Positions 1-64,000 of a stretch of 64,000 bases of DNA are shown piece by piece. The position numbers and the translations under genes are program-made. The notes under the pieces were generated by a model that saw nothing but the letters and a program-made list of their open reading frames with translations, did no database searches and was not told the DNA's origin. The stretch comes from Candidatus Iainarchaeum sp. Its GTDB lineage: Archaea; Micrarchaeota; Micrarchaeia; Anstonellales; Bilamarchaeaceae. Location of the stretch: the NCBI GenBank assembly GCA_028686985.1, contig JAQUBA010000001.1, positions 81,194 through 145,193 of the forward strand, in the 5' to 3' direction. The stretch's first letter is position 1; every line of letters starts with the position of its first letter.

Positions 1-809
1 TAGTCCACCTCTCTGCACAGCCGCATTGAATAGTATTGCCGCACCTGCCCCTCCAGGTATTTGTAGAAGAGCCTGAACGGGCTGATGGTCCGCAGCCTGT
101 CAATCCTTGGCATCGCATAATAGTTTTTCCAGTACGATGCGAGCCTCCCCAGCTTGTACATTATGTTCCCTGGGGAATAATCGGTGTACCTCCTGACGTC
201 CTTCGCGATGTTCGCATTCTCCGCGGTTTTCCTCGCGTTGTAGCGCTCCCTGAGCATGCTGTATATCTCGCCCTTCTCCTTCTCGGTCATCTTCTTCCAG
301 TAAATCGGGCCGCAGTTCTCGTCGCACAGCATCAGCGCCCCGCCCACCCGGCCCCCGTAGATGTAGATGACCTTCACGCCCATGTCCCTCGCCACCTGCA
401 CGCTAACGATTTCGGGGAACGTGCTCTCGTAAGTGGTGACGAACACCCGCGTCTTGTTCTCGGAGAAGAACCTCTTCCAGTAGAGGAAATACTGCGTAAT
501 CGCCGCATAGTGCTCCAGCATCTTCGCGCGGTTCCGCTCGTTCCTCCTGTCCCAGTTGTACCAATACCTGAGCAGGAGCGTGAACGGGATGCCCAGCGAG
601 CGCTCCGCCGCGGTCATCTCCTTCCTCGTCGGCTTCCTTGAGAAGACCGGGTTGGAGTGGATGTGCTCCTCCCTCGCGTTCGCAAGCCCCAGGGGCTTCA
701 GGAAACGCTTCACGACTACGATTTCGTTAGCCGGGCCCATCTTGCCGATTATCTTCGCCTTGTAGTCCTCCAGGTCAAAGCTGGTCCCGATATAGAACGC
801 GATGTTCAT
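1..809 (-). CDS. Capsule_synth (KpsS/LpsZ-like) family protein, paralogue B; 3' end lies outside the window
   Basis: Not in the ORF track because it has no in-window stop. The reverse strand from ATG 809..807 reads MNIAFYIGTSFDLEDYKAKIIGKMGPANEIVVVKRF...VKVIYIYGGRVGGALMLCDENCGPIYWKKMTEKEKGEIY and stays open to nt 3. ATGA start/stop overlap with the upstream gene. Shares the block CD-x4-PI(F/Y)WKK with 806..2203. Confidence 0.7.
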   Translation of the reverse strand, partial: MNIAFYIGTSFDLEDYKAKIIGKMGPANEIVVVKRFLKPLGLANAREEHIHSNPVFSRKPTRKEMTAAERSLGIPFTLLLRYWYNWDRRNERNRAKMLEHYAAITQYFLYWKRFFSENKTRVFVTTYESTFPEIVSVQVARDMGVKVIYIYGGRVGGALMLCDENCGPIYWKKMTEKEKGEIYSMLRERYNARKTAENANIAKDVRRYTDYSPGNIMYKLGRLASYWKNYYAMPRIDRLRTISPFRLFYKYLEGQVRQYYSMRLCREVD

Positions 810-2203
810 CCCTTCCTTCCCCCCGCCTTCATGGATTCGTATGCCTCCACGAAGTGCCCAACTATTGTTTTTATGTCGTCGTCCCGGTATATCTCCGCGG
901 TGGAGAACACGGAGCTGTCTATCTGGAAGGAGTGGGCGCGCACGTTGGCCACGAACCTCTCCACAACCGCCCGGGGCGCCTGCCTCTTTGCCGCATCAAA
1001 TATCTCGGTCACGTGCCTCACCCGCGGAATCACGTCCGGCGGGTAATCCTTGCCGAAGGCGACCACGGGCATTCCCGCGAGGAGGGCCTCCATGCCCACC
1101 GCGGAATTTATTATGACGGTCAGTTTGGCTTCCCTCACCAGCCGCTTCGTGTCCGCCTTGTAGGTCAGCATCCTTATCTTCGGGTTCATCGCCATCCGCT
1201 TCATCACGCCCACGGGCACGTCGCACGCCTTCCAGTGGGGATGCGGCTTCACGTACAGGTAGGTGTCATGCGGCAGCAGTTTCGCTATCTTCTCTATTAT
1301 CTCAAACTGGCTGTCTATGGCGAACTTCGCGGTGAAGGCCGCATCGTCCGTGAAATGCAGGGGGAAGAAGACGAATTTCTCGCCCTTCGGGATGCTCTTC
1401 AGCATGTACCTCCCGTAAAGGCTGGACCTTGTGAAATACTTCATCTGCCTGACCACAAGTTCCTCGGTGGAATTCCACAGCTTCCTGTCCGGGGCAGGTA
1501 TCTTCACGTGGTAGTAGTAGAAGTTCTTGGGCACCGCAAGCAGGAGCTGCAGCAGCGTCCTCACCTTGGTCAGGTCAAAGGTGTTCGTGGCTATCTTTGA
1601 CACGTGGGCGTTGATTATCTTCTCGCCCAGTATCTCCCGCTTCGCCTCCGCATACTGCGCCGCCACCTCCTCCTTGCCCAGCTTCTTCCAGAATATCGGG
1701 GCATAATCCCCGTCGCATATGAAGAATGCGTTCGTGAAGCGGCTCGGGTGCAGCATGAGCACGGGGATTCCCCTCTTTTTCGCGACCTCCAGCCCCACTA
1801 TGCCCGACGTCTCGTCAATCAGCCCCGCCAGATAAGCGTCTATCTTCCGCGTGGTGAAGAACTTGTCCCACGCCAGGGCGCAGTTCGCGAGGAATTTGTC
1901 GTCCGGGAGGTTCCTCATGTCCGGGTAGCGCATGAAGGCGGTCTTTGCCATTAGGCGCATCAGCGAAAACGGCGTATTGACCAGCTTCTCGGCCCCAGTT
2001 ATCTCCGCCTCGGTCAGGTCCCTGAAATGGTCGTAAAGGTAGAACTTGCCTGCCCCCGCCATGTCCGGGTCGTCAAGCCCGGCGTACTTGTACCTGAAGA
2101 GCACATGCAGCTTCCAGTCCTTCGGCAACAGTTTCGGTAGCCGGAGAAGGTAGTTCCCTTTCTCCTCCCTGAACGTGCTGTAATACATCGAGCAGTTTAC
2201 CAT
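806..2203 (-). CDS. Capsule polysaccharide biosynthesis (Capsule_synth, KpsS/LpsZ-like) family protein, paralogue A
   Basis: 465-aa ORF. Blocks FFPLHFTDDAAF, VKPHPHW and INSAVGMEALLAGMPVV resemble KpsS-type transferases (recognised from memory). Confidence 0.65.
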   Translation of the reverse strand: MVNCSMYYSTFREEKGNYLLRLPKLLPKDWKLHVLFRYKYAGLDDPDMAGAGKFYLYDHFRDLTEAEITGAEKLVNTPFSLMRLMAKTAFMRYPDMRNLPDDKFLANCALAWDKFFTTRKIDAYLAGLIDETSGIVGLEVAKKRGIPVLMLHPSRFTNAFFICDGDYAPIFWKKLGKEEVAAQYAEAKREILGEKIINAHVSKIATNTFDLTKVRTLLQLLLAVPKNFYYYHVKIPAPDRKLWNSTEELVVRQMKYFTRSSLYGRYMLKSIPKGEKFVFFPLHFTDDAAFTAKFAIDSQFEIIEKIAKLLPHDTYLYVKPHPHWKACDVPVGVMKRMAMNPKIRMLTYKADTKRLVREAKLTVIINSAVGMEALLAGMPVVAFGKDYPPDVIPRVRHVTEIFDAAKRQAPRAVVERFVANVRAHSFQIDSSVFSTAEIYRDDDIKTIVGHFVEAYESMKAGGRKG

Positions 2204-2324
2204 GCGATACCCCGATTATGTATCATAATCCGCCGTGAATCTTAATAAACGCTAGCCCCGGCGTCCAATCCGCATCATTCCCTCCCGAAATTGATTTAAA
2301 TGGTTCCATGGCTAAATCCTATAG

Positions 2325-3362
2325 GTGGCCCAGCAGAAGGCATCATTCGTGGTTATCATGGCAGAAGAGCAGAAAACGCGCAAGGATTCATCCTTCTTCC
2401 TCAGCGACATTCAGTGCATACCGAACGGCGACAGGGACCTCCCGCCTGAATACCACGCTTACAGGAAGAAATGGAACGAGGTGAACGAGAAGCTCATAGT
2501 CACGGACTACCCCATGCACATGGACGTGGAGCTGAACATGACCTGCAACTACGCCTGCGTCATGTGCCCCAGGACCGCGATGAACATCAAGAACGAGGGC
2601 CAGGTCATGGAGCCGGAGCTTTACAAGAAGATAATAGACGAGGGGAAGCGGGAGGGCCTCCTCTCCGTGGATTTCGGGGATTTGGGCGAGGCGCTCCTCA
2701 GGCCCGACCTTGTTGAACTGATAAGATATGCGACAGATGCCGGCATACCGGACCGCATCCTGCACACAAACGCCTCACTCCTCACGGAGGAGATGTCCCA
2801 GCGCCTCCTTGACGCGGGCATAACCAAGTTCACAGTTTCGCTGGACGCGTTCTCAAAGGAGAGCTACGATAAGATACGCATAGGCGGGGATTACGACAAG
2901 GTCGTTGCCAACGTGCTGAAGTTCCTGGAATTGAAGAAGAAGCGGGGGCTCAGCTACCCGATTGTGAGATTGAGCTTCATCCGCATGAGCCTTAACGAGC
3001 ATGAGGTGGAACCCTTCGTCAACTTTTGGAAGGACAAGGTGAACCACATAGCCATCCAGGAATACATAAACCCCGGAAAGCTCCAGGACAACTCCCTCAA
3101 ATCCAGTTCAAGCGAATTCAAGGAGAAGCCGAAGAAATTCGTGTGCACGCAGCTCTTCCAGCGCCTCGTGATACGCTGGGACGGGACGATAATGCCCTGC
3201 TGCGTGGATTACGAGAACGCCCTGGCGCTCGGGAACGCCCACACGATGACGCTCAAGGAGGCTTGGCGCTCAAAGAAGCTGCAGGCGCTGAGGGACATCC
3301 ACCTCGCCGGAAAATTCGAGACCATACCCGCGTGCAAGCTCTGCATAGAGAGCAAGCTCTGA
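2325..3362 (+). CDS. Radical SAM enzyme with C-terminal SPASM-like Cys cluster
   Basis: CNYACVMCP is a CxxxCxxC motif. C-terminal cysteines: CTQLF...MPCCVDYE...IPACKLCIE. GTG start about 25 nt downstream of TTTAAAT (2294..2300). Confidence 0.8.
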   Translation: MAQQKASFVVIMAEEQKTRKDSSFFLSDIQCIPNGDRDLPPEYHAYRKKWNEVNEKLIVTDYPMHMDVELNMTCNYACVMCPRTAMNIKNEGQVMEPELYKKIIDEGKREGLLSVDFGDLGEALLRPDLVELIRYATDAGIPDRILHTNASLLTEEMSQRLLDAGITKFTVSLDAFSKESYDKIRIGGDYDKVVANVLKFLELKKKRGLSYPIVRLSFIRMSLNEHEVEPFVNFWKDKVNHIAIQEYINPGKLQDNSLKSSSSEFKEKPKKFVCTQLFQRLVIRWDGTIMPCCVDYENALALGNAHTMTLKEAWRSKKLQALRDIHLAGKFETIPACKLCIESKL

Positions 3363-3371
3363 CCTTAATCA

Positions 3372-4256
3372 TCATTCGTACCTATCGTCTTCCTCTTTCC
3401 TTCCCTTCATATCCTCTACTGCCCCCTCCACGGTCCGCATCCTTATCCCCAGTTTCGTTATCTTGTCTATCCTGAAGCCCGCCTTCATCGGCCTCGGCGC
3501 AGCGGACTTGAATTCCGAAGTCGGCTTCCCCACAATTAATTTCTCATCAAACCCGAACCCCTTCGCAAACTTCTGCGCCAGCTCCACCCTGTTCATGGAC
3601 TGCGGGCCCACCACGTTGAACGTCCCCTTCTGCCCCTTCCCAAGGAGCGCCATCGCTGCCTCCACTATATCTTTTACATAAGTTGGCGTTGCATACTGGT
3701 CGTTGGGGACCTCTATGGGCTTCCCTTTGCCGAGCGTGTCAAAAATCCTGTACAGGAAATTCTTCCCCTGTTTCTCCCAGCCGAATATGCCTGTCGTCCT
3801 GAGTATGATGTAATCCAGCCCCGAGTGCTCCAGCATCCGCTCGCACTCCAGCTTTATCCTCCCATACACGTTCAGCGGGTTGGGCTCCGCGTCCTCGGAA
3901 TACGGCCCGCCCTTCCCGTCAAAAAGGTAATCCGTGGAAAAGAAGACAATCCTCCTCCCCCCATGCCTCTTCATCGCATTTATAACGTTCTGGAGCAGCT
4001 CCACGTTGTTCTTCCTCGCGAGCTCCGGCTCCCTCTCGCACTTGTCCACCCACGCCATCGCAGCTGGAAGGATGACAGTGTCCGGCTTCAATTCCGAAAA
4101 GAGCTTCTCCACCTGCCCAGCGTCGCTCGCGTCCAATTGCAGAAAATTATCCACCTTCACCGAGCGGTAGGTGAAAAACCAATCCTTCTTTCCCTTGTTC
4201 TGCCGGTAGAACTCGTACCCTACCAGCCCGGATGCGCCTATGACCAGCGTAGGCAA
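3372..4256 (-). CDS. rmlD: dTDP-4-dehydrorhamnose reductase-like (RmlD family)
   Basis: VIGASGLVGYEF Rossmann motif, FFSTDYLFDG, YGRIKLECE (YxxxK); about 290 aa, typical RmlD length. Confidence 0.7.
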   Translation of the reverse strand: MPTLVIGASGLVGYEFYRQNKGKKDWFFTYRSVKVDNFLQLDASDAGQVEKLFSELKPDTVILPAAMAWVDKCEREPELARKNNVELLQNVINAMKRHGGRRIVFFSTDYLFDGKGGPYSEDAEPNPLNVYGRIKLECERMLEHSGLDYIILRTTGIFGWEKQGKNFLYRIFDTLGKGKPIEVPNDQYATPTYVKDIVEAAMALLGKGQKGTFNVVGPQSMNRVELAQKFAKGFGFDEKLIVGKPTSEFKSAAPRPMKAGFRIDKITKLGIRMRTVEGAVEDMKGRKEEDDRYE

Positions 4257-4260
4257 GCCC

Positions 4261-4710
4261 TCACCTGTATTTTATGCCCCAGTCGTATGGGATGTCCTTG
4301 CTGAAGGCGTCCTTCCTCATTATCTCGTCCGGGTCGTGGGGCATGTCCGGGCAGTTCGCCAGCATCGCCTCCTTGGTCCCGATTGCCTTGTACCCGTTCC
4401 ACACCATGGGCGGTATCTTCACGAGGCAGTAGTTGTCCTCCCCGATGAATAGCTCCATGAGCTGGCCCTTCGTCTTTGAGCCCCCCCTATCGTCGTAAAG
4501 GACCAGCTTTATCATCCCGCTTATCACCGCATAGTTCTGCGTCATCCTCTTGTGGATGTGCCAGCCCTTTATGACGCCCGGATACGCGGTGGAGAAATAG
4601 ACCTCCCCGAACTCCGTGAAATACGGCGAGTCCGAGCGCATCATATGCATTATCCTGCCCCTCTCGTCGCATATCTTTTTCAGCGGTATCACTTCCACCC
4701 CGTCTATCAT
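4261..4710 (-). CDS. RmlC-like cupin (dTDP-4-dehydrorhamnose 3,5-epimerase-related sugar epimerase/isomerase)
   Basis: 149 aa; DERGRIMHMM...GEVYFSTAYPGVIKGWHIHK block typical of short RmlC/WxcM-like cupins. 4-nt gap to the RmlD-like gene. Confidence 0.65.
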   Translation of the reverse strand: MIDGVEVIPLKKICDERGRIMHMMRSDSPYFTEFGEVYFSTAYPGVIKGWHIHKRMTQNYAVISGMIKLVLYDDRGGSKTKGQLMELFIGEDNYCLVKIPPMVWNGYKAIGTKEAMLANCPDMPHDPDEIMRKDAFSKDIPYDWGIKYR

Positions 4711-4846
4711 TCAAATCAGCCCGAATAAATCTACCTGCAAGAGTTTAAAACCATGGCGCAGCCCACCTCGGAAGGAATTTAAAAAGAAGTATGGATATCT
4801 AACGAGGGAGTGGCTCATTACGCTGCCCTGGATTTGGGGGTTTTTG

Positions 4847-5752
4847 ATGAAGATACTGGTAACCGGCGCTAGCGGCCTTCTGGGGGCCAACATCGCCTAT
4901 ATGGCGGCCCAGCGCGGGGCGGACGTGCTTGCCGCCTACAACGAGCACCCCGTTTCCATAAGGGGCTGCCGCATGCAGCGCCTTGACATCCTTTCGCAGG
5001 ATTTTTCAGCCATCAGGCAGTTCAGGCCCGACTGCGTGGTGCACTGCGCCGCGTTCACGAACGTGGACGGGTGCGAGGCGGACCCGGGGAAGGCGCGCCT
5101 CCTCAACGTGGAGGCCACCTCTAGGCTGCTGAAGGCATGCGAAGGGCTCGGCAACAGGTTCATCTTCATGTCAACGGATTCGGTTTTCGGAGGCGACAAG
5201 CCCTTCCACAGCGAGGGCGAGCCAGTCCGCCCCCTCAATGCGTATTCCAGGACCAAAGTGGAGGCTGAGAGGCTAGTCGCGGGCTTCCCGAACCATGCGG
5301 TGGTGAGGACCAACTTCTACGGCTTCAACATCCAGGAAAAGCTGAGCTTCTCGGAATGGCTGCACTCAAGATTCCTGGATGGGGAGAAGATAAATGCCTT
5401 CACCGACTTCTTCTTTTCGCCAATACTCGCGAACAACCTCTCGGATGCGATACTTGAGCTGGCCGCAGGCAGCTTCACCGGCACCATGCACGTGGCCGGG
5501 GACGGAAGGATTTCCAAGTATGAGTTCGCCCTTCTCTTTGCGGAGAAGTTCGGGTTCGACAAGTCCCTGGTGCTGCCCAAAAAGATGGCCGAGGTGGAGG
5601 CGCTCAAGGCAAGGCGCCCCAGCGACTGCTCCCTTGACATCTCAAAGGCGAAAAGCCTGCTCAGGACAAGGATTTTGAATATAGATTCCGGAATAGAAAA
5701 ATACAAGGAGCTCTATGATTCAGGCTACCAGAAGGGCCTGAGGGGTGGATGA
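4847..5752 (+). CDS. NAD(P)-dependent sugar reductase/epimerase, RmlD substrate-binding family (second paralogue)
   Basis: Internal ATG chosen (MKILVTGASGLLGANI); STDSVFGG and YSRTKVEAE (YxxxK). The track ORF start at 4616 would overlap the divergent gene. Confidence 0.7.
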   Translation: MKILVTGASGLLGANIAYMAAQRGADVLAAYNEHPVSIRGCRMQRLDILSQDFSAIRQFRPDCVVHCAAFTNVDGCEADPGKARLLNVEATSRLLKACEGLGNRFIFMSTDSVFGGDKPFHSEGEPVRPLNAYSRTKVEAERLVAGFPNHAVVRTNFYGFNIQEKLSFSEWLHSRFLDGEKINAFTDFFFSPILANNLSDAILELAAGSFTGTMHVAGDGRISKYEFALLFAEKFGFDKSLVLPKKMAEVEALKARRPSDCSLDISKAKSLLRTRILNIDSGIEKYKELYDSGYQKGLRGG

Positions 5753-6801
5753 TTATGAAACCGATAGCAATCGCCGGCCGCACCATCGGCCCGGGCCACC
5801 CGGCGTTCATCATTGCGGAGGTCGGCTCCAACTTCGACGGGAGCCTTGAAAAGGCGAAAAAGCTCGTGGACCTCGCGAAGGAATGCGGCGCGGACGCGAT
5901 AAAGTTCCAGACGTTCGCCGCAGGCAAGATAATCAACAAGGCGTCCTTTGAGAAGGGCTCGGAGGCAGAATTCCAGAAGAAATGGAAGAAATCCGTCTGG
6001 CAGATATACAAGGACGCGGAGTTCCCGCGGGAGTGGCACGCCAAGATAATGGACTACTGCAGAAAGAAGGGGATAATCTTCCTCTCCTCCCCATACGATA
6101 GGGAGGCGGTGGACCTCATGGAGAAGATAGGCGCCCCTGCCTACAAGATAGGCTCCGGGGACATCACCTTCCTCCAGCTCGTGGAGTACATAGCCAAGAA
6201 GGGCAAGCCCATCCTCCTGGGCACCGGCGCCTCCACGATGGAGGAGATAAAGGATGCGGTCGGCGTGATAAAGAAGCACAACGACCAGCTTGTCCTCCTG
6301 CAATGCGTCACCGACTACCCGTCCACCTTCGCGGATGCGAACGTGAGGGCGATGGAAACGCTCCAGAAGGCATTTGATGTACCGGTCGGCTATTCCGACC
6401 ACACGCCGGGCAGCGTGGTCCCGGTGCTCAGCGTCGCCTTCGGATGCTGCGTGATTGAGAAGCACTTCACGGACGACAAGTCCCTCCCCGGGCCGGACCA
6501 TCCCTTCGCCCTTGACCCCGCGGAGCTGAAGCAGCTCGTGCGCGACGTGAGGGACGCGGAAGCCGCGCTCGGCTCCCCGGTGAAGGAGGTGTATCCCGGC
6601 GAGCAGAAGACCAGGATGGTGCAGAGGCGCAGCCTCTTCGCAAAAAAGGACATCCCCTGCGGCACCGCAATCACCGAGGAAATGGTGGACATCCTCAGGC
6701 CGTTTGAGGGCATACCCCCAAAGGACCTGGGCAAGGTCGTGGGCAGGAAGGCCCGCGCCGACATAAAGGCAGGCGAAGCGATAACATGGGAAAAAACATA
6801 G
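5749..6801 (+). CDS. NeuB-family nonulosonic acid synthase, paralogue 1 (sialic/legionaminic/pseudaminic acid synthase type)
   Basis: AFIIAEVGSNFDGSLEKAKKLVDLAKECGADAIKFQTF, GYSDHT, C-terminal SAF-like domain. Start overlaps the previous stop. Confidence 0.85.
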   Translation: MIMKPIAIAGRTIGPGHPAFIIAEVGSNFDGSLEKAKKLVDLAKECGADAIKFQTFAAGKIINKASFEKGSEAEFQKKWKKSVWQIYKDAEFPREWHAKIMDYCRKKGIIFLSSPYDREAVDLMEKIGAPAYKIGSGDITFLQLVEYIAKKGKPILLGTGASTMEEIKDAVGVIKKHNDQLVLLQCVTDYPSTFADANVRAMETLQKAFDVPVGYSDHTPGSVVPVLSVAFGCCVIEKHFTDDKSLPGPDHPFALDPAELKQLVRDVRDAEAALGSPVKEVYPGEQKTRMVQRRSLFAKKDIPCGTAITEEMVDILRPFEGIPPKDLGKVVGRKARADIKAGEAITWEKT

Positions 6802-7463
6802 TCGTCATACCCGCGCACAACGAGGAGAAGACGATCGCCTCGGTCGTTCGGGATGCGAAAAAATACTGCGACGTCCTTGTCGTTGATGACTTCTCCACCG
6901 ACCGGACCGGCGAGCTTGCCTCAGCGGGCGGAGCGGCGGTGCTGAAGAACGACCTGAACATAGGCTACACCGCCTCCCTCAACATCGGCGTGGCAGAGGC
7001 GGCCAGGCGCGCGGACAACGTGATAATAATGGATGCGGACGGCCAGCACGACCCCGCACAAATCCCTGAGATGATATCGCTCCTCAACAACGGAACGGAT
7101 TTCGTGCTCGGGGTGAGGCACAGGAAGGCCCGCCTCGCGGAGAGGTTGTTCGGGCTGCTGGCCAGGTGGAGGGTCGGGGTCAGCGACCCGCTCTGCGGCT
7201 TCAGGGGCTTCAGTTCCATGGTATTCCAGAAGGTCGGGTTTTATGACAACATAGGCAGCATAGGCACGCAGTTCGTCTTCGCGGCGAAGAAGAACGGCTT
7301 CAAGATAACGGAGATAGACGTAAGCATAAGGGAGCGAAAGGATGCGCCGAGGCTTTTCGGCGGCAGGGCGATAAGGTCCGAACTGATGATGCTCAAGGCA
7401 TTCGCGAAGCTTTTCGCTTATGACATTTTCGGAATCAGGCTGGTGAACCCGAAATGGAAGTGA
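6786..7463 (+). CDS. Glycosyltransferase family 2
   Basis: VVIPAHNEEKTI...VVDDFSTDRT...MDADGQHDP (DxD-type GT-A signature). Confidence 0.8.
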   Translation: MGKNIVVIPAHNEEKTIASVVRDAKKYCDVLVVDDFSTDRTGELASAGGAAVLKNDLNIGYTASLNIGVAEAARRADNVIIMDADGQHDPAQIPEMISLLNNGTDFVLGVRHRKARLAERLFGLLARWRVGVSDPLCGFRGFSSMVFQKVGFYDNIGSIGTQFVFAAKKNGFKITEIDVSIRERKDAPRLFGGRAIRSELMMLKAFAKLFAYDIFGIRLVNPKWK

Positions 7464-8191
7464 GCGCAATAATCCAGGCCCGCATCAGCTCAAGGCGGCT
7501 GCCCAACAAGATATTCGCATTGATTAGCGGGAAGCCGCTCATCTGGCACGTGGTGGACAGGCTCAGGCGGAGCAGGAAGGTAAGCAGGATTGCCGTCGCC
7601 ACCACCACCAACCCAGCGGACGACGTGCTTGAGGAATGGTGCCGCGAGAACAAAATAGAGGTGTTCCGCGGGAGCGAGGAGGACGTGCTCTCCCGCTATT
7701 TCCACGCGGCGAAGGCGATGGGGGCGGAAACAATCGTCCGCGTCACCGCCGACGACCCCTTCAAGGACCCGGCCATACTGGATGAAGTGGTGGAACTCTT
7801 CCAGAAGAACAAGCTGGATTTCGCCTACAACAACAAGCCCCCGACGTTCCCGGAGGGCCTGGACGTGGAGGTCTTCTCCATGGCCGCGCTGGAGAAGGCG
7901 CAGGCCGAATCCCGGGACCAGTACGAGCGCGAGCACGTCACCCAGTACTTCTACCGCCACCCGGAAAAATTCAGGCAGATGAACCTCGCGAACAGGGAGG
8001 ACCTCTCCCGCCTGAGGTGGACCATAGACACGGAGGAGGACCTCGGGATGGCGAGGGCGGTGTACAAGGAGCTTTACATGGAGGGGGGAGTATTCCTCAC
8101 CGCCGACATACTGCGGCTTATAAAAGAACATCCGGAAATAGCATTGATGAACTCCGGCGTGAAAAGGAGCGCGATGTACGAAAGGAAGTGA
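7454..8191 (+). CDS. Cytidylyltransferase family protein (SpsF/FlmC / CMP-nonulosonate synthetase-like)
   Basis: AIIQARISSRRLPNKIF..GKPLI, RVTADDPF, REHVTQYFY; SpsF-type acylneuraminate cytidylyltransferase-family pattern. Confidence 0.7.
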   Translation: MEVSAIIQARISSRRLPNKIFALISGKPLIWHVVDRLRRSRKVSRIAVATTTNPADDVLEEWCRENKIEVFRGSEEDVLSRYFHAAKAMGAETIVRVTADDPFKDPAILDEVVELFQKNKLDFAYNNKPPTFPEGLDVEVFSMAALEKAQAESRDQYEREHVTQYFYRHPEKFRQMNLANREDLSRLRWTIDTEEDLGMARAVYKELYMEGGVFLTADILRLIKEHPEIALMNSGVKRSAMYERK

Positions 8192-8197
8192 TGCGCA

Positions 8198-9385
8198 ATG
8201 GAAAGGATTTCGGATCTTGAAAGGAAGTACGTCCTGGAGGCGCTCTCCAATGGCTTCAGGACCTCGCTCAACAGCGTCTTCAACAGCAGGCTTGAGCAGA
8301 AGTTCGCCCAGGCGTTCAGGTCCAAGTACGCAATAGGGCATGTGAACGGCACCGCGACCATGCACACCGCGCTGGTCGCACTCGGCGTGAAGCCCGGCGA
8401 CGAGGTCATCGTTCCCCCCCTCACCATGTCCAGCACCTCGCTCTGCGTCCTCCAGAACGGCTCAATCCCCGTGTTCGCAGATGTAGACCGCGATACATTC
8501 ACGATAAGCCCGGACTCCATAAGGAAATGCATCACCAAGAAGACGAGGGCAATCATCACCGTCTCCCTCTACGGGCTTTCCCCGGACTATGACGAGATAG
8601 TGAAAATCTGCAAGGAGCACAACCTCTTCCTCATAGAGGACAACGCCGAATGCTTCCTTGGGGAATACAAGGGGAAGCTGGCCGGGGAGTTCGGAGATTT
8701 TTCCAGCTACAGCTTCCAGGCGAGCAAGCACATGACCTGCGGCGAGGGCGGGATGCTCACCACGAACAGCGAGGAGCTCGCGGACAGGGCGAGGAAGTTC
8801 AGCAGCCTCGGCTATGCCGGCGTGAGCGCAAATAAGGGCAAGATAACAAAGAACGACATCCAGGATCCCAGGTATTCCAGGCACGTAACGCTCGGCTTCA
8901 ACTACCGCATGTCCGAGGTCGCGGCCGCGGTCGCGCTCGGGCAGCTTGAGAGGCTTGGCGAGCTGGTCGGGCAGAGGGTAAAGGTTGCGAAGATGTTCGC
9001 GGACGCGGTGGAAGGCTCCGAGGGCGTGCTGCTGCCGCAGGCAGAGCCCGCAGGCTACAAGAATTCCTTCTGGGCGTACAGCGCGGTGCTGCAGACCGAA
9101 AGGCCGGAAACCGACTGGTACAAGTTCAGGGAAATCTTCCAGAAGAACGGCGGGGACGGATACTACTCGGCGTGGAAGCTCACTTACCAGGAGCCCCTCT
9201 TCTCCGGAACCATCCAGAAGCAGGAGGGAATATGGCAGAAATATTTGCCCGGCCTCTGCCCGGTTGCGGAATACCTCCAGCTGAGGATGCTGCAGTTCAA
9301 GACAAACTACTGGGAGCTGGAGGAAGCCGGGAAACAGGCGGAGATACTCCGGAAATCCATAAAGGAGTTCAGGGCAGGGAAATGA
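8198..9385 (+). CDS. DegT/DnrJ/EryC1/StrS-family PLP-dependent sugar aminotransferase
   Basis: GTATMHTALVALG, SFQASKHMTCGEGGML (PLP lysine motif). Confidence 0.85.
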   Translation: MERISDLERKYVLEALSNGFRTSLNSVFNSRLEQKFAQAFRSKYAIGHVNGTATMHTALVALGVKPGDEVIVPPLTMSSTSLCVLQNGSIPVFADVDRDTFTISPDSIRKCITKKTRAIITVSLYGLSPDYDEIVKICKEHNLFLIEDNAECFLGEYKGKLAGEFGDFSSYSFQASKHMTCGEGGMLTTNSEELADRARKFSSLGYAGVSANKGKITKNDIQDPRYSRHVTLGFNYRMSEVAAAVALGQLERLGELVGQRVKVAKMFADAVEGSEGVLLPQAEPAGYKNSFWAYSAVLQTERPETDWYKFREIFQKNGGDGYYSAWKLTYQEPLFSGTIQKQEGIWQKYLPGLCPVAEYLQLRMLQFKTNYWELEEAGKQAEILRKSIKEFRAGK

Positions 9386-9406
9386 GGTGTTGATACGGAC
9401 TTTCTC

Positions 9407-10375
9407 GTGATAGGGTGCGGTTCCATAGGGAGGAGGCACATCAAGAACCTCCTGTCGCTCGGCGCGAATGTGGTGGCGAGCGACGTGATGGCAGAGAACA
9501 GGGAATGGGTCAAGCAGAACCTTGGCGTGCGCGTGTTTGAGAAAACGGAGGATGCGCTCGCGGAGAAGCCGGACGCGGCCCTGGTCTGCACCCCGCCAAG
9601 CACCCACCTGCCGCTCGCGAAGCTGGCGCTGGAAGCCGGCTGCCACGTTTTCGTGGAGAAGCCCCTGTCCCACAACCTTTCCGGCATAAAGGACATTGCA
9701 AAGCTTGCATCGCGCAAAAAGCTCATCGTCGCTGTCGGCTACAACATGAGGTTCAACAGGAGCCTCGCGAAGGTTAAGGAGATGGTTGCGCAAGGCGCGA
9801 TAGGCAAGCCCCTCTCCGCGCGCCTAATATTCGGCCAGTACCTTCCCGCCTGGAGGCCGTGGCAGGACTACAGGAAGAGCTACACCGCGAGCAAGAGCCT
9901 GGGCGGCGGAATAATCCTGGACGGCTCGCACGAGATAGACTACGCCCGCTGGCTTTTCGGGGAGGCGAGCGAGATAGAATGCATGGCCAAGAAGGTCAGC
10001 AGCCTTGAAGTGGAAACCGAGGACGTCGCAGAGATGAACATAATGTTCGGGGGCGGCGCAATCGTGAATATCCACCTGGACTTCATAAGGCAGGATTATG
10101 CGAGGAAGTGCGAAATCGTAGGCGAGAAGGGCACCATCTCCTGGGACTATTCAAAGGGTTCGGTCGTGCTTTACGATGCGGATAAGAAGGCAACCGAAGT
10201 TTTAGACTTAAGCGACGACCCGAACGCGATGTACGTGGATGAGATGAAGCACTTCATGGAATGCGTAAAAGGAGGCAAGAAGCCCCTCGTCAGCCTTGAA
10301 GAGGGGGAAAAATCCCTCGCCCTCGCGCTGAAGGCAAAGGAATCCGCGGAGAGCGGCAGGACAATCAGGGTTTAG
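9407..10375 (+). CDS. Gfo/Idh/MocA-family NAD-dependent sugar oxidoreductase (WbpB-like)
   Basis: GCGSIGRRHIKNL Rossmann motif and EKPL motif. GTG start; an in-frame TGA lies 24 nt upstream. Confidence 0.75.
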   Translation: MIGCGSIGRRHIKNLLSLGANVVASDVMAENREWVKQNLGVRVFEKTEDALAEKPDAALVCTPPSTHLPLAKLALEAGCHVFVEKPLSHNLSGIKDIAKLASRKKLIVAVGYNMRFNRSLAKVKEMVAQGAIGKPLSARLIFGQYLPAWRPWQDYRKSYTASKSLGGGIILDGSHEIDYARWLFGEASEIECMAKKVSSLEVETEDVAEMNIMFGGGAIVNIHLDFIRQDYARKCEIVGEKGTISWDYSKGSVVLYDADKKATEVLDLSDDPNAMYVDEMKHFMECVKGGKKPLVSLEEGEKSLALALKAKESAESGRTIRV

Positions 10376-10390
10376 TTGCCCACTCCCAGA

Positions 10391-11416
10391 TCAGGATTTG
10401 GCCAGGATGATGGTTGCCGTATTCACTATGCTGCCATACTGTGAAGACTCCATGCCAATAATCTCAAATCCGGCCTGCTGCAGCTTCTCCTTTATGCTGC
10501 TCGGGTATTTGCCGAGCCGGTTGTGCGCCTTGGCGAAGATGTCCTGGTATTCATAGACCGGCTCCATTATCACGATGTGCTTCGCAACTCGGCGCAGCTC
10601 CCTAATCATCTTGACCAGCGATTCCCCGTCCCCGAACCGCTCCATCACGTGCACGGTCATCGCCAGGTCAAAGGACTTGTCCCCGAAGGGCAGGTTCATC
10701 CCGTCCCCGCAGCAAACCGGTATGTTTCCATCTATTATTGCCCTGCCAGCCCTGAGCCTGTTTATGTTGTAGTCCAGCCCCATGAGCGATGCAGCAGGAT
10801 ATTCCTTCTTCATGAGTGAAAGGTTGGATAAAAAGCCGCAGCCGACCTCCAGGATTGAGCCCGGATTTATGCCCTGCTTCCGCAGCATGCCCGCAACCAC
10901 CCCGATTACAATTCCACGGTATGTCCAGTCGTCCATGGACATTGGCTTGCCGTGGATGATGCGGACGGAGTTCTGCTTCAGGGAGAGTATTTCCTCGTCC
11001 GTGCCGCCCAGCCCGCCATATGCTTCCCGCTCATGGCTCTTGACCTGGCTTTCGGAGGCCTTGAAGCTGCCCGGCCTTCCCACATTCAGCAGGAAGGGTG
11101 GGCGGATGCTCAGCGCGAGCCCGATGCTGTTTATGCCGACATAATTCATGGCGTTGAGCATCTTCAGCCCATAGACATTCTTTGCCCACTCCTTGGCGCT
11201 GAGTTTCCTCGGAGCGCCGGCTGGAGGAATGCCCTCGTACTGTTTTTTCAGTTTTTCAATCTCTGATGCGGGCAGCGCCAGCACGTCTTTCCGGGCTGCC
11301 GCGAACTCCTCGTCCGTGAGAAACACCGGAATGCCGTCCAGCTCATGCTTTGCTTTCAATTCCACTACCGCACCCCCTCTTCCAGGAACCTCATCGTCTT
11401 GTTGTGGTAATTCCAA
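10391..11416 (-). CDS. Class I SAM-dependent methyltransferase with an N-terminal extension of about 170 aa of unknown function
   Basis: ILEVGCGFLSN (motif I), DKSFDLAMTVHVMERF. The track start is a TTG overlapping the upstream gene by 52 nt; GTG at 11365 (TAGTG overlap) is an alternative start. Confidence 0.7.
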   Translation of the reverse strand: MELPQQDDEVPGRGGAVVELKAKHELDGIPVFLTDEEFAAARKDVLALPASEIEKLKKQYEGIPPAGAPRKLSAKEWAKNVYGLKMLNAMNYVGINSIGLALSIRPPFLLNVGRPGSFKASESQVKSHEREAYGGLGGTDEEILSLKQNSVRIIHGKPMSMDDWTYRGIVIGVVAGMLRKQGINPGSILEVGCGFLSNLSLMKKEYPAASLMGLDYNINRLRAGRAIIDGNIPVCCGDGMNLPFGDKSFDLAMTVHVMERFGDGESLVKMIRELRRVAKHIVIMEPVYEYQDIFAKAHNRLGKYPSSIKEKLQQAGFEIIGMESSQYGSIVNTATIILAKS

Positions 11417-12183
11417 TAATGGAGGACCTTCCCTTTCCGCGGCTTTTTCGCGTACCTCCCCTCTACCGGCCTCAGCCTGAACGCGCCTGGCTGCTCCCCA
11501 AGCCGTTTCGCAACCACCAGAATCACGAAATCCATCGTAAGAAGTTCCATGCCTGACTTTTCCCTGAACCTTTCCGCCATTTCCCTGAGCTGCGGATACG
11601 CCTTTCCGAACAGGTCCGCCCGCATCGCGTTGAAGCCGGGGCAGAACTGCGGAATGGAAACGCCAAGGAACCTTTTGCTCTCGTTTTTGCCAACGAACTC
11701 GTTAAAGAGCCTGGCGGCGATTCCGTTCCCCCCGCCCGACGGTAGGTAGCCCACCGTCACCTTCCTTTTTCCATCCATTATCGGCTTCACCAGCATTCCG
11801 ATGTCCTCGGGCTGGTGCTCCAAATCCGAATCCATCCTAATCATAATCGTCCTTTCCGGGGGGAGGCCCTTCTCCTTAAGGATTTTCACAGCTTCCTCCA
11901 TGCCCCTGAAGAGCGCCTTCACGGGCCCGCCGTTCTCCCCCATGTCAATAACATGGAGGAAGCCCGCCTCCTTGCCGAGCCGACCCAGCGCAGCCATCGT
12001 CCCGTCCCTGCTCCCGTCATTTACTATTATCATTGAATCTATCGATGCGCCAATCCTGCCCAGCCCATCCCCCGCCTTCTTCGTCCTGCGGACCAGTTCC
12101 TCCACTGTCGCTTCCGCATTGAACGCAGGCACGTAGATTATGATGTGCCATCCAGCTTCTTTTCCGCCCTTTTTACCCTTCAT
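11365..12183 (-). CDS. Glycosyltransferase family 2
   Basis: IIIYVPAFNAEATV...IVNDGSRDGT...RMDSDLEHQP. Confidence 0.8.
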   Translation of the reverse strand: MKGKKGGKEAGWHIIIYVPAFNAEATVEELVRRTKKAGDGLGRIGASIDSMIIVNDGSRDGTMAALGRLGKEAGFLHVIDMGENGGPVKALFRGMEEAVKILKEKGLPPERTIMIRMDSDLEHQPEDIGMLVKPIMDGKRKVTVGYLPSGGGNGIAARLFNEFVGKNESKRFLGVSIPQFCPGFNAMRADLFGKAYPQLREMAERFREKSGMELLTMDFVILVVAKRLGEQPGAFRLRPVEGRYAKKPRKGKVLHYWNYHNKTMRFLEEGVR

Positions 12184-12715
12184 TCAGCTTCCCCATCAGC
12201 ACGTGGTCCACGTATTTCCCGCCGCAAAGGAATTTCCTCTTCAGCAGGCCCTCGCGGGCGTACCCCGCCTTTTCGAACGCCCTGAGGGATGCGACATTGT
12301 TGTCGTAGAGCCCCGCAACCATCTTGTGCACGCCAAGTTTCTTGAACGCATAATCCGTCGCCAGCGTTATCGCCTCGCTCCCGTATCCCTTTCCCCACAC
12401 GCCCCTCTCGCCTATCATTATACCGACTTCTGCGAACTTGTGGTGCCCGTTCACGGGGCCGACCTTTATGTTGCCTATGTGCTTCCCGCCCTCCAGCAGC
12501 ATTATCGCGAACAGGTGGTTGGCAGGGTCGCCGTGCATCTTCCCCACGTACTCCCTAACCTTCTCCACGGTGTGCGGCACGTCAAACCTTGCTTCCATGT
12601 ATTTGTTTATCTCCGGGTCGTTGAGCCACCCGACATAAGCCGCGCCCACCATCTCCGGCTTCAGGTAAGCGAGATAAACGTTTTTTCCCTCCGCGACCTT
12701 CCCTTCCTGTTTCAT
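12173..12715 (-). CDS. GNAT-family N-acetyltransferase (RimJ/RimL-like)
   Basis: GIMIGERGVWGKGYGSEAITLATDYAF.KLGVHK...NNVASLRAFEKAGY is the acetyl-CoA binding motif A. Confidence 0.8.
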   Translation of the reverse strand: MKQEGKVAEGKNVYLAYLKPEMVGAAYVGWLNDPEINKYMEARFDVPHTVEKVREYVGKMHGDPANHLFAIMLLEGGKHIGNIKVGPVNGHHKFAEVGIMIGERGVWGKGYGSEAITLATDYAFKKLGVHKMVAGLYDNNVASLRAFEKAGYAREGLLKRKFLCGGKYVDHVLMGKLNEG

Positions 12716-12719
12716 GCGA

Positions 12720-13499
12720 TTACCTCAGCTCCATGGAGCGCACGTCCAATCCTGCCTCCTTCATATATGTGCGCGCCTTTATTATGCTCTGGTCAGTAAA
12801 ATGGAAAATGCTTGCGGCAGAGACCGCGGACGCATGCCCCCTCACTATCCCATCCACTAGGTCCTGCAGCGAGCCGACGCCCCCTGACGCTATGACCGGC
12901 ACCTCCACAGTATCCGCGACCATCCTTATCAGCCCGAGGTCGTATCCCTTCCTCGTGCCCTCCTGGTCTATTGATGTGAGGAGGATTTCTCCCGCCCCCT
13001 GCGCCACCGCCTCCTTCGCCCATTCCACCGGCCCGATGCCCCGCGCCTTGGTCCCGCAGTCGCTGAACACCTCGTATTCCCCATCCACGCGCTTCCTAAC
13101 ATCTATTGATGCCACGATGCACTGGTTGCCGAAGACCTCCGCCGCCTCGTTTATGAATTCCGGCCTGTCCAGCGCCGCGGTGTTTATGGAGACCTTGTCC
13201 GCGCCAACCAGCAGGAGCTTCCTTATGTCCTCTATGCTCCTTATCCCTCCCCCAACGCAGAGGGGCATGAAGCATGCCTCCGCCGTTTTTGAGACGATGT
13301 CAAAGAGTATGCTCCTCTTCTCCGTTGATGCGGTTATGTCTAGGAAGAGCAGCTCGTCCGCGCCCTGCGCGTCGTATATCTTCGCGGCTGTGACGGGGTT
13401 ACCGGTGTCCCGGAAATCCCTGAATTTCACCCCCTTGACGCACCTGCCCTCCCGCAGGAGCAAGGACGGTATTATCCTGACCTTCAGCATAAGCCCCAC
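12720..13499 (-). CDS. HisF-like cyclase subunit (WbuZ-type imidazole-glycerol-phosphate-synthase paralogue)
   Basis: [41 protein letters not shown]; in a sugar cluster, not a his operon. Confidence 0.85.
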
Positions 13500-13500
13500 A

Positions 13501-14118
13501 TCACAGTTGCATATCCATATAATTCTCCAGCACCCGCAGCCCCGCCTCCTGGCTCTTTTCAGGGTGGAACTGCGTTCCGAAGATGTTCCCGCGCCTCACC
13601 GCCGCGGCGAACTCATGCCCATAATCGCACACCGCGGAAACGTCCTTCTTGTCATCGCAAACCATATGATAACTATGCACGAAATAAAAGCAGGTCCCGT
13701 CCTTCAGCCCCTTGAACAGCGGGTTCTCACCGATGAACCGCACCTCGTTCCACCCCACGTGCGGGACCTTCAGCCCCTGCGCCTCCAGCTCAAATTTCGC
13801 CACCTTCCCGCCTATGAAGCCCAGCCCCGTGTTCCTGCCGCGCTCAAAACCCTCCCGCGCCAGCAGCTGCATCCCAAGGCATATTCCCAGCAGCGGCTTT
13901 TTCTTCCCGAGCACTTCCCCCTCCAAGAACTTGTCCAGCTCTATCCTCCTGAGGTTGGCCATCCCGTCCCCGAAAGCGCCCACCCCGGGCAGGACAAGCT
14001 TCTCCGCGGCCCGGAGTTCCTCCGGCTTCCCGCTCACAATAACTTCCGCTCCCAGGAGCTCAAACGCCTTGGCCACAGAGCGCAGGTTCCCCATCCCGTA
14101 ATCCACTATGCCTATCAT
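13501..14118 (-). CDS. HisH-like glutamine amidotransferase subunit (WbuY-type)
   Basis: [23 protein letters not shown] (catalytic Cys), [10 protein letters not shown]. Confidence 0.85.
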
Positions 14119-15278
14119 TTTGTCCTATCCCACTTTCCCATGTCGGGGAGCGGCTCGCCCCCCTTCACCTTTGACGGGTCGTGCTTGTGTGGGGCGACCA
14201 CGTGGCTCAGCGCAATCTCCATGAACTCCCCCTCCGTTATCCCAAGGTATTCCAGGAACACGTCAAGGCTCGCCGGGCGCTTCCCATCGTATTTCGCAAT
14301 AAGCTCGCGCGCCTTCTCCTGGCTTATCCTGCCGTTGCGCAGGTCCAGGCTCATGAGGTGTGCGGTCCTGCCGAAGCCGCGCTTTATGTACTTCAGGTAG
14401 TCCCTCACCCCCTCAAACATGCACTCCACCTTCTCGTAATAGTATTCCGGGGGCACGCCCTCCACAGTGTTGCCCATCCACCCCAATTCCTTCTTGATCA
14501 GCTCGGAGTTCTTCTTCGGGTCCCAGGGGATGTAGCTCCCCAGGCACACGGAGCGGTATTTTATCGCCTTCAGCTCTTTCAATGATGGATACGTGAAGGG
14601 TTTTAGGTCCCGCATCGTCACCCCCTTCACCATGCCTACCATGTCCTCGGCGGTTATGCCAAGGTTTACGAAGCGGTTGAACCTCTTCTCGTCCACCTCT
14701 TCCTTTTCATCATATCCGTAATAGCTCGTGTATTCCGCGCTCGGCTCGCCCCAAAAGACCAGGGGCACGTTGAACTTTATCGCCACGTGCATGGGGTATG
14801 CGAAAATCCCGGTGTGGCAATGCCAGCAGAAATCGCCCTTGCGCTTCAGCGACTCAAGCATCACCTTCTTCACCACCTTCCAGCTGGGGGTAAAGGAATG
14901 GTAGTCCACGCCGAGCGTCTTCATCGTCCTTTTCGTGTTCTCCAGCGTCTGCGGCCTGAGGAACCCATGGTCAAAGGTGACCACCAGCGGCTTCACGCCG
15001 TAATCCTTAACCAGCTTGTAAACAGTATATGTGCTGTCCTTCCCGCCGCTGTACGGGATTATGCAGTCATAATCGTACTTTCCCCTATACCCATCAATGA
15101 GCGCCCGAAGCTCCTCCTCCCTAGCCGCCCAATCAATTTTAGTCTTCTTGAACTCCACCTGCCTGCAGACGTTGCACACCCCCTCCTTGTCATATGTGAT
15201 GGTCTCCTGCGTCTCAGGAAGGAGGCATCTTGAGCAGTGCCTCACGCTGCATGTGGAGCAATCTGATTGAACCGCCAT
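14115..15278 (-). CDS. N-acetyl sugar amidotransferase (PP-loop; PseA/WbpG/WbuX family)
   Basis: N-terminal Zn ribbon CSRCLLP...CNVC; PP-loop IIPYSGGKDSTY. ATGA overlap with the HisH-like gene. Confidence 0.8.
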   Translation of the reverse strand: MAVQSDCSTCSVRHCSRCLLPETQETITYDKEGVCNVCRQVEFKKTKIDWAAREEELRALIDGYRGKYDYDCIIPYSGGKDSTYTVYKLVKDYGVKPLVVTFDHGFLRPQTLENTKRTMKTLGVDYHSFTPSWKVVKKVMLESLKRKGDFCWHCHTGIFAYPMHVAIKFNVPLVFWGEPSAEYTSYYGYDEKEEVDEKRFNRFVNLGITAEDMVGMVKGVTMRDLKPFTYPSLKELKAIKYRSVCLGSYIPWDPKKNSELIKKELGWMGNTVEGVPPEYYYEKVECMFEGVRDYLKYIKRGFGRTAHLMSLDLRNGRISQEKARELIAKYDGKRPASLDVFLEYLGITEGEFMEIALSHVVAPHKHDPSKVKGGEPLPDMGKWDRTK

Positions 15279-15362
15279 ATTATCTTCTTTTTACTTCCCA
15301 GCAATAGTATAAAAGCTTTTAGCCGCCGTTTTAAACCAGGGCATTCAAAGCAAAGTGTTTCC

Positions 15363-16385
15363 ATGGACTTCAAATGGGATGAGATACGAAAAAGGACGCT
15401 CGCGGTCTTCTCCGGGCCCCACTGGGTGCACGAGAGGTTCGCATCCGTGGTCGCGGAGAGCAGCATGGTTGTCCCCTCCCGCGCCTCCAAAAGGCAGTCC
15501 GCACCCTCCAAGGCCCTTAACCTTCTAAGATCCGCCTCTTCAATCCCTGGCGGCTACGACATCTATTTCTGCGAAGCATGTTATTATTACCCGGCAATCG
15601 CCAAGCGGCTCCATAGGATAAACGGCAAAATTATCAACCTCTGCGGCTCCCCGCTCTTCTACAACATATGGAAGGGCATAATGGGCAAGGCGGAGTCCCG
15701 CGTGCTCCTGGAGCTGTTCAAGTCCGTGGACGGCATGGTGCTGGAGGGGAATTACACAAAGGAGGCCCTTTCCGCCCTCCACCTCAGGGTCCCGACCGTG
15801 ACCTCCTACACCTACATAAAGCCAGGCAGGTATGAGGCGCTCGCAGGGATGAAGGCGGACCTCGGCACGAAGAACATCGCGATAACCGCCACCAACGACA
15901 TAGAATACAAGGGCGTGGACCTGCTCCTGAAGGCGATGCCCCTCATAAACGAGCAGGACCCCGCCATAAAACTAAGGATAATCCACCGCAACCTGGACAT
16001 GGATAAGATAAGGCACCTCCTCACCCCGAACGTGGGCCTGGAGGAGGACGTGGAGAAGGCGTTCCGCACCACTTCCCTCTACGTGCATCCCTCCCGTGGC
16101 GACGTTTTCCCCATAGCCCCGCTTGAGGCGATGCTCGCGGGCATCCCCACCATGGTCTCCACGGACACGGGCACGAAGGAGTTCGTGGAAAAGGTGGACA
16201 AAAAGCATGTGCTCCCGCTTGAGCCAGAAGCAATCGCAGGCGCCGTTCTCAATTATTTTTCCTCCACCGAAAAACAGAGGAGGGGGCTCTCCGCGGAATT
16301 CCGGGAGCAGGCTCTCCAGTTCAACGAAAAGGAGCAGCTCGGCAGGCTGGAGCGGGAATACAAGGAACTCCTCAGGTCCATCTAG
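15363..16385 (+). CDS. Glycosyltransferase family 4 (GT-B)
   Basis: Internal ATG chosen (MDFKWDE...). YVHPSRGDVFPIAPLEAMLAGIPTMVSTDTG is an EX7E-type motif. TATAAAAG box at about 15312. Confidence 0.75.
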   Translation: MDFKWDEIRKRTLAVFSGPHWVHERFASVVAESSMVVPSRASKRQSAPSKALNLLRSASSIPGGYDIYFCEACYYYPAIAKRLHRINGKIINLCGSPLFYNIWKGIMGKAESRVLLELFKSVDGMVLEGNYTKEALSALHLRVPTVTSYTYIKPGRYEALAGMKADLGTKNIAITATNDIEYKGVDLLLKAMPLINEQDPAIKLRIIHRNLDMDKIRHLLTPNVGLEEDVEKAFRTTSLYVHPSRGDVFPIAPLEAMLAGIPTMVSTDTGTKEFVEKVDKKHVLPLEPEAIAGAVLNYFSSTEKQRRGLSAEFREQALQFNEKEQLGRLEREYKELLRSI

Positions 16386-16465
16386 GCCTCCCGTCCGAAG
16401 AAGCATGGTTTTTAAATTTGCGATGCATACAATAAAACAAGGATTTGTGGGCAGGTGTATTGTAG

Positions 16466-17473
16466 ATGCAGGATTCTGTCACTGATACGTTCAACGGCAA
16501 GCTCGTGCTGATAACGGGCGGGACCGGCTCATTCGGCCAGAAATTCACCGAGTTGGTGCTGAAGAAGGCGCAGCCGAAGGCGGTCAGGATATACTCAAGG
16601 AACGAGCTCAAGCAGGTTGAGATGGAGCGCAAGCTGAGCCAGGAGGACTGGCTGAGGGCAAGGTTCTTCATAGGCGACGTGCGCGATTCAAGGAGATTGT
16701 ACCGCGCGATGGAGGGCGCCGACATAGTCATCCACGCAGCGGCCCTGAAGCACGTCCCGGTCTGCGAATACAACCCGCTTGAGGCGGTAGACACCAACAT
16801 AAACGGGGCGAGGAACGTCATAGACGCCGCCCTGGACACGGGCGTAGGCAAGGTGCTCGCACTTAGCACGGACAAGGCGGTGCAGCCCGTAAACCTTTAC
16901 GGCGCAACCAAGCTCGTCGCGGAGAAGCTTTTCGTCCAGGCGAACGCATATTCCGGGCAGAAGAAGACCCGGTTCGCCTGCGTCCGTTACGGAAACGTCA
17001 TGGGGAGCAGCGGGAGCGTCGTGCCCCTCTTCTTCAGGCAGAAGGAGTCCGGCGAGGTCACCATAACAGATGAGAGGATGACCCGCTTCTGGATAACCCT
17101 TGAGCAGGGCGTTGATTTCGTGATGAAATCCATAAGCCGCATGAAGGGAGGCGAGATATTCGTGCCCAAGATACCGAGCACGAAGGTCACCGACCTCGCG
17201 GACGTGATTGCCCCAGGCGCCCGCAGGAAGGTGATAGGGATAAGGCCGGGCGAGAAGCTCCACGAGATACTCCTGACCGCGGACGAGGCGAGGCACGCGA
17301 GGGAGTTTCCGGATCACTTCGTCATAGAGCCTGAGCACCGCTTCTGGAAGTCGGAAAACCACATGGAGGGCAAGAAGCTCAGCGGGGATTTCAGCTATTC
17401 CAGCGACAACAATCCCGTCTGGCTCAGCAACGAGCAGATAGCGGGCATGCTTAAGGCGCAGGGCTTCCTGTGA
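16466..17473 (+). CDS. pseB: UDP-N-acetylglucosamine 4,6-dehydratase (inverting), PseB/FlaA1 type
   Basis: KLVLITGGTGSFGQKF, LSTDKAVQPVNLYGATKLVAEK, RYGNVMGSSGSV. Confidence 0.85.
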   Translation: MQDSVTDTFNGKLVLITGGTGSFGQKFTELVLKKAQPKAVRIYSRNELKQVEMERKLSQEDWLRARFFIGDVRDSRRLYRAMEGADIVIHAAALKHVPVCEYNPLEAVDTNINGARNVIDAALDTGVGKVLALSTDKAVQPVNLYGATKLVAEKLFVQANAYSGQKKTRFACVRYGNVMGSSGSVVPLFFRQKESGEVTITDERMTRFWITLEQGVDFVMKSISRMKGGEIFVPKIPSTKVTDLADVIAPGARRKVIGIRPGEKLHEILLTADEARHAREFPDHFVIEPEHRFWKSENHMEGKKLSGDFSYSSDNNPVWLSNEQIAGMLKAQGFL

Positions 17474-17487
17474 GGGGCCGCGGTGTG

Positions 17488-18621
17488 ATGATGCCGAACG
17501 AAAAAATACCCTACGGCAAGCAGGACATCTCAGAAGAGGACGTGGAAGCCGTGGTGGAGGTGCTCAGGAGCGACCGCCTGACCACCGGGCCGAAGGTGGA
17601 ACTTTTTGAGAAGGGCCTCTGCGATTACGTGGGCGCATCCCACGCGGTGGCCGTGAATTCCGGCACATCCGCCCTTGACATCGCGGCCGGCGCCTTGGAA
17701 CTCACCCCCGGCAGCGAGATTATCACCACCCCCTTCACGTTCGCAGCCAGCTCCAACTGCATCCTCTACAATAATTGCAAACCGGTTTTCGCTGACATAG
17801 ACCCGAAGACCTACAACATTGACCCTGCACAGATAAGGAAGAAAATCACCAGGAAGACGAAGGCGATTATATATGTGGATTATGCGGGGCAGCCCTGCGA
17901 CATAAAGGAGATAAAGGAAATAGCAGATGAGCACGATTTGTCCCTCATAGAGGACGCCTGCCACGCCCTCGGGGCGGAGTACGGCGGGAAGAGGGTGGGC
18001 TCGTTCGCGGACATGACTGTGTTCAGCTTCCATCCGGTAAAGCACATAACCACCGGAGAGGGGGGCGCGGTCGCCACCGATGACGAAGGGCTCCACCACA
18101 AGCTAAAGCTCCTCCGCAACCACGGCATAGACAAGGCGCCGGGCGAGCGCACGGGCTACACATACGACATGAAGATGCTCGGCAGGAATTACAGGATTAC
18201 CGATTTCCAGTGCGCGCTTGGACTCTCGCAGCTGAAGCGCATAGAAGGGTTCCTCAGCAACAGGAACCGGATAGCGAAAATTTACGGCGAGGAATTCGGC
18301 AAGCTGAAGGAGCTGACGGTCCCATACGTGAAGAAGGGCGTAAGGCACGCCTGGCACCTTTACACAATTCTATTGGATAAAAGGATAAGCCGCGACAGGT
18401 TCTTTGAATGCATGAGGGGCCGCGGCATAGGCGTGAACGTCCATTACATCCCAATTTACAGGTTCAGCTATTACAAGCAGTTCGGAATCCGGCCCGAGGG
18501 CTACCCGGTGACCGAGGACGTCTATTCAAGGACGGTGACCCTGCCCCTATTCCCGAAAATGGGCGACGGGGACGCGGAGATGGTAATCTCCGCGGTCAAG
18601 GGCTGCCTCGGGGGGCATTGA
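17488..18621 (+). CDS. pseC: UDP-4-amino-4,6-dideoxy-N-acetyl-beta-L-altrosamine transaminase-like (DegT family)
   Basis: IPYGKQDISEED, FSFHPVKHITTGEGG. Directly follows pseB; ATG at 17488 preferred over the GTG at 17470. Confidence 0.8.
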   Translation: MMPNEKIPYGKQDISEEDVEAVVEVLRSDRLTTGPKVELFEKGLCDYVGASHAVAVNSGTSALDIAAGALELTPGSEIITTPFTFAASSNCILYNNCKPVFADIDPKTYNIDPAQIRKKITRKTKAIIYVDYAGQPCDIKEIKEIADEHDLSLIEDACHALGAEYGGKRVGSFADMTVFSFHPVKHITTGEGGAVATDDEGLHHKLKLLRNHGIDKAPGERTGYTYDMKMLGRNYRITDFQCALGLSQLKRIEGFLSNRNRIAKIYGEEFGKLKELTVPYVKKGVRHAWHLYTILLDKRISRDRFFECMRGRGIGVNVHYIPIYRFSYYKQFGIRPEGYPVTEDVYSRTVTLPLFPKMGDGDAEMVISAVKGCLGGH

Positions 18622-18622
18622 G

Positions 18623-19666
18623 ATGGAAAAATTAAGGATAGGGAAGCGCGCGGTCGGGGAGGGCGAGCCATGCTTCGTGATTGCGGAGGCCGGCTCCAAC
18701 CACAACGGGAAACTGGACCAGGCGAAAAAGCTCATAGACGAAGCGGCGAAGGCCGGCGCGGACGCGGTGAAGTTCCAGCTGTTCAAGGCGGAAAAGCTCT
18801 ACGTGAAGACGGCGGGCAGCGCGGATTACCTGAAGGACGGCAAATCCATATTCCAGATAATTAAGGACATGGAGCTTCCCGAGGAATGGCTCGGCACCCT
18901 CTCGTCCTATTGCGACAAGCACGGCATAGTTTTCCTCTCCAGCGTATTTGACGAGGAGAGCGCGGACCTCCTGGACAAGTACGTCCCCGCGCACAAGATT
19001 GCCTCGTATGAATGCAATCACATCCCGCTGATAAGGCACGTCGCCAGGAAGGGCAAGCCCGTAATCATTTCCACGGGCGCAAGCACGATGGAGGAAATCA
19101 AGGACGCAGTCGATGCCGTCCATTCCGAAGGCGGCAAGCTCGCGCTGCTGCAGTGCACCGCCAAATACCCCGCCCCGCTCACCGCGGTGAACGTGAAGGT
19201 CGTGCAGACGCTTAGGGAGAGGTTCAACGTCCCCACCGGCTTCTCGGACCACAGCAGGGAGCCCTTCATAGCCCCGCTCGCGGCTGTCGCGCTCGGCGCC
19301 AGCATCATAGAGAAGCACTTCACGCTTGACAACAATCTCCCGGGCCCGGACCACAAGTTCGCTCTTGAGCCGGGCGAGCTGAAACTCCTCGTGGAGCACA
19401 TCCGCGGGACCGAGAAGGCGCTCGGCACCGGGGAAAAATTCGTTCTGCCCGAAGAGAAGGAACTATACGAGTTTGCGAAGCGCTCCATACACGCGATAAA
19501 AGACATACATAAAGGGGAGAGATTCACGAACGAAAACATCGCCGCCCTCCGCCCAGGCAAGGCGGGCAGGGGCCTGCCCCCCAAGCACCTTGAGCAGATA
19601 ATAGGGAAAAAAGCAAAGAGGGACATACCTGTGTGGAAGGGCATAGTTGCGGGGGATTTTGAATGA
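18623..19666 (+). CDS. pseI: Pseudaminic acid synthase-like, NeuB paralogue 2
   Basis: PCFVIAEAGSNHNGKLDQAKKLIDEAAKAGADAVKFQLF, GFSDHS, SAF-like C-terminus. 1-nt spacer after pseC. Confidence 0.8.
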   Translation: MEKLRIGKRAVGEGEPCFVIAEAGSNHNGKLDQAKKLIDEAAKAGADAVKFQLFKAEKLYVKTAGSADYLKDGKSIFQIIKDMELPEEWLGTLSSYCDKHGIVFLSSVFDEESADLLDKYVPAHKIASYECNHIPLIRHVARKGKPVIISTGASTMEEIKDAVDAVHSEGGKLALLQCTAKYPAPLTAVNVKVVQTLRERFNVPTGFSDHSREPFIAPLAAVALGASIIEKHFTLDNNLPGPDHKFALEPGELKLLVEHIRGTEKALGTGEKFVLPEEKELYEFAKRSIHAIKDIHKGERFTNENIAALRPGKAGRGLPPKHLEQIIGKKAKRDIPVWKGIVAGDFE

Positions 19667-20094
19667 ACGTTTCCCTGAAGAAAGTGGACAAATCCGAAGT
19701 GAAGCTCATATTCGGATGGATAAACGAGCCCCTCGCGCGCGAGCAGAGCTTCCATCCCAAGCCGATTTCCTGGGAGGAGCACTCCACGTACTGGGACTCC
19801 CGCCTGAGGGACGGCAGGAAGCACTCCTTCATAATCAGTTCCGGCGGTGAGCCGGTTGGCCTCCTCAGATTGGACCCTGTGGAGGGCGCATACGAAGTCA
19901 GCATCCTCATATCCGAGGGCCACCGTGGCAAGGGGTTCGCAACCGAGGCGCTGCAGGCCGCGGTAGGCCTGTGCAAGGGGCTGGGCATAAGGAAACTCGT
20001 GGCAAGGGTGAAGCCATCCAACAAGGCGTCCATGAAACTTTTTGAGGCATGTGGCTTCCAGCCCGCATACGTCCTTTTTGAACGCGGCGCCTAG
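19663..20094 (+). CDS. pseH: GNAT acetyltransferase, PseH-like
   Basis: 143 aa; GHRGKGFATEAL...NKASMKLFEACGF. ATGA overlap with pseI. Confidence 0.7.
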   Translation: MNVSLKKVDKSEVKLIFGWINEPLAREQSFHPKPISWEEHSTYWDSRLRDGRKHSFIISSGGEPVGLLRLDPVEGAYEVSILISEGHRGKGFATEALQAAVGLCKGLGIRKLVARVKPSNKASMKLFEACGFQPAYVLFERGA

Positions 20095-20138
20095 CCGGTT
20101 TTAAATGTTTCAGGGCCAATCCAAGGCGGGAATGCACG

Positions 20139-22085
20139 ATGGGAAAAACAAAATCCAATTTCTTTCTCCAGGGCCGCAATGCGCTCGCCATCTGCATCGC
20201 CATTTATGCGATCCTCCTCATCCGTGCTTTCAGCGTTTCCTACTTTCCGGGCGGCGTTGACACCGCAACCCACCTCTTCCAGATAGGGCTCATCGCAGAG
20301 GAAGGGCTCACCCCCTGGAACCACTGGTGGTATGCCGGGCACCCCCTCCTTGAGCAGTATCCGCCCCTTTCCCATCTCGCCGGGGCCGCGATATCCGGCA
20401 TTGTGGGTGTGGAAAACGCATACAAGCTCATATTTTCCATAGCATTCATCCTCATCCCCATCTCCTTCTTCCTCCTGCTCAAGGAATTTGATTTCACCGA
20501 GGAACAGAGGGCTCTTGCATTATATCTATTCTCCCTCTCCCCCGTCTTCGCTTACGACCTCAACGGAGGCCTCCTCTCCGCAATGCTAGCCCTTCCCTTC
20601 TGCTTCCTTTTCCTGAAATACATGATTCGCGCCTTCAATGCTAAAGAATGGATAAAGCCCGCCGCCCTTTCCGCGGTGTTCCTCGCAATCGCGGCCCTCG
20701 CCCACCTTTTCATGCCTTTCGCCGCAGCCATGTTCGGCTTCATCTATCTGGTTTCCTACAGCCCCTCCGCCCCTTCCCTGAAGCGCTTCGCATCCATAAT
20801 GATTTTCACGGCAGCGCTCGCCGGCTTCTTCTGGTTCCCACTCGCATTGAACTATTCCATCGGCGACACGCCCATCAACTTTTCCGAATCCTCGCTTGCG
20901 CAGGTCGCTACAATCGCACTCGCGCCTTTCGGTAGGGCGTTCGCCGTATACATAAACCTCGTTTCCGTCCTCTCCGCCCTCATCCTCTCGCTGCTTTCCA
21001 TTTTCTCCCTGCTCTCTACATACCGTGCCAAAGATTCTCCTTCTCTCCGCTTCTTCCTGCTCAGCATTTCCGCAATCATCCTCTGGTCCACCTTCCTTCC
21101 GCACAGCGACCAGGCTGGGGTGAAGCTCCCGCTGTTCATACCAATGGTTTTCGCCATCCTAATCCCGAAATACATCAGCCCCGTAAATATCCTCTTCCCC
21201 CTCTCCGCCCTATTTCTCGCCCTCCTGCTCGTTTCCTCATTTCTGGCAGAGCCCTCGTACGTCTCACCTGAGACATTTGGCATGGCGGAGTGGGCGGCAA
21301 GCCAAACCCAGCACCGCGCGCTCCTCATCCCGCCGGGGATGGGCCTGCTTGCGCAATACGAGGGCAGGCCGAACATGGGCGCCTTCCTCTATGATGCATA
21401 CATGCTCCCGCACTATTTCCACAAGGAAATATACAACGGCTGGTTCGCGGAGGCCAGCCCGCGCAGCCTTGCGGATGTATCATTCACCTGCTCCGGGAAA
21501 AAGTCCTTTTCCGAAATCATGGGCGGGTTCGGCATCCTCAGCACCATAAACCTCGGAAAGATGAAGGAATGTGAAGTGCCGGCTTCACCGGAGGAATTCT
21601 GCAATGCGCTTCAGTCTGGAAGCGTGGATACCATCATCGCCAATTCCAATTTCCCCGAAGTGGTTTCATTTGCGGATTCCGCTCCCTGCCTCTCCCGCTC
21701 CAGTGTTCATAGTCCGCTCGTCGCCTACAAGGTGGTGGGGAGCAAGCCCTACCTCAGCCAGAACTGGAGCTATGAAAAGAAATCCGGAACCATCTCCATA
21801 CATTTCAACGGCCCATTTTCCGGGACGCTCTCAATCTCCGAGAGCCATTATCCATACTGGAAGGCATACCTCGATTCCAATCAGGTCCCAGTGGAAAAAA
21901 GCAGCGACGGCTTCCTCAGCATTCCCATACAGGTTTCCGGAGGCCCCCACGAGCTGGAGCTTTCCTATTCCCCCAACAACTATTTCGGCGCATTCTCCCT
22001 CATTTCCGCGATTGCATGGCTTGCAGCCCTGTTGCTGCTGAACGCATCCCCGCGCAAAAAATGCCTGCAACCCGCACGAGATTAA
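20139..22085 (+). CDS. Polytopic membrane protein, GT-C-like / PTPS-related membrane-domain family (putative glycan transferase or polymerase)
   Basis: About 12 hydrophobic segments followed by a soluble C-terminal domain of about 250 aa. N-terminal TPWNHWWYAGHPLLEQYPPLSH resembles the COG5617-type membrane family (from memory). Confidence 0.55.
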   Translation: MGKTKSNFFLQGRNALAICIAIYAILLIRAFSVSYFPGGVDTATHLFQIGLIAEEGLTPWNHWWYAGHPLLEQYPPLSHLAGAAISGIVGVENAYKLIFSIAFILIPISFFLLLKEFDFTEEQRALALYLFSLSPVFAYDLNGGLLSAMLALPFCFLFLKYMIRAFNAKEWIKPAALSAVFLAIAALAHLFMPFAAAMFGFIYLVSYSPSAPSLKRFASIMIFTAALAGFFWFPLALNYSIGDTPINFSESSLAQVATIALAPFGRAFAVYINLVSVLSALILSLLSIFSLLSTYRAKDSPSLRFFLLSISAIILWSTFLPHSDQAGVKLPLFIPMVFAILIPKYISPVNILFPLSALFLALLLVSSFLAEPSYVSPETFGMAEWAASQTQHRALLIPPGMGLLAQYEGRPNMGAFLYDAYMLPHYFHKEIYNGWFAEASPRSLADVSFTCSGKKSFSEIMGGFGILSTINLGKMKECEVPASPEEFCNALQSGSVDTIIANSNFPEVVSFADSAPCLSRSSVHSPLVAYKVVGSKPYLSQNWSYEKKSGTISIHFNGPFSGTLSISESHYPYWKAYLDSNQVPVEKSSDGFLSIPIQVSGGPHELELSYSPNNYFGAFSLISAIAWLAALLLLNASPRKKCLQPARD

Positions 22086-22116
22086 CTTTAAATGTTTATT
22101 CGGACACTCTAAACCC

Positions 22117-23052
22117 ATGAAAATCCTCGTCACCGGCGGGGCGGGCTTCATCGGCTCACACATCGCTGAGGAGCTGGTGAGGCAGAAACATGACGTCCGC
22201 ATCCTGGACAATTTCTCCGCCGGAAAAATGGACAACATACGGGGCTTCGCCAAAAAGGTCGAGCTCATTGAAGGCACCGTCACCAGCAAGCCCACCGTGG
22301 ACGACGCGGTGAAGGGCTGCGACTACGTGTTCCACGAGGCCGCCTTCGTTTCGGTGGCGGAATCCATAAAGAACCCTGTGAAGACCTGGGACATAAACAT
22401 ACGCGGCACCCTCCTTGTGCTGGGCGCGGCATACAGGTCCAGGGTGAAGCGCGTTGTGCTCGCCTCCTCAGCCTCGGTGTATGGGGACACGCTCGCGCTC
22501 CCGAAGAGGGAGGATGGCTCTCTGGCCCCCAAGTCCCCGTACGGGGAGAGCAAGCACATAAACGAGATGAACGCGGAGAAGTATTTCAGGGACTACAAGC
22601 TGGAGACCGTGTGCCTCCGCTACTTCAACGTCTATGGCCCGCGCCAGCCGCCCTCATCCCCCTATTCCAGCGTGATTTCCAAATTCATCTCCGCCGCCCT
22701 GAAGAATGAGAAGCCCGTGATTTACGGGGACGGCGAGCAGACGAGGGATTTTATCTATGTGAAGGACGTGGTGGGGGCCAACCTCCTCGCAATGGGCGAA
22801 AAAAAAGCGGCGGGCGAAATATTCAACGTGGGCAGCGGCACAGAGGTCAGCATAAACCAGCTCTGGAAGCAGATTGCGAAGATGGCGAAATCCAAATCCG
22901 TCCCGCTCCACGAGCCGCCGAGGCAGGGCGACATACGCCGCTCCTTCGCCTCCATGGTCAAGGCGGAGAATGTGCTCGGCTTCAAACCGCAATGTTCTTT
23001 AGAAGAAGGCCTCAAAGAGACCATGGAATGGATAGTGAAAAACTCATCCTAA
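22117..23052 (+). CDS. NAD-dependent nucleotide-sugar 4-epimerase (GalE/WbpP-like)
   Basis: MKILVTGGAGFIGSHI, SSASVYG, YGESKHINE (YxxxK), RYFNVYGPRQ. Confidence 0.85.
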   Translation: MKILVTGGAGFIGSHIAEELVRQKHDVRILDNFSAGKMDNIRGFAKKVELIEGTVTSKPTVDDAVKGCDYVFHEAAFVSVAESIKNPVKTWDINIRGTLLVLGAAYRSRVKRVVLASSASVYGDTLALPKREDGSLAPKSPYGESKHINEMNAEKYFRDYKLETVCLRYFNVYGPRQPPSSPYSSVISKFISAALKNEKPVIYGDGEQTRDFIYVKDVVGANLLAMGEKKAAGEIFNVGSGTEVSINQLWKQIAKMAKSKSVPLHEPPRQGDIRRSFASMVKAENVLGFKPQCSLEEGLKETMEWIVKNSS

Positions 23053-23061
23053 GGTAATACG

Positions 23062-24405
23062 ATGGCAAAATACTTCGGGACAAACGGAATCCGCGGGACG
23101 CTGGAGGATGTAGGCCCCGCGTTCGCGCTGCAGGCGGCCCAGGCGATAGGCGCCCATTTCAAATGCGGGAGGATGCTCGTCGCACGGGACCACCGCCTCA
23201 CCGGTGAGCTGCTTAGGAACGCCGTGGTCGCAGGATTGCAGAGCGCCGGCTGCGAAGTGATTGACCTCGGCATAACGACCAGCCCCACCGCCGAGTTCAT
23301 GTTGGGGAAAATGAAGGCCGACGGCTTAATCATAATCACAGCATCCCACAACCCTCCGGAATACAACGGGCTCAAGGTGGTGGACGGGAAGGGAATTTCC
23401 GTTTCCAAGGAGAGGGGGGAGGAAATAGAGAAATTATTTGGCAATGTTAAGCTTGCGGATTTTGGTTCAATAAAGCCCGTCCAGGGACACGGAACTTCCG
23501 CACGGGAGCATATGGACGCCATGAAGGCGCTTTTGCATCCCGACAGGATTGCAAAAAGAAAACCATTCATAATCCTGGATTTGGGCAACGGGACAACAGC
23601 CACAATCGCGCCCCAGCTCCTCAAGGAGCTCGGCTGCAAAATACTCACGATAAATTCGCACATGGACGGCCATTTCCCGGGCCGCCCCTCGGAACCGCTT
23701 GAGCAGAACATCCAGGAGCTCATAAGGATGGTTAAGGAAACCAAGGCGGACTGCGGAATCGCCTGGGACGGCGACGGGGACCGCATCGTCTTCGTTGATG
23801 AGAAGGGGAATTTCGTCGTGGGCGACAAGGTTTGTGCCTTATCAGTGCTGCTGAAGCTGAAGGAAAAGAACGGGGACGTGGTGACCACGGTCGCAACCAG
23901 CAAAGCCGTGGAGGATGTCGCCTCCAAGTTCGGATGCAAAACCATCTACACGAGGGTTGGCGCTCCATACATGAGCGATGTGATGGCAAACGGAAAGGCG
24001 GTTATCGGCGGGGAAGAGGTGGGCGGCGTCATCTGGCCAGAACTCTCCCTCGCAAAGGATGGCATATTCACTGCCGCAAAAATAGTTGAAGCGATATGCG
24101 AAAAACCGCTCTCCGCATGGCTGAAGGAGATTCCAGCCTACTATAATGTGAAAACCCGGGTTGAATGCAGTGAAAAGAGGAAGAAAGCAGTCCTTGACGG
24201 CGTATGGGATCACGCGACTTCAAAGGGCGGTCGGGTAATCAGACACGGTGATGACGCAATTCGCATCGACCAAGTTGATTCCTGGGTCATAATCCGTGCC
24301 TCTGGCACCGAGCCCTGCATCCGCATCTTTGGGGAAGCCAAATCCAAAGACAAGGCTGAAGCTCTCGTGAAGGAATATGAAAAATTAGCGAGAAGCCTTG
24401 CCTAA
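23062..24405 (+). CDS. glmM: Phosphoglucosamine/phosphohexose mutase
   Basis: [23 protein letters not shown] (phosphoserine loop), WDGDGDR (Mg site), GGEEVGG. Confidence 0.85.
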
Positions 24406-24515
24406 AGCTCGCCGACCCTTCTCTTCATCTTCTTCTTGAGCCTGCGCCTTTTCTTCTTTACCCATTTCCAGCGCATGCGGCCCTTCTTTTTCCATTTCCT
24501 CGGTCTTGCTCCCAA
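24402..24515 (-). CDS. rpl41e: Ribosomal protein eL41 (L41e)
   Basis: Too short for the ORF track. The reverse strand reads (TTG)[39 protein letters not shown]. The core [20 protein letters not shown] closely matches eukaryotic eL41 ([21 protein letters not shown]). Internal ATG at 24476; TTG at 24515 gives the 37-aa archaeal-length form. The stop overlaps the glmM stop. Confidence 0.8.
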
Positions 24516-24589
24516 TAACTCACCATCTAAAAGAGTAGAACAATTTGCTGGGAAACAGTATAAAAAGGTATTCTTCCCCATTCATTTTG

Positions 24590-25255
24590 ATGAAGGCCTG
24601 CATATTCTTTGATGTGGACAACACCCTCTTCCCCACCTCCGAGTTCGCGGAGCTGGCGCGGAGGAACGCGATACGCGCCATGGTGGAGACCGGGCTGGAC
24701 GCCAGCGAGCGGGAGCTGTACAAGGGACTGCAGAGGCTCATAAGAGAGAAGGGCTCCAATTATTCAAACCATTTTGACATCCTCCTGAAGAGGATGGGCG
24801 TGGAGAGGCCCGCCCGCTACGTCGCGGCCGCGGTCGCCGCCTACCACAACACGAAATCCTCAATCCAGCCCTATCCCGAAGTCCCAAAAACCCTCATGGA
24901 GCTGAAGAAGCGGGGATACCGGCTCTACGTGGCCACGAACGGTGACGCGGTCAAGCAGTGGGACAAGCTCATACGGATGGGAATACACCTCTTCTTTGAG
25001 GACGTCTTCGTCTCCGGGGAAATCGGGGAGGAGAAAGGCCCCTCCTTCTTCCAAAAGGTCCTCGCCCGCGCGAGGGCCCGCCCCTCCGAATGCATAATGG
25101 TGGGCGATAGGATGGATTCGGACATCCTGCCTGCAAAAAAGCTCGGCATATACACCGTGCGCGTCATGCAGGGCCCCTATTCCAAAGGGAAGGGGAAGGC
25201 GGATGCGCAGATAAGGAAGTTCTCCGAGCTTCTCGGCATTGTGAAAAAACTCTAG
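24590..25255 (+). CDS. HAD-superfamily hydrolase (subfamily IA)
   Basis: FFDVDNTL (DxDxT), ATNG, MVGDRMDSDI. ATG lies about 25 nt downstream of TATAAAAA (24559..24566). Confidence 0.8.
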   Translation: MKACIFFDVDNTLFPTSEFAELARRNAIRAMVETGLDASERELYKGLQRLIREKGSNYSNHFDILLKRMGVERPARYVAAAVAAYHNTKSSIQPYPEVPKTLMELKKRGYRLYVATNGDAVKQWDKLIRMGIHLFFEDVFVSGEIGEEKGPSFFQKVLARARARPSECIMVGDRMDSDILPAKKLGIYTVRVMQGPYSKGKGKADAQIRKFSELLGIVKKL

Positions 25256-25297
25256 TTTTTAATGTTTTTGCGGCTAATAGATGCAAAAGGTGTGTAT

Positions 25298-26146
25298 ATG
25301 CGTTATATTCTCCTGGCAGGGCTGGTTGCAACGATGCTTCTTTTGTTCGGGTGCGCGGGCGGCGAAGGCCCGGTTTCGTGCTCCTCGGATTCCAACTGCC
25401 AATCGTGGCAGCAGTGCGCGGACGGCGTGTGCGCAGCGAAGGAGGGATACTGCGGGCAGGCGTCCGACTGCGGCGCCGGGCAGTCCTGCAATTCCACGAC
25501 GCACCTCTGCAGCCTTGCGTCCGGCACATGCACACAGAACTCGGACTGCGACGTGCGCTGGCAGGCGTGTTCCCAGGGCTCATGCACGCCTCTCGCCGGC
25601 TTTTGCGGCTCCAACGCAGACTGCCGTGCCGACATAGAGACGTGCGGCGCGACAACGCACAGGTGCTCCGTGGTGCCCGGCAGGTGCGAGAACGATTACG
25701 ATTGCGACTCATGGGAGGGATGCGACACCGTGAACAAGGTCTGCATACCCTTTGAGGGCAGGTGCAACGATAACGTGGACTGCGTCTCCTGGCAGGGCTG
25801 CGACGTGGAATCCCATTTCTGCAGGCCCAGGTCCGGCTTCTGCATAAACACCGCCAACTGCGCAGGCTGGCAGACGTGCAACCTTGACACGAACCGCTGC
25901 ATGACCGCCCCGGGCTACTGCGGCCACGATGCGGACTGCAACTCCTGGCAGTATTGCGAGGCTACGAACAGCCACAGGTGCATCGCCAAGCCGGGATACT
26001 GCGATTCCAACTCAAACTGCAATTCCTGGGAGGTCTGCTACACAGCAACGCACAGGTGCACCCCGAAGGCGGGGTATTGCAACACAAATGCGGACTGCGA
26101 TTCCGGAACCTATTGCAACATGGGTAGCCACAGGTGCGAGGGCTGA
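25298..26146 (+). CDS. Cysteine-rich secreted lipoprotein with ten tandem 4-Cys repeats
   Basis: MRYILLAGLVATMLLLFGC is a signal peptide plus lipobox. It is followed by 10 units of about 24-26 aa with consensus G(Y/F)C-x4-DC-x2-WQ-x-C-x4-(T)H(R)C-x5. About 41 Cys in 282 aa. Confidence 0.75.
   Translation: MRYILLAGLVATMLLLFGCAGGEGPVSCSSDSNCQSWQQCADGVCAAKEGYCGQASDCGAGQSCNSTTHLCSLASGTCTQNSDCDVRWQACSQGSCTPLAGFCGSNADCRADIETCGATTHRCSVVPGRCENDYDCDSWEGCDTVNKVCIPFEGRCNDNVDCVSWQGCDVESHFCRPRSGFCINTANCAGWQTCNLDTNRCMTAPGYCGHDADCNSWQYCEATNSHRCIAKPGYCDSNSNCNSWEVCYTATHRCTPKAGYCNTNADCDSGTYCNMGSHRCEG
25379..26143 (+). repeat. Diverged tandem coding repeat (about 72-78 bp unit, 10 copies) encoding the 4-Cys module
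   Basis: The protein-level period C-x5-C-x5-C-x4-7-C recurs 10 times without interruption. Confidence 0.75.
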
Positions 26147-26154
26147 ACTGGCCA

Positions 26155-26421
26155 TTAGTCCCGTTCCCGCCACATCCTCCTTTTCTTGTTCAGCAGTTCC
26201 TTCGCTATGGTCAGGATCTGGTTGCTTAGGCGCAGCCCCTCGTCCGGGCTCAGCTTCATCGCAGCCGTCCCCGTGGTGTTCGCCACCCTTATGGTGATTA
26301 CTCCATCCCTGGGGAACCCGTTTGAACTCTGGGGTCCATCGCTCTCTATGCGGAGGATGGTCCGGTGCTGCTCGCCCTTGTCATCCTTCCACCAATGTAT
26401 TATCTCATCCTCTACGGGCAT
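26155..26421 (-). CDS. Hypothetical 88-aa protein
   Basis: ORF with GGAGGTG 7 nt upstream of the ATG and host-like codon usage. Sits between the two Cys-rich genes. No recognisable family. Confidence 0.5.
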   Translation of the reverse strand: MPVEDEIIHWWKDDKGEQHRTILRIESDGPQSSNGFPRDGVITIRVANTTGTAAMKLSPDEGLRLSNQILTIAKELLNKKRRMWRERD

Positions 26422-26600
26422 TCAGCCCACCTCCGACCCCTTGCCAAGGGCCGCCTGGTCGCGATAAGGGAAGATTTTTCCGCACTTATAAAGGAGGGGA
26501 CACCTGCGTGCCGGTGATGCCAGTAATAGATTTTGTGTAGATGTGGAGCCTCCCGCCTACTTTATAAGATTTATTGCAGTTTTGGTCGCGAGTGGGCATT

Positions 26601-28286
26601 ATGGCTGAAGTGCTACCTGGTTACCAGAATAGAAGTGGCGGCGGCGGGAAGGGCCTGTTTTTCATAGTGGGCATTCTCCTCGGCGCCCTGGCCCTGTTCC
26701 TCCTGTTCTACTTTTTCGGGCAGCAATGCTGCGGAACGCAACAGGCAACCGGCGTGTTCCAGGGAGGCGACACCACGATAATCCGCGATTCCGGCGGCAA
26801 CATCATCACCTACAATCCGCGCGACCAGGGTACGAGCACAACCTACACGGACCCGTCCGGAAGGGAGAGGGAGCTCCTCTGTTATGAATCGTTATACTGC
26901 GTGGAGGAATGTCCCGGCTGCACAAATGAAACATGTGAGCAGGGGGAATGCGTCCCCGACGGCTCGAACTGTGGCTATGGCACGGTTTCGCGCACAACCC
27001 TCGCCCGCCTCACGGATTACAGCACGTTCTATGGAGACTGCTGCGAAGGGTATGCCTGCGTCAACGGCTACTGCAGGAGGGGCGAGTGCATTAACCGCGA
27101 CGGGATGTGCGGCTACGGCCCCACGAGCAACACCTACGTCGCGAACAATCCGACTTATTATGGGGAATGCTGCGAGGGCTACGATTGCATAGACGGCTTC
27201 TGCACCCCACCGACGCAGGGGGAATGCGTTGAAGAGGGGGTTTCCTGCGGCTACGGCGCAACCACAGTGACCGCGCTGATTCCCGATGTATCCAATTACT
27301 ACGGCAGATGCTGCGGCGACCTCGCCTGCGTGGACGGCACGTGCCAGCAGACCGACGAATGCACGGATGTCGGTTCGTTCTGCGGCTACGGCCCCAGGAC
27401 TTATACCAACGATTACCAAATGCCTACGTATTACGGCGAATGCTGCGGCGACTACCAGTGCGTCAATGGCTACTGCACTCCGCCCGGCCAGACGTGCATA
27501 CAGACCGGGGGCACATGCGGCTACGGGACCACCTACACAACAGTGGCTCCTCCCGCAGGCGCGACCTACTACGGGACCTGTTGCCAGGGCGACTACTGCT
27601 ACAACGGCAGGTGCGTCCCTGAGCAGGGATGCAGCGGGCAGGGGCAGACCTGCGCAACCGGCCAGATAGAATGCTGCGAAGGATACACCTGCACGGACGG
27701 TATCTGTGCAACCCCATGCACCCTGAAGGGCGCCAGGTGCACCTACGATTCTGAGTGCTGCGAGGGCACTTGGTGCATGGACGGCTCCTGCACAGACGCT
27801 TGCGTCAGCACCGCCGGCAGCTCCTGCCTCCCCGGCAGGAAAGACTGCTGCGAGGGCATGTTGTGTTCCAACGGAAGGTGCGTGAGCGAGTGCAAGAAGA
27901 GCGGCTCCTGCTCCTCAGATTCCGACTGCTGTGACGGCTATTACTGCAGCGACAACCGGCAGTGCACGCCCACGCCTTCGTGCGAGACCTCGGGCAGGTG
28001 CTCAGGCGATTCCGACTGCTGCGATGGATACTACTGCAGCGAAAACGGCTACTGCACCGTGGTCCCGTCCACCTGCTACGACAGCGACGGGGGCAACTAC
28101 TATTCCCCGGGCGGCTATGCGGTCGGGTACCTGGACGGCGTGTTCGGCACGTATTACGACTATTGCGAGGACGATTACCATGTGATGGAATACACGTGCG
28201 CCGCCAGCTCTAACCAGGTAATCAGCGCGGCATACACCTGCGCTTACAGGTGCGCGGACGGGGCGTGCAGCCAGTCTTATCGGTAG
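26601..28286 (+). CDS. Membrane-anchored cysteine-rich surface protein with ten knottin-spaced 6-Cys modules
   Basis: ATG is about 35 nt downstream of TTTATAAG (26561..26568). TM anchor GLFFIVGILLGALALFLLFYFF. Ten modules of C-x5-7-C-x5-22-CC-x4-C-x4-5-C, then a C-terminal CYDSDGGNYY...DYC...EYTC domain. About 73 Cys in 561 aa. Confidence 0.75.
   Translation: MAEVLPGYQNRSGGGGKGLFFIVGILLGALALFLLFYFFGQQCCGTQQATGVFQGGDTTIIRDSGGNIITYNPRDQGTSTTYTDPSGRERELLCYESLYCVEECPGCTNETCEQGECVPDGSNCGYGTVSRTTLARLTDYSTFYGDCCEGYACVNGYCRRGECINRDGMCGYGPTSNTYVANNPTYYGECCEGYDCIDGFCTPPTQGECVEEGVSCGYGATTVTALIPDVSNYYGRCCGDLACVDGTCQQTDECTDVGSFCGYGPRTYTNDYQMPTYYGECCGDYQCVNGYCTPPGQTCIQTGGTCGYGTTYTTVAPPAGATYYGTCCQGDYCYNGRCVPEQGCSGQGQTCATGQIECCEGYTCTDGICATPCTLKGARCTYDSECCEGTWCMDGSCTDACVSTAGSSCLPGRKDCCEGMLCSNGRCVSECKKSGSCSSDSDCCDGYYCSDNRQCTPTPSCETSGRCSGDSDCCDGYYCSENGYCTVVPSTCYDSDGGNYYSPGGYAVGYLDGVFGTYYDYCEDDYHVMEYTCAASSNQVISAAYTCAYRCADGACSQSYR
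26949..28073 (+). repeat. Tandem coding repeat: 5 long (about 45 aa, CGYG...YYGxCC) plus 5 short (about 28-31 aa) six-cysteine modules
   Basis: Modules read directly from the translation, e.g. CSGQGQTCATGQIECCEGYTCTDGIC and CKKSGSCSSDSDCCDGYYCSDNRQC. Confidence 0.75.
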
Positions 28287-28819
28287 CCCTTCCGTATATT
28301 TTTCCCTTTTTCCGCCGGCTCCAGCGATATCGCCGCGCCCCCAAAATTGGACTGGAAGCCCCGCTCCAGCTCCTTCCCGCCCTGCATCCTGTCCAGCGTA
28401 ATCGCCAGGGCTGCAATCTCTGAATGCGGCTGGTTCCCAATAGCAATATTGAAATCAGCCAACCGGTAAACTTCTGCAGGCACCTTTTCCGCCCCCACCA
28501 CAACAAGGACTTTCTTTTTTTCTGCAATCCCCGGCATCTTCTCCGGGAGCGGCATCCCGTACATGGTGAGGTGCACCACCGCCCAGCCGTCCTTTTTCAT
28601 CCTTTCAATCCGCGCGATGGGCTTTGGCTCATATTCTATGGAAAATTCCCCACCCCAATTATCAGCAATCCTCTTGACGCTCCTCTCCAGCGAGCCGTCC
28701 TTCTGCCCCGAATAGATTGCCCCCTCCGCCCCGAAAGCCCTGGAAGTGAGGCAAACGTGCGTCGTCATCCTTTCGTCCCGCGGGAGCCGGTGCCCGAGCC
28801 TGAGGACCCCAATCTGCAT
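28277..28819 (-). CDS. trm56: tRNA (cytidine56-2'-O)-methyltransferase aTrm56 (SPOUT)
   Basis: Internal ATG chosen: MQIGVLRLGHRLPRDERMTTHVCLTSRAFGA, the characteristic aTrm56 N-terminus. 180 aa. TATA-like box about 25 nt upstream. Confidence 0.8.
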   Translation of the reverse strand: MQIGVLRLGHRLPRDERMTTHVCLTSRAFGAEGAIYSGQKDGSLERSVKRIADNWGGEFSIEYEPKPIARIERMKKDGWAVVHLTMYGMPLPEKMPGIAEKKKVLVVVGAEKVPAEVYRLADFNIAIGNQPHSEIAALAITLDRMQGGKELERGFQSNFGGAAISLEPAEKGKNIRKGYR

Positions 28820-28962
28820 GATATGAGTTCCTCCCCATATGCTTAAAAACAACCTTTGCGCAATTATTACCGTGGCGATGACCGCACCGTCCCAGACTGA
28901 TGGATGATGACCAGAGTAGCTAACGAGCCACATCATTTTTATAGATTATAACCGAATGACGG

Positions 28963-29913
28963 ATGGGGAACATGGACATTCTCGCCGCGGTATTAACGAT
29001 TCTCGGGCTATGCCTTTTCGAGACCGTCAGCAGCGTAGACAATGCGATAATAAACGCGGACATCCTCTCAAAGATGTCCCAACGCGCGAGGAAATGGTTC
29101 CTCCTCTGGGGAATCCTCTTCGCCGTCTTCATTGTCCGTGGCCTGCTCCCGCTCCTCATAATCTGGGTGGCAAACCCGCAAATCGGATTATACGGCGCCT
29201 TCACCGCCACCTTCAGCGAGGACCCCATGGTCGTGGATGCGATGGAACAGTCCGCCCCCGTCCTCCTCATAGGCGGCGGCGTCTTCCTCATCTTCCTCTT
29301 CTTCCACTGGCTCTTCCTAGAGCCCAAGCAATACGGGCTGTGGGGCGAGAGGTTCATCTCCTCCCAGGGAATCTGGTTTTTCGCCGTTGTCTCCATTCTC
29401 CTCTCCGTAATCGTTTGGTTCGCAATCCAAATCAACCCCATAATGGCCTTCGGGGCAGTCGTCGGCTCCACCGCCTTCTTCATAACCCACGGCTTCAAGC
29501 AGAACGCGGAGCTGCGCGAGAAGGAGCTCATGGAGGGTTCCAGCAACCTCTCGGACCTAAGCAAGCTGATGTACCTTGAGGTGATAGACCTCACGTTCTC
29601 CATAGACGGCGTACTGGGCGCATTCGCCTTCACGCTCGCCGTGCCCCTCATCCTCATAGGGAACGGCTTGGGCGCGGTTGTCGTCCGGGAACTGACCATA
29701 AAGGGGATAGAGCAGGTGCGCAAATACGCCTACCTCAAGAATGGCGCGATGTATTCCATCTTTTTCCTGGGCGCAATCATGCTGCTGGACGGCTTCGGCT
29801 TTGAAATCCCGGCCTGGCTCTCGCCCATAATAACCTTTGCGATAGTCGGCTACTTCTACTGGAAATCCCTCCAGAAGCTCAATGGGGAGTCCGCCGCGCC
29901 CGCCCCTGCATGA
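28963..29913 (+). CDS. TerC-like/DUF475 integral membrane protein
   Basis: ETVSSVDNAIINADIL and a second FSIDGVLGAF repeat; about 8 TM segments. Confidence 0.65.
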   Translation: MGNMDILAAVLTILGLCLFETVSSVDNAIINADILSKMSQRARKWFLLWGILFAVFIVRGLLPLLIIWVANPQIGLYGAFTATFSEDPMVVDAMEQSAPVLLIGGGVFLIFLFFHWLFLEPKQYGLWGERFISSQGIWFFAVVSILLSVIVWFAIQINPIMAFGAVVGSTAFFITHGFKQNAELREKELMEGSSNLSDLSKLMYLEVIDLTFSIDGVLGAFAFTLAVPLILIGNGLGAVVVRELTIKGIEQVRKYAYLKNGAMYSIFFLGAIMLLDGFGFEIPAWLSPIITFAIVGYFYWKSLQKLNGESAAPAPA

Positions 29914-29926
29914 GCCGCATCCGTAT

Positions 29927-30520
29927 CTATTTTCCCCAGATAATTTCCGATACAACCCGCGGCTCCCCTTTCCTATACGCCAGGTAAAGGAGCGGCACCC
30001 CCACGAATGTGAGCATGAGGGTGAAGGGAAAGAGCAATCCGCTCTGCGGCACGTTGTTAGGGCTCAGCCCGCCCCAGTAATCCATCAAATCATTTACGAG
30101 GAACCACGCGAGCACCGCAACGAAGTGCCAGCGCTCCACCCTTATTTTCCCCACGAAAGCCAGCGACTCAACCGCCATCCCGATGTGCGTCACCAGCATC
30201 ACCAGATAAAGCCCGGCGACCGCTGGCGCGAAGAAATGCTGGTTGAAATACAGCAGCACGGACACGGTCCATATGCCATATTTCAGCGCATACGCCGCAG
30301 CAAGGAACGGGAAGAAGTTCCCCCCCTTCCCCGCCCATACGAGCGCAAAGGCAGCCGCCATCAGCAGCACCGCCAGCGGGCAGTCGGGCACGAAAATCCA
30401 CAGCAGCACCGGCGTGATGGTGAGCTGGTTCACATAGTATATGAAAAACCCGAAGTATGCGCCGATGAGGTTAGCCAGTATCACCAGCGGCAGCAATATC
30501 CCGTATCTTCTTCCCACCAT
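29927..30520 (-). CDS. DUF1405-like polytopic membrane protein
   Basis: Multi-TM protein with WIFVPDCPL and HIGMAVESL blocks. Start moved to MVGRRYG because the TATA-like box abuts the track start. Confidence 0.55.
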   Translation of the reverse strand: MVGRRYGILLPLVILANLIGAYFGFFIYYVNQLTITPVLLWIFVPDCPLAVLLMAAAFALVWAGKGGNFFPFLAAAYALKYGIWTVSVLLYFNQHFFAPAVAGLYLVMLVTHIGMAVESLAFVGKIRVERWHFVAVLAWFLVNDLMDYWGGLSPNNVPQSGLLFPFTLMLTFVGVPLLYLAYRKGEPRVVSEIIWGK

Positions 30521-30591
30521 CCGTCTTTCCCCCATTCGGCTTATAATTCCTCGTCAGGGGCAGGAATGCGGACGTGCTGAGGATATGAAAA

Positions 30592-31110
30592 TCAGATTTT
30601 CCCTTTCTTCCAAATCTCCTCGCCCATCCCCTGCTTCGCGTTCTCAAGCCGGGCTAAAACAAACAGCAGGTCGCTCAGCCTGTTCAAATACTTAATCAGC
30701 ATCTTGTCCGCCTTCGCCGAAACCAATCTCCTCTCCGCCCTCCTGCAGATAGTGCGGGCGCAATGCAGCAAAGCCGCCTCCTTCACGCCCCCCGGAATGA
30801 TGAAATGCTTGAGCGGTTTCAGCCTCTCCTCCACGACGTCTATGTCCTTCTCCAGCGTTTTTACGTCCGCCTCCCCCACCGGAACCTCACCGGAGAAGAT
30901 GGAGGCCCCGATGTCAAAAATCCCCTTCTGCACCTTCTTCAGTATCGCCTGCGTCCCCTTGCTCGGCGAAAAGGCGAGCGCAAGCCCCAAAAACGAGTTC
31001 AACTCGTCCAGCGAGCCGTATGCCTCCACCAGCGAATCGTCCTTCCTTACCCTCCTCCCGGCATGGGCGGCAGTTTCGCCCGTGTCCCCGGTGCGGGTGT
31101 AGATGCCCAA
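30592..31110 (-). CDS. ATP:cob(I)alamin adenosyltransferase, PduO type
   Basis: MGIYTRTGDTGET...VEAYGSLDELNSFLG...IPGG...LHCARTICRRAER. Confidence 0.85.
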   Translation of the reverse strand: MGIYTRTGDTGETAAHAGRRVRKDDSLVEAYGSLDELNSFLGLALAFSPSKGTQAILKKVQKGIFDIGASIFSGEVPVGEADVKTLEKDIDVVEERLKPLKHFIIPGGVKEAALLHCARTICRRAERRLVSAKADKMLIKYLNRLSDLLFVLARLENAKQGMGEEIWKKGKI

Positions 31111-31115
31111 TCAAA

Positions 31116-31334
31116 TCACTTTGAAACCTTGATGCAGCTCACCGGGCAGGACGCCGCCGCCTCGGTATTGCATTCTGCCCCCGGAAGCTCAAGCTCAAAC
31201 TTCTCGCTGCCCGTGCTCTTCCCGCCCTTCAGGTGGGACTTCCCGTCGCCCTTCATCTCCCAGTACTTCGGGCATACTGCCGCGCACGCGCCGCACCCTA
31301 TGCATATGTCCCTCATGTGCAATACTTTCGCCAT
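31116..31334 (-). CDS. Small ferredoxin (single 4Fe-4S-type cluster)
   Basis: 72 aa; CIGCGACAAVCP ... CPVSCI. Confidence 0.75.
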   Translation of the reverse strand: MAKVLHMRDICIGCGACAAVCPKYWEMKGDGKSHLKGGKSTGSEKFELELPGAECNTEAAASCPVSCIKVSK

Positions 31335-31365
31335 ATCAATCCCTCTTTTGCATCTTCTCTAATCA

Positions 31366-32250
31366 TTATATTCCTTTCTTCAGCTCTTCCGCGATTACCG
31401 CCCCAATCTTATCCTGCGCTTCAAATGTGCTCCCGCCAATGTGCGGAGTGAATATCACATTCTCCAATTCCAATAATTTCCCTTTATACGGCTCCTCCCC
31501 GTACACATCCAGCGCAGCGCCGCCGAGTTTCCCTTCCTTTAGCGCATTGTACAAGGCATCCTCATCCACCATGCTCCCCCGCGCCAGGTTTATGAGGTAC
31601 GCCCCCTTCTTCATCTTCCCTATCGTTTCCGCATTGATCATGTTCTCGGTTTCCTTGGAAGCGCCCGCGTGTATCGTAATCACGTCCGAATGCGCGAGCA
31701 GTTCATCCAGCTCTGCATATTTCACCCCGGCGCAATCAATGCGCGGGGGCGGATTGTAAGCAACCACCCTCATACCGAGCGCCTGCGCCTTGTGCGCGAC
31801 CATGCACCCTATCCTTCCGCACCCGATTATCCCCAGCGTCTTCCCTTCAGTCTCATGCCCCATGAGCGCCTTCTTCTCCCATCTCCCGCCCTTCATTGAG
31901 TGGTGCGCCCGCCCCAAATTCCTCATGAGCGCTATAACCAGCCCAAGCGCCATCTCCGCAACCGCATTCGTGGATGCGGAGGGGGTGTTTTTCACCGCAA
32001 TCCCGCGCGCCTTGCACGCCTCCACGTCTATGTTATCCACTCCGACGCCCGCCCGGAACACTATTTTGAGCTTCGGTGCCTTGCCCAATAATTCTTTGGT
32101 CACTTTGGTGGCGCTGCGCACCACCAGCACCTCCGCATCCGCAAGCTCCGCATCAAGGTTTGCGGGCTTATACGCCACCTCCCCCGCCTTTTTGATGTTC
32201 TCCACAGCCCCAGCTTCCAAATCGTCCGAAATCACTATCTTCATCTTCAC
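31366..32250 (-). CDS. serA: D-3-phosphoglycerate dehydrogenase / D-2-hydroxyacid dehydrogenase (short form, no ACT domain)
   Basis: GIIGCGRIGCMVA NAD motif, LINLARG, TPHIGGST. Confidence 0.75.
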   Translation of the reverse strand: MKMKIVISDDLEAGAVENIKKAGEVAYKPANLDAELADAEVLVVRSATKVTKELLGKAPKLKIVFRAGVGVDNIDVEACKARGIAVKNTPSASTNAVAEMALGLVIALMRNLGRAHHSMKGGRWEKKALMGHETEGKTLGIIGCGRIGCMVAHKAQALGMRVVAYNPPPRIDCAGVKYAELDELLAHSDVITIHAGASKETENMINAETIGKMKKGAYLINLARGSMVDEDALYNALKEGKLGGAALDVYGEEPYKGKLLELENVIFTPHIGGSTFEAQDKIGAVIAEELKKGI

Positions 32251-33323
32251 ACCTTTCTTATGACGCTTTCCAGGGCGTCCAATCCGATCTCTATGTTCTT
32301 CCTGTCAAAGAGCCCCATGTGCGCCATGCGCAGCCCGTTGTCCTTGTATTCCGCCTTGCACCCTACAATAGTAATCCCATACTTCTCAAGCAGCGTCTTC
32401 TTCACTTCCGCTGCCTTGGCGTGCTTGAACGCGGTGAGGGACCAGGACTCAAACCCCTTCTCCGGGAGCAGTTCCAATCCCATCCCCACAATCCTCCCGC
32501 GCACGTATTCCGAAATCACGCGGTGCTTCTCCACCCATGCGGAAACCCCACCTTCCCCGTCCATGTGGTCGTAGCACTTCTGTATCGCCCAGAACACCGT
32601 AATGGCGGGGGTGTTCGGGCTCTGCCCCTTCTCCCTGTAGAGCTTCCTGTGCCTTTTGAGGTTGCAATAGTGGGAAGGTATCCTCTCCCTCCCCTCAAAC
32701 CTCTCAATGGCCGCCTTGCCCAGCCCCAGGATGGCGGCCCCGGGAGGCGCGCCAATCGCCTTCTGGCATCCCGTAGCAAAGAAATCCACCCCGAATTCCT
32801 TCATGTCCATGGGCAAAGAGGGCCACGCGGACACGGAGTCCATTATCGTGAGCATGCCCTTCTTCTTCGCATACTGGTAAATCTCCTTGGCGTGGTTGCG
32901 CACGCCATACCCCGTCTCGTTATAGACCATCCCAAGGACAGTGGCATCAGAAGCGTCTATGTGCTCCTTCGCCCTCTCAAGGTTCCATCCCTTTCCCGCG
33001 GGCATGGACTTCTTGTCCACGTCCGTATAGACCTTCGCCGTCTCGGCCAGCAGATCCCCGAAGTTCCCGTTGCTCAGCACGAGCATCTTCTCGTTGGGAA
33101 GGCAGCAGTTCGCTATGCACGCCTCAATCCCCAATGTGCCCGAGCCCGTGATAACATATGCCTCTTCCGCATTCAGGTATTTCTGGCTCCTCGTGCACAA
33201 ATCCGTATACAATGCCTTGAAAAGCGCGCTCCGGTGCGTGTACATCTCCTGCACCTGCGCAAGCATTATCTCCTCCGGCACATAGACCGGCCCTGGCGCA
33301 AACAACAATCCCATCCATTTCAC
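32247..33323 (-). CDS. Class V aminotransferase (phosphoserine / serine-glyoxylate aminotransferase type)
   Basis: PGPVYVPEEI, DSVSAWPS, ATGCQKAIGAPPG (PLP lysine). ATGA overlap with the serA-like gene. Confidence 0.75.
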   Translation of the reverse strand: MKWMGLLFAPGPVYVPEEIMLAQVQEMYTHRSALFKALYTDLCTRSQKYLNAEEAYVITGSGTLGIEACIANCCLPNEKMLVLSNGNFGDLLAETAKVYTDVDKKSMPAGKGWNLERAKEHIDASDATVLGMVYNETGYGVRNHAKEIYQYAKKKGMLTIMDSVSAWPSLPMDMKEFGVDFFATGCQKAIGAPPGAAILGLGKAAIERFEGRERIPSHYCNLKRHRKLYREKGQSPNTPAITVFWAIQKCYDHMDGEGGVSAWVEKHRVISEYVRGRIVGMGLELLPEKGFESWSLTAFKHAKAAEVKKTLLEKYGITIVGCKAEYKDNGLRMAHMGLFDRKNIEIGLDALESVIRKV

Positions 33324-33324
33324 C

Positions 33325-34134
33325 TCAATAGATTACTATGACCGGCTCCGGGTATCTCCTGACATTCCCAGAATAAACCCTGTTCTTGAGCATCTCCAGC
33401 ATCAGCCGCCTCGCCTCGTCCTTGTTCTCAAACAGCCACCCCAACTTCATGTTCAGCCGCACCACCCTATTGGGAATAAGATGCCTTGTGGATTTGGGCG
33501 GAAAAGGGACCCCGCTCTTCGCCCTTTCCACCACTTCCTTCTTCGTATATGCCCTCCTGTAGAGGGCGGAAAGGCCGTCGTTGAGTATGGTGTCCCCGAA
33601 ATCGTCCGCAACATAGGTGACGTCCGGGTTGGTGCTCACGCCCGTGGAATCCACAACCGCCTTCTGCGCCTCCAGCAATTCCTTTATGGTGGAATACTTC
33701 CCCGGCGAGAGCAGCCACGCCTCCTTCCCCTGCCCGTTCTTCTTCCCGAGCATGAATGCCGCCCTGGACTCATTCAGCGCATCCATTCCGGCATTGAAAT
33801 CAACTTTCTCCATTTCCACCCCGGCCCCCTGGAACTGCCCCACCTCAAACGTCCTTGAGCACGGGTACCAGGTGCCCAGCTCAATCTTCGGGTCCTCATA
33901 ATCCACGGGCTGCACAGCCGCGTGGGGGCATTCCATGTCCTTCAGCACGGTCATGCGGTGGTTGCCGTCCAGGACCACGTGCTCCTTCTCGTCCATTATT
34001 ATCGGGTCCACCATCTGCCCGATGTTGAACATCGCCTCCTTCAGCCGCTTCAGGTTCTTGGGCACAATCTCCTCGTGCTGCAAAAGGATGGAGGTGTCCA
34101 CTACATCCAGTCGCCTGACCATTTCTTCAAGCAT
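33325..34134 (-). CDS. ParB/Srx-fold protein, candidate ADP-dependent serine kinase (SerK-like)
   Basis: LLQHEEIVPKNLKRL...VVLDGNHRMTVL is a ParB/sulfiredoxin-type motif. 1-nt spacer to the aminotransferase gene, so it is in the same operon as serA. Confidence 0.5.
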   Translation of the reverse strand: MLEEMVRRLDVVDTSILLQHEEIVPKNLKRLKEAMFNIGQMVDPIIMDEKEHVVLDGNHRMTVLKDMECPHAAVQPVDYEDPKIELGTWYPCSRTFEVGQFQGAGVEMEKVDFNAGMDALNESRAAFMLGKKNGQGKEAWLLSPGKYSTIKELLEAQKAVVDSTGVSTNPDVTYVADDFGDTILNDGLSALYRRAYTKKEVVERAKSGVPFPPKSTRHLIPNRVVRLNMKLGWLFENKDEARRLMLEMLKNRVYSGNVRRYPEPVIVIY

Positions 34135-34261
34135 AGGAACCCCTGCCCCGCTTTCCCGCCTAACGTTTATAAAACATCACAAGGGCGGAGTTATGCTGGA
34201 GAGAATACCGGGAGAATTTCATGGACACCATTATCTTCGAAGGGCCATATCTCTTACGTAA

Positions 34262-35529
34262 TTATTTTCTTTCTGCAGAGCCGCATTTCTTCGCTTGCGA
34301 GCCTCAGTAATGCCTCCATTGGATTGTGTAAGAACGTCCAATCTAGACTTTTAAAAGGCATAAATGGATGATAGAATGCAAACATTTATATATTGTTATC
34401 AATATTTAATCATAAACTCGTCCATTTTTGGACAAGAAGATAGCCAAGAGATCTGGTGGGACTATGGAAACGTATGCATTTTGGAACAATAAAGGCGGCA
34501 CGGGCAAGACAAGTCTGGCATTTCAGGCTATTACACGATACGCTGAAAAACACCCAAAGAAGCGGATACTTGCAATTGACATCTGCCCGCAAGCCAATCT
34601 TTCTGAGCTGATGCTGGGAGGCTTGAATAGGGGTAGCACCAAACTGCTCGCCCTTCATGCTCAAAAACCAAGGCGTAGCTTGGGTGGATACTTTCAGCTT
34701 CGCTTGCTATCGCCATACACCCCACCTCAGTTTAAGGCTAGCGATTATATCATCACACCGAATGCATTCAATACAGGAATTCCTTCTAACATTGACTTGG
34801 TATGTGGTGATCCTATGCTCGAGCTGCAAGCCAACGCGGTCAATAGTCTGGCGAATCAGGATGTTCCTGGTACGAAAGCATGGATCGCCGTCATTGACTG
34901 GTTGAAAACCTTCTTAGATCAGATAGAAGATAGATATGATGTTGTATTTATGGACTGCAATCCAAGCTTTTCAATGTACACCCAGATCGCCTTAGCATCA
35001 ACCAAGAAAATTATTTTGCCGGTCATGGCTGACGATTCTTCGCGCCGAGCAATTCAAAATGCGTTTTGCCTGATTTATGGGTTGAAGCTGCCTTCAGATA
35101 TTTACACCGCTTATGCTTTTGCCACTAAGCTTAAACTTGCGGACCGCCCACTCCCCAAAGTCCATTTAATTGCAAAAAATAGATTAACTCAATACATGGT
35201 GACGGCATCAGCCTATTTCGCAGTGTTAGCTGCAATTGATAACGACGTTCGACAATTGCTGGCAACAAATCCCGAATTCTTTTCGTTTACGAAATGGGAT
35301 GAAGGTTTCGTGGAAGTCAAGGATTTCCAGACCACAGGTGTCGTTGCCTTTGCGAAGGGTTTACCGTTCTCACGAGTAAAAGCAGGAAGGCAGTTTATCG
35401 ACAAGCACAGAGTTCAGGTAAAGCAGGAGTACTTAGATGACAGTATCCGGCATCTAGATCGGCTCGTTGCTAAACTATGAGCAGTTAGAACCAAGTCTGA
35501 TCTTACAATAGGGGCTTACAAAACCAGGA
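34262..35529. other. Low-GC patch (probable foreign insertion) abutting the 3' end of tRNA-Arg
   Basis: Visibly AT-richer than both flanks, with long AT runs at 34262..34427. Contains only the ParA-like gene. No integrase or att repeat found by eye. Confidence 0.5.
34464..35480 (+). CDS. ParA/MinD-superfamily ATPase (orphan)
   Basis: METYAFWNNKGGTGKTSLAF is a deviant Walker A at the N-terminus; VFMDCNPS is a Walker B-like motif. ATG at 34464 preferred over TTG at 34428. Codon usage differs from neighbours. Confidence 0.75.
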   Translation: METYAFWNNKGGTGKTSLAFQAITRYAEKHPKKRILAIDICPQANLSELMLGGLNRGSTKLLALHAQKPRRSLGGYFQLRLLSPYTPPQFKASDYIITPNAFNTGIPSNIDLVCGDPMLELQANAVNSLANQDVPGTKAWIAVIDWLKTFLDQIEDRYDVVFMDCNPSFSMYTQIALASTKKIILPVMADDSSRRAIQNAFCLIYGLKLPSDIYTAYAFATKLKLADRPLPKVHLIAKNRLTQYMVTASAYFAVLAAIDNDVRQLLATNPEFFSFTKWDEGFVEVKDFQTTGVVAFAKGLPFSRVKAGRQFIDKHRVQVKQEYLDDSIRHLDRLVAKL

Positions 35530-35604
35530 ACGGGCCCGGTGGGATTTGAACCCACGACCTACATCTTAGGAGGATGCCGCGCTATCCAGGCTGCGCTACG
35601 GGCC
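35530..35604 (-). tRNA. tRNA-Arg (anticodon CCU)
   Basis: Reverse complement GGGCCCGTAGCGCAGCCTGGATAGCGCGGCATCCTCCTAAGATGTAGGTCGTGGGTTCAAATCCCACCGGGCCCG folds as a cloverleaf. Anticodon loop CTCCTAA; T-loop TTCAAAT. Confidence 0.9.
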
Positions 35605-35691
35605 CTAATAAGCATAAGTATAGGTGCTGCAAGAGTTTAAAATCGTTCCCAGCGCCGGAGCATTTTTATCCCATGCCGCCCAAATACGCAC

Positions 35692-36153
35692 GTGGCGGGC
35701 AATAAGCTCATTTACGCGATGGCGGCATGCGGCGTATTGGCAGCCGCATTCCTACTCCTCACAAACGATTCCCACCCCGGAAAGGAGGAAATCACGTTCA
35801 CGAACGGCCGGGGGCAGGCAGTCCCGGTCTATGTGGAAGTCGCTGACGACATGGATGAGCTGGGGCGGGGCCTGATGTTTCGGGAATCCCTCCCGGAGGA
35901 CGAGGGGATGCTTTTCGTGTTCCCGCGCCCGGGGAATTATGCATTCTGGATGAAGGACACGCTGGTTCCGCTGGACGCAATCTACATGGACGAGAACAGC
36001 ACGGTGGTTGGCATAGTCCAGATGGAGCCCTGCATTGCGGACCCGTGCCCCGCGTATGCCCCGGATTCCGAGGCCCTCTACGTATTAGAGGTAAATAAGG
36101 GATTCAGCGAGAGGCACGGGATAGAACTCGGCAGCAGGATGACGCTTAAATAA
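35692..36153 (+). CDS. DUF192-family protein with N-terminal signal/anchor
   Basis: GMLFVFPRPGNYAFWMKDTLVPLDAIYMD...LEVNKG. GTG start. Confidence 0.7.
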   Translation: MAGNKLIYAMAACGVLAAAFLLLTNDSHPGKEEITFTNGRGQAVPVYVEVADDMDELGRGLMFRESLPEDEGMLFVFPRPGNYAFWMKDTLVPLDAIYMDENSTVVGIVQMEPCIADPCPAYAPDSEALYVLEVNKGFSERHGIELGSRMTLK

Positions 36154-36186
36154 CCATTACCCGTTATGCTATAAGAAGGCCTTATT

Positions 36187-36957
36187 ATGCTGGTTGAGCT
36201 TGCGAAGGCGTTGGAGGAAAGCGTCCAGGAATCTCTAGAGGACAGGCCAGGCATTGCCTTCTCCGGAGGGCTGGATTCTACTCTAATCGCGCATGTAGCC
36301 AAGAAATACTCCTCCCCGGAGCTCTTCACCGTGGGCACGGAAAGGTGCGAGGACCTCCAGTACGCGGAAGTTCTCGCCCCTAAGATGGGAATCCCCCTCC
36401 GCACAAACGTCCTGAACCAGAATGAAATAATGGAGCTATACAAAACAGCATACTCAATTTTCCCCGGCGACTTCCTAAAAGTGGAATTGCTCGTCCCCCT
36501 CTGCGCGGCGGGAGAGATGGCGCAGAAAGAAGGGATAGAGGTGATGCTTTTCGGCTCCGGCGCAGAGGAACTGTTCGTTGGATACGAGCGCTACTACACT
36601 TATGCGGAAGAGGGCGGAGACCTGGAAAAGCTCCTGAAGGAAGAGTACTCCACCCTCAAGAACAGGGAAATAAAGATGATAAAGAAGGCGATGCGCAAAT
36701 ATGACATAGAAGCGAGATTCCCCTTCTATAATCCTGAATTGGAAAAGATTGCCTTCTCCATCCCACTCCAGCAGAAGATGGAGGACAAGAATTTGAAGAA
36801 GTGCGTATTGCGCGAAGCGGCCAAGTTTTTGGGAGTCCCGGAACTGGCAGTAAAGAGGAAAAAGAAGGCTCTCCAGTACGGGAGCGGAATCCACAACGTC
36901 CTCCTCAAGAACTCCGAATACTTATCCGGAATATTCCCGCAGAAGAATGCGGATTAG
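36187..36957 (+). CDS. Stand-alone asparagine-synthase C-terminal-domain (PP-loop ATP pyrophosphatase) protein
   Basis: IAFSGGLDSTLIAHVA (PP-loop), FGSGAEELFVGYERY, ARFPFYNPEL, ALQYGSGI. Confidence 0.75.
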   Translation: MLVELAKALEESVQESLEDRPGIAFSGGLDSTLIAHVAKKYSSPELFTVGTERCEDLQYAEVLAPKMGIPLRTNVLNQNEIMELYKTAYSIFPGDFLKVELLVPLCAAGEMAQKEGIEVMLFGSGAEELFVGYERYYTYAEEGGDLEKLLKEEYSTLKNREIKMIKKAMRKYDIEARFPFYNPELEKIAFSIPLQQKMEDKNLKKCVLREAAKFLGVPELAVKRKKKALQYGSGIHNVLLKNSEYLSGIFPQKNAD

Positions 36958-39224
36958 GCGGTCCTTGAGGCAATCTCCGCCTGGTACTGCTCCTTGAATA
37001 TCAAATCAAGCTTTGCCTGCGCATCCTTGTAGTCCACGCTTCCGTTCTCCTGCTCAATGTCCGCAAGCATCCTGTTCGTGGCGGTGTTCAGCTTGACGAT
37101 GAAATCTATGTCCCTGAGCAATTTGTCGTTCGTGTCCATGCTCGCCTTGTACGCCTTGTAGTACATCTTGCCTTTGAGGAACGCCTGCAGTATGTACTGC
37201 TCCGGCGGAATGCCGCTCTCGTCGCTCCTGCGCACGAGGACAGGGGGGATGAACTGCAAATCAAGGTGCCCCTGCAATTTGCCCATGTCCACCTTGTCAA
37301 AGTCCCAGAGCAATGCCTCAGGGTTCTTGATGAATTTCGGCTCCACATTGCAGTTCTCTATGTCCGGGCCGCGCCTGTACTTGAACACCTCCACAAATTG
37401 CCTGTTCGCCGGGTCGCTCTCATACTCGTATCCGAGCACCCTATACACGCGCCCCTTCCTCCCAAAGCGCAACTTCTTCAGGAACGTATACCTATCCGTG
37501 GCGAACATGGATGCGGAAGGAATCCCGAACACCAGTTCCAGCCTGTCCTGCACGTCTTTCAGCGATTCCGCGTGCAGGTTGTACAGCAGGAACACCCCGG
37601 GTTGCGTGTTCAGGAGATTAATCACCCCCTGCACCGCGCTGCGCGACCTAATCTCGTTTATCACAAGCGCCGCGTCGCCCATCCTCAGAAGCGCGTTCGC
37701 CATCTGCACCAAATCCAGCTCGCCCGTGGGCTTGTAAGTGGGCCCCTCGTCTATCCCAGCCTTCACCTTTGCCGCGCCTATGTGGAAGCCCCTTTTCCTA
37801 AAGGCACCAACCGGAATTTCCTGGATGTCCTGGATTGGGATAATCCTCTTTTTCGTCCCGATAGCGATTATTTTCGCTGCGGTAAACGCGGTCTTTCCCA
37901 CACCCTTCAGTCCGAGAACCGCCTCGCTGCAACCGAGGCTCACCATCGTGTCATCATAGCCCGCGAAGAACGGGTTGAAAGAGCGGAAAAAGAGATACTG
38001 CGCATATGTGAAGGGCGCCTCCTGCATTATCCTCAACGCGCCCACAAGCGGCCCGAAGGTCGCGGGCGGCCTCTGGAGGTGCGTCCTCATTGAGTGCCTC
38101 TTCACGACCACGTCCACCACGGGGTTCATGTCATCAAATTTACGCCCCTTCTCCGAGAGCACGATGTTCCTGAAGGCACGTTCCAGGAGTGGCCGGCTGT
38201 ACCTGTACAGAGTATGGCAAATCCCGAACCTGGCATGCTCTATATAGAGGGGGGAGTTTTCCGAGTCAATGTATATGTCCGTAATGTTCTCGCTGTCCAG
38301 CGCGAGGTTCTCTATGGGAGAGCCCAGCCCGACAATCCAGTTCGCGACCTCCCTGCCCATTATGAGCGCCTGGTGCGGCGTAATCTCCACCCCGTTCTTG
38401 ATTGCCTCATCCATGAAGTGCTGCCTGTACTCGCGCGTCTTCAACTGGTATAAAATATCAAACTGCTCCTCCGGGAAGCTCTCCTTCATCTGCGCCTCTA
38501 TCAGGCCCTTCATCATCGCCTTGAGTTCCGCGGGCAGCTCGTTTATCCCTTTGTTCTCCTGCACGTAGATGTACGCCTCGCCCCCGGGAATCTCATACAG
38601 CTGTGAGGATACCCCGTACCTCAAATCATACCTCGCCTCAGGCGCATCAACCGGCTTCGCGTTCGCAGGTATCTCAAGCAATAGTGATGAAACGAAGCCC
38701 ATGCTCCGGAGCCCCAGAAGCGAGAGGAAAGCAGCACGCAAATCCCCAGCCTCCTTAGTGAGCGCGAACAATCGCGTGTCCACGAAGCTCTTGAGTATGC
38801 CGTTTATCCATGCGCGGAACGTGTGCTGCCCCTTCGTGAACACCGCGCGCTCGGCAGCCGGCTCTTTGTACTCCCGCAGCACCCTCTCCGCCATGAGCGG
38901 GTTCATGAACATGAACTCGTAGAACTTGCGGAGCGCCTCCCTCCTTTTCGTGTAATTCTCGTCCTGCTCCAGCCCGTAGACCTCCCTGTTCAGGAGCAGC
39001 CCCTCTATCTGCTTTATCACGCCCGCGTATTCGGTGAGTATCTCGGTCTTGTCTTCGTCCAATTCAACAATGATTTCCTCCTCGTAACGGAGCGTCTTTA
39101 TCGGCTCCTCCATGCTGGACAAATCCTTGAGGTGAAAGTTCAGGAATTCGGCGGATGCGAACTCAAAAGGGCATTTTGACATGTCCACTATGCCGCGGGT
39201 ACCTTCGAGGACGATGTTGCACAT
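36954..39224 (-). CDS. Large type II/IV secretion-family ATPase (VirB11/GspE/FlaI-like) with an N-terminal region of about 330 aa of unknown function
   Basis: Walker A GLKGVGKTAF; ALVINEIRSRSAVQGVINLL...FLLYNLHAES (Asp/His-box-like). The track ORF extends to 39845, but that part is antisense to the DRG gene. ATG 39224 (or 39182) sits about 25 nt from a shared TATA box. Confidence 0.7.
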   Translation of the reverse strand: MCNIVLEGTRGIVDMSKCPFEFASAEFLNFHLKDLSSMEEPIKTLRYEEEIIVELDEDKTEILTEYAGVIKQIEGLLLNREVYGLEQDENYTKRREALRKFYEFMFMNPLMAERVLREYKEPAAERAVFTKGQHTFRAWINGILKSFVDTRLFALTKEAGDLRAAFLSLLGLRSMGFVSSLLLEIPANAKPVDAPEARYDLRYGVSSQLYEIPGGEAYIYVQENKGINELPAELKAMMKGLIEAQMKESFPEEQFDILYQLKTREYRQHFMDEAIKNGVEITPHQALIMGREVANWIVGLGSPIENLALDSENITDIYIDSENSPLYIEHARFGICHTLYRYSRPLLERAFRNIVLSEKGRKFDDMNPVVDVVVKRHSMRTHLQRPPATFGPLVGALRIMQEAPFTYAQYLFFRSFNPFFAGYDDTMVSLGCSEAVLGLKGVGKTAFTAAKIIAIGTKKRIIPIQDIQEIPVGAFRKRGFHIGAAKVKAGIDEGPTYKPTGELDLVQMANALLRMGDAALVINEIRSRSAVQGVINLLNTQPGVFLLYNLHAESLKDVQDRLELVFGIPSASMFATDRYTFLKKLRFGRKGRVYRVLGYEYESDPANRQFVEVFKYRRGPDIENCNVEPKFIKNPEALLWDFDKVDMGKLQGHLDLQFIPPVLVRRSDESGIPPEQYILQAFLKGKMYYKAYKASMDTNDKLLRDIDFIVKLNTATNRMLADIEQENGSVDYKDAQAKLDLIFKEQYQAEIASRTA

Positions 39225-39245
39225 GCGTTTGGAATGGGAGAGGAG

Positions 39246-39255
39246 AATTAAAACC
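39246..39255. promoter_or_regulatory. Shared (bidirectional) TATA-like box AATTAAAACC between the divergent ATPase and DRG genes
   Basis: Only a 51-nt intergenic region. The box lies about 25 nt from ATG 39276 (+) and about 25 nt from ATG 39224 (-). Confidence 0.45.
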
Positions 39256-39275
39256 TTATCCCCGATATTCACACG

Positions 39276-40361
39276 ATGGGCGTGGACGAGAAGATAAAAG
39301 CGCTGGAGGACGAAGTCCGCAACACCAAGCGGCACAAGGGCACCGAGCACCACATCGGGCTCCTCCTCGCGAAGATAGCCCGCCTCAAGCGAGAGCGCGT
39401 CAGCCAGGCGATAAAGCGCTCCTCCGTAAGCGGGGGCGGCTTTGACATACGCAAGGAGGGGGACGCCACCGTCGTCATGGTCGGGTTCCCGAGCGTGGGC
39501 AAGTCCACCCTCATAACCAAAATCACGAATGCGAAGTCCAAGGTGGCCGCATACGAATTCACCACGCTTGAGTGCATCCCCGGAATACTTGAATACGGGG
39601 GCGCCAGCATCCAGATGCTGGATTTGCCCGGCATCATAGCCGGCGCGCAGGAGGGGAAGGGCAGGGGCAGGGAAATCCTTTCCGTGGCGAGGAAGGCGGA
39701 TTTGATACTCATACTCCTTGAGTCCGGCAGCCCCCAGCATTACGAAGTGATAGCAAGGGAGCTGAGCGAGGTGGGCATCCGGCTTGACGGCCACCCCCCG
39801 CGCATAAGCGTGAAGAAAGGGATAAAGGGGGGCATAAGGATGCACTCCGCGGTGAAGCTCACCCGCCTAAGCCCGCAAGCAATCATCTCCATACTCAACG
39901 AATACGGGTACCACAACGGCGACATCACGTTCGGGGACGACTACACGGCGGACGACCTCATAGACGTGCTGGAAGGCAACCGAGTCTATTCCAAATCCCT
40001 CGTCGTAGTGAACAAGGTGGACCTGACCGGAGGGGTGCCGCCCGGCTTCCCGCCAGGCGCGGTAGGGATTTCCGCGGACAGGGGCGCGGGGATGGAGGAG
40101 CTCAAGAAGGCCATCTACGAAAAACTGGGCTTCATGAAAATCTACACCAAGCCCCGCGCGGGGGAGGTGAAGTGGAACGAGCCGATGATAATGCGGAAGG
40201 GCGCGACGGTAGAGGACATGTGCAGGAAGCTCCCCAAGGGCTTCCTCAAGGATTTCAAATACGCGCTGATATGGGGAAAGAGCGCAAAATTCCAGGGCCA
40301 GAGGGTCGGCCCGGACCACGTGCTCCAGGACGGGGACGTCGTGTACGTTGTGAAGAAGTGA
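39276..40361 (+). CDS. Developmentally regulated GTP-binding protein (DRG, Obg family) with TGS domain
   Basis: GFPSVGKSTLITKIT (G1), DLPGII (G3), NKVD (G4), C-terminal TGS-like DGDVVYVV. Confidence 0.85.
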   Translation: MGVDEKIKALEDEVRNTKRHKGTEHHIGLLLAKIARLKRERVSQAIKRSSVSGGGFDIRKEGDATVVMVGFPSVGKSTLITKITNAKSKVAAYEFTTLECIPGILEYGGASIQMLDLPGIIAGAQEGKGRGREILSVARKADLILILLESGSPQHYEVIARELSEVGIRLDGHPPRISVKKGIKGGIRMHSAVKLTRLSPQAIISILNEYGYHNGDITFGDDYTADDLIDVLEGNRVYSKSLVVVNKVDLTGGVPPGFPPGAVGISADRGAGMEELKKAIYEKLGFMKIYTKPRAGEVKWNEPMIMRKGATVEDMCRKLPKGFLKDFKYALIWGKSAKFQGQRVGPDHVLQDGDVVYVVKK

Positions 40362-40365
40362 GTTT

Positions 40366-40632
40366 ATGCCTACTGCGGACGATATAAAAAAAGTCATAGA
40401 ATGGTGCGAGGGGAGGAAGAAGGAGAAGAAGCTGGTCTCCTTCGTGGAGAGGAACGAGCTGAGGGAGAAAATCCCCTGGACGTACAGGTTCCCCCTCATA
40501 GAGGTGGACCGCCCCACCGAGGCCGCCAACAAGACCAGCCTCGTCTATGATTCAACCACCAGAACCCTTTACCAGTATTACATGGGCGAATGGAGGAAGG
40601 TGGAGCCGGAGTTCCAAATCAGGATAAAGTGA
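40366..40632 (+). CDS. Hypothetical 88-aa protein
   Basis: ORF 4 nt after the DRG stop, host-like codon usage, no recognisable family. Confidence 0.45.
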   Translation: MPTADDIKKVIEWCEGRKKEKKLVSFVERNELREKIPWTYRFPLIEVDRPTEAANKTSLVYDSTTRTLYQYYMGEWRKVEPEFQIRIK

Positions 40633-40673
40633 ACGTATATAAATGTGGGCGGAGCAAATTATGCGGTGTTGGG

Positions 40674-40907
40674 ATGGCGTCACGGGAACAGGGAACCCGG
40701 CAAACTTCTGTTCATGATACTTTGAGGAATATAGAGGAACGGATAGAGCAGGGCAGGGTGAAATATTCCGAAGTCCCGTACAGGCGGGTGGAGGAGCTGC
40801 CCACCGTTACAATAGACAGGAGATCCCAGCAGGTGGCGGACAGGCTGGGGCTGCTTCTTGACCAGTGCGTGGAAAAGAAGAGCGCCGCGCCGCTAGGGAA
40901 GTGGTGA
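40674..40907 (+). CDS. Hypothetical 77-aa protein
   Basis: ATG is about 30 nt downstream of TATATAAA (40636..40643). The internal start is preferred over the track start at 40590. Confidence 0.45.
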   Translation: MASREQGTRQTSVHDTLRNIEERIEQGRVKYSEVPYRRVEELPTVTIDRRSQQVADRLGLLLDQCVEKKSAAPLGKW

Positions 40908-40911
40908 TGGG

Positions 40912-41253
40912 ATGGGGGTCTTTGACAACGTTGATGAGCAAACGAAGGCCAGGCTGGTTCGCGTATGGGACGGGATGAACGAGCTGGACCGGGACTTTTT
41001 CGTTGACCAGGTCGCGCTCTCGCTCAGCATCTGGGGGAGCGACGAGGCAGGAAGGGGGCTTGTCGCAAAGGTGCTCTCAAGGATGATGGAGGACAGCTCG
41101 CGCAACCTCTCTGATTTCGGCCTGTACGTGGATACGGTCATCGGAGAGGCGGGCAGCAGGCACGAGAAGGTGAAGAAGGCCGGCCTCATAATAGACGATT
41201 ACCGGCTGAGGAATGCGCTCTCTTCCGTGCCGCATAAGGAGATAGGCCTCTAA
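40912..41253 (+). CDS. Hypothetical 113-aa protein
   Basis: ORF 4 nt after the previous stop; no recognisable family. Confidence 0.45.
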   Translation: MGVFDNVDEQTKARLVRVWDGMNELDRDFFVDQVALSLSIWGSDEAGRGLVAKVLSRMMEDSSRNLSDFGLYVDTVIGEAGSRHEKVKKAGLIIDDYRLRNALSSVPHKEIGL

Positions 41254-42851
41254 TCCCTTTTTTTCCTTTTCAGCGCCGCCTTCAATAATCCTATAAATAG
41301 GGGTGCCGGCGCCTCCAACCTGCTCTTCAGCTCGGGATGCGCCTGTGTCCCAATCCCGAACCCGCCCTTCCATTCGCACATCTCCACTATGCTGTTTTTG
41401 GGTGAGACGCCGGAGATCACCAACCCGCCTTCCCCCAGTTTCGCCGCATAATTCGGATTGACCTCATACCTGTGCCTGTGCCTCTCGCTTATGTTCTTCC
41501 CCCCATAAAGCTCAAACGCCTTCGTCCCCTCCTTCAGGATGCACGGATAAGCCCCGAGGCGCATCGTCGCGCCCTTCTCGATTATGCTAACCTGCTCAGG
41601 CAGTATGTCAATGACCGGGTGCGGCGTCTCCTTCTCCATCTCCGTGGAGTTCGCGCCCTTTAATCCGCATACATTCCTTGCGTATTCCACCACCATCAAT
41701 TGCATCCCCAGGCACAATCCGAGATAAGGCACCCCGTTCTCCCGGCAGTGCTGGATGGCCTTTATCTTCCCCTCCGTGCCCCTCTTCCCGAACCCGCCGG
41801 GCACTATCACCGCATCATACTTTTCCAGTTCCTTCGCCCCCTTCTCCTCAATGTCCGTGGATTCCACGAAATCCATCCGAACATGCGCGCCCACCACCGC
41901 GCCGGAATGCACCAGCGCCTCCTTTATGCTCACGTACGCATCGCTCACCGAGGTGTATTTGCCAACCACCCCGACGCGCAGCTCCACGGTCGGCTTCAGT
42001 ATCCTCCCCACTAGCCGTTCCCAGTTGCTCTCCTCCACAGCCCCCTTCCTCAGCTCCAGCCTGTTCGCAAGCACTTCGTACAGGTTCTGCTTCTCCAGCA
42101 TCTCGGGCAATTGGTATACCGTCTGCACGAACGGGTCGTCCAGCACGTTCTCCATCGGGACGTTGCAGTATAAGCTTATCTTCTCCCGTGATTCTTTTGT
42201 GAGCGGCTCGTCGCCCCTGCATATGACTATCTCCGGCCTTACCCCCATGCTCTGTATCAGCCGGTTCGCGTGCTGCGTGGGCTTCGTTTTCAGCTCCCCT
42301 TTCCCCAGCGTGGGCACAAATGTGAGCTGTATGAAAAGCAAATCCTTCCCCAGCCCGTACCCCAGTTGCCTCATCGCCTCTATGAAGTACCCGTTCTCCA
42401 GGTCCCCGACCGTTCCGCCAACCTCTATGAGCACTATGTCCGCCTTCTCCTCCTCCGCGACGCACTTCACCCAGCATTTTATCTCGTCCGTGAGATGCGG
42501 GACGAACTGCACGTCCCTCCCCAAAAAGTCCCCCCTCCTTTCCTTCTCTATTATCCGCTTGAACAGCTTGCCCCCCGTGATGCTGGACTTTCCGGTCAAG
42601 GACTGGTTCAGGAACCTCTCATACGTCCCGAAGTCCATGTCCACCTCCGAGCCGTCGTCCAATACGAAGACCTCCCCGTGCCTGAAGGGGTTCATCGTGC
42701 CGCAGTCCACGTTAAGGTACCCGTCAAATTTGATGGGGAGCACCTTGTAGCCCCTTTTCTTCAGGAGGCGCGCAATAGAAGAAGACAATATGCCTTTCCC
42801 GAGGCCGGACATTATTGAACCCATGACAACAATAAATTTCGTACGTGCCAT
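41250..42851 (-). CDS. pyrG: CTP synthase
   Basis: KFIVVMGSIMSGLGKGILSSSI..., GLCLGMQLMVVE (GATase Cys), HRHRYEVN. Confidence 0.95.
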   Translation of the reverse strand: MARTKFIVVMGSIMSGLGKGILSSSIARLLKKRGYKVLPIKFDGYLNVDCGTMNPFRHGEVFVLDDGSEVDMDFGTYERFLNQSLTGKSSITGGKLFKRIIEKERRGDFLGRDVQFVPHLTDEIKCWVKCVAEEEKADIVLIEVGGTVGDLENGYFIEAMRQLGYGLGKDLLFIQLTFVPTLGKGELKTKPTQHANRLIQSMGVRPEIVICRGDEPLTKESREKISLYCNVPMENVLDDPFVQTVYQLPEMLEKQNLYEVLANRLELRKGAVEESNWERLVGRILKPTVELRVGVVGKYTSVSDAYVSIKEALVHSGAVVGAHVRMDFVESTDIEEKGAKELEKYDAVIVPGGFGKRGTEGKIKAIQHCRENGVPYLGLCLGMQLMVVEYARNVCGLKGANSTEMEKETPHPVIDILPEQVSIIEKGATMRLGAYPCILKEGTKAFELYGGKNISERHRHRYEVNPNYAAKLGEGGLVISGVSPKNSIVEMCEWKGGFGIGTQAHPELKSRLEAPAPLFIGLLKAALKRKKRD

Positions 42852-42959
42852 AGGTATATGTAATATATTTTACCTTTTTAAATCATTTTCGGTCTTTCGC
42901 GTGCTGCCGTCGCTGGGAGAGATGGGGAAAAGCGCGTTTCGCACCGGCACGCCCCCGGG

Positions 42960-43814
42960 CTAGAACACAAGGAACAGCTGGTTCCCGAAGAACAGCGAAA
43001 TTATCAGCCCCATGAGCAGGAAGGGGAGGAAGGGCGGGAGGTTGGCATAAACCCAGACGGATTTCGTGCCGCTCTTCCTAAGCGCGTCTATGTCCCGTTG
43101 GTTCAGCACCGGGCCCATTTTCATCCTTTTCATGTGCACGTCCATCTTCTCCTGCACGACAACGTCCTCCGGCTCCAGGTCCTTCACGAACACCTGCTCC
43201 ATCGTCGCCTCCATAATCGCGTCCCTAAAGACCAGGAATATGATGGATGAGAGCAGCAGCACCGAGGCGATCGCGAAATACGCCATGGAGAAGAATGGCG
43301 CATTGATGAACAAATACACGAACAGCCCATACACCAGCAGCAGCGAGAGGTAAAGGTAATTCGGCTTCGCCTTCGTCTTTTTCCTCGCCATTATCCCGGC
43401 GAAGAAGAATATTGAATATACGGCGAAAGCCGCGCCCCCGAAAATCAATACGGAGAAGATGAACGGGTAATTGAACGGCACCTCAAGGTATGAAGGGCTT
43501 ATCGGGAGCAGCAGCACCAGGGCAGCCACCATTATCACGTCCGCGCCGCCTATCTGCCCCAGCCGGTACAGTGCGAACCCCGCCACGAGCAGCAGGAAGG
43601 CGAGCACCACCGCATACACGAAAACGTCATAGTCAAAGAACGCCATGTTGAAGATAAATGCGAGCGCAAGGAACCCGTAGAGCAGCATCTCAGGCACGTT
43701 CCGGTTGTTGAACAAATCGTAATAGGAGGCGACCGCCATCCCCAGGACCGCGAGGAAAATCCTGGCGGTTTCCATGGGCATCTGCATCGGCGAAAACAGG
43801 AGCCATTCAAGCAT
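42960..43814 (-). CDS. A24-family prepilin/preflagellin peptidase (FlaK/PibD-like)
   Basis: Polytopic. ASYYDLFNNRNVP (first Asp) and IGGADVIMVAAL (GxGD-type second Asp). Confidence 0.7.
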   Translation of the reverse strand: MLEWLLFSPMQMPMETARIFLAVLGMAVASYYDLFNNRNVPEMLLYGFLALAFIFNMAFFDYDVFVYAVVLAFLLLVAGFALYRLGQIGGADVIMVAALVLLLPISPSYLEVPFNYPFIFSVLIFGGAAFAVYSIFFFAGIMARKKTKAKPNYLYLSLLLVYGLFVYLFINAPFFSMAYFAIASVLLLSSIIFLVFRDAIMEATMEQVFVKDLEPEDVVVQEKMDVHMKRMKMGPVLNQRDIDALRKSGTKSVWVYANLPPFLPFLLMGLIISLFFGNQLFLVF

Positions 43815-43844
43815 GCTTCCCCTTCTTCCCCAATGTTTTAATCT

Positions 43845-44942
43845 TTATCCTAAAACCAAATCCAAAAATTCATCCTCTATTTTGACAACCGCCAACTTCC
43901 TGCATGCGCACCCTTTTCCCAGAAGGGAAGCAAAGGAAGGCAACGTCCGCCCCCCATCCCCGCTAATCAATTCCTTTATGTAGGTGCCCGCATCCGCGAG
44001 TATGTCCGCGGAAACAAGTTCCCCATCCATTTTTGCATCCACCACTTCCGCGTGCCTCTCCCTCACCTTGTCCGCCCTCCTGTGCATAACCCTATTGGGC
44101 GTTTGTTGTTTCAGCATCTCGGAAAAGCCACTTATCCGTTCCAAATCCTCCTTCGTGGCTCCGCCCTCCACCTCAATCCACGCCCGGTATGTTTTCGGGA
44201 AATGGGAATCCGCGACCAATTCCACATCGCCCCTCCCAACCTTCTTCAAATCCGAAACCTCCACCTCCCCCCCAGCCGCAATTTCTTGTGCAACCTCAGC
44301 AAGGTTCGGCTTCCGGGATTCCGGATTAGTTATCTCCAGCACAAACGGCCTGCCGGCCGTATTAACCACATCCACGTCCTCTCTCCCGGATGCGTGCATG
44401 CAGAAGGAGCCCTTTGTCCTTTTCACAAACGGCTCCCCGATAATCTCCTCAACGGAGCGGTACATCCTTCCTTCCCCTCCGCAACGCTCACACCCTCTTC
44501 CGCCGCATTTCCTGCAATCCCATTTGGTCTGCGAGAGCCCTTCCTTCAATTTCCTGTAGCGCCCGAAGAACAGGAGCGGCTCAACCTCTCTCCGCGCCGT
44601 AAAAGACCTAAAATCAAACATTATCCTCCCGTCCCCTCCGGAAGGTTCGTACTTACGCCCGGAAATGGACGCAACCTTCCCGGAAAAATACCTGTTAGCA
44701 AATGTCTTGATGCTCTCTCCAGGCGAATAATCAAATGCCTTCTCCTCTGCGGCCAGAACTCCGCGCGGAATAGTGGTGGAAACAGAGAAGGAGTCCCAGT
44801 CCCCGCCAACAAGAAGGGCCCCTCTCTCCGCAAGCCCGCCCATCTTCGCCATCTTTCCGCCGCAGATTGAGCACTCGCCCAAAGGAAAAGGTTTCTCAAA
44901 GCGGGATGCACACTCCTTGCAGAGCGTAATCATGTGAACCAA
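43845..44942 (-). CDS. pus10: tRNA pseudouridine(54/55) synthase Pus10
   Basis: N-terminal Zn ribbon CKEC...CSICGG, CRKCGGRGCERCGG, HASGREDVDV catalytic block, C-terminal YIKELISGDGGRT. Confidence 0.8.
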   Translation of the reverse strand: MVHMITLCKECASRFEKPFPLGECSICGGKMAKMGGLAERGALLVGGDWDSFSVSTTIPRGVLAAEEKAFDYSPGESIKTFANRYFSGKVASISGRKYEPSGGDGRIMFDFRSFTARREVEPLLFFGRYRKLKEGLSQTKWDCRKCGGRGCERCGGEGRMYRSVEEIIGEPFVKRTKGSFCMHASGREDVDVVNTAGRPFVLEITNPESRKPNLAEVAQEIAAGGEVEVSDLKKVGRGDVELVADSHFPKTYRAWIEVEGGATKEDLERISGFSEMLKQQTPNRVMHRRADKVRERHAEVVDAKMDGELVSADILADAGTYIKELISGDGGRTLPSFASLLGKGCACRKLAVVKIEDEFLDLVLG

Positions 44943-44970
44943 ACCTCCGCATACATCGCTCCGGTTTGGT

Positions 44971-45375
44971 TCATTTCTTCACTTTCTTGAACTTGAAGCC
45001 GTAGTGGATTAGCCCCTCAGGGTCGTTGCTCTGTATCTTCCTGAAGACCATCTCCACCTCGTCCCCTATCTGCATGTCCTTCTTCAGCACGTCCACAATC
45101 TCCCCGGTGCAGCGCGCCCCTTCGGCCAACTCCACGATTGCCATCACGTAGGGGATCTGCTCCTCAAAGCCCGCAGGCGGCGCGTGGATTTCCGTGAATG
45201 AGAACACCCTTCCGCGCCCGGAGAACTGGTAAGACTCTATTTTCCCCTTCCTCCTGCATTTCGGGCAAACGTGCCTTGCAGGGAAATAATGGCTATTGCA
45301 GTTCTTGCACAAGCTCCCCAGAAGCCTGTACCTGTCCGGTATCTTCCTCCATGTGAGCGGAATGGATTCCTTCAT
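44971..45375 (-). CDS. DUF35 Zn-ribbon/OB-fold protein (scaffold of the archaeal thiolase/HMG-CoA synthase complex)
   Basis: CKNCNSHYFPARHVCPKC, followed by an OB-fold region. 0-nt spacer to the thiolase gene. Confidence 0.8.
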   Translation of the reverse strand: MKESIPLTWRKIPDRYRLLGSLCKNCNSHYFPARHVCPKCRRKGKIESYQFSGRGRVFSFTEIHAPPAGFEEQIPYVMAIVELAEGARCTGEIVDVLKKDMQIGDEVEMVFRKIQSNDPEGLIHYGFKFKKVKK

Positions 45376-46539
45376 CTAGTTCACCCTCTTGTAGATATGC
45401 ACGACCGCGGTAGCACCGCTGCCCCCGACATTGTGGGAAAGCCCGATGTCCGCTCCGGAGACCTGCCTCTTCCCGGCCTCGCCCTGCAATTGCCAACTGA
45501 TCTCAACGGCCTGCTTTATGCCAGTGGCACCCACGGGATGCCCGCACGCCTTCAGCCCGCCGCTCGTATTGACCGGAATCTTCGCCCCGATCTGCGTCTC
45601 CCCATTAAGGGAAGCTTCCCCCCCCTTCCCCTTGGAGAAGAAGCCCAAATCCTCAATCGCCATCAGTTCCGCAATCGTGAAGCAGTCATGCACCTCCGCA
45701 ACCCTGATTTGGGAGGGGGAAACCCCCGCCTGCTTGTAAGCCGCTTGCGCCGCAATCTGCGCTGCCTTCACCCCAGCGATTGAACTCCTGTTGTGCAGCG
45801 CAATCGTGTCGCTCGCCTGCGCGCTCGCGACAATCTCAATCGGAGTGTCCGTGTATTTCTTGGCAATGTCAAGCGGCGCCAGCACCACGGCCGCCGCCCC
45901 GTCCGTGAGCGGCGAGCAGTCCAGTATCTTGAGCGGGTCCGCCACCATCTTGGAGTCCAACACGTCCTGTATCGTAATCTCGTTCTGGAATTGCGCGAGC
46001 GGGTTCATGCTCCCGTGCTTGTGGTTCTTTACAGCAACAGAGGCGAGCATCTCCTCCGTCGCCTTGTAATCGTGCATGTACCTCCTCGCCATCATCGCAT
46101 ACAATCCGGGAAAGGTGGCCCCGAGGAAAAGTTCCCATTCCTGGTCACCGGCCCCTCCCAGTATTTCGCTGACTTCCGCGGTGTCCAGGTCGGTCATCTT
46201 CTCAACCCCACCGACCACCACCACGTCGTGCATTCCGGATGCAACTGCCATAAGCCCCTGCCTCAAGGCAAGGCTTCCCGATGCGCACGCGCCCTCCACC
46301 CTGGTGATGGGAATGGGGTTCAATCCCATATAATCCGCAATCAGGGCCCCGGTGTGCTCCTGCCCAATCAAGCTCCCGGCAGCCATGGTCCCGACATACC
46401 CTGCGGAAATCTCCGCCCCGGACATGCCCGCATCCTCCAGCGCCTTAACCCCCGCTTCTGTGACAAGGTCGCGGAATCCCCTTTCCCAGTGCTCCCCGAA
46501 CTTCGTCATCCCCACTCCGACAATTGCGACTTTCCTCAT
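45376..46539 (-). CDS. Acetyl-CoA C-acetyltransferase (archaeal thiolase)
   Basis: [23 protein letters not shown] (active Cys), GHPVGATG. Internal ATG 10 nt after the HMGCS stop. Confidence 0.85.
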
Positions 46540-46549
46540 CAGTACCACA

Positions 46550-47590
46550 TCACATGCCCTTGAACTTCCTTCTATACTTCGCGTAAGTCGCGTAATCCAC
46601 ATATTCCTTGTGCGCTATGAACTCGGAGACCGGCTTGCCCCTTTCCCTGTTCTTTATCCTGTCCGTGACCTTTATGGAAAAGGCGTCGCTGCCCGCGCCG
46701 CTCCCAAAGGAAGTGACAAATATCCTGTCCCCTGCCTTCGCGATGTCCAATACGTTCGCAAGCCCAAGTGGGGATGCCCCGGAATAGGTATTTCCGATAT
46801 TAGGTGTGAGCAGCCCGTCCGCAATCTTCTCCGGAGGCACGCCCAACATCTTCGCCACCGCCTTCGGGAATTTCCCGTTCGGCTGGTGGAACACGAAATA
46901 ATCGTAATCCTCAACCTTTGTGTTCATCTTCTTCATCAATCCAAGAGCCGCGCTCTTCACGTGCCTGAAGTACGCGGGCGGCCCCGTGAATCTCCCTCCG
47001 TGCGAGGGATAATCTGCTTTATTCCTCCTCCAGAAGTCCGGAGTGTCCGTGGTAAAGGAATGGGTGTCCTCTATTATCGCAAGGGATTCCCCATCCTTCC
47101 CTATGATGTAAGCAGCCGCCCCGCAGCCCGTGGAATATTCCAGCGCATCCCCCGGCCTTCCCTGCGAGGTGTCGGCCCCAATCGCCATCCCGTATTCCAT
47201 CATTCCCGAGCCAACGAGGCCCATGCACATCTGGATTCCCGCGGTGCCCGCCTTGCATGCGAATTCCAAATCAGCAGCAGTCAAATCAGGTGTCGCCCCA
47301 ATCGCCTCCGCCACAATTGTCGCCGTGGGCTTCACGGCATAGGGGTGGGATTCGCTCCCCACATAGAGCGCCCCCAGTTTCTTGGGCGCAATCCCAGCCC
47401 TCTGGAGCGCAATCTTGGCAGCCTCAACCGCGAGCGTTGCAGCGTCCTCGTCGCTGGACGCAATCGCCTTCTCGTTTATGCCCAGCCCCTTCTTTATGCG
47501 GTCCGGGTCCTCGCCCCAGACCTGCGCAATCACTTCGCTCTTAATCCTGTATTTCGGAACGTAAGCGCCATATCCGACAATGCCAACCAT
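46550..47590 (-). CDS. Hydroxymethylglutaryl-CoA synthase (archaeal type)
   Basis: [24 protein letters not shown] (Cys), [18 protein letters not shown]. Confidence 0.85.
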
Positions 47591-47594
47591 AAAA

Positions 47595-47750
47595 TCATTC
47601 CTTCCTTCTCTTCCTCGCACTCGTATCAATATCCGGCTTATGCACAGCCCCCACCGGCCCCTGCTCCTCTTTAACCGGTATCATCTGGAGCCGGGAGAAT
47701 GCAAGCGTTTTACCATAGGATTTCTGCGCTTCGGCCATATGGACAACCAT
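47595..47750 (-). CDS. Candidate 51-aa small ORF between the HTH regulator and HMGCS
   Basis: The ATG directly follows the regulator TAG (TAGATG). It reads [54 protein letters not shown], ending 4 nt before the HMGCS ATG. No family recognised, so it may be non-coding leader. Confidence 0.25.
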
Positions 47751-48440
47751 CTATATCTTGTTCAGTCGCTCTTTTATTTGGCTCACTTCAAGGTTGGTGG
47801 CGATGAGCGGAACCTGTTCCTTCTCCGCAATCTTCACCGCCAATTTGTCCACCTTCTTCTTGTCCAGCCCGTGCAGGATTACCGCAGTTGGCTTGGACGG
47901 GCTGAGCCGAATGACCACCATCGGGCTTCTCCCAGTGGAAACTCCGGTAAAAATCATCGCCCTTTCGTTCATGTTCCCGTAAATCCCGGTAAAGAAGTTG
48001 GAGGGCATCTCCAATATGACCTTTATGGAGTCTATGAGGGTATATCCATAGAGCTTCTTTCCCTCAACCATCCCTTCCCCCAGTATTATCTCCCCTTCTA
48101 TGAGCTTGATGAAGTCCGCCAAATCCACGCTGCGCGCGAACTCGTGCACCTCAAAATACTGGTCAGTGGTACTCTTCCCCTCCATCATTTTCTGCGTCAC
48201 AATCCCGCCGTGCGCCGCATCCAGCTCAAAGAGCGCATTCACGAACCTCTTTATGATGCCCGCGCCGGGGGATTTCCTCCTGTTGCTCTCGTAATCGCTT
48301 ATAGTGGATACGCTAATCTTCAGGTGCTTGGAAAGCTCTGCCTGCGTGATGCCGAATATCTCCCTCCACTTCTTCATGGTGGAGCCCGGGTCCTCGGAAA
48401 GGCTTATTTCCCCGGCTATCTTTAGCTTAAGCTTATCCAT
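47751..48440 (-). CDS. XRE-type HTH transcriptional regulator with a C-terminal domain of about 150 aa (archaeal COG1395-like)
   Basis: FGITQAELSKHLKISVSTISDYESNRR is a classic HTH_3 motif. Confidence 0.75.
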   Translation of the reverse strand: MDKLKLKIAGEISLSEDPGSTMKKWREIFGITQAELSKHLKISVSTISDYESNRRKSPGAGIIKRFVNALFELDAAHGGIVTQKMMEGKSTTDQYFEVHEFARSVDLADFIKLIEGEIILGEGMVEGKKLYGYTLIDSIKVILEMPSNFFTGIYGNMNERAMIFTGVSTGRSPMVVIRLSPSKPTAVILHGLDKKKVDKLAVKIAEKEQVPLIATNLEVSQIKERLNKI

Positions 48441-48447
48441 AAGTATC

Positions 48448-48478
48448 AGGGTTTAATTCCCGCAAAACCCTATATAAA
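48448..48478 (-). promoter_or_regulatory. TATA box (TTTATATA on the minus strand, 48478..48471) followed by inverted repeat AGGGTTT-N10-AAACCCT (48448..48471), upstream of the HTH regulator gene
   Basis: The 7-bp perfect arms lie exactly between the TATA box and ATG 48440, which is operator-like geometry. Confidence 0.45.
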
Positions 48479-48505
48479 GCTTCCTTTTAGCCATATATGC
48501 ATACG

Positions 48506-48967
48506 TTAAAAGACGGAAATTCCATTCTCGGGGCCCGCCCTGGTGCCTTCCGGGCCATGCTTCCCGGCAGACATCCGGTCGCATGCGGCAATCTTCCTGT
48601 TCAGCACCTTCGCATACCCGCCCATTTCCAGGGCCAGCCCATACTGCTCGCGTGCCAGGGCAACCGCGCGCCCGGGTTGCCCGTTTGCCGCATCAAAGTA
48701 GCGGTCCCCCGCGATTTCATGCAACCTGCCCGCACGCCTTCTGTCATTCCTGCTATCCGAGGCGGCACGCGCAAAAGCTTCACCCGCACAGAACTCATAG
48801 CGCGCCTTTCTGCGTGCATCGGTTGCGCCCGCGGCGAGGGCGGCGAAATGTTTCCCGCGCTCAACATTGGAAAGCCCCTCCACCAGCACCTTCCTGCCGC
48901 GGTGGGCCCTTCCGTGCGGCTTATGGGCGGCAACCCTTCCCGCTTCCATGGCCCTGTGCTTTGCCAT
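48506..48967 (-). CDS. Hypothetical Ala/Arg/Gly-rich helical-repeat protein (paralogue P4, 153 aa)
   Basis: MAKHRAMEAGR...; repeated AG(E/D)x(F/Y) hairpin motif (CAGEAFARAA, IAGDRYFDAA). Preceded by AAGGGATTTGA-ATGGCA. Confidence 0.55.
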   Translation of the reverse strand: MAKHRAMEAGRVAAHKPHGRAHRGRKVLVEGLSNVERGKHFAALAAGATDARRKARYEFCAGEAFARAASDSRNDRRRAGRLHEIAGDRYFDAANGQPGRAVALAREQYGLALEMGGYAKVLNRKIAACDRMSAGKHGPEGTRAGPENGISVF

Positions 48968-48977
48968 TCAAATCCCT

Positions 48978-49727
48978 TCAGTATCCCAAATAACCCTCAT
49001 ACTGCGGTTCGGGCCTGCCGGTCACCTGCTCATAGGTGCCCACGAAATCTTGCTTTCCGGATTCCCTCTCCGCCTTCGCGTCCAGCCTTCCGGCCCTCCC
49101 AGGCTCTGTTTTCCTCACAAGGTTCGCGGCAAGCTCGTACTGCTTCCTCGCATCTCCGTGCCTCGTGGTATAGCCGCCTTCCGTGCCGTCCAGTGCCTTG
49201 CTGAAGGCGTCTCCCGCCCTCTCGCGCAGCCCGGAGGCCACGGATTTGTTCTTTGCGAGCGCAGCGGCCTTAGCGAACATTTCTCCTGCCCTTGCCATCC
49301 TTGCAAAGAACCTGGCGCGGAGGTAGTGCTCCCCGGCCTCCACAAAAAGGCCGAATGCCATCCCGGGCTTGTTGCGCTTCGCCGCCTCGGCCAGCTCCTT
49401 CAGCCTTATCGCGACATCGACAGTGGTCTTGATGGAGGATTTGGCCCGCCTTACGAGGGACGCAACTGCGGTTTCCTGCTTCCGCTCCCCCCCGCGGCCA
49501 AACCCGCGAAGGAGCCTCCGCATCTCCCGCCAGTTCCGCATGGACCCGTCCGCCAGCGCAAGTATTTCCGCTTTCTGGCCGGGGGTGAGGCGTCTGGCGA
49601 AATCCTGCCCCCCGAACCTCTCCCTCATGCGCCCGATTTCCCGTTTCAGCTGTCCATCGCTGCCAGCCGCCTTTTCCAGCTCATTGAGCAAATCCCCTCC
49701 AGCCGCAATAGTCCTTTGTTTTGCCAT
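48978..49727 (-). CDS. Hypothetical helical-repeat protein (paralogue P3, 249 aa)
   Basis: MAKQRTIAAGG...; AGEHYLRARFF, AGEMFAKAAAL, AGDAFSKAL. TGATG overlap with P2. Preceded by GAGGGGATTTTG-ATGGCA. Confidence 0.55.
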   Translation of the reverse strand: MAKQRTIAAGGDLLNELEKAAGSDGQLKREIGRMRERFGGQDFARRLTPGQKAEILALADGSMRNWREMRRLLRGFGRGGERKQETAVASLVRRAKSSIKTTVDVAIRLKELAEAAKRNKPGMAFGLFVEAGEHYLRARFFARMARAGEMFAKAAALAKNKSVASGLRERAGDAFSKALDGTEGGYTTRHGDARKQYELAANLVRKTEPGRAGRLDAKAERESGKQDFVGTYEQVTGRPEPQYEGYLGY

Positions 49728-50110
49728 CAAAATCCCCTCATTCCCCCCCAGTTCGCCGCGAGCTCCGCGGGAGTCAGCCCGTAGGTCTCAATCAGCACTT
49801 CCGCCCTTTCCCTCAGCATCTCGGCCTGTTTCTTGAACCTCTCCATGCCTTCCCCGAGCGTGCCCACCATCAGCCAGCACCGGGCGATGTTGCCTGCCGC
49901 CCTCCTGATTTCGTATTCCGGGTATCCGCAGTCTTTCATCCTCACCCTCTTCCCAGGATTGCGGGCCATCTCTATCTCAAGGACAAACCTCTCGGTGCAG
50001 CTTCCCCCGGTAATCCTTCTGCGGTAGGCCTCCCCTGCGGAGCGGATTGCTGCCGCGCCCTGCACCCCCACAACCGGCTCTTTTCCAACGGTTCTAGTTT
50101 CAAGTGCCAT
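49727..50110 (-). CDS. Hypothetical protein (paralogue P2, 127 aa)
   Basis: MALETRTVGKE...SAGEAYRRR...LIETYGLTPAELAAN. Internal ATG 10 nt after the P1 stop. Preceded by TAAGGGATTTGGC-ATGGCA. Confidence 0.5.
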   Translation of the reverse strand: MALETRTVGKEPVVGVQGAAAIRSAGEAYRRRITGGSCTERFVLEIEMARNPGKRVRMKDCGYPEYEIRRAAGNIARCWLMVGTLGEGMERFKKQAEMLRERAEVLIETYGLTPAELAANWGGMRGF

Positions 50111-50120
50111 GCCAAATCCC

Positions 50121-50894
50121 TTATGCCTTAAGCTCGTCCACTTCCTGCATGCTGTCCCCCAGCCTGTAGCGGAGATTGTTGTTGATGTGCTCCAGCACCA
50201 TCCGGTCTTCAAGCAGCTGGGGCGCATGCTTCAGCATGACAGCACGCAGCGAGGAAATGAATTCCGGCGCGGTCTGGCCGCAGTATTCCGGGGCTTTCTT
50301 CCGGAAAACCGCGATTATTGCCGCAACTTCCGCCTCCTCCGCGCTTAGCCCGTGCTTTTCAACCACTGCCTGCCCTGCCTCAGGGTATTGCTGCATCCCG
50401 GCCGCGGCTTCGAGTATTCCCGCAAAATTGATTCCCTTGGGGAAAAGCCCGTTGCTCACGTATGCCTCCATTTGTTTCCTGCTTGTGGGTTCCGAAGCCG
50501 AGTGGGTAGCAAGAACCACGATTGCGAGCCTTTTGGTCCTTTTCAATTCCGAAGCGGCGTCCAGCCCGTAGGTCCTGACGAGGGCATCGGCCTTCTCGTC
50601 CTCGCCGCGGCTCCTCCAGAGCCCGGCGACCTCCGCCGCAGCCTCGAGTATTCGGTGTTCGGCCTCTTTGGAATCTATCCTCCTGGAAGGGTCGGTTGCC
50701 ATAATCCTTCTCGTAATATAATAAATCTCGCGGCCAAGCCTTGTGAAATCCTGCACTTCGCCGCCAACGCGTGCCATGGGTTCGCCCGCCGCTCCTCCCC
50801 AGCGCCCAAGAGGCTTGGGGGATTGGCTCCCGCATCGCCTTTCTTCCGGCCGCTTCCCGGCCCCATCCTTTCCTGCGAATCCTTGTTTTGCCAT
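50121..50894 (-). CDS. Hypothetical protein (paralogue P1, 257 aa)
   Basis: MAKQGFAGKDG...LVRTYGLDAASELKR...VEKHGLSAEEAEVAA. Preceded by GGGGTTTCTAT-ATGGCA and a TATA-like TTTAATAA about 35 nt upstream. Confidence 0.55.
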   Translation of the reverse strand: MAKQGFAGKDGAGKRPEERRCGSQSPKPLGRWGGAAGEPMARVGGEVQDFTRLGREIYYITRRIMATDPSRRIDSKEAEHRILEAAAEVAGLWRSRGEDEKADALVRTYGLDAASELKRTKRLAIVVLATHSASEPTSRKQMEAYVSNGLFPKGINFAGILEAAAGMQQYPEAGQAVVEKHGLSAEEAEVAAIIAVFRKKAPEYCGQTAPEFISSLRAVMLKHAPQLLEDRMVLEHINNNLRYRLGDSMQEVDELKA

Positions 50895-51015
50895 ATAGAA
50901 ACCCCAGCTTCTTTATGTGCCAAAATCCTTATTAAACAGATTATTAGAGATAGGACAACATAACAAAACGGCAAAACAGCATAATTAGGATAAGATAAAA
51001 GGAAAAATTGCCGCC

Positions 51016-51246
51016 TCACTCGTCGTCCGCGGCAAGCTCTACCATCTTCATCGTGATTCTCTTCTTTTCCTTCTTCGCCCTCATGACGAAGTACTCCCCG
51101 CCCTTCAGGTTCAGGGAATCCCTTATCTCCCGGGGTATCGAAACATAATAAGACGTCCCGTCAGGCCTGAGATAGCCCTTCACGAGGACCATTTTCGAAT
51201 ACTTTTCCGGCTTTTTGGTCGTTTCATCGTTTTTCATGTCATGCAC
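51016..51246 (-). CDS. SpoVT/AbrB-domain DNA-binding protein (76 aa)
   Basis: YYVSIPREIRDSLNLKGGEYFVM is the swapped-hairpin AbrB signature. TATA-like TTAAATATA about 30 nt upstream. Confidence 0.65.
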   Translation of the reverse strand: MHDMKNDETTKKPEKYSKMVLVKGYLRPDGTSYYVSIPREIRDSLNLKGGEYFVMRAKKEKKRITMKMVELAADDE

Positions 51247-51354
51247 CTTATGCTTAATATGTTATGCATGCTGGTTATATTTAATGGTATGTATCGTAAT
51301 AACATAATACGCCTGAGCAGCAAGGTGCAATTATCGGTAATTTATGCCGGAAAA

Positions 51355-51894
51355 TCAGAGGTCGTCCAAATCCAGGTCGTACCCCGATAGGCTAAGATCA
51401 AGAGAGAGGTTCGCCCTGGGCATTATCCTGGCATATCCCTTTATGGAGCTGGAAAGCAAATCGTACGCGAATTTGTACCTGTTCACCATGTATTCGCCCT
51501 CCCTCTCGGTGGGGGCCGCCCCTCCGGAAAGGAAGGAATCGCAGCGGGAGAGGTATTCCTCGGCCACCTCCAGCGGCGTCCTTGCCATGGCGGCCCAACC
51601 CCCAATCCTTTCGCGTTCCTCGGGGCCGCACCTCTCCATGTCGCCGTTCGCCCTGAAAATGAGGCGATTCACTATCCTCTTCAGCGCATAAATGGAATCC
51701 CTGAAGGTGCGCACATCATCCATGGTGGGGATGCCCTGCGGATACGGCATTCTGTTCACTTCCCCGTCGGGGCCCAGAACCCTCAGCCTGGGCACGCCTA
51801 TGCATGAGGGGAGCGCGAGGAGGGCTGCCGAGGCTAGCGCCCCGCGGAGGAGTTCCCTGCGCGTAATGCCGGCGGCATTTTTGATTGTGTTCAT
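51355..51894 (-). CDS. Hypothetical Tat-signal lipoprotein
   Basis: ITRRELLRGALASAALLALPSC is a twin-arginine motif plus lipobox Cys. TATATAAA about 28 nt upstream. Confidence 0.6.
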   Translation of the reverse strand: MNTIKNAAGITRRELLRGALASAALLALPSCIGVPRLRVLGPDGEVNRMPYPQGIPTMDDVRTFRDSIYALKRIVNRLIFRANGDMERCGPEERERIGGWAAMARTPLEVAEEYLSRCDSFLSGGAAPTEREGEYMVNRYKFAYDLLSSSIKGYARIMPRANLSLDLSLSGYDLDLDDL

Positions 51895-51999
51895 AATTAT
51901 ACTTGTGTGTAATAAGATTTATATACCCGATTCATCCGGGCTCCGCCGTGTTTTTAATATAATGTGGCGCGATTAGGTGCATAAAGCGGAAAACCGCTG

Positions 52000-52470
52000 A
52001 TGGTGCAGGATGATTTTATGGCTTTCAGGCAGGATGTCAGGGAGGTTCGGGGTCCAGGGAAATGCGCGGAATGTGCAATTGGAGGCCCATTGCTCGCATC
52101 TCCACCCGCAAAGCCCAGGAGCCGGGAGGAGGAAGTGAAGCTTTTTGGGCAGCTCATGGCTGCGATAAGAACCTTGGATGTGGACGGCGTGAGGACTGCC
52201 GTTTCTGCCGGAGCGAAATTGGACGGCAGGGATGAGCGGGGCCGTAGGCCTCTTTTCCTGGTCCGGGAGATGGATGACAGCCTTGATCATGCATTTGCTG
52301 AAATCGGGCGCAGAAGCGGGGGCGGAGTCGTTGATGCCGTGCTAGTCGCAGTGGATCCAGAACCCGGGCGGGAACCCGCAACGTTGCCCAAGCTTGGCAC
52401 CATTCTTGGTGAGATGGAAAAACTCGATAAGATAAGAGACATTCTTGAGCATCACGGGGCGGCGGAATAG
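52000..52470 (+). CDS. Hypothetical protein with one ankyrin-like repeat
   Basis: LMAAIRTLDVDGVRTAVSAGAKLDGRDERGRRPLF. Host-like codon usage. Confidence 0.45.
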   Translation: MVQDDFMAFRQDVREVRGPGKCAECAIGGPLLASPPAKPRSREEEVKLFGQLMAAIRTLDVDGVRTAVSAGAKLDGRDERGRRPLFLVREMDDSLDHAFAEIGRRSGGGVVDAVLVAVDPEPGREPATLPKLGTILGEMEKLDKIRDILEHHGAAE

Positions 52471-52541
52471 CCCGTTTCTCCCTTCCAGCTCCCCCCGCCG
52501 CCTTTAATATCCTTTTCAAAGAAAATCCCGCAGGTGACAAT

Positions 52542-52868
52542 ATGGCAAGAAACCCGTGGCTTGCGCTCTTGATGGCGTTAATCCCGATAGTGGACCTGTA
52601 CATCCTCTACAAATGGTGGGAGGAGCTGAAAACAGCTACAACGGCGGATTATGACCCGATAATACGGCTCATACTATGCCTGATTCCGCTCGTGAATATC
52701 TACTACCTCTGGAAGCTGTTCGCGGACGTTGAGAAGGCGTCCATGGCGAAGGGCAAGGGCGGGTTCGCGCTCGGGGCCACCGTGATGTACATACTCTCGT
52801 TCCTCCTGGTGGTGCCCTTCCTGTACATGTTCTACAAGACGCAGGTGCTGCTCAACGGAATGGGGTGA
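52542..52868 (+). CDS. Small membrane protein with duplicated IP(I/L)V(D/N)(L/I)Y(I/Y)L(Y/W)K motif (DUF4234-like)
   Basis: Two copies of the motif (IPIVDLYILYKW and IPLVNIYYLWKL) plus a third TM segment. TATA-like TTTAATAT about 30 nt upstream. Confidence 0.6.
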   Translation: MARNPWLALLMALIPIVDLYILYKWWEELKTATTADYDPIIRLILCLIPLVNIYYLWKLFADVEKASMAKGKGGFALGATVMYILSFLLVVPFLYMFYKTQVLLNGMG

Positions 52869-52869
52869 G

Positions 52870-52900
52870 TTTTTCCTTTCCCTGTTTTCTTTTCATTTTC
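52870..52900 (+). terminator. T-rich tract (archaeal oligo-T terminator candidate)
   Basis: TTTTTCCTTTCCCTGTTTTCTTTTCATTTTC lies immediately after the stop at 52866..52868. Confidence 0.4.
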
Positions 52901-52937
52901 CGTCATCTTTTTATATTCCCGAAGCCCAATCCAGCCC

Positions 52938-53843
52938 ATGGACGAAGTGAAGGATTTCAATTTCCAGAAGGCGCCGGAGCTCTCCGAGCTCATAAACGCA
53001 TATGGTGATGCGGGCTTCCAGGCATCCGAACTGCGCAACGCAGTGGAAATGATGAAGAAAATGAAAAAGGAGAAGTGCACCATCTTCCTCGCATTCACCG
53101 CGAACATGGCGGCTTCCGGGCTGAGGGGAATCTTCACCCAGATGGTAAAAGAGGGCTGGGCGGACGCAATCATCACCACCGGCGGCTCGCTTGACCACGA
53201 CATGATCAAGGCGTATGATTCCTATTTCCTCGGCTCCTTCTCCGCGGACGATGCGAAGCTGCACCGGGAGGGCGTGAACAGGATAGGGAACATACTTGTT
53301 CCCAATGACAGATACGAATTATTGGAGGAAAAACTCAAGCCCGTATTCGCCGAACTCGCAAAGCGCTCGCCCGTTTCCCCCTCGGAATTCGCATTTGAGA
53401 TGGGACGGGTGATTGAAAGCGAGGGCTCCTTCCTGAGGCAGGCATACAAACGGAAGGTGCCGGTCTTCTCGCCGGGCATAACCGATTCGGCCATCGGTCT
53501 CCAGTCATACTTTGCAAAACAAAAACACAGGGATTTCGCAATAGATGTTACGAAAGATATGAAGGCGCTGGCGGACATCGTGCTGAACGCGGACAAGACC
53601 GCGGCAATAGTCCTGGGAGGGGGAATCTCCAAGCACCATACGATAGGGGTTAATCTGTTGCGTGGTGGATTAGACTACGCACTCTATGTATCCACCTCGG
53701 AATCCTACGACGGGAGCCTGAGCGGCGCCCCTGCCTCCGAAGCAGTGAGCTGGGGAAAGATTTCGGAAGGGGGCAAGCACGTGACCGTGAGGGCGGACGC
53801 GACGCTCGCATTCCCGCTCATCTGGTATGCGGCAAGGGAATAG
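52938..53843 (+). CDS. dys: Deoxyhypusine synthase
   Basis: AIITTGGSLDHDMIKAY...GVNRIGNILVPNDRY...GGGISKHH...EAVSWGKI. Confidence 0.85.
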   Translation: MDEVKDFNFQKAPELSELINAYGDAGFQASELRNAVEMMKKMKKEKCTIFLAFTANMAASGLRGIFTQMVKEGWADAIITTGGSLDHDMIKAYDSYFLGSFSADDAKLHREGVNRIGNILVPNDRYELLEEKLKPVFAELAKRSPVSPSEFAFEMGRVIESEGSFLRQAYKRKVPVFSPGITDSAIGLQSYFAKQKHRDFAIDVTKDMKALADIVLNADKTAAIVLGGGISKHHTIGVNLLRGGLDYALYVSTSESYDGSLSGAPASEAVSWGKISEGGKHVTVRADATLAFPLIWYAARE

Positions 53844-53877
53844 CAATTCATTTAACTTTTCCGAATGATACTAACCC

Positions 53878-54387
53878 ATGTTTGACGTTCTTGCTGCGGT
53901 AATCTCCGGGGGCTCAATCAAATTCGTTGATTTCATAGAAGACGAAAAGAAGGGGAAAGGGCTCCTCAAGTGGCCCATTGCGCTCATCGCGGGGCTCGCG
54001 TTCGGTTACGTGCTCTCCTTCTCCCCGGCGTCCTCCATGTTCCTCGCAATCCTTGCCGCGCAGGTGTTCATGGGCAAGGTGGACAGGGTGGCCCACGGGC
54101 TTGCCGTGATAATCGCGGTAATCACCGCCCTTTTCTACGGGCTTGGCCCCATGGACCTGCAGCTGATGGTCGCGTTCTTCATACTCTCCACAATGGACGA
54201 AGTTCCGCTGGAGGGCGTGCTTGCGCCCCTTGGCGAATACCGGCTCTGGCTCAAGGGGGGCACCCTTTGCGTCGGGCTGATAACCGGCGCGTGGAGCTAT
54301 TTCATACTCATAATGGCGTTTGACATGGCCTACCTGACCGTCGCCTACTACCTGGGCGAGGGGATAAGGCCCATGAGGAGGAAATGA
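53878..54387 (+). CDS. Hypothetical membrane protein (about 5 TM)
   Basis: Hydrophobic ORF with no recognised family. Confidence 0.5.
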   Translation: MFDVLAAVISGGSIKFVDFIEDEKKGKGLLKWPIALIAGLAFGYVLSFSPASSMFLAILAAQVFMGKVDRVAHGLAVIIAVITALFYGLGPMDLQLMVAFFILSTMDEVPLEGVLAPLGEYRLWLKGGTLCVGLITGAWSYFILIMAFDMAYLTVAYYLGEGIRPMRRK

Positions 54388-54441
54388 GGGCAAGCGGCCC
54401 GGCCTGCGAATACTTTTATATTACTTTTCAAACCAATCAGG

Positions 54442-54837
54442 ATGCAAGTGCGTAAAATGGAATCCCCAACACCATCCCAGCCGCCGAGAACATCGCAGAT
54501 GCGTTCCCTTTCCCCCCATCCTGCAAGAGACTCACGCGGGCCCTCCCCGCGCTCAACCAGTGAAATCCCCCTGCCCCTCGTGGATGGGATGAGGAGGCCT
54601 CCAATCCCGGAGTCAAGGCTGGATAGGGAAATGGCCGCCATAACCCTCGTCATTCTGAATCTTGGCCCAAAGCTGAATGCAGAGCAGATAACGCACCTGG
54701 AGGCTGCGGCCGAAGCCGCCCGGAATATCCGAATGCTCTCGGACATAAGCCCCAAGTCGGAGTTTTTCGCAAGGCTTGAAGGCGGTCCCGACCTGTTCAT
54801 GCTAGTTCTGGAAGAGTTCCGGAAGATTGCGCCCTGA
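54442..54837 (+). CDS. Hypothetical protein (131 aa; Pro/Ser/Arg-rich N-terminus, helical C-terminus)
   Basis: ATG is about 25 nt downstream of TTTTATAT (54412..54419). An overlapping antisense ORF (54348..54800) looks less protein-like. Confidence 0.4.
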   Translation: MQVRKMESPTPSQPPRTSQMRSLSPHPARDSRGPSPRSTSEIPLPLVDGMRRPPIPESRLDREMAAITLVILNLGPKLNAEQITHLEAAAEAARNIRMLSDISPKSEFFARLEGGPDLFMLVLEEFRKIAP

Positions 54838-54893
54838 CCGTTTTACTTCAGTGAAGTGCAATAATATTACTCATACCGAGTTGCCTAGAATAT

Positions 54894-55394
54894 ATGCAAG
54901 GCGAGAAAATGGTCGGAACGCAAGTGGCCAGAGTCCTTCTTCACAAAGTTCCAGCCCAAGTTCCCCAAAAAAGGAAAGAAAAGCCTAATATTGACCCGAT
55001 ACTGGAAGCATACGCCAGGAAAGGGGTCGTAATCACCAGCAGGGCGGACGAGCGCACATTGCAGCTCATCTGCGTCGGGCTGGTTGCGGATTCGCTGCGC
55101 AGGCTCCTCCCCTCTAAGGAGGGGGAAATAAGCAAGGCGGAGAAGGAGGCGTGCTCCGAAGCAAAGCGCAAGGACGGCGCCCCGGCGGTCGTATGGCCGA
55201 AGGGAGAATTTCTAGCGCATCTGCCGGGCAACCTTCCCCAGGTCGCCATGAGCAAATTCACGGACGCCGGCATCATGGATGCCTCAAAGCGGATATTCCT
55301 GCAATTGAAAGATGAGGCCGGGGCAAAGCAGGTACGGGCGGCCCCGCCTGCCCAGCACCCTGCCCAGGCGCAGGCATCCGCGGAAGCCGCCTGA
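54894..55394 (+). CDS. Hypothetical protein (166 aa)
   Basis: ATG is about 28 nt downstream of AATAATATTA. No recognised family. Confidence 0.45.
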   Translation: MQGEKMVGTQVARVLLHKVPAQVPQKRKEKPNIDPILEAYARKGVVITSRADERTLQLICVGLVADSLRRLLPSKEGEISKAEKEACSEAKRKDGAPAVVWPKGEFLAHLPGNLPQVAMSKFTDAGIMDASKRIFLQLKDEAGAKQVRAAPPAQHPAQAQASAEAA

Positions 55395-55445
55395 TTGGCG
55401 GAAACGAGCCCCCAAAAGCGTTTTATTCCCTCCAGCGCAAAATAG

Positions 55446-56399
55446 GTGCGTATGGAGTTCTCCTTTTCATCCAAATACCCCTTCACCTCCGAAGCAAAGC
55501 AGAAGGTGGAAGGTTCCTCCCTGGAGCTGAACGACGAGATAATGGAGAGGGCGGTGCAGAGGGTGGTGGCTGCCCTGCAAGGCAAGGTCTGGAAACCCGT
55601 CTATCTGCACCCCTCGGATGACCTGATTGATTTGGGTTCCTACGCCGCGGCGAGGATGATGCTCGCGCACCTGCGCAACCGCTTCCTCACAAACAAGTTC
55701 GCAGTGGCCGAGGCTAAGCGCGCCTACAAGCTAATGTGCGAGGATTCGGAAGAGAACCTGGGGAAGCTGGGCAGGGAGCTGGGCATAACCCCGCAGGAAT
55801 TTGAGGGGAAGCTGGCCCTTCCCGTCTATCAGTATGCATCCTTCTCCCCGCGCTCCGTGGATTACCGCCTCATATTCCGGAATGTGAAGGGCGGATTCGT
55901 GGAAGTGACGAGGCACGAGGTAATCCGGCTCATGGAAGAGGCGGTGAAGGGGAGGATGGAATCGTACAAGCCGCTCCAGAACCCGCCCCAGATAATCCGG
56001 GATTATTCCAAGAAGCTGATGGTTTTGGTGCCGAAGGAGGCCGTGCTGAAGATGAGCTTCAGGGAAGGGGACAACCCGCCGTGCATAGAGAAGCTGCTGG
56101 AGGGCGCGAAGGAACACCAGAACCTCAACCACCAGGCGCGGCTTGTGCTCGCGATTTACCTGCTCGCGAGGAACGTCCCGGTGGAGAAGGTGCAGGCGAT
56201 TTTCTCCAACCTCCCGGATTACGAGGAAAAAAAGACCAAATACCAGCTGGACCACATGATCAGGAGGGGATATTCCATGGCGTCGTGCGCAACGCTCCTC
56301 AGCTACGGGCTGTGCGTCGCTGACTGCAGGATAGGGACGCCGCTGAGGTGGAAGGGGAAGGTGGAACCTTGGAAGAAAGGGAACGGCAGTTCGTCCTGA
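55446..56399 (+). CDS. priL: DNA primase large subunit PriL
   Basis: PPCIEKLL...NHQARLVLAIYLLARNVPVEKV...YSMASCATLLSYGLCVADC (Fe-S cysteines). GTG 55446 or ATG 55452. Confidence 0.8.
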   Translation: MRMEFSFSSKYPFTSEAKQKVEGSSLELNDEIMERAVQRVVAALQGKVWKPVYLHPSDDLIDLGSYAAARMMLAHLRNRFLTNKFAVAEAKRAYKLMCEDSEENLGKLGRELGITPQEFEGKLALPVYQYASFSPRSVDYRLIFRNVKGGFVEVTRHEVIRLMEEAVKGRMESYKPLQNPPQIIRDYSKKLMVLVPKEAVLKMSFREGDNPPCIEKLLEGAKEHQNLNHQARLVLAIYLLARNVPVEKVQAIFSNLPDYEEKKTKYQLDHMIRRGYSMASCATLLSYGLCVADCRIGTPLRWKGKVEPWKKGNGSSS

Positions 56400-57451
56400 A
56401 GCGCTTCTCTGAGCATTACCGGAAGGCGGACATACGGGTGCCCAGCGTGGAGCAGAGGGAGTTCGGCATTGGCGGCTTTGACAGGAAGATAGAGGCGAGG
56501 CACATGGAGTTCGGGAGCGACGCCGCGCTCCAGAATTACCTCATAAGGGACACGCCCCTTTACATATCCCATTCCGTCGCATACTACAAATTCCCCAAGG
56601 CAACCCCTATGGAGAACAAGGGCTGGATGGGCGGGGACCTCATATTTGACCTGGACGTCCATGCGGGGCTCTTCCTTTCCAGGGAGGAGCAGGAGAAGGT
56701 TCGTGCCGACGCGCTCAAGCTGGCAGATGATTTTCTCGCCTCCGATTTTGGAATAAAGAAGCAGTACATGCGGATGGTTTTCTCCGGCAACCGCGGCTAC
56801 CATATCCACGTGCGCGACCCCGCATACAGGATGCTTGGGGGGGACGCGAGGAGGGAGATAAGCGACTACATCTCCGGGAAGGGGCTGAATTACAGGAGTT
56901 TCTTCCCCCTCAGCGAAAACAAATGGAGGCCCGAGGGGCCCAAGGAAAGTGACTGGGGGTACAGGGGAAAATTATGCAGGGCCGTGATAAAGGCAATCAA
57001 TGAGGATCCTTCCAGGATCCACCGCAGGCTGAAGAAGATGGAGGAGGCGGGCCTTCTGAAGCGCGGGATAAAAGATGGCAATTGGGGCAGCACCAGCATA
57101 AAGGACATCGTGGATAGGATAGAACCGGTGGCAAAGGACCTTCCGGTGCAGTGCATAGACGTGGACACGGGCGTCACGATAGACACGAAGCGCCTCATAA
57201 GGGTGCCCAACACGCTGCACGGCTCCACTGGGCTGGTTGCAAAGGAGCTAAGGTCCCTGGATGATTTTGAGCCGTACAGGGACGCAACCGCCTTCGGCGC
57301 GGAACCGGTGAAAATAGTGGCCTTGCAGGAAATCCCTTCGCAGGAGTTCCTCAACTCAACAATGGAAAAAATGGAAAAAGGGGAGGGCAGGGAAGCCCCG
57401 CTCTCCTATGCAATGTACCTTGTGCTGAAGGGGGCGGCTAGGCTTTCTTAG
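56348..57451 (+). CDS. priS: DNA primase catalytic subunit PriS
   Basis: GGDLIFDLDVH, FSGNRGYHIHV, DTGVTIDTKRLIRVPNTLHGSTGL. GTG 56348 or TTG 56369 (preceded by GGTGGA). Overlaps the priL 3' end by 31-52 nt in another frame. Confidence 0.85.
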   Translation: MEGEGGTLEERERQFVLKRFSEHYRKADIRVPSVEQREFGIGGFDRKIEARHMEFGSDAALQNYLIRDTPLYISHSVAYYKFPKATPMENKGWMGGDLIFDLDVHAGLFLSREEQEKVRADALKLADDFLASDFGIKKQYMRMVFSGNRGYHIHVRDPAYRMLGGDARREISDYISGKGLNYRSFFPLSENKWRPEGPKESDWGYRGKLCRAVIKAINEDPSRIHRRLKKMEEAGLLKRGIKDGNWGSTSIKDIVDRIEPVAKDLPVQCIDVDTGVTIDTKRLIRVPNTLHGSTGLVAKELRSLDDFEPYRDATAFGAEPVKIVALQEIPSQEFLNSTMEKMEKGEGREAPLSYAMYLVLKGAARLS

Positions 57452-57818
57452 CTATGCGCGGAGGCGCAATCGGGGGCGCGAGCCGCAGCATCTTCGCCGC
57501 AAGCACCCCTTCCGCGCTCGCGATGTAGTTCACGGAGTTTATGAGGGACAGCTTGTAGTCGGCAGGGAGGTCCTTCTTTTCCTTCCACATCTTGCGGGCC
57601 TCGTCCGCCACCTTCTTGTCCGCCCTGTCCAGGAGCTCGCCCTCAATCACTATCCTTCCCAGGCCTTCTTGGTAGTCGGCGGCGAATTCGTATTTGATTT
57701 CAACGTCATCGCCCTTTCCGCCGATGTCCTTGAGGTTTATCTCCACCCTTAGGCCCTTCCCCGGGCCGTCCTTTCCCCTTGTCGCTTCCACCCTGGTTAC
57801 TTTAGACCCAACTATCAT
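57438..57818 (-). CDS. Hypothetical 126-aa protein
   Basis: Coupled to the upstream gene by a 4-nt overlap. Beta-rich N-terminus and helical C-terminus. A weak SecB-like impression only. Confidence 0.45.
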   Translation of the reverse strand: MIVGSKVTRVEATRGKDGPGKGLRVEINLKDIGGKGDDVEIKYEFAADYQEGLGRIVIEGELLDRADKKVADEARKMWKEKKDLPADYKLSLINSVNYIASAEGVLAAKMLRLAPPIAPPRIAKKA

Positions 57819-59119
57819 TCTATCACCATCGTAACGTTAAGGCAGTTCAGGTAGTCCGGAGTCTGCCTCCAGGAGCACCGTCCCTCCACGCACCCGCAGC
57901 TCGTCTGCGCCAAGCACGCGTATTCGGGCCTGTATTCGCACGTGTCCACCACATCCGAATTCCCGGTGGGTACGCACAATTGCGAGGAGCATCCCGTCCT
58001 CATGCAGTCCGCGTCAGCGCTGCATTCCCCGGCCACGCTTATGTTAAGGTCGTCGCACTGCTGCCTCAGCGCCGCGTCCGTTATCCTTTCGCAATAGCTA
58101 GCGTCCTGCAGCAGGTTCGCGAACTCAAGGTAGCAGCCGTCCCTCAGGCCCGCGCTCACGTTGCCGCACACGGACGGGTCCTCTGCCCCTAGCCCCGCGT
58201 TTATGTAGCAGAAGTCTTGCTGGGTGCCCGAATCCACGCAAAGCCCAGGGTTCTTCCAGCTGACCGCCGCCTCGGCTATGCACCTGTCCGTGTTGTTGCC
58301 TGCGATGCACGTGAGGTACTCGCTTGCCAGCGAGGCGATCTCCTGGTAGAAGGAATAAAGCTCATCCGTTTCTACAAGCTGTGCCGGCTTCTGGATGTCA
58401 AGCCCCCTGCCCCACACGGATTCGGTGGCAGTTGATTCCATCCAGGCCTCCTGCCCAAGGTCAATCCAGTGCAGCTTCCTGTAGTATACGTCCCCCCCTG
58501 CCCCTATGCACGCCGTGAAATCGTACTGGCTGGAGCGCAGCAGGAGCGGGTCGTTCGCCGTGAGCCCTATTTCGTTCAGCTGGGCGACCGTGAGCCGGGA
58601 ATAATCCATCGTATAGTTTATCTCGGTGCACGGGTTTCCGCCGACCTCCTTTTCCGCCATTTCCGGGAAGAAGTCCATGCCGCCGTATTGGACCAGCTTG
58701 CCATAGTGGTCCTCCATCGCGGCTGCGCTTTCTTCGTTGTAAAGGAGCTGCTGGAGCGAGAGCGCATAGCCCGCGAATGGCGAGGTGCTGTTCACTTCCG
58801 CGCATTTCTCCTCTCCGAGGTATGTTATGCATACGACACTCTCGTTCGCGCCGAAGTAAGCCGCCCTCCCGGACACCGGGTCGCGCCTCATGGAGTAGGA
58901 TTCGTTCCCTTTCCGCGAGATGGTGACATCCGCGTGGTATCCGTTGCTGTGCATTTCAGTATAGGAATAGATGTAATCGCCCGCGTCCATCGGCCTCTCC
59001 ACGGAACTGAAGAACAGCTCCTGCACGGCTGCCGTGTCGTCTTCCCCCCCTTCATGGGGTGTGGTGCCGCCCAGGGCCGTAGCCGCGATATAGATGCCGA
59101 TTGCGACAAGCACGACCAC
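57815..59119 (-). CDS. Membrane-anchored extracellular protein with Cys-rich C-terminal half
   Basis: N-terminal hydrophobic anchor VVLVAIGIYIAATALGG. C-terminal repeated D-x-C-Y/I-x3-A motifs and a terminal module CSADADCMRTGCSSQLCVP...CEYRPEYACLAQTSCGCVEGRCSW. The start codon is uncertain (GTG). Confidence 0.6.
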   Translation of the reverse strand: MVVLVAIGIYIAATALGGTTPHEGGEDDTAAVQELFFSSVERPMDAGDYIYSYTEMHSNGYHADVTISRKGNESYSMRRDPVSGRAAYFGANESVVCITYLGEEKCAEVNSTSPFAGYALSLQQLLYNEESAAAMEDHYGKLVQYGGMDFFPEMAEKEVGGNPCTEINYTMDYSRLTVAQLNEIGLTANDPLLLRSSQYDFTACIGAGGDVYYRKLHWIDLGQEAWMESTATESVWGRGLDIQKPAQLVETDELYSFYQEIASLASEYLTCIAGNNTDRCIAEAAVSWKNPGLCVDSGTQQDFCYINAGLGAEDPSVCGNVSAGLRDGCYLEFANLLQDASYCERITDAALRQQCDDLNISVAGECSADADCMRTGCSSQLCVPTGNSDVVDTCEYRPEYACLAQTSCGCVEGRCSWRQTPDYLNCLNVTMVIE

Positions 59120-59162
59120 TATTATGGATATAGCAGGGTATAGAACATTTTTGTCCAGAAAA

Positions 59163-60317
59163 TCACCTTCCAGAAAGTATCTTTATGATATCAGAGTCTT
59201 TTAATACATATTCCTTTCCTACGCGCCTTCCCGTGCGGGCGTCAATGGCGCCTATGAACCTCTTCGCGAGGTCCGTGTGCACCTTTTCCGCCAAATCTAT
59301 CGCGGTGCCCCCCTCCTCCATAAGATGGACGTTCGGGAGGAGGTTCCCCTTCCTGTCCTCCCATTTGCCCTCGTCCTCCACGGGGTAGGCGGCGATCATC
59401 CGCAGGCCCCCGAACACCAGCTCCTCCAGCGCCTTCTGCACCCCGGTCCCCCCGTGGGAGGAAAGGTAGTCCTTTATCTTGCGCAGGGCGTCCTCCTGCT
59501 CCCTGCTTGCCTTCAGGATTTTGAAGTCCGAATCACCGGGCCAGTACTCTATGCTCCCCGCCTTAGCCGCCTTGCGGAGGACCAGCTCATACAGGGCAGA
59601 GCACGGAATCACCTTTTTCCCGTGCAGTTCCCTCTGCAGCGCCTTCAGGTCCGCGCCCGAATCCACCTTGTTCGCGGCGACAACCATGGGCTTATTCTCA
59701 AGTATCCTTTTCGCAAAGGAGAGCCGCTCCGCCTCGCACCATTCAATCCGCTCCAGCGGAAGCCCCAACTCATTTGCTATTTTTTCGGCTTGGGGCAGCG
59801 TTACCTTCAGCCCGGTGAGCACGTCCGCGAGCTCGGCAATCCCCCTCCCCTTGACCTTTTTCCAGTTCTTCTCTATTATGGAGTATATCCACTGCTCAAG
59901 CTCCATCTGGAGGAAGCGCACTTCGTCGGCGGGGTCCGCGCCCTGCGCCGGATTCCCTTCCAGGTCGCTCCTTCCCGTCCCGTCCACCACCTGTATGAAG
60001 CCGTCCGCGGTGCGCAAATCGTCCAAAAACTGCAACCCAAGCCCCCTCCCCTTGTGCGCATCGGGCACAAGCCCGGCGACGTCCAATAGTTTGACGGGCA
60101 CGTACCGCGTCCCGTTCTCGCATACGGAGTCCTGGGGTGAGCATTTCCCCCCCTTCTCCGGGTGCGGGCATTTCTTCCGCACGTACCCAACCCCGGTATT
60201 AGGCTCCAAAGTAGTGAAGGGATAAGGGGCAATCTTCGCATCAACCATCGTGAGGGATGAAAAGAATGTGCTTTTGCCTGCGTTGGGCTTCCCGACTATT
60301 CCTACAAGAAGGGACAT
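59163..60317 (-). CDS. Obg-like GTPase/ATPase (YchF/archaeal GTP1 family) with TGS domain
   Basis: MSLLVGIVGKPNAGKSTFF (G1), LLDVAGLV (G3), ANKVD (G4). Internal ATG chosen. Confidence 0.8.
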   Translation of the reverse strand: MSLLVGIVGKPNAGKSTFFSSLTMVDAKIAPYPFTTLEPNTGVGYVRKKCPHPEKGGKCSPQDSVCENGTRYVPVKLLDVAGLVPDAHKGRGLGLQFLDDLRTADGFIQVVDGTGRSDLEGNPAQGADPADEVRFLQMELEQWIYSIIEKNWKKVKGRGIAELADVLTGLKVTLPQAEKIANELGLPLERIEWCEAERLSFAKRILENKPMVVAANKVDSGADLKALQRELHGKKVIPCSALYELVLRKAAKAGSIEYWPGDSDFKILKASREQEDALRKIKDYLSSHGGTGVQKALEELVFGGLRMIAAYPVEDEGKWEDRKGNLLPNVHLMEEGGTAIDLAEKVHTDLAKRFIGAIDARTGRRVGKEYVLKDSDIIKILSGR

Positions 60318-60342
60318 GGGAAGAGCTTGTAGAAGAAAAGTT

Positions 60343-61281
60343 TTAACTCCATAAGATGGGCGCATCCCCTTCAACCCGCTCATTCAACCCGGCTATGTCG
60401 TCCATCACAAGCTGCAGGCCGCGAGGGTCATCCTTTGCGTCCCCTATCCGTTCCAATGCACTCTCGTCAGTGAAGAGCCGTATGAGCGCCCTGCCGCCCC
60501 TCCAGTTCGGCTGGCTGCCCGCCTCGGCATCCCCTCCACGGTCCATCAGCACCGCGGCGAAATAGTCGGCGAAGTAACGCAGGGAGTTTATGCATTTCCC
60601 ATAGAGGCTCAGGCACGCCCCTACGTAATCGTCAAGGAGCGCGTTCCTGGCGATGCCATGGGGCGCGCATATCCCCACGTCCTCAAACACGAGCCCTGAA
60701 ATGGCAAGCACCCCCCGGAAAAGGGAGCGCCCCTCGTAATCAAAGTCCGTGCCCATGCCCATTACTGCGGCCGCATCTATGATGTCGTCCCGCACCTGGA
60801 TCAGCGAAGAGCCGATGACCAGTTCCTGGTACCCGACCCCGTCCTCCGCGCATGCCTTGAGGAATTCAATGGATGCGCGCATCCTGCCATTATTCCTCGC
60901 ATCGCTCCCCTTCCCCATTATCCTCTTGGAAGCATCTATGGCCGCGAAGAAGGGCGCCTCGTCCCTGGTCTTCAGGAGTATGTCTATAAGGGAGGTTGCC
61001 ACGGCAATCGGGTCCATCTTCATGTGTGCCCGGATAATCCTCCGCACCGCCGCTTCCCCTTCCGCCTCCGCGTCCATGACCTGGAAGAGGAACATCCCCA
61101 CCCCATCCTCCAGCGCGCCCTTGTTTGCGAAGGTCAGGACCGCAAAGCCGGGCGTGAATGCCCTCCTTCGGGCCAGCTCCAGCAGTGGCGCGTCATTCGG
61201 GAACATGTGCCTGCAAGTTGATACGAACGCCCTCTTCATCTCAAGCGGGTGGAGGTGGGTTGCGCCATGTTTAGTGGTCAT
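60343..61281 (-). CDS. Hypothetical 312-aa protein
   Basis: Long ORF with host codon usage and no family recognised. Confidence 0.5.
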   Translation of the reverse strand: MTTKHGATHLHPLEMKRAFVSTCRHMFPNDAPLLELARRRAFTPGFAVLTFANKGALEDGVGMFLFQVMDAEAEGEAAVRRIIRAHMKMDPIAVATSLIDILLKTRDEAPFFAAIDASKRIMGKGSDARNNGRMRASIEFLKACAEDGVGYQELVIGSSLIQVRDDIIDAAAVMGMGTDFDYEGRSLFRGVLAISGLVFEDVGICAPHGIARNALLDDYVGACLSLYGKCINSLRYFADYFAAVLMDRGGDAEAGSQPNWRGGRALIRLFTDESALERIGDAKDDPRGLQLVMDDIAGLNERVEGDAPILWS

Positions 61282-61301
61282 AATAGATTATTAATGTATG
61301 A

Positions 61302-61317
61302 GTATATATTAAAAACC
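61302..61317. promoter_or_regulatory. AT-rich TATA region GTATATATTAAAAACC serving the 5S rRNA (+) and probably the divergent CDS (-)
   Basis: Centred about 25-30 nt from the 5S 5' end (61339) and from ATG 61281. Confidence 0.45.
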
Positions 61318-61338
61318 CTTCCCGACTATCAATATTTT

Positions 61339-61453
<115 letters not shown>

Positions 61454-61461
61454 CTATACTT

Positions 61462-61468
61462 ATTTTCC
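61462..61468 (+). terminator. Oligo-T tract after the 5S rRNA
   Basis: TTATTTT lies directly 3' of helix I. Confidence 0.4.
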
Positions 61469-61475
61469 CCCAGTC

Positions 61476-62333
61476 CTATTTTTCTTTCCTCACCAGCTTC
61501 CAGAAGCGGTATGCGATCGGCAGGCCCGCAGTATAGGTTCCTGCGAGGAATGCGACCAAGAACGCGCCCCCGAACAGCGCGAGCAACGCAAGCACGAACG
61601 TGGCCTGCCCCATGCCCGCAATGCCGGACACCATGACCCCCAGCATGAACGGCACCCCGCACAGCACGGCGAAAACCACGCCCAGCACAAGCCCTACGAC
61701 CAGCGAATATATGCAATATGCCAGGTAGAACACGATTGTCTCAATCAGGTTCGCCTTCACCAGCGAGAAGGACTTCCCCACGCATTGCAGCACGCCGGCG
61801 CCCTTCAGCACCAGCTCAAACATCGCGAATACTATGAACAGCCCTATTATGACGGATACGGCGGTCTCGTATATGTTCAGCGCAAATGTGAGCGTGAAGT
61901 TCTGGGAGATGTTCGCGCCTGAGAGCATGAGCGCCAGCCTCGGGCCGTACCCTATCCCGTAAATGAGCACCATGACTATGATTGTATAAACCGCGACAGG
62001 GAGGACGTTCTTTTTGAAATTTCCGAGCAGATTGTGCCTCGCCTTCCCTTCCACTTCTTCAACCACGTTGTAGGCAACGCTGGCCATCCCGGCATAAACC
62101 ATGAGGGCGACGAAAATGCCCAGCGCAAAACCCGCCCACACCCCGGCGGCCGAGCCGAGTATGGCGCCGCCAGCCAGGGCGGCAAGCAGCCCCACCAACA
62201 TGCCAGCCACGGCGGTCAACACAAGCCCGGCCACTATGATTTTCACGTTCTGCACGAAGAGCTCCTTCCAGTTGCCCCTCGCCATTCCGAAGCCCTCGCC
62301 GAATGCCTTGGAGACCAGGTTTAGGTTTGCCAT
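61476..62333 (-). CDS. Hypothetical polytopic membrane protein (285 aa)
   Basis: Internal ATG (MANLNLVSKAFGEG...). Six or more long hydrophobic segments. The upstream part of the track ORF is antisense to the dtdA gene. Confidence 0.6.
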   Translation of the reverse strand: MANLNLVSKAFGEGFGMARGNWKELFVQNVKIIVAGLVLTAVAGMLVGLLAALAGGAILGSAAGVWAGFALGIFVALMVYAGMASVAYNVVEEVEGKARHNLLGNFKKNVLPVAVYTIIVMVLIYGIGYGPRLALMLSGANISQNFTLTFALNIYETAVSVIIGLFIVFAMFELVLKGAGVLQCVGKSFSLVKANLIETIVFYLAYCIYSLVVGLVLGVVFAVLCGVPFMLGVMVSGIAGMGQATFVLALLALFGGAFLVAFLAGTYTAGLPIAYRFWKLVRKEK

Positions 62334-62385
62334 GCGCCCGTTTCCACAGGCACTTATTAAATCCTTTCCCAGCCATCCTTCATGC

Positions 62386-63150
62386 ATGCAGATTCTCTTT
62401 TCCAGCAAAAACCAGGCTAGCGGCAACATCGCGCAGCGCCTCATGGAGATGGGATTTTCGGAAAAGGGGGATGGATGGGAATGGAAAGGCCACCGCATGC
62501 TGGATACGAAAGTGGAACTAATCCTGGATGTGCCCACGGATTTCCAGGCGGACTGGCTGCTGGTGCTCTCCACGCACAGGAGCGAGAGGAAGTTCCCCGC
62601 ATTGACCGTGCATGTCCCGGGGAATTGGGGCAAGGCGGAGATGGGCGGCTCCCCCCGCACCCTCAACACCGCGTACGCGAGCAGGATGAAGGATTTGCTC
62701 CGGGCATTGGCTGAGAAGAACACATTGGGATGGAACGTGAACCAGGAGGTGGACCACCACGGCCCCACCTGCAAGCTGCCCATAATATTCATAGAGATAG
62801 GGAGCTCGGAGGAGGAATGGGGAAACAGGAAGGCGGCGGAAATTGTCGCCGAAGCCATAATGGACTCCATAGATGGGAAGAGATTATACAACTCATTCGT
62901 TGGGGCCGGAGGCGGGCACTATGCGCCCTTCTTCACCAGGCTCATGCTGGAGAGCGAGGATGCGTTCGGGCATATTTTGCCGAAGTATCAAGCGGCAAAT
63001 CTGGGCGCCGATACTCTGAGGCAAGCAATGGAAAAGAACGTGGAGAAAGTGGATACGCTGGTTTATGAGCGCAAATCCTTCAAGGCGCCAGATAGGGACA
63101 AATTGTTTGCAATAGCTAAAGAGACAGGGCTGGAAGTTGAGATAAAATAA
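62386..63150 (+). CDS. dtdA: D-aminoacyl-tRNA deacylase, archaeal type (DTD2)
   Basis: Internal ATG (MQILFSSKNQASGNIAQRL...). LSTHRSE...ALTVHVPGNWG, EVDHHGP, IEIGSSEEEW. Confidence 0.75.
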   Translation: MQILFSSKNQASGNIAQRLMEMGFSEKGDGWEWKGHRMLDTKVELILDVPTDFQADWLLVLSTHRSERKFPALTVHVPGNWGKAEMGGSPRTLNTAYASRMKDLLRALAEKNTLGWNVNQEVDHHGPTCKLPIIFIEIGSSEEEWGNRKAAEIVAEAIMDSIDGKRLYNSFVGAGGGHYAPFFTRLMLESEDAFGHILPKYQAANLGADTLRQAMEKNVEKVDTLVYERKSFKAPDRDKLFAIAKETGLEVEIK

Positions 63151-63198
63151 GATGGTTCCAGCCCCAGGAAACCGGGAACTGGAAACCGAAAACTGAAA

Positions 63199-63304
63199 TA
63201 GCCCCGACCGGATTCGAACCGGTGTCAAAAGGTCCAGAGCCTTCTTTAAGGACCCGGGTGGCTCACGCCGCCAGGGTTATCCTTGACCGCTAGACGACGG
63301 GGCT
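63199..63304 (-). tRNA. tRNA-Gln (anticodon CUG) with a 33-nt intron at a non-canonical site (D-arm/anticodon-stem junction)
   Basis: Reverse complement AGCCCCGTCGTCTAGCGGTCAAGGAT[AACCCTGGCGGCGTGAGCCACCCGGGTCCTTAA]AGAAGGCTCTGGACCTTTTGACACCGGTTCGAATCCGGTCGGGGCT+A. Features: A1:U72; anticodon arm GAAGG-CTCTGGA-CCTTT; intron 63246..63278 flanked by a BHB motif (see findings). Confidence 0.8.
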
Positions 63305-63313
63305 ATTGGATAT

Positions 63314-63886
63314 TCAAATCCCCAGAACCTTCTTTAAATCTATCTCCCCGGGCTTCACGATTATGGTCCGGACCTCGGCCGCCTTCCCCGCGCCCTCGTC
63401 CGTGCAGCTGTCCCCGACCATTATCGTGTCGTCGCGGGAAAAGCGAAGCTCGTCCATTATGCTGAAGAGCATGTCGGGGTGCGGCTTCGCCTTCTTCACC
63501 GTGTCGCGGCCGCGCACCGCATCAACCTCAATGCCGGCGGCCTCCAGGGCGCCCTGTATGAGCTGCAAAGTGTTGTTTGAGGCAATCGCCACCTTGTGCC
63601 CCCTCTTCCTCAACTCCCTCAATATCCCGCTTGCCTGCGCATAGATGGAGAACTCGCCGTTCCCCAGGCATGCGCCCTCGTATTTCCAGAATATGCCGTC
63701 CACGGCCTTCTTCCTCTCGGCGGTGTTGGACGCATTCTCGCTCACAAGGACTATGTCCTCGGACGGGTCCAGCTTCAGCCCGTCCTTCTCCATGCATTCC
63801 AGGATTTCCCTCTTCACGGCCCCGTTCCAGTCTATCCAGAGGTGGATGAGGGTGTCGTCCAAATCAAATACGAACAGCTTCGGCAT
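63314..63886 (-). CDS. HAD-superfamily phosphatase (phosphoglycolate phosphatase-like)
   Basis: MPKLFVFDLDDTLI (DxDxT), ASNN, MVGDSCTDEGA. The track start (63913) would overlap the adjacent tRNA. Confidence 0.8.
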   Translation of the reverse strand: MPKLFVFDLDDTLIHLWIDWNGAVKREILECMEKDGLKLDPSEDIVLVSENASNTAERKKAVDGIFWKYEGACLGNGEFSIYAQASGILRELRKRGHKVAIASNNTLQLIQGALEAAGIEVDAVRGRDTVKKAKPHPDMLFSIMDELRFSRDDTIMVGDSCTDEGAGKAAEVRTIIVKPGEIDLKKVLGI

Positions 63887-63904
63887 TAGCATCACGAATG
63901 GGAA

Positions 63905-64000
63905 TGGGCCCATGGAGATTTGAACTCCAGACCTACGGCTGTCTTAGAACCTGTTGTATTAGAGCAGGCCATATAAGACCGTCGCTCTAACCAGCCTGAG
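63905..64000 (-). tRNA. tRNA-Ile (anticodon UAU) with a 31-nt canonical 37/38 intron; 5' end (about 10 nt) truncated by the window edge
   Basis: Reverse complement ...CTCAGGCTGGTTAGAGCG-ACGGT-CTTATA[TGGCCTGCTCTAATACAACAGGTTCTAAGAC]A-GCCGT-AGGTC-TGGAGTTCAAATCTCCA-TGGGCCC-A. Intron 63941..63971; anticodon at 63973..63975. Confidence 0.75.

Follow-up and report, generated by a model that had tools for sequence, protein, structure and literature searches.

A cysteine-rich, predicted surface protein of Micrarchaeota

The window (the whole 64,000-nucleotide stretch that was analyzed, to which all coordinates refer) holds an open reading frame that runs from an ATG start to its own stop codon and encodes the cysteine-rich protein described here (Table 1). 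A TTG nine codons upstream is a possible alternative start, but an identical 561-residue protein is called from the ATG in GCA_028712065.1. We identified 36 homologues, every one annotated as hypothetical, and comparison with the P0001 gene gives a dN/dS of 0.18, indicating purifying selection. The homologues, the invariant cysteines, and this ratio together show that the gene is real; an artefactual or noncoding explanation of the reading frame was rejected on the last two grounds. The family was found only in Micrarchaeota, which account for all 36 homologues and for all 10 GTDB loci retrieved with a 10-sequence alignment of the family, in agreement with a preliminary description of this DNA that took the protein for archaeal. 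That description also put cysteine at about 13% of residues, and the count is 73 of 561 (13.0%); the module peptides that it quoted are present in the protein.

Table 1. Features of the gene and its product, in window coordinates
Feature	Position	Strand	Basis
Whole CDS including stop codon: 561-aa Cys-rich membrane-anchored surface protein	26601..28286	+	ORF list, homologues, dN/dS
N-terminal transmembrane anchor, residues ~17-39, signal-anchor type	26649..26717	+	Kyte-Doolittle, AlphaFold2, homologues
Conserved juxtamembrane region, residues 45-116, 5 further Cys (94, 100, 104, 107, 112)	26733..26948	+	Alignment A1
Five long modules, residues 117-338, C-x6-C-GYG-...-YYG-x-CC-x4-C-x4-C, loop 2 of 19-22 residues	26949..27614	+	Regular expression
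Five short toxin-sized modules, residues 344-485, C-x5-7-C-x5-6-CC-x4-C-x4-5-C, 3-5-residue linkers	27630..28055	+	Regular expression
C-terminal beta-rich domain, residues ~490-558, predicted distal tip	28068..28274	+	AlphaFold2, homologues

Most of the protein is an array of ten consecutive, nonoverlapping six-cysteine modules (residues 117-485), found with the regular expression C-x5-7-C-x5-22-CC-x4-C-x4-5-C that had been proposed for it, which returns exactly the ten modules first reported. The array begins where the preliminary description placed it but does not reach residue 491: it stops at Cys485, since Cys492 belongs to a separate C-terminal domain. The long modules, of 39-42 residues (117-158, 163-201, 209-248, 254-292, and 299-338), come first and carry in loop 2 the CGYG...YYGxCC insertion already noticed; they are followed by the short modules, of 25-27 residues (344-369, 373-397, 401-427, 431-455, and 461-485), all but one of which keep to the 25-26 residues originally given, the exception having 27. 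When the protein was shuffled 20,000 times, the mean number of modules was 0.11 and the maximum 3, against the 10 observed. Linkers between modules are 3-7 residues long and rich in T, P, Q, and E, and the one after module 1 reads RRGE.

In an alignment of 25 homologues, each of the 60 module cysteines is invariant or close to it, with no variation at those of the long modules, and the commonest spacings among the 237 short modules of the family are 6,5,0,4,4 and 5,5,0,4,5. Aromatic consensus residues stand directly after the CC pair (CC-x-G-Y-x-C) and, in the long modules, also before it (YYG). The same module compared across species retains an identity of 0.41-0.72 (cysteines excluded), whereas modules compared within the protein reach 0.27 (short) and 0.37 (long), and Tandem Repeats Finder detected no DNA-level repeat. 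The higher identity between species than within the protein, combined with the lack of a DNA repeat, indicates that the array is old and that each position is individually constrained.

The N terminus forms a long hydrophobic helix, modeled by AlphaFold2 at residues 16-42 as a transmembrane anchor rather than a cleaved signal, and is the only transmembrane helix of the protein; the 19-residue Kyte-Doolittle maximum is 2.8, at residue 18. The membrane anchoring proposed earlier is supported by the homologues, 35 of 36 of which have a hydrophobic N terminus, with a lipobox taking its place in some. Anchor or lipobox fits an extracellular array, and the topology would be N-in/C-out. The conserved region between anchor and array has seven invariant residues in alignment A1 (G66, G77, D84, G87, C94, Y99, and C100), is modeled with low AlphaFold2 confidence (pLDDT 31-49), and has no match in a Pfam scan. 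The composition of the ectodomain includes 9.7% Tyr and 0.8% Lys.

The C-terminal domain is marked by the motif C-x-D-S-D-G-G...D-Y-C...E-Y-x-C...C-x3-C-x2-G-A-C and is modeled as five strands with a pLDDT of 80-93. Other DPANN proteins (Woesearchaeota, Bilamarchaeum) contain as many as 10 copies of it, and one such surface protein also carries a dockerin. In the close orthologues P0007-P0014 it is swapped for an extra knottin-like module; judged by these sequences, the predicted tip is exchangeable among orthologues. No relatives of the domain were found in Pfam, NCBIfam, or the PDB, and its profile gave just insignificant Sushi/CCP-like matches (E 2.8) to PDB sequences.

Comparison of six loci reveals synteny among close relatives only (HAD, Cys-rich lipoprotein, 88-aa ORF, the target gene, and Trm56) and no functionally informative neighbor across the six; genes for proteases, maturation, or export are not conserved next to the gene, which lies in five different contexts. 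Sugar-nucleotide genes (epimerase, PGM/PMM) are located upstream of it, and in one relative's locus genes for a copper ATPase, a cupredoxin, and DsbD_2 lie a few kilobases away. The relatives Sv319, Sv326, and Sv348 are isolates from deep anoxic aquifers, a setting in which extracellular disulfide formation is less obvious.

Resemblance of the modules to knottins

Knottins, or inhibitor cystine knot (ICK) peptides, are mini-proteins familiar from spider venoms and plant seeds. The fold is recognized by a compact six-cysteine unit of less than ~40 residues, classically C-C-CC-C-C with loops of about 3-7 residues, and this framework is present in all ten units at the spacing of the regular expression. 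We built a profile from 69 short modules and searched it against PDB sequences with hmmsearch, obtaining 93 sequences at E≤10, the best 60 of which are nearly all ICK peptides and include no defensin, EGF, Kunitz, or three-finger chain. The best match is the double-ICK peptide Xt3a (E 1.5e-8), both of whose domains are matched, followed by matches at 1.7e-5 and 2.2e-5. Among the matches listed are Aca toxin 1, delta-conotoxin TxVIA, Wrightide R1 (a plant alpha-amylase-inhibitor knottin), theraphotoxins, and omega-conotoxins, and the exceptions to ICK among those listed are mainly Dickkopf-4 (DKK4; 4.9e-4).

The predicted structures point the same way. In the AlphaFold2 model the short modules have a pLDDT of 75-90 and each contains a C5-C6 beta-hairpin; by DSSP, every module of the model closes with a two-strand hairpin (e.g., E363-365/E368-370). 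In Foldseek, the short modules superpose on the squash trypsin inhibitors EETI-II and MCoTI-II with an rmsd of 0.8-1.2 Å over 23-26 columns and a probability of 0.99; the matches to 1w7z, 1h9h, 1mcv, and 2it8 have the same rmsd range, TM(target) of 0.69-0.74, and a probability of 0.97-0.99, at E-values of only 0.5-0.8. With no more than ~25 residues to align, Foldseek gives weak E-values throughout (0.5-3). For the long module, modeling one unit from an alignment of 66 modules gives a pLDDT of 84, and the Foldseek and PDB-sequence matches are weak, mostly to ICK toxins; the loop insertions are poorly modeled in the full-length prediction. Sequence profile and predicted fold thus support the knottin-like character originally read from cysteine spacing. 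The I-IV/II-V/III-VI disulfide pairing is implied by the ~1 Å superposition of the model on EETI-II, and AlphaFold2, which has no explicit disulfide modeling, may be reproducing merely the commonest fold for such a cysteine pattern.

Curated families do not capture the protein. Its sole Pfam match is a sub-threshold Dickkopf_N (18.1 bits versus a cutoff of 25), NCBIfam gave no match, and scans of both libraries with the protein, its sub-regions, and ~25 relatives returned no family above threshold. None of the curated knottin and toxin families of Pfam (Toxin_12 PF07740, Conotoxin_I2, Toxin_23, and others) reached its gathering threshold; PF07740 occurs as a precomputed match in two distant homologues.

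A proposed stalk or adhesin and the competing readings

We favor, with moderate confidence, a reading in which ten probable knottin modules, strung like beads and locked by disulfides, make up a stalk or adhesin on the cell surface whose tip is exchangeable. The single N-terminal helix would hold the protein in the cytoplasmic membrane of this tiny, symbiotic Micrarchaeota (DPANN) archaeon. Everything after the helix would be extracellular: ten mini-domains that fold independently and are probably each stabilized by three disulfides in the knottin arrangement, with the short linkers between them and, at the far end, a small beta-rich domain of a type frequent in surface proteins of DPANN archaea. 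Built this way, the chain may form a stiff rod that withstands proteases and denaturation, with a length, estimated from typical knottin dimensions, of about a few tens of nanometers, and would project the variable tip domain and the Tyr-rich module faces away from the membrane. Its likeliest role would be that of a stalk or adhesin contacting a host cell or surface, not a store of free toxin.

A narrower form of the adhesin idea, which we consider doubtful, is a multivalent carbohydrate-binding (lectin-like) surface protein of hevein or CBM type whose conserved aromatics bind host glycans. The ectodomain is indeed rich in tyrosine (9.7%), aromatics flank the CC pair, and wheat germ agglutinin, a hevein-domain array, is a weak whole-array Foldseek match (rank 3, E 0.14), but the superposition is nonspecific (rmsd 13.3 Å, TM 0.19). 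Hevein (chitin-binding type 1, CBM18) has eight cysteines, the conserved motif CCS-x2-G-x-CG-x4-[FYW]-C, and a Ser/aromatic triad, whereas the modules have six cysteines and the triad is not seen in them; no chitin-binding or CBM family is matched in Pfam, PF00187 being absent at E≤1. The sugar-nucleotide genes upstream might hint at glycans, yet they are housekeeping genes, and more distant relatives show no synteny for them.

It is also unlikely that the modules adopt a disulfide-rich but unknotted fold (Dickkopf/colipase-like or laddered) and resemble knottins in cysteine spacing only. The sub-threshold Dickkopf_N match and the appearance of DKK4 among both the PDB profile matches and the Foldseek matches lean in this direction, but most profile matches and all high-probability Foldseek matches are true knottins, and a 25-residue six-cysteine C-C-CC-C-C unit is the canonical ICK framework. 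Dickkopf N-terminal and colipase-fold domains, weakly matched in sequence and fold and below the Pfam threshold, differ in having ten cysteines and another topology.

A polyprotein precursor, exported and then cut between modules to release free knottins (toxins, antimicrobials, or protease inhibitors) against a host or competitors, strikes us as quite improbable. Multi-knottin precursors are known from plants and animals, the short modules match free ICK toxins in size and pattern, and the RRGE linker could be counted in favor; against this, the 3-7-residue, T/P/Q/E-rich linkers contain no recurrent dibasic or other cleavage motif, module positions are conserved as separate orthologues and not homogenized, the anchor and the distinct tip domain are conserved features, and the five different gene contexts share no adjacent peptidase or peptide exporter. 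Short, uncleavable-looking linkers, position-specific conservation, and retention of the anchor thus make the precursor the least supported of the three roles suggested at the outset (adhesin, stalk, and knottin precursor), and we prefer the putative stalk or adhesin. The remaining idea, a metallothionein-like protein whose reduced cysteines bind metal or buffer redox state, could draw on the 13% Cys, on close relatives from anoxic subsurface aquifers, and on the copper ATPase, cupredoxin, and DsbD_2 genes in one relative's locus, but it is very improbable: metallothionein-like proteins reside in the cytoplasm, have C-x-C/C-x-x-C clusters and few aromatics, and lack a regular fold unless metal is bound, whereas here strictly periodic cysteines, conserved Gly and aromatics, and predicted hairpins are typical of folded disulfide domains, anchor or lipobox would put the array of a 9.7%-Tyr ectodomain outside the membrane, and no metallothionein or metal-binding family is matched.

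Known knottins, bacterial arrays, and wider meaning

The modules share with theraphotoxins, O-superfamily conotoxins, EETI-II/MCoTI-II, and Wrightide R1 the same six-cysteine framework with near-identical loop lengths, a 25-27-residue unit, and a consensus of the D-x-D-CC/G-Y-x-C type. As mini-protein scaffolds, knottins rank among the most stable and the most heavily engineered. Those known are free, secreted, one- or two-domain eukaryotic peptides with toxin or inhibitor activity, and bacterial and viral ones have been predicted; here, by contrast, ten modules are fused in a membrane-anchored archaeal protein, and in five of them loop 2 is 19-22 residues long and contains the conserved GYG...YYG. 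Double-knot and tandem ICK toxins, or SCREPs (DkTx, Xt3a, and pi-hexatoxin-Hi1a), likewise join independently folded disulfide-rich domains head to tail through short linkers, and DkTx is among the Foldseek matches of the array. SCREPs are by definition secreted, with a cleaved signal peptide, and mostly of two domains (Maxwell et al. 2018, PMC6262176; ScrepYard, PMC9885460), and these papers describe bacterial and eukaryotic members only; the 561-residue protein is archaeal and, as modeled, anchored, and combines ten modules with unrelated N- and C-terminal regions.

Parallels to the array include uncharacterized lipoproteins of Myxococcota and other bacteria in which 5-27 knottin-spaced modules of the same short pattern follow a lipoprotein or TAT signal, for example P0046 (Myxococcota bacterium), P0195 (Archangium sp.), and P0099 (Myxococcales bacterium). 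The family profile retrieves them at E-values of 1e-15 to 1e-40 over profile positions ~318-480. Long GYG...YYG modules, a juxtamembrane region, and a CxDSDGG tip are all missing from them, and many have a ZU5 domain instead; they are annotated as hypothetical and assigned to no curated family. Their resemblance to the archaeal arrays may reflect either homology or convergence. In all, the family profile retrieves ~1,900 sequence clusters, including some that match it in the C-terminal domain alone.

A dedicated knottin database reported in 2017 that knottins were not found in archaea (PMC5753296). An archaeal knottin fold had not been described previously, but the polymeric form is not exclusive to archaea, given uncharacterized arrays of up to 27 modules in Myxococcota and other proteins. 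If the conserved archaeal ten-module family holds, it would bring knottins into the third domain of life, show them serving as a polymeric rod with a structural or adhesive purpose and not in the familiar toxin or inhibitor role, and provide a variant whose loop 2 is both long and conserved. DPANN biology would gain a conserved, lineage-specific candidate for the poorly understood surface machinery of host contact, and the Myxococcota parallels point to a far larger class of prokaryotic surface proteins that lack annotation.

More tentatively, the Micrarchaeota proteins might be the archaeal branch of a large, unrecognized cross-domain class of polymeric-knottin surface proteins (Myxococcota lipoproteins, possibly giant-virus membrane proteins), with the DPANN array serving as a disulfide-locked, S-layer-spanning stalk with an exchangeable host-recognition tip. 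If true, this would give a direct molecular handle on the attachment of episymbionts to their hosts and would make the knottin module an ancient prokaryotic invention, not a eukaryotic innovation of defense or venom. A 2026 preprint that links cysteine-rich repeats with horizontal gene transfer as its subject mentions Micrarchaeota, but its repeat has a different pattern (C-C-C-C-CC) and was set aside. Similar uncharacterized arrays also occur in one insect protein and possibly in giant-virus membrane proteins.

The cysteine array and its predicted fold

The target gene encodes a 561-aa protein, and an identical protein with the same ATG start is called in the public assembly GCA_028712065.1; an alternative in-frame TTG start lies nine codons 5' of the ATG. 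Residues ~17-39 are strongly hydrophobic (AlphaFold2 models a helix at 16-42), and the ectodomain contains 13.9% Gly, 13.7% Cys, 11.2% Thr, 9.7% Tyr, and 0.8% Lys. The pattern C-x5-7-C-x5-22-CC-x4-C-x4-5-C has exactly ten consecutive matches, compared with a mean of 0.11 and a maximum of 3 in shuffled versions of the protein (n = 20,000), and the resulting modules are joined by linkers of 3-7 residues in which T, P, Q, and E are frequent. Thirteen of the 73 Cys (13.0% of residues) fall outside the array: a CC just past the anchor, five at 94-112, and six at 492-556. Tandem Repeats Finder detects no DNA-level repeat in the gene. The preliminary description, which reported this ORF, the spacing, ten modules, and ~13% Cys, needs only cosmetic correction: the division into five short modules and five with the CGYG...YYGxCC motif holds, with a short range of 25-27 rather than 25-26 aa, and the array starts at residue 117 as described and ends at 485, not 491.

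Coordinates of the target, its domains, and other features of the window
Feature	Position	Strand	Size	Basis or content
Target ORF	nt 26601 (ATG)-28286 (stop)	+	561 aa	ORF list
Long modules (five)	residues 117-158, 163-201, 209-248, 254-292, 299-338		39-42 aa	CGYG...YYGxCC motif
Short modules (five)	residues 344-369, 373-397, 401-427, 431-455, 461-485		25-27 aa	Pattern match
C-terminal domain	residues ~490-558 (nt 28068-28274)			Small beta domain, pLDDT 80-93 (AlphaFold2)
Upstream Cys-rich gene	nt 25262-26146	+	294 aa	41 Cys, lipobox-like LLFGC
Intervening ORF	nt 26155-26421	-	88 aa	
Polytopic membrane protein	nt 20139-22085	+	648 aa	
Low-G+C segment	nt 34001-36000			G+C 0.48 vs ~0.57 elsewhere
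ParA/AAA_31-like gene	nt 34428-35480			
tRNA-Arg(CCT)	nt 35531-35605			
tRNA-Ile (anticodon AAT)	nt 63906-63996	-	91 nt	ARAGORN

We searched all PDB chain sequences (E<=10) with a profile built from 69 short modules and obtained 93 matches; nearly all of the 60 listed belong to the inhibitor-cystine-knot (ICK) peptides. The top match is the remipede double-ICK toxin Xt3a (E 1.5e-8, both domains covered); Aca toxin 1 (E 1.7e-5), delta-conotoxin TxVIA (E 2.2e-5), and Wrightide R1 also rank at the top, and the remainder includes many theraphotoxins, omega-conotoxins, gurmarin, and others. Dickkopf-4 is the main non-knottin among the listed matches, which contain no defensin, EGF, Kunitz, Kazal, granulin, or three-finger chain.

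A full-length AlphaFold2 model with 25 homologues as input has a global pTM of 0.24, a low value that a flexible chain would be expected to give; short modules reach pLDDT 75-90, and every module has a Cys5-Cys6 beta-hairpin, in predictions that are possibly biased toward whichever fold is most common for such a Cys spacing. Foldseek comparison of the model with the PDB, a check proposed at the outset, superposes single short modules on the squash knottins EETI-II and MCoTI-II and on engineered cystine-knot proteins (rmsd 0.8-1.2 Å over 23-26 columns, target-normalised TM ~0.7, probability 0.97-0.99), with E-values of 0.5-3 that are weak because the matches are very short. A single long module, predicted from an alignment of 66 modules, has pLDDT 84; its Foldseek and PDB-sequence matches are weak and again mainly to ICK toxins, among them U5-scytotoxin, muO-conotoxin MfVIA, asteropsin G, and psalmotoxin. 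The long modules fit a predicted knottin core whose loop 2 is expanded. The search for an already described repeat family returned only Dickkopf_N from Pfam, below threshold (18.1 bits vs. a cutoff of 25), and no NCBIfam match, and the target belongs to no curated family. Profile, predicted structure, and fold comparison concur as three independent lines, giving in silico support to the initial knottin reading.

Conservation and related arrays

A search of 5.8 billion proteins identified 36 target homologues (identity 28-74%), all annotated as hypothetical, the named ones being Candidatus Micrarchaeota or Bilamarchaeaceae. Scanning one genome per GTDB species gave 10 loci, all in Micrarchaeota-type MAGs and including the complete genome of Ca. 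Fermentimicrarchaeum limneticum Sv326. Every module Cys is invariant or nearly so in a 25-sequence alignment, arrays of relatives comprise 8-12 modules in unchanged order, and comparison with the 74%-identical orthologue gives a dN/dS of 0.18: the target is a real, conserved Micrarchaeota gene. With Cys excluded, identity between same-position modules across species (0.41-0.72) exceeds that between different modules inside the window protein (0.27 for short, 0.37 for long); the array is thus ancient, with each position individually constrained. Hydrophobic N-terminal starts in 35/36 homologues, ending in one subgroup in a lipobox-like LLGC, fit an extracellular, membrane-tethered location.

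The juxtamembrane region (residues 45-116) is conserved, poorly modelled by AlphaFold2, and without a family match. The C-terminal domain (C-x-D-S-D-G-G...D-Y-C...E-Y-Y-C...C-x-G-C-x2-G-A-C) has no Pfam, NCBIfam, or solved (PDB) relative and recurs as a repeat unit, in up to 10 copies, in other profile-retrieved DPANN proteins, from Candidatus Woesearchaeota and Ca. Bilamarchaeum dharawalense among others; one relative with this repeat also carries a dockerin. This ~68-aa four-Cys domain (CxDSDGG...EYYC...CxxGC..GAC), found in the retrieved proteins P0055, P0064, P0085, P0096, P0114, and P0116 and at 490-558 of the window protein, looks like an undescribed DPANN surface-protein domain. An extra knottin-like module takes its place in the close orthologues P0007-P0014, so the distal tip is exchangeable on a constant core of anchor and array.

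An exhaustive family-profile HMMER search against 1.84 billion cluster representatives matched 1,864 proteins at E<=1e-3, 303 of them also at E<=1e-10. Among the 143 best matches outside the original set, 73 have at least five short C-C-CC-C-C modules and 37 at least ten, and many begin with bacterial lipoprotein or twin-arginine signals. Those with a named source are Myxococcota proteins, from a Myxococcota bacterium (with 27 modules), Archangium sp., and a Myxococcales bacterium, and one from the insect Clastoptera arizonana; all are annotated "hypothetical" and score below threshold for Conotoxin_I2, Toxin_12, and Dickkopf_N, and an N-terminal ZU5 domain is present in several. Retrieved proteins P0046, P0057, P0059, P0062, P0086/P0195, and P0099 are lipoproteins of Myxococcota or other bacteria with 11-27 knottin-spaced modules, often behind ZU5; all are annotated as hypothetical, match no curated repeat family, and are apparently an unrecognised class among bacterial surface proteins. 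P0044, from the spittlebug C. arizonana, has 14 such modules and the 1230-aa P0152 has 18 fused with a glycosyl hydrolase family 99 domain, placing tandem knottin-like arrays in eukaryote-like proteins as well.

Against predicted viral structures, Foldseek pairs the full-length model with "transmembrane proteins" encoded by metagenomic pithoviruses and by a chloriridovirus (E about 1e-7 to 1e-5, probability about 1.0; BFVD A0A481Z614, A0A481ZF02, A0A481Z618, and W8R9N5 at E 1e-7 to 1e-6, probability 1.0), and comparable anchored chains of small disulfide domains may be encoded in giant viruses too. The Myxococcota lipoproteins share the short-module spacing of the target, whereas the long GYG...YYG modules, juxtamembrane region, and overall arrangement occur only in the Micrarchaeota family and near relatives. 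The long-loop module is a new module type. The architecture, which would be new according to the preliminary description, is so as a ten-module anchored array in archaea, but comparable unannotated arrays exist in Myxococcota.

Predicted role at the cell surface

On the best-supported reading, the protein would serve an episymbiotic archaeon as a surface stalk or adhesin, in which a type II anchor would hold the protein with its ectodomain outside the cell and ten disulfide-locked mini-domains would form a beads-on-a-string rod presenting the exchangeable distal domain. With each knottin measuring roughly 2-2.5 nm in width, we infer that a chain of ten, joined by short linkers, would extend for about 20-30 nm, a length on the scale of archaeal pseudoperiplasm and S-layer combined. 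The Tyr-rich, Lys-poor, acidic surface and variable tip fit a predicted binding function, of which a lectin-like role is a plausible form, although unsupported by any family match. The disulfide knot, which is defined by I-IV/II-V/III-VI pairing with ring threading, is putative, as is the function, and both rest wholly on prediction; less likely alternatives are disulfide-rich modules with a non-knotted fold and a metallothionein-like protein. A precursor of free knottins, also suggested in the preliminary description, is disfavoured by the short T/P/Q/E-rich linkers, position-specific module conservation, the conserved anchor, and a gene context in which none of the compared loci links a peptidase, a maturation enzyme, or an exporter of peptides to the target.

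The dedicated knottin database reported in 2017 none from archaea and notes that bacterial knottins are without experimental structure (PMC5753296), the SCREP and ScrepYard papers cover tandem disulfide-rich secreted proteins of bacteria and eukaryotes only (PMC6262176, PMC9885460), and we found nothing relevant in the literature on DPANN or Micrarchaeota cysteine-rich surface proteins. The knottin fold is known; its predicted ten-module, membrane-anchored use in archaea would be new, surprising to a knottin specialist or DPANN cell biologist, and directly testable. The Micrarchaeota S-layer protein is another protein, almost free of sulfur; the authors who describe it raise the speculative possibility that it is tethered by a second stalk protein anchored in the membrane (bioRxiv 10.1101/2021.04.28.441871), which is compatible with, but no evidence for, a stalk role of the target family.

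Gene neighbourhood and other window features

Upstream of the target lie genes for an NAD-dependent epimerase, a PGM/PMM-family mutase, and a HAD hydrolase, then a second Cys-rich gene and a conserved opposite-strand ORF; aTrm56, a DUF475/TerC membrane protein, and DUF1405 follow downstream. The block from HAD to Trm56 is syntenic in three close relatives (loci L001, L005, and L006) and missing at the loci of more distant ones, and one relative has a paralogue directly downstream of the target homologue. The second Cys-rich product has ten ~26-aa four-Cys repeats, C-x5-C-x5-6-C-x4-7-C (e.g., CxxxSDCxSWQxCxxxxHxC), and matches Pfam DUF5885 (7.9e-14) and, weakly, TIGR04201 Myxo_Cys_RPT; the three close loci have a gene of 282-306 aa at this position. 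Since both proteins carry ten repeats, they may form a functional pair. The intervening ORF, 88 aa also in L001 and L006 and 103 aa in L005, matches no Pfam family.

Just 5' of the epimerase and PGM/PMM genes, a polytopic membrane protein with no Pfam match could be a glycosyltransferase- or oligosaccharyltransferase-like enzyme. The tRNA-Ile at the extreme window end is not reported by Rfam at gathering threshold and may be intron-containing, cut by the window edge, or spurious. The local G+C dip coincides with the ParA/AAA_31-like gene and tRNA-Arg and possibly marks the boundary of an integrated element.

Follow-up and report, generated by a model that had tools for sequence, protein, structure and literature searches.

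A putative cassette operon encoding two all-helical protein families in a variable slot of a Micrarchaeia archaeon

Integron arrays are composed of promoterless single-gene cassettes in a promoter-proximal arrangement, each with a short conserved element and each gained or lost as a unit. The locus analyzed here, in which an AbrB-like gene heads an array of four ORFs (P1 to P4), shares these properties. It differs in that its junction is a translation-initiation region of about 15 nt, unstructured as RNA, not an attC hairpin, and in carrying paralogues of two families in place of unrelated cargo. Neither attC in the junction RNA nor a tyrosine-recombinase integrase among the annotated neighbours (DHS, lipoprotein, HTH, HMGS and thiolase genes) was found, and assignment to the integron cassette arrays was rejected. 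Acr-Aca loci likewise combine a conserved small DNA-binding protein (in the island a predicted one) and a conserved promoter with rapidly changing small ORFans; the island, in contrast, is chromosomal, lies between housekeeping genes of the cell without mobile-element context or IMG/VR relatives, and encodes larger, repeat-like proteins. A viral or prophage gene family was not recognized either: no tblastn-confirmed relative of the P3-type proteins or of P2 was found in IMG/VR (2.9 million contigs), and the PHROGs matches were weak (E 0.012-0.076), all to families of unknown function.

The head gene matches the looped-hinge-helix models of AbrB/SpoVT factors and MazE-type antitoxins at scores just under the cut-offs. 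Unlike a MazE-type antitoxin it has no cognate toxin beside it, and its DNA binding is a prediction. The locus was not classed as a type II toxin-antitoxin module, since no co-transcribed neighbour belongs to a known toxin family and the array lies beyond a 121-nt gap with its own putative promoter. No match to toxin families (PIN, MazF, Doc, RelE) was obtained with Pfam, NCBIfam or PADLOC for P1-P4 and six relatives; for 10 proteins PADLOC returned 0 families, and known anti-phage defence was likewise discarded.

At the protein level, P3 and P4 resemble TPR/SNAP-like repeat proteins (consensus TPR, kinesin light chain, LGN, alpha-SNAP, BtubC) in forming antiparallel helix-pair arrays and in the A-G-(D/E)-x-(F/Y)-x-x-A signature, which their relatives also carry. 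They differ in that they reach no Pfam TPR or SNAP model, are short (150-320 aa for proteins of this type), have extra basic N-terminal modules and occur in one Micrarchaeia clade. The effector families of symbionts and pathogens (Sel1-like, TPR, ankyrin) are also lineage-specific helical-repeat multigene families in strain-variable regions, here of a reduced symbiont genome, and an ankyrin-repeat gene occupies the same slot in one relative. The island differs from them in that no signal peptide was seen by eye and no secretion system was present among the genes scanned, and in that its genes form a single coupled operon and have a junction in common; an effector role is putative here.

Location, layout and coding status

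The window (the whole 64-kb stretch of DNA analyzed) is from a Micrarchaeia (DPANN) archaeon, and the block lies in it between the deoxyhypusine synthase (DHS) gene and the HTH/HMG-CoA synthase genes (Table 1). That an AbrB-like gene precedes four ORFs (257, 127, 249 and 153 aa), all on the minus strand, had been proposed in a preliminary description. The four ORFs, their spacers (10, -1 and 10 nt) and the Ala, Arg, Glu and Gly enrichment of their products were verified, but the most likely start of the AbrB-like protein is the ATG at 51237, because its relatives start there and the alternative GTG lies inside the Shine-Dalgarno sequence AAGGTGCAT.

Table 1. Features of the locus (positions in the window).
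Feature	Position	Strand	Remarks
Accessory block (AbrB + array)	48521-51352	-	extent relative to the L015 empty site
AbrB-like gene	51016-51237; 51016-51246 if GTG	-	73 aa from ATG; 76 aa from GTG
Conserved putative promoter/leader	50895-50960	-	TGTTGT..TAATAATCTG.TTAATAAGGATTTTGGCACA.A.AGAA...GGGGTTTCT-ATG; ~66 nt
P1	50121-50894	-	257 aa
Junction 1 (P1-P2)	50111-50120	-	TAA-GGGATTTGGC-ATGGCA; 10-nt spacer with cassette-specific SD variant
P2	49727-50110	-	127 aa
Junction 2 (P2-P3)	49728-49739	-	GAGGGGATTTTG-ATGGCA; P2 stop TGA overlaps P3 ATG by 1 nt
P3	48978-49727	-	249 aa
Junction 3 (P3-P4)	48968-48977	-	TGA-AGGGATTTGA-ATGGCA; 10-nt spacer
P4	48506-48967	-	153 aa

In the related locus L015 the lipoprotein gene directly adjoins the HTH gene, and alignment with this empty site was used to set the right boundary of the island; the last codons and the stop of P4 fall within the conserved right flank. 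The DHS-HTH gap varies from 113 nt (L019) up to about 4.7 kb, and the slot holds other cargo in L012/L013 (a Fic/Doc-type Fic gene), L017 and L020. No further members of the families were found elsewhere in the window.

By codon score, the given frames of P1-P4 were the top of the six, the scores of P1 and P4 being low within the range seen for genes; GC content and codon usage of the locus are host-like. Long antisense ORFs are also present across the region. Of the cassette genes, P1, P2 and the C-terminal part of P3 were measured for substitution rates. The dN/dS was 0.13 for P1 (versus a second allele in GCA_028712065.1 and L001), 0.45 for P2 and 0.26 for the C-terminal part of P3, as compared with 0.02-0.04 for flanking genes. 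All three are under purifying selection, a test that had been set beforehand. The values do not establish diversifying selection, since dN/dS never exceeded 1 in the cassette genes measured; a dispensable island under relaxed constraint would give a similar picture.

The two protein families

The four proteins had been taken for mutual paralogues with an AG[ED]x[FY]xxA hairpin motif in each. They form instead two unrelated pairs, P1/P2 and P3/P4: profile-profile comparison of the two families gave nothing (probability 0.15%), and the motif is present in P3 (three times) and P4 (twice) only.

P2 is a small helical protein defining the P2-like domain (core motif EEDIxEAAxxVAxCW..G..KAExLxxTYGL), which we consider a new small helical domain; it is 91% identical to L003 R_123. 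Over its full length P2 aligns, at 34% identity, to the first ~115 residues at the N-terminus of P1, and P1 is also homologous to L091 E_279, L093_138 and L094_114. P1 consists of a disordered Gly/Pro/Arg-rich N-terminus, a P2-like domain and an all-helical C-terminal extension; its AF2 model is of low confidence (pLDDT 53) and all helical, with residues 1-40 disordered. Among 1.84 billion cluster representatives the P1/P2 profile matched 12 proteins at E <= 0.001, one being the second P1 allele (P0001) and the other 11 matching in the P2-like domain only (10/11 are 76-138 aa long), and a search of 5.8 billion clusters with P1 gave a single match, at 96% identity. TAL-effector-like repeats were considered for P1/P2 and rejected, as no tandem repeats of 33-35 aa that each match the TALE repeat were found. 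A single short motif (vLxxTYGLxxEev) matches the TALE repeat, and each individual stretch has an i-E > 500; as we read the output, the whole-sequence E-value was built up from many weak matches to the target's repeats.

P3 and P4 have a TPR-like core in common. In P3 it follows an N-terminal module, N1 (residues 1-~85), and spans residues ~86-249; in P4 a short core follows a basic N-terminal module, N2 (AAHKPHGRAHRGR), which is also found in R_245x, R_258, D_242, P0006 and P0007. P4 is paralogous to P3, R_166, E_162, L093_165 and L094_168. The TPR/SNAP-like appearance noted previously held for this pair. Both proteins contain tandem helix-turn-helix hairpins with the small/large residue pattern of the TPR type, and the family profile matches consensus or designed TPR proteins (E 4e-4 to 0.05), as well as OGT and PEX5. 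The AF2 model of P3 (pLDDT 69) has 12 helices, of which those in residues 102-223 form hairpins, and its top 50 Foldseek matches are mostly TPR/SNAP/KLC/LGN structures (probability 0.9-1.0), with BtubC among the top; the scores are weak (best E 0.045, TM 0.2-0.58). Among curated sequence models, Pfam gave SNAP for P3 only (E 0.12) and none for P4, and NCBIfam had no match for either. The TPR likeness is thus weak by every score. A search with P3 gave three matches and the family profile A1 six, both counts including the window's own P3.

The cassette families are confined to one narrow Micrarchaeia clade, with a handful of matches among billions of proteins. Homologues do exist, though very few, no match to a known housekeeping family was found, and the observation survived the refuting conditions that had been set for it. 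The block of unknowns is system-like, as had been suggested: P1-P4 constitute a lineage-specific system of two previously undescribed protein families.

Head gene, junctions and exchange of cassettes

The AbrB-like protein matched Pfam MazE_antitoxin PF04014 (E 4.4e-5, 23.8 bits; cut-off 24.7) and the TIGR01439 AbrB family (28.2 bits; cut-off 28.3), the matches covering the looped-hinge-helix core. Its PDB sequence matches are weak (E 0.04-0.09), to two small proteins, 7xi6 'C56' and 3o27, the latter presumably from an archaeal virus-plasmid. The protein is 92% identical in L003, with dN/dS 0.07 and dS similar to that of the flanks. The gene adjoins the array in L003, L091 and L093 and is absent from the empty site; it is a probable regulator heading the island, as judged from sequence. 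The 121-nt spacer between it and P1 contains a T-rich stretch and the conserved putative promoter/leader, so that AbrB probably forms a transcription unit of its own. The leader, which includes a TATA-like TTAATAA box and may act as a promoter, is nearly invariant in the alignment upstream of four different first cassettes (in the window, L003 and, twice, L091), and its leader part also lies ahead of the first cassette of L093 and of L094. AbrB and leader together head the arrays of the window, L003, L091 and L093; in L094 the conserved leader alone was seen. The locus was not found in any RNA run.

Each ORF starts with ATGGCA, as reported earlier, and does so behind GGG(G)(A)TTT; the elements are GGGGTTTCTAT (P1), AAGGGATTTGGC (P2), GAGGGGATTTTG (P3) and AAGGGATTTGA (P4). 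In the window, GGG[AG]?TTT-N1-5-ATGGC occurs at four sites, exactly the four cassette starts, versus a mean of 0.27 expected from 200 base-composition shuffles. The motif GGGGATTT differs by one mismatch from GGTGAT(TT), the Shine-Dalgarno sequence of the genome, and it is almost confined to cassette starts: the junction motif was found upstream of 16/24 cassettes and 1/48 other genes (p = 3e-9), and the usual GGTG/GTGA motif upstream of 3/24 and 23/48, respectively. Orthologous flanks of two related loci are among these counts, which makes the tests less than fully independent. At least five related arrays also have the junction where their cassettes start. The commonest Shine-Dalgarno context is GGTGAT and not the junction motif, and the distribution of the motif supports the proposed reuse of a ribosome-binding or coupling signal. 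The other suggestion, an RNA-processing structure, was not borne out, the three inter-cistronic junction RNAs showing no excess of folding over shuffled sequences (z +0.35 to +1.0).

The junction coincides with homology breakpoints and with the ends of a clean one-cassette indel, in support of the suggested footprint of cassette duplication. Between the window and L003 the flanking proteins are 95-98% identical, and L003 has two other genes in place of P1, a different N-module on P3 and a different body of P4; the homology blocks stop 10-26 nt past the junction ATGs. The C-terminal 164 aa of P3 are 84% identical to L003 R_245, and the N-terminal module that replaces N1 in R_245 resembles L007 D_302. 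L007 and L091 are exactly one cassette apart, with ATGGC at both of its boundaries. For P2 (versus L003) dS was 0.11 and for the flanks 0.65-0.9, which points to recent exchange. Over 17.8 kb aligned with GCA_028712065.1, 41 of the 103 differences are inside P1. Array composition differs in every lineage compared. At the sequence level, the junction marks points of cassette insertion, deletion or exchange; breakpoints at gene boundaries could partly reflect the survival of intact genes, rather than a preference of recombination for the junction.

Possible function and alternative explanations

We favour, with some reservation, a lineage-restricted accessory operon in a variable slot, whose junction-shuffled cassettes encode two all-alpha families acting as scaffolds and partners in strain-specific recognition or conflict. 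The leader beside the AbrB-family protein, which may control it, would drive a polycistronic array in which each cassette is one gene with its own initiation region (the previous stop, about 10 nt with GGGGATTT, and ATGGCA). The 10-nt or overlapping spacing would couple translation, so that the products are made together. The junction would move along with a cassette on duplication, and cassettes and N-terminal modules would be inserted, deleted or exchanged at it, within and between closely related species, giving a different array in each lineage. The TPR-like proteins, often with a basic N-terminal module, may be protein- or peptide-binding scaffolds for the small partners expressed with them. 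The repertoire may be diversified because its role is in strain-specific recognition or conflict, between symbiont and host or between virus and host, and not in housekeeping; diversifying binding scaffolds with their partner proteins are our best guess as to function. As no signal peptide or hydrophobic membrane segment was seen on reading the sequences by eye, a role outside the cell would need some other export route.

An ordinary lineage-specific cytoplasmic complex (e.g., of TPR-scaffold assembly or chaperone factors), its content drifting neutrally in a recombination-prone dispensable slot and without a role in conflict or recognition, would agree with dN/dS values below 1, with the recurrence of P2-like and P4-like members in most arrays, as of a conserved core, with the lack of a visible export signal and with the use of TPR proteins as generic adaptors. 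We regard it as unlikely, since the block is missing in the close relative L015 and unrelated cargo takes its place in others, arrays differ from lineage to lineage, cassettes were exchanged between species (low dS) and divergent alleles were found together in one sample. A reading of P1-P4 as open frames that arose by chance in GC-rich DNA, with a non-coding repeat as the junction, is effectively refuted by the codon scores and the substitution pattern: the long antisense ORFs and the low-end scores of P1 and P4 would fit, but the given frames are the best of six, synonymous changes per site exceed non-synonymous ones, and intact homologous ORFs occur in at least six diverged arrays.

Rather improbable, in our view, is a remnant or cargo of a mobile element (an integrated virus or plasmid), such as an anti-defence-type ORFan array with an AbrB-fold regulator of the Acr-Aca kind. 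Small, fast-turnover ORFans behind a conserved promoter, beside a conserved small DNA-binding protein, suggest it, as do the weak PDB matches of AbrB and the uptake of a Fic gene by the slot in relatives. Against it stand the IMG/VR and PHROGs results, the absence of integrase, capsid and replication genes among the locus genes scanned, the host-like GC content and codon usage, and the flank-like dS and strong constraint of AbrB, as in vertical inheritance. A toxin-antitoxin or defence module, with an AbrB/MazE-fold antitoxin and downstream toxins or effectors, is more improbable still: the array contains no PIN, MazF, Doc or PADLOC match, is set apart from AbrB by its own promoter region, and with 3-7 helical-repeat genes is unlike two-gene modules. 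The borderline MazE_antitoxin/AbrB matches speak for such a module, as does the frequency of toxin-antitoxin and defence genes in variable islands, the Fic/Doc-type gene of L012/L013 being an example.

DPANN archaea depend on host cells. To our knowledge, the genes that set their partner specificity are almost entirely unknown; lineage-specific 'dark matter' genes are where they will probably be found. A bolder form of the favoured reading, which we hold to be doubtful, is that of a system by which a DPANN symbiont diversifies through recombination, and in which reshuffled intracellular adaptors or effectors decide host-cell or virus compatibility. The regulator and promoter would stay fixed, and the cassettes behind them would be reshuffled time and again at a translation-initiation junction private to them. 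These cassettes, for TPR-like binders and small P2-like partners that share a basic N-terminal leader, would be exchanged between co-occurring species and give each strain its own repertoire. Were it true, the locus would be a functional analogue of antigenic-variation or effector-repertoire loci built from two previously undescribed families. A repertoire correlated with host or virus range would supply a mechanism, and with it a genetic marker, for specificity at the strain level in Micrarchaeia. Even otherwise, the private Shine-Dalgarno-variant junction would be a clean example of an initiation region inherited with duplicates and reused as a recombination boundary. The locus is a tractable candidate, being a compact putative operon with a recognizable putative regulator and promoter, two new families under selection and clearly delimited units of gain and loss. 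Coexisting variants have already been seen in natural populations: the same landfill metagenomes hold both P1 alleles and an R-type junction.

Gene layout, coding status and selection

The locus is a genuine operon, restricted to one lineage and under selection, whose proteins fall into two new all-alpha families. An AbrB-like gene is followed by four ORFs, P1 to P4, with spacers of 10 nt (P1-P2), -1 nt (P2-P3) and 10 nt (P3-P4). All four start with ATGGCA, preceded in turn by GGGGTTTCTAT, AAGGGATTTGGC, GAGGGGATTTTG and AAGGGATTTGA. The AbrB start is most likely the ATG at 51237, giving 73 aa, since orthologues start there and the GTG sits within the SD AAGGTGCAT.

Features of the locus, its surroundings and related loci
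Feature	Coordinates	Strand	Length
AbrB-like ORF	window, within 48506-51246	minus	76 aa (from GTG)
P1	window 50121-50894	minus	257 aa
P2	window 49727-50110	minus	127 aa
P3	window 48978-49727	minus	249 aa
P4	window 48506-48967	minus	153 aa
Promoter/leader	window 50895-50960		~66 nt
Promoter/leader copies	L091 2900-2956 and 3780-3838		
P2 counterpart in R	L003 9598-9969		
Tat-signal lipoprotein gene	window 51355-51894	minus	
ORF adjoining lipoprotein gene	window 52000-52470	plus	156 aa
Small ORF between HTH and HMG-CoA synthase genes	window 47595-47750	minus	51 aa
Pus10-like gene	window 43845-44942	minus	
Fic-domain protein	L012 57-692; L013 84-998 (with a 321-aa unknown)		
Ankyrin-repeat protein	L017 2158-2973		
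tRNA-Ile call	window 63906-63996	minus	91 nt

Codon usage was scored as log-odds, using 24 long ORFs of the window as the training set. For every gene the frame listed here ranked first of six (scores 0.18-0.42, against 0.25-0.78 for training genes and -0.2 to -0.6 for antisense ORFs). P3 had no match among the RNA runs searched.

Over 17.8 kb, contig JAQTQV010000005.1 of GCA_028712065.1 matches the window at 99.4% identity, and it encodes identical P2, P3 and P4. P1 holds 41 of the 103 differences (pS 0.155, pN 0.022, dN/dS 0.13), and this second P1 allele is also found in Logan contig L001. Another 21 of the 103 fall in a 500-nt bin (window 44500-45000) at the Pus10-like gene, a second local divergence hotspot that suggests another recombination import.

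The window was also compared with a syntenic relative (R, loci L003/L010). Flanking genes showed dS 0.65-0.90 and dN/dS 0.02-0.04, AbrB dS 0.61 and dN/dS 0.07, the shared C-terminal part of P3 dS 0.34 and dN/dS 0.26, and P2 dS 0.11 and dN/dS 0.45. P4 yielded no dN/dS, because it is identical in GCA_028712065.1 and its body has no alignable counterpart in R. The measured genes (P4 left out) therefore encode proteins and evolve under purifying, though relaxed, selection. The dS of P2 is about six-fold below that of the flanking housekeeping genes, which points to recent transfer of one cassette (a gene of such an array) between species, or to constraint on silent sites. As silent-site divergence is far below that of the surrounding genome, recent exchange between the window species and the R species is the simplest explanation for P2 and part of P3.

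Two unrelated protein families

The preliminary description of the block at 48506-51246 was confirmed overall, with corrections to the AbrB start, the scope of one motif and the paralogy of the genes. It had treated P1-P4 as four paralogues; by profile-profile comparison they are two pairs from unrelated families (hhalign probability 0.15% for P1/P2 against P3/P4), and AG(E/D)x(F/Y)xxA, assigned to all four, occurs in P3 and P4 only. No further copies of the P1-P4 families were found in the 64-kb window, and the results listed by literature searches included no description of the family.

Over its full length, P2 aligns to residues ~1-115 of P1 (34% identity). Among 5.8 billion clusters, P1 had a single match, a 96%-identical allele. 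An exhaustive HMM search of 1.84 billion representatives with the P1/P2 profile gave 12 proteins at E <= 0.001, namely the second P1 allele (P0001) and 11 that cover the P2-like domain only (ten of 76-138 aa, one of 279 aa). The core motif of that domain is ..EEDIxEAAxxVAxCW..G..KAExLxxTYGL.., and all 14 P2-like members gave only scattered Pfam matches (E > 0.006). A TAL-effector match of P2 (E 1e-11) represents one short motif summed over the target's many repeats; the lead was dropped because no single stretch was significant. The AlphaFold2 model of P1 (pLDDT 53, Foldseek probabilities <= 0.12) was too poor for use in fold assignment.

P3 and P4 form part of a TPR-like paralogue network with the common core AGExFxxAA...ASxLxERAGDxFxxA...QYxLAAxLVRKTDPxRAxxLxxK. 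P3 gave three matches and a profile of ten paralogues gave six, the window's own P3 being included in both; with a narrower family alignment (A2), a profile search of genome contigs found one species genome only. Against the PDB, the family profile matched consensus/designed TPR proteins, OGT, PEX5 and SNAP (E from 4e-4 upward). The AlphaFold2 model of P3 (pLDDT 69) consists of helical hairpins throughout, and its best structural matches, with weak E-values, were TPR/SNAP/KLC/LGN/BtubC proteins.

Many cassettes of both families (e.g. P4 residues 7-34; L003, L091, L093, L094) start with MA(K/E)xR... and carry, ~15-25 residues in, a basic motif (APRRR, P[KH]RR, KPHGRKHRGR or APPxRR). The motif could be a leader or recognition element common to them, or an effect of Arg-rich composition.

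Junction element and cassette mosaicism

The cassettes carry a private SD-variant junction ahead of their starts. The usual SD of the organism is GGTGAT(T), 3-6 nt ahead of the start; GGGGATTT and GGTGATTT differ at one position, and the junction GGGGAUUU would pair with the anti-SD with one mismatch. The regex GGG[AG]?TTT-N1-5-ATGGC matched the four cassette starts and no other site in the 64-kb window (shuffle mean 0.27). Its matches in related loci (L003 five, L091 four, L007 two, L008 and L009 one each) are all cassette starts; the array-less relatives L012, L014 and L015 had no site, and 659 kb of more distant relatives had six. In four loci, the junction was upstream of 16/24 cassettes versus 1/48 other genes (p = 3e-9), GGTG/GTGA upstream of 3/24 versus 23/48, and an ATGGC start was present in 15/24 versus 6/48, counts that are not fully independent because the flanks of two loci are orthologous.

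The commonest layout is stop, 10 nt, ATG, and this fixed short spacing may provide translational coupling. RNAs of the three inter-cistronic junctions did not fold more stably than shuffles (z +0.35 to +1.0); among the junction RNAs folded, the P1 leader alone formed a hairpin, a weak one (z -1.8). Unstructured junctions fit an open initiation region and argue against a processing hairpin, so the RNA-processing site offered initially as one option is abandoned. The element is not the commonest SD context either, and its reading as a reused ribosome-binding site and duplication footprint is supported. Our conclusion is that the junction serves as the translation-initiation region of the cassettes themselves and is passed on at every duplication.

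The array is a cassette-wise mosaic. Flanking proteins of the window version (W) and R are 95-98% identical, and the island DNA shows homology in separate blocks: AbrB (88.6%); the leader, continuing 10 nt into P1; P2 (92.5%, stopping 13 nt into P3); the C-terminal part of P3 with the following junction, stopping 26 nt into P4; and the HTH flank. R lacks any counterpart of the P1 body, the N-terminal module of P3 or the P4 body. At the N-terminus, R_245 is similar to P4, and P3 is similar to D_302 of L007. L007 and L091 are 89-93% identical over two neighbouring cassettes; what sets them apart is a single 737-nt cassette (the D_242 gene) with SD-ATGGC at both ends, present in one and absent from the other. 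This cassette is 78% identical to that of R_245, junction included. In landfill runs both P1 alleles occurred together in one sample, and the R-type junction of P2 to N2 (the basic N-terminal module, as in P4) in another. A contig of run X4 that resembled a P3 deletion is no deletion; it is arranged as in L003, with an N2-type cassette after P2. Judged by the W-R blocks, the L007-L091 indel and the coexisting variants, it is therefore junction-bounded cassettes that are gained, lost and exchanged as units. The junction may be preferred mechanistically for recombination, or may merely be the breakpoint of viable products.

Most array versions contain P2-like and P4-like members. R_123 is the P2 counterpart (91% identity) and R_245 combines the N2 module with the P3 core. 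The putative promoter/leader, with a TATA-like TTAATAA box, is nearly invariant before whichever cassette is first. Aligned copies come from W, L003 and L091 (two copies); in L093 and L094 the leader portion likewise lies ahead of the first cassette. The L091 copies lie ahead of the R_100-like gene upstream of AbrB and ahead of the first cassette downstream; AbrB of L091 was called at just 55 aa and may be truncated.

Array versions and content of the interval between the deoxyhypusine synthase (DHS) and HTH genes
Locus	DHS-HTH gap	Content
W	~4.5-4.7 kb (W and R)	AbrB, P1-P2-P3-P4
R	~4.5-4.7 kb (W and R)	AbrB, R_100, R_258, R_123, R_245, R_166, R_214
L091		R_100-like, AbrB, P2-like, E_323, P1-like (E_279), E_301, E_190, P4-like, then HTH
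L093		lipoprotein gene, AbrB, seven cassettes
L094 (GCA_026396305.1)		three cassettes
L007, L008, L009		array fragments
L019	113 nt	
L015	~1.2 kb	lipoprotein gene abutting HTH; no AbrB, no array
L017	~2 kb	Lrp-like regulator, ankyrin-repeat protein
L020	~2.7 kb	membrane protein, 456-aa unknown
L012/L013		Fic-domain protein and 321-aa unknown directly upstream of HTH; contigs end before DHS

Genomic slot and interpretation

The array occupies a slot of varying content in a DPANN genome (class Micrarchaeia, as for R, which lies on a 1.03-Mb contig), among archaeal housekeeping genes (HMG-CoA synthase, thiolase, a DUF35-type protein, Pus10, DHS and primase). Runs containing the locus are landfill metagenomes. 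A slot survey recovered 80 loci via the conserved HTH protein, and only two had cassette-family members, L011 (98% HTH identity; same contig as L006, R arrangement) and L014 (93%). L012 and L013 (94%) have other cargo in place of cassettes, and no cassette family was found in the ~2 kb available upstream of HTH. The variable zone is the entire DHS-HTH interval, of which the array is part. Alignment to the empty site of L015 placed the right end of the island within the last codons of P4; TTTCCG, considered as a short direct repeat at the island ends, was too weak to call. The Fic-domain protein carries an HPFVDGNGR motif. The ankyrin-repeat protein of the more distant relative L017, beside an Lrp/AsnC-like regulator between DHS and HTH, is a different kind of repeat protein at a position equivalent to the array.

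In kind, the locus is a hypervariable island with a multigene family of repeat proteins; its cassette architecture is unusual. AbrB would regulate the conserved promoter, and the array products would be made together and interact, as TPR-like scaffolds binding small partners. A role in strain-specific recognition or conflict may be the reason why the repertoire has diversified. Spurious ORFs are effectively excluded, given the codon scores and dN/dS values. A rival and less likely reading is a complex of ordinary kind, specific to the lineage, whose gene content drifts in a slot that the cell can do without; dN/dS below 1 fits it, and the absence of the block from L015 speaks against it. An unlikely one is a TA or defence module; the AbrB-like protein matches AbrB/MazE models at borderline scores, and scans of P1-P4 and six relatives against Pfam, PHROGs, PADLOC and NCBIfam returned no family. 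Mobile-element or anti-defence cargo is also an unlikely reading; no relatives were found in IMG/VR, and a viral origin was rejected on that ground.

The Tat-signal lipoprotein gene directly upstream of AbrB is hypervariable in its own right, with only 28% identity between the window and L003. L003 lacks the ORF adjoining it, and 51364-52492 is missing from one landfill contig. On the other side, the first ~25 residues of the small ORF are identical in L003 (47 aa there), the tail is diverged, and L012 has a more diverged counterpart; it could encode a genuine small protein or a leader peptide. Right at the window's end, ARAGORN called a tRNA-Ile with the unusual anticodon AAT, not reported by Rfam at the gathering threshold; the call could be false, or the tRNA could contain an intron.
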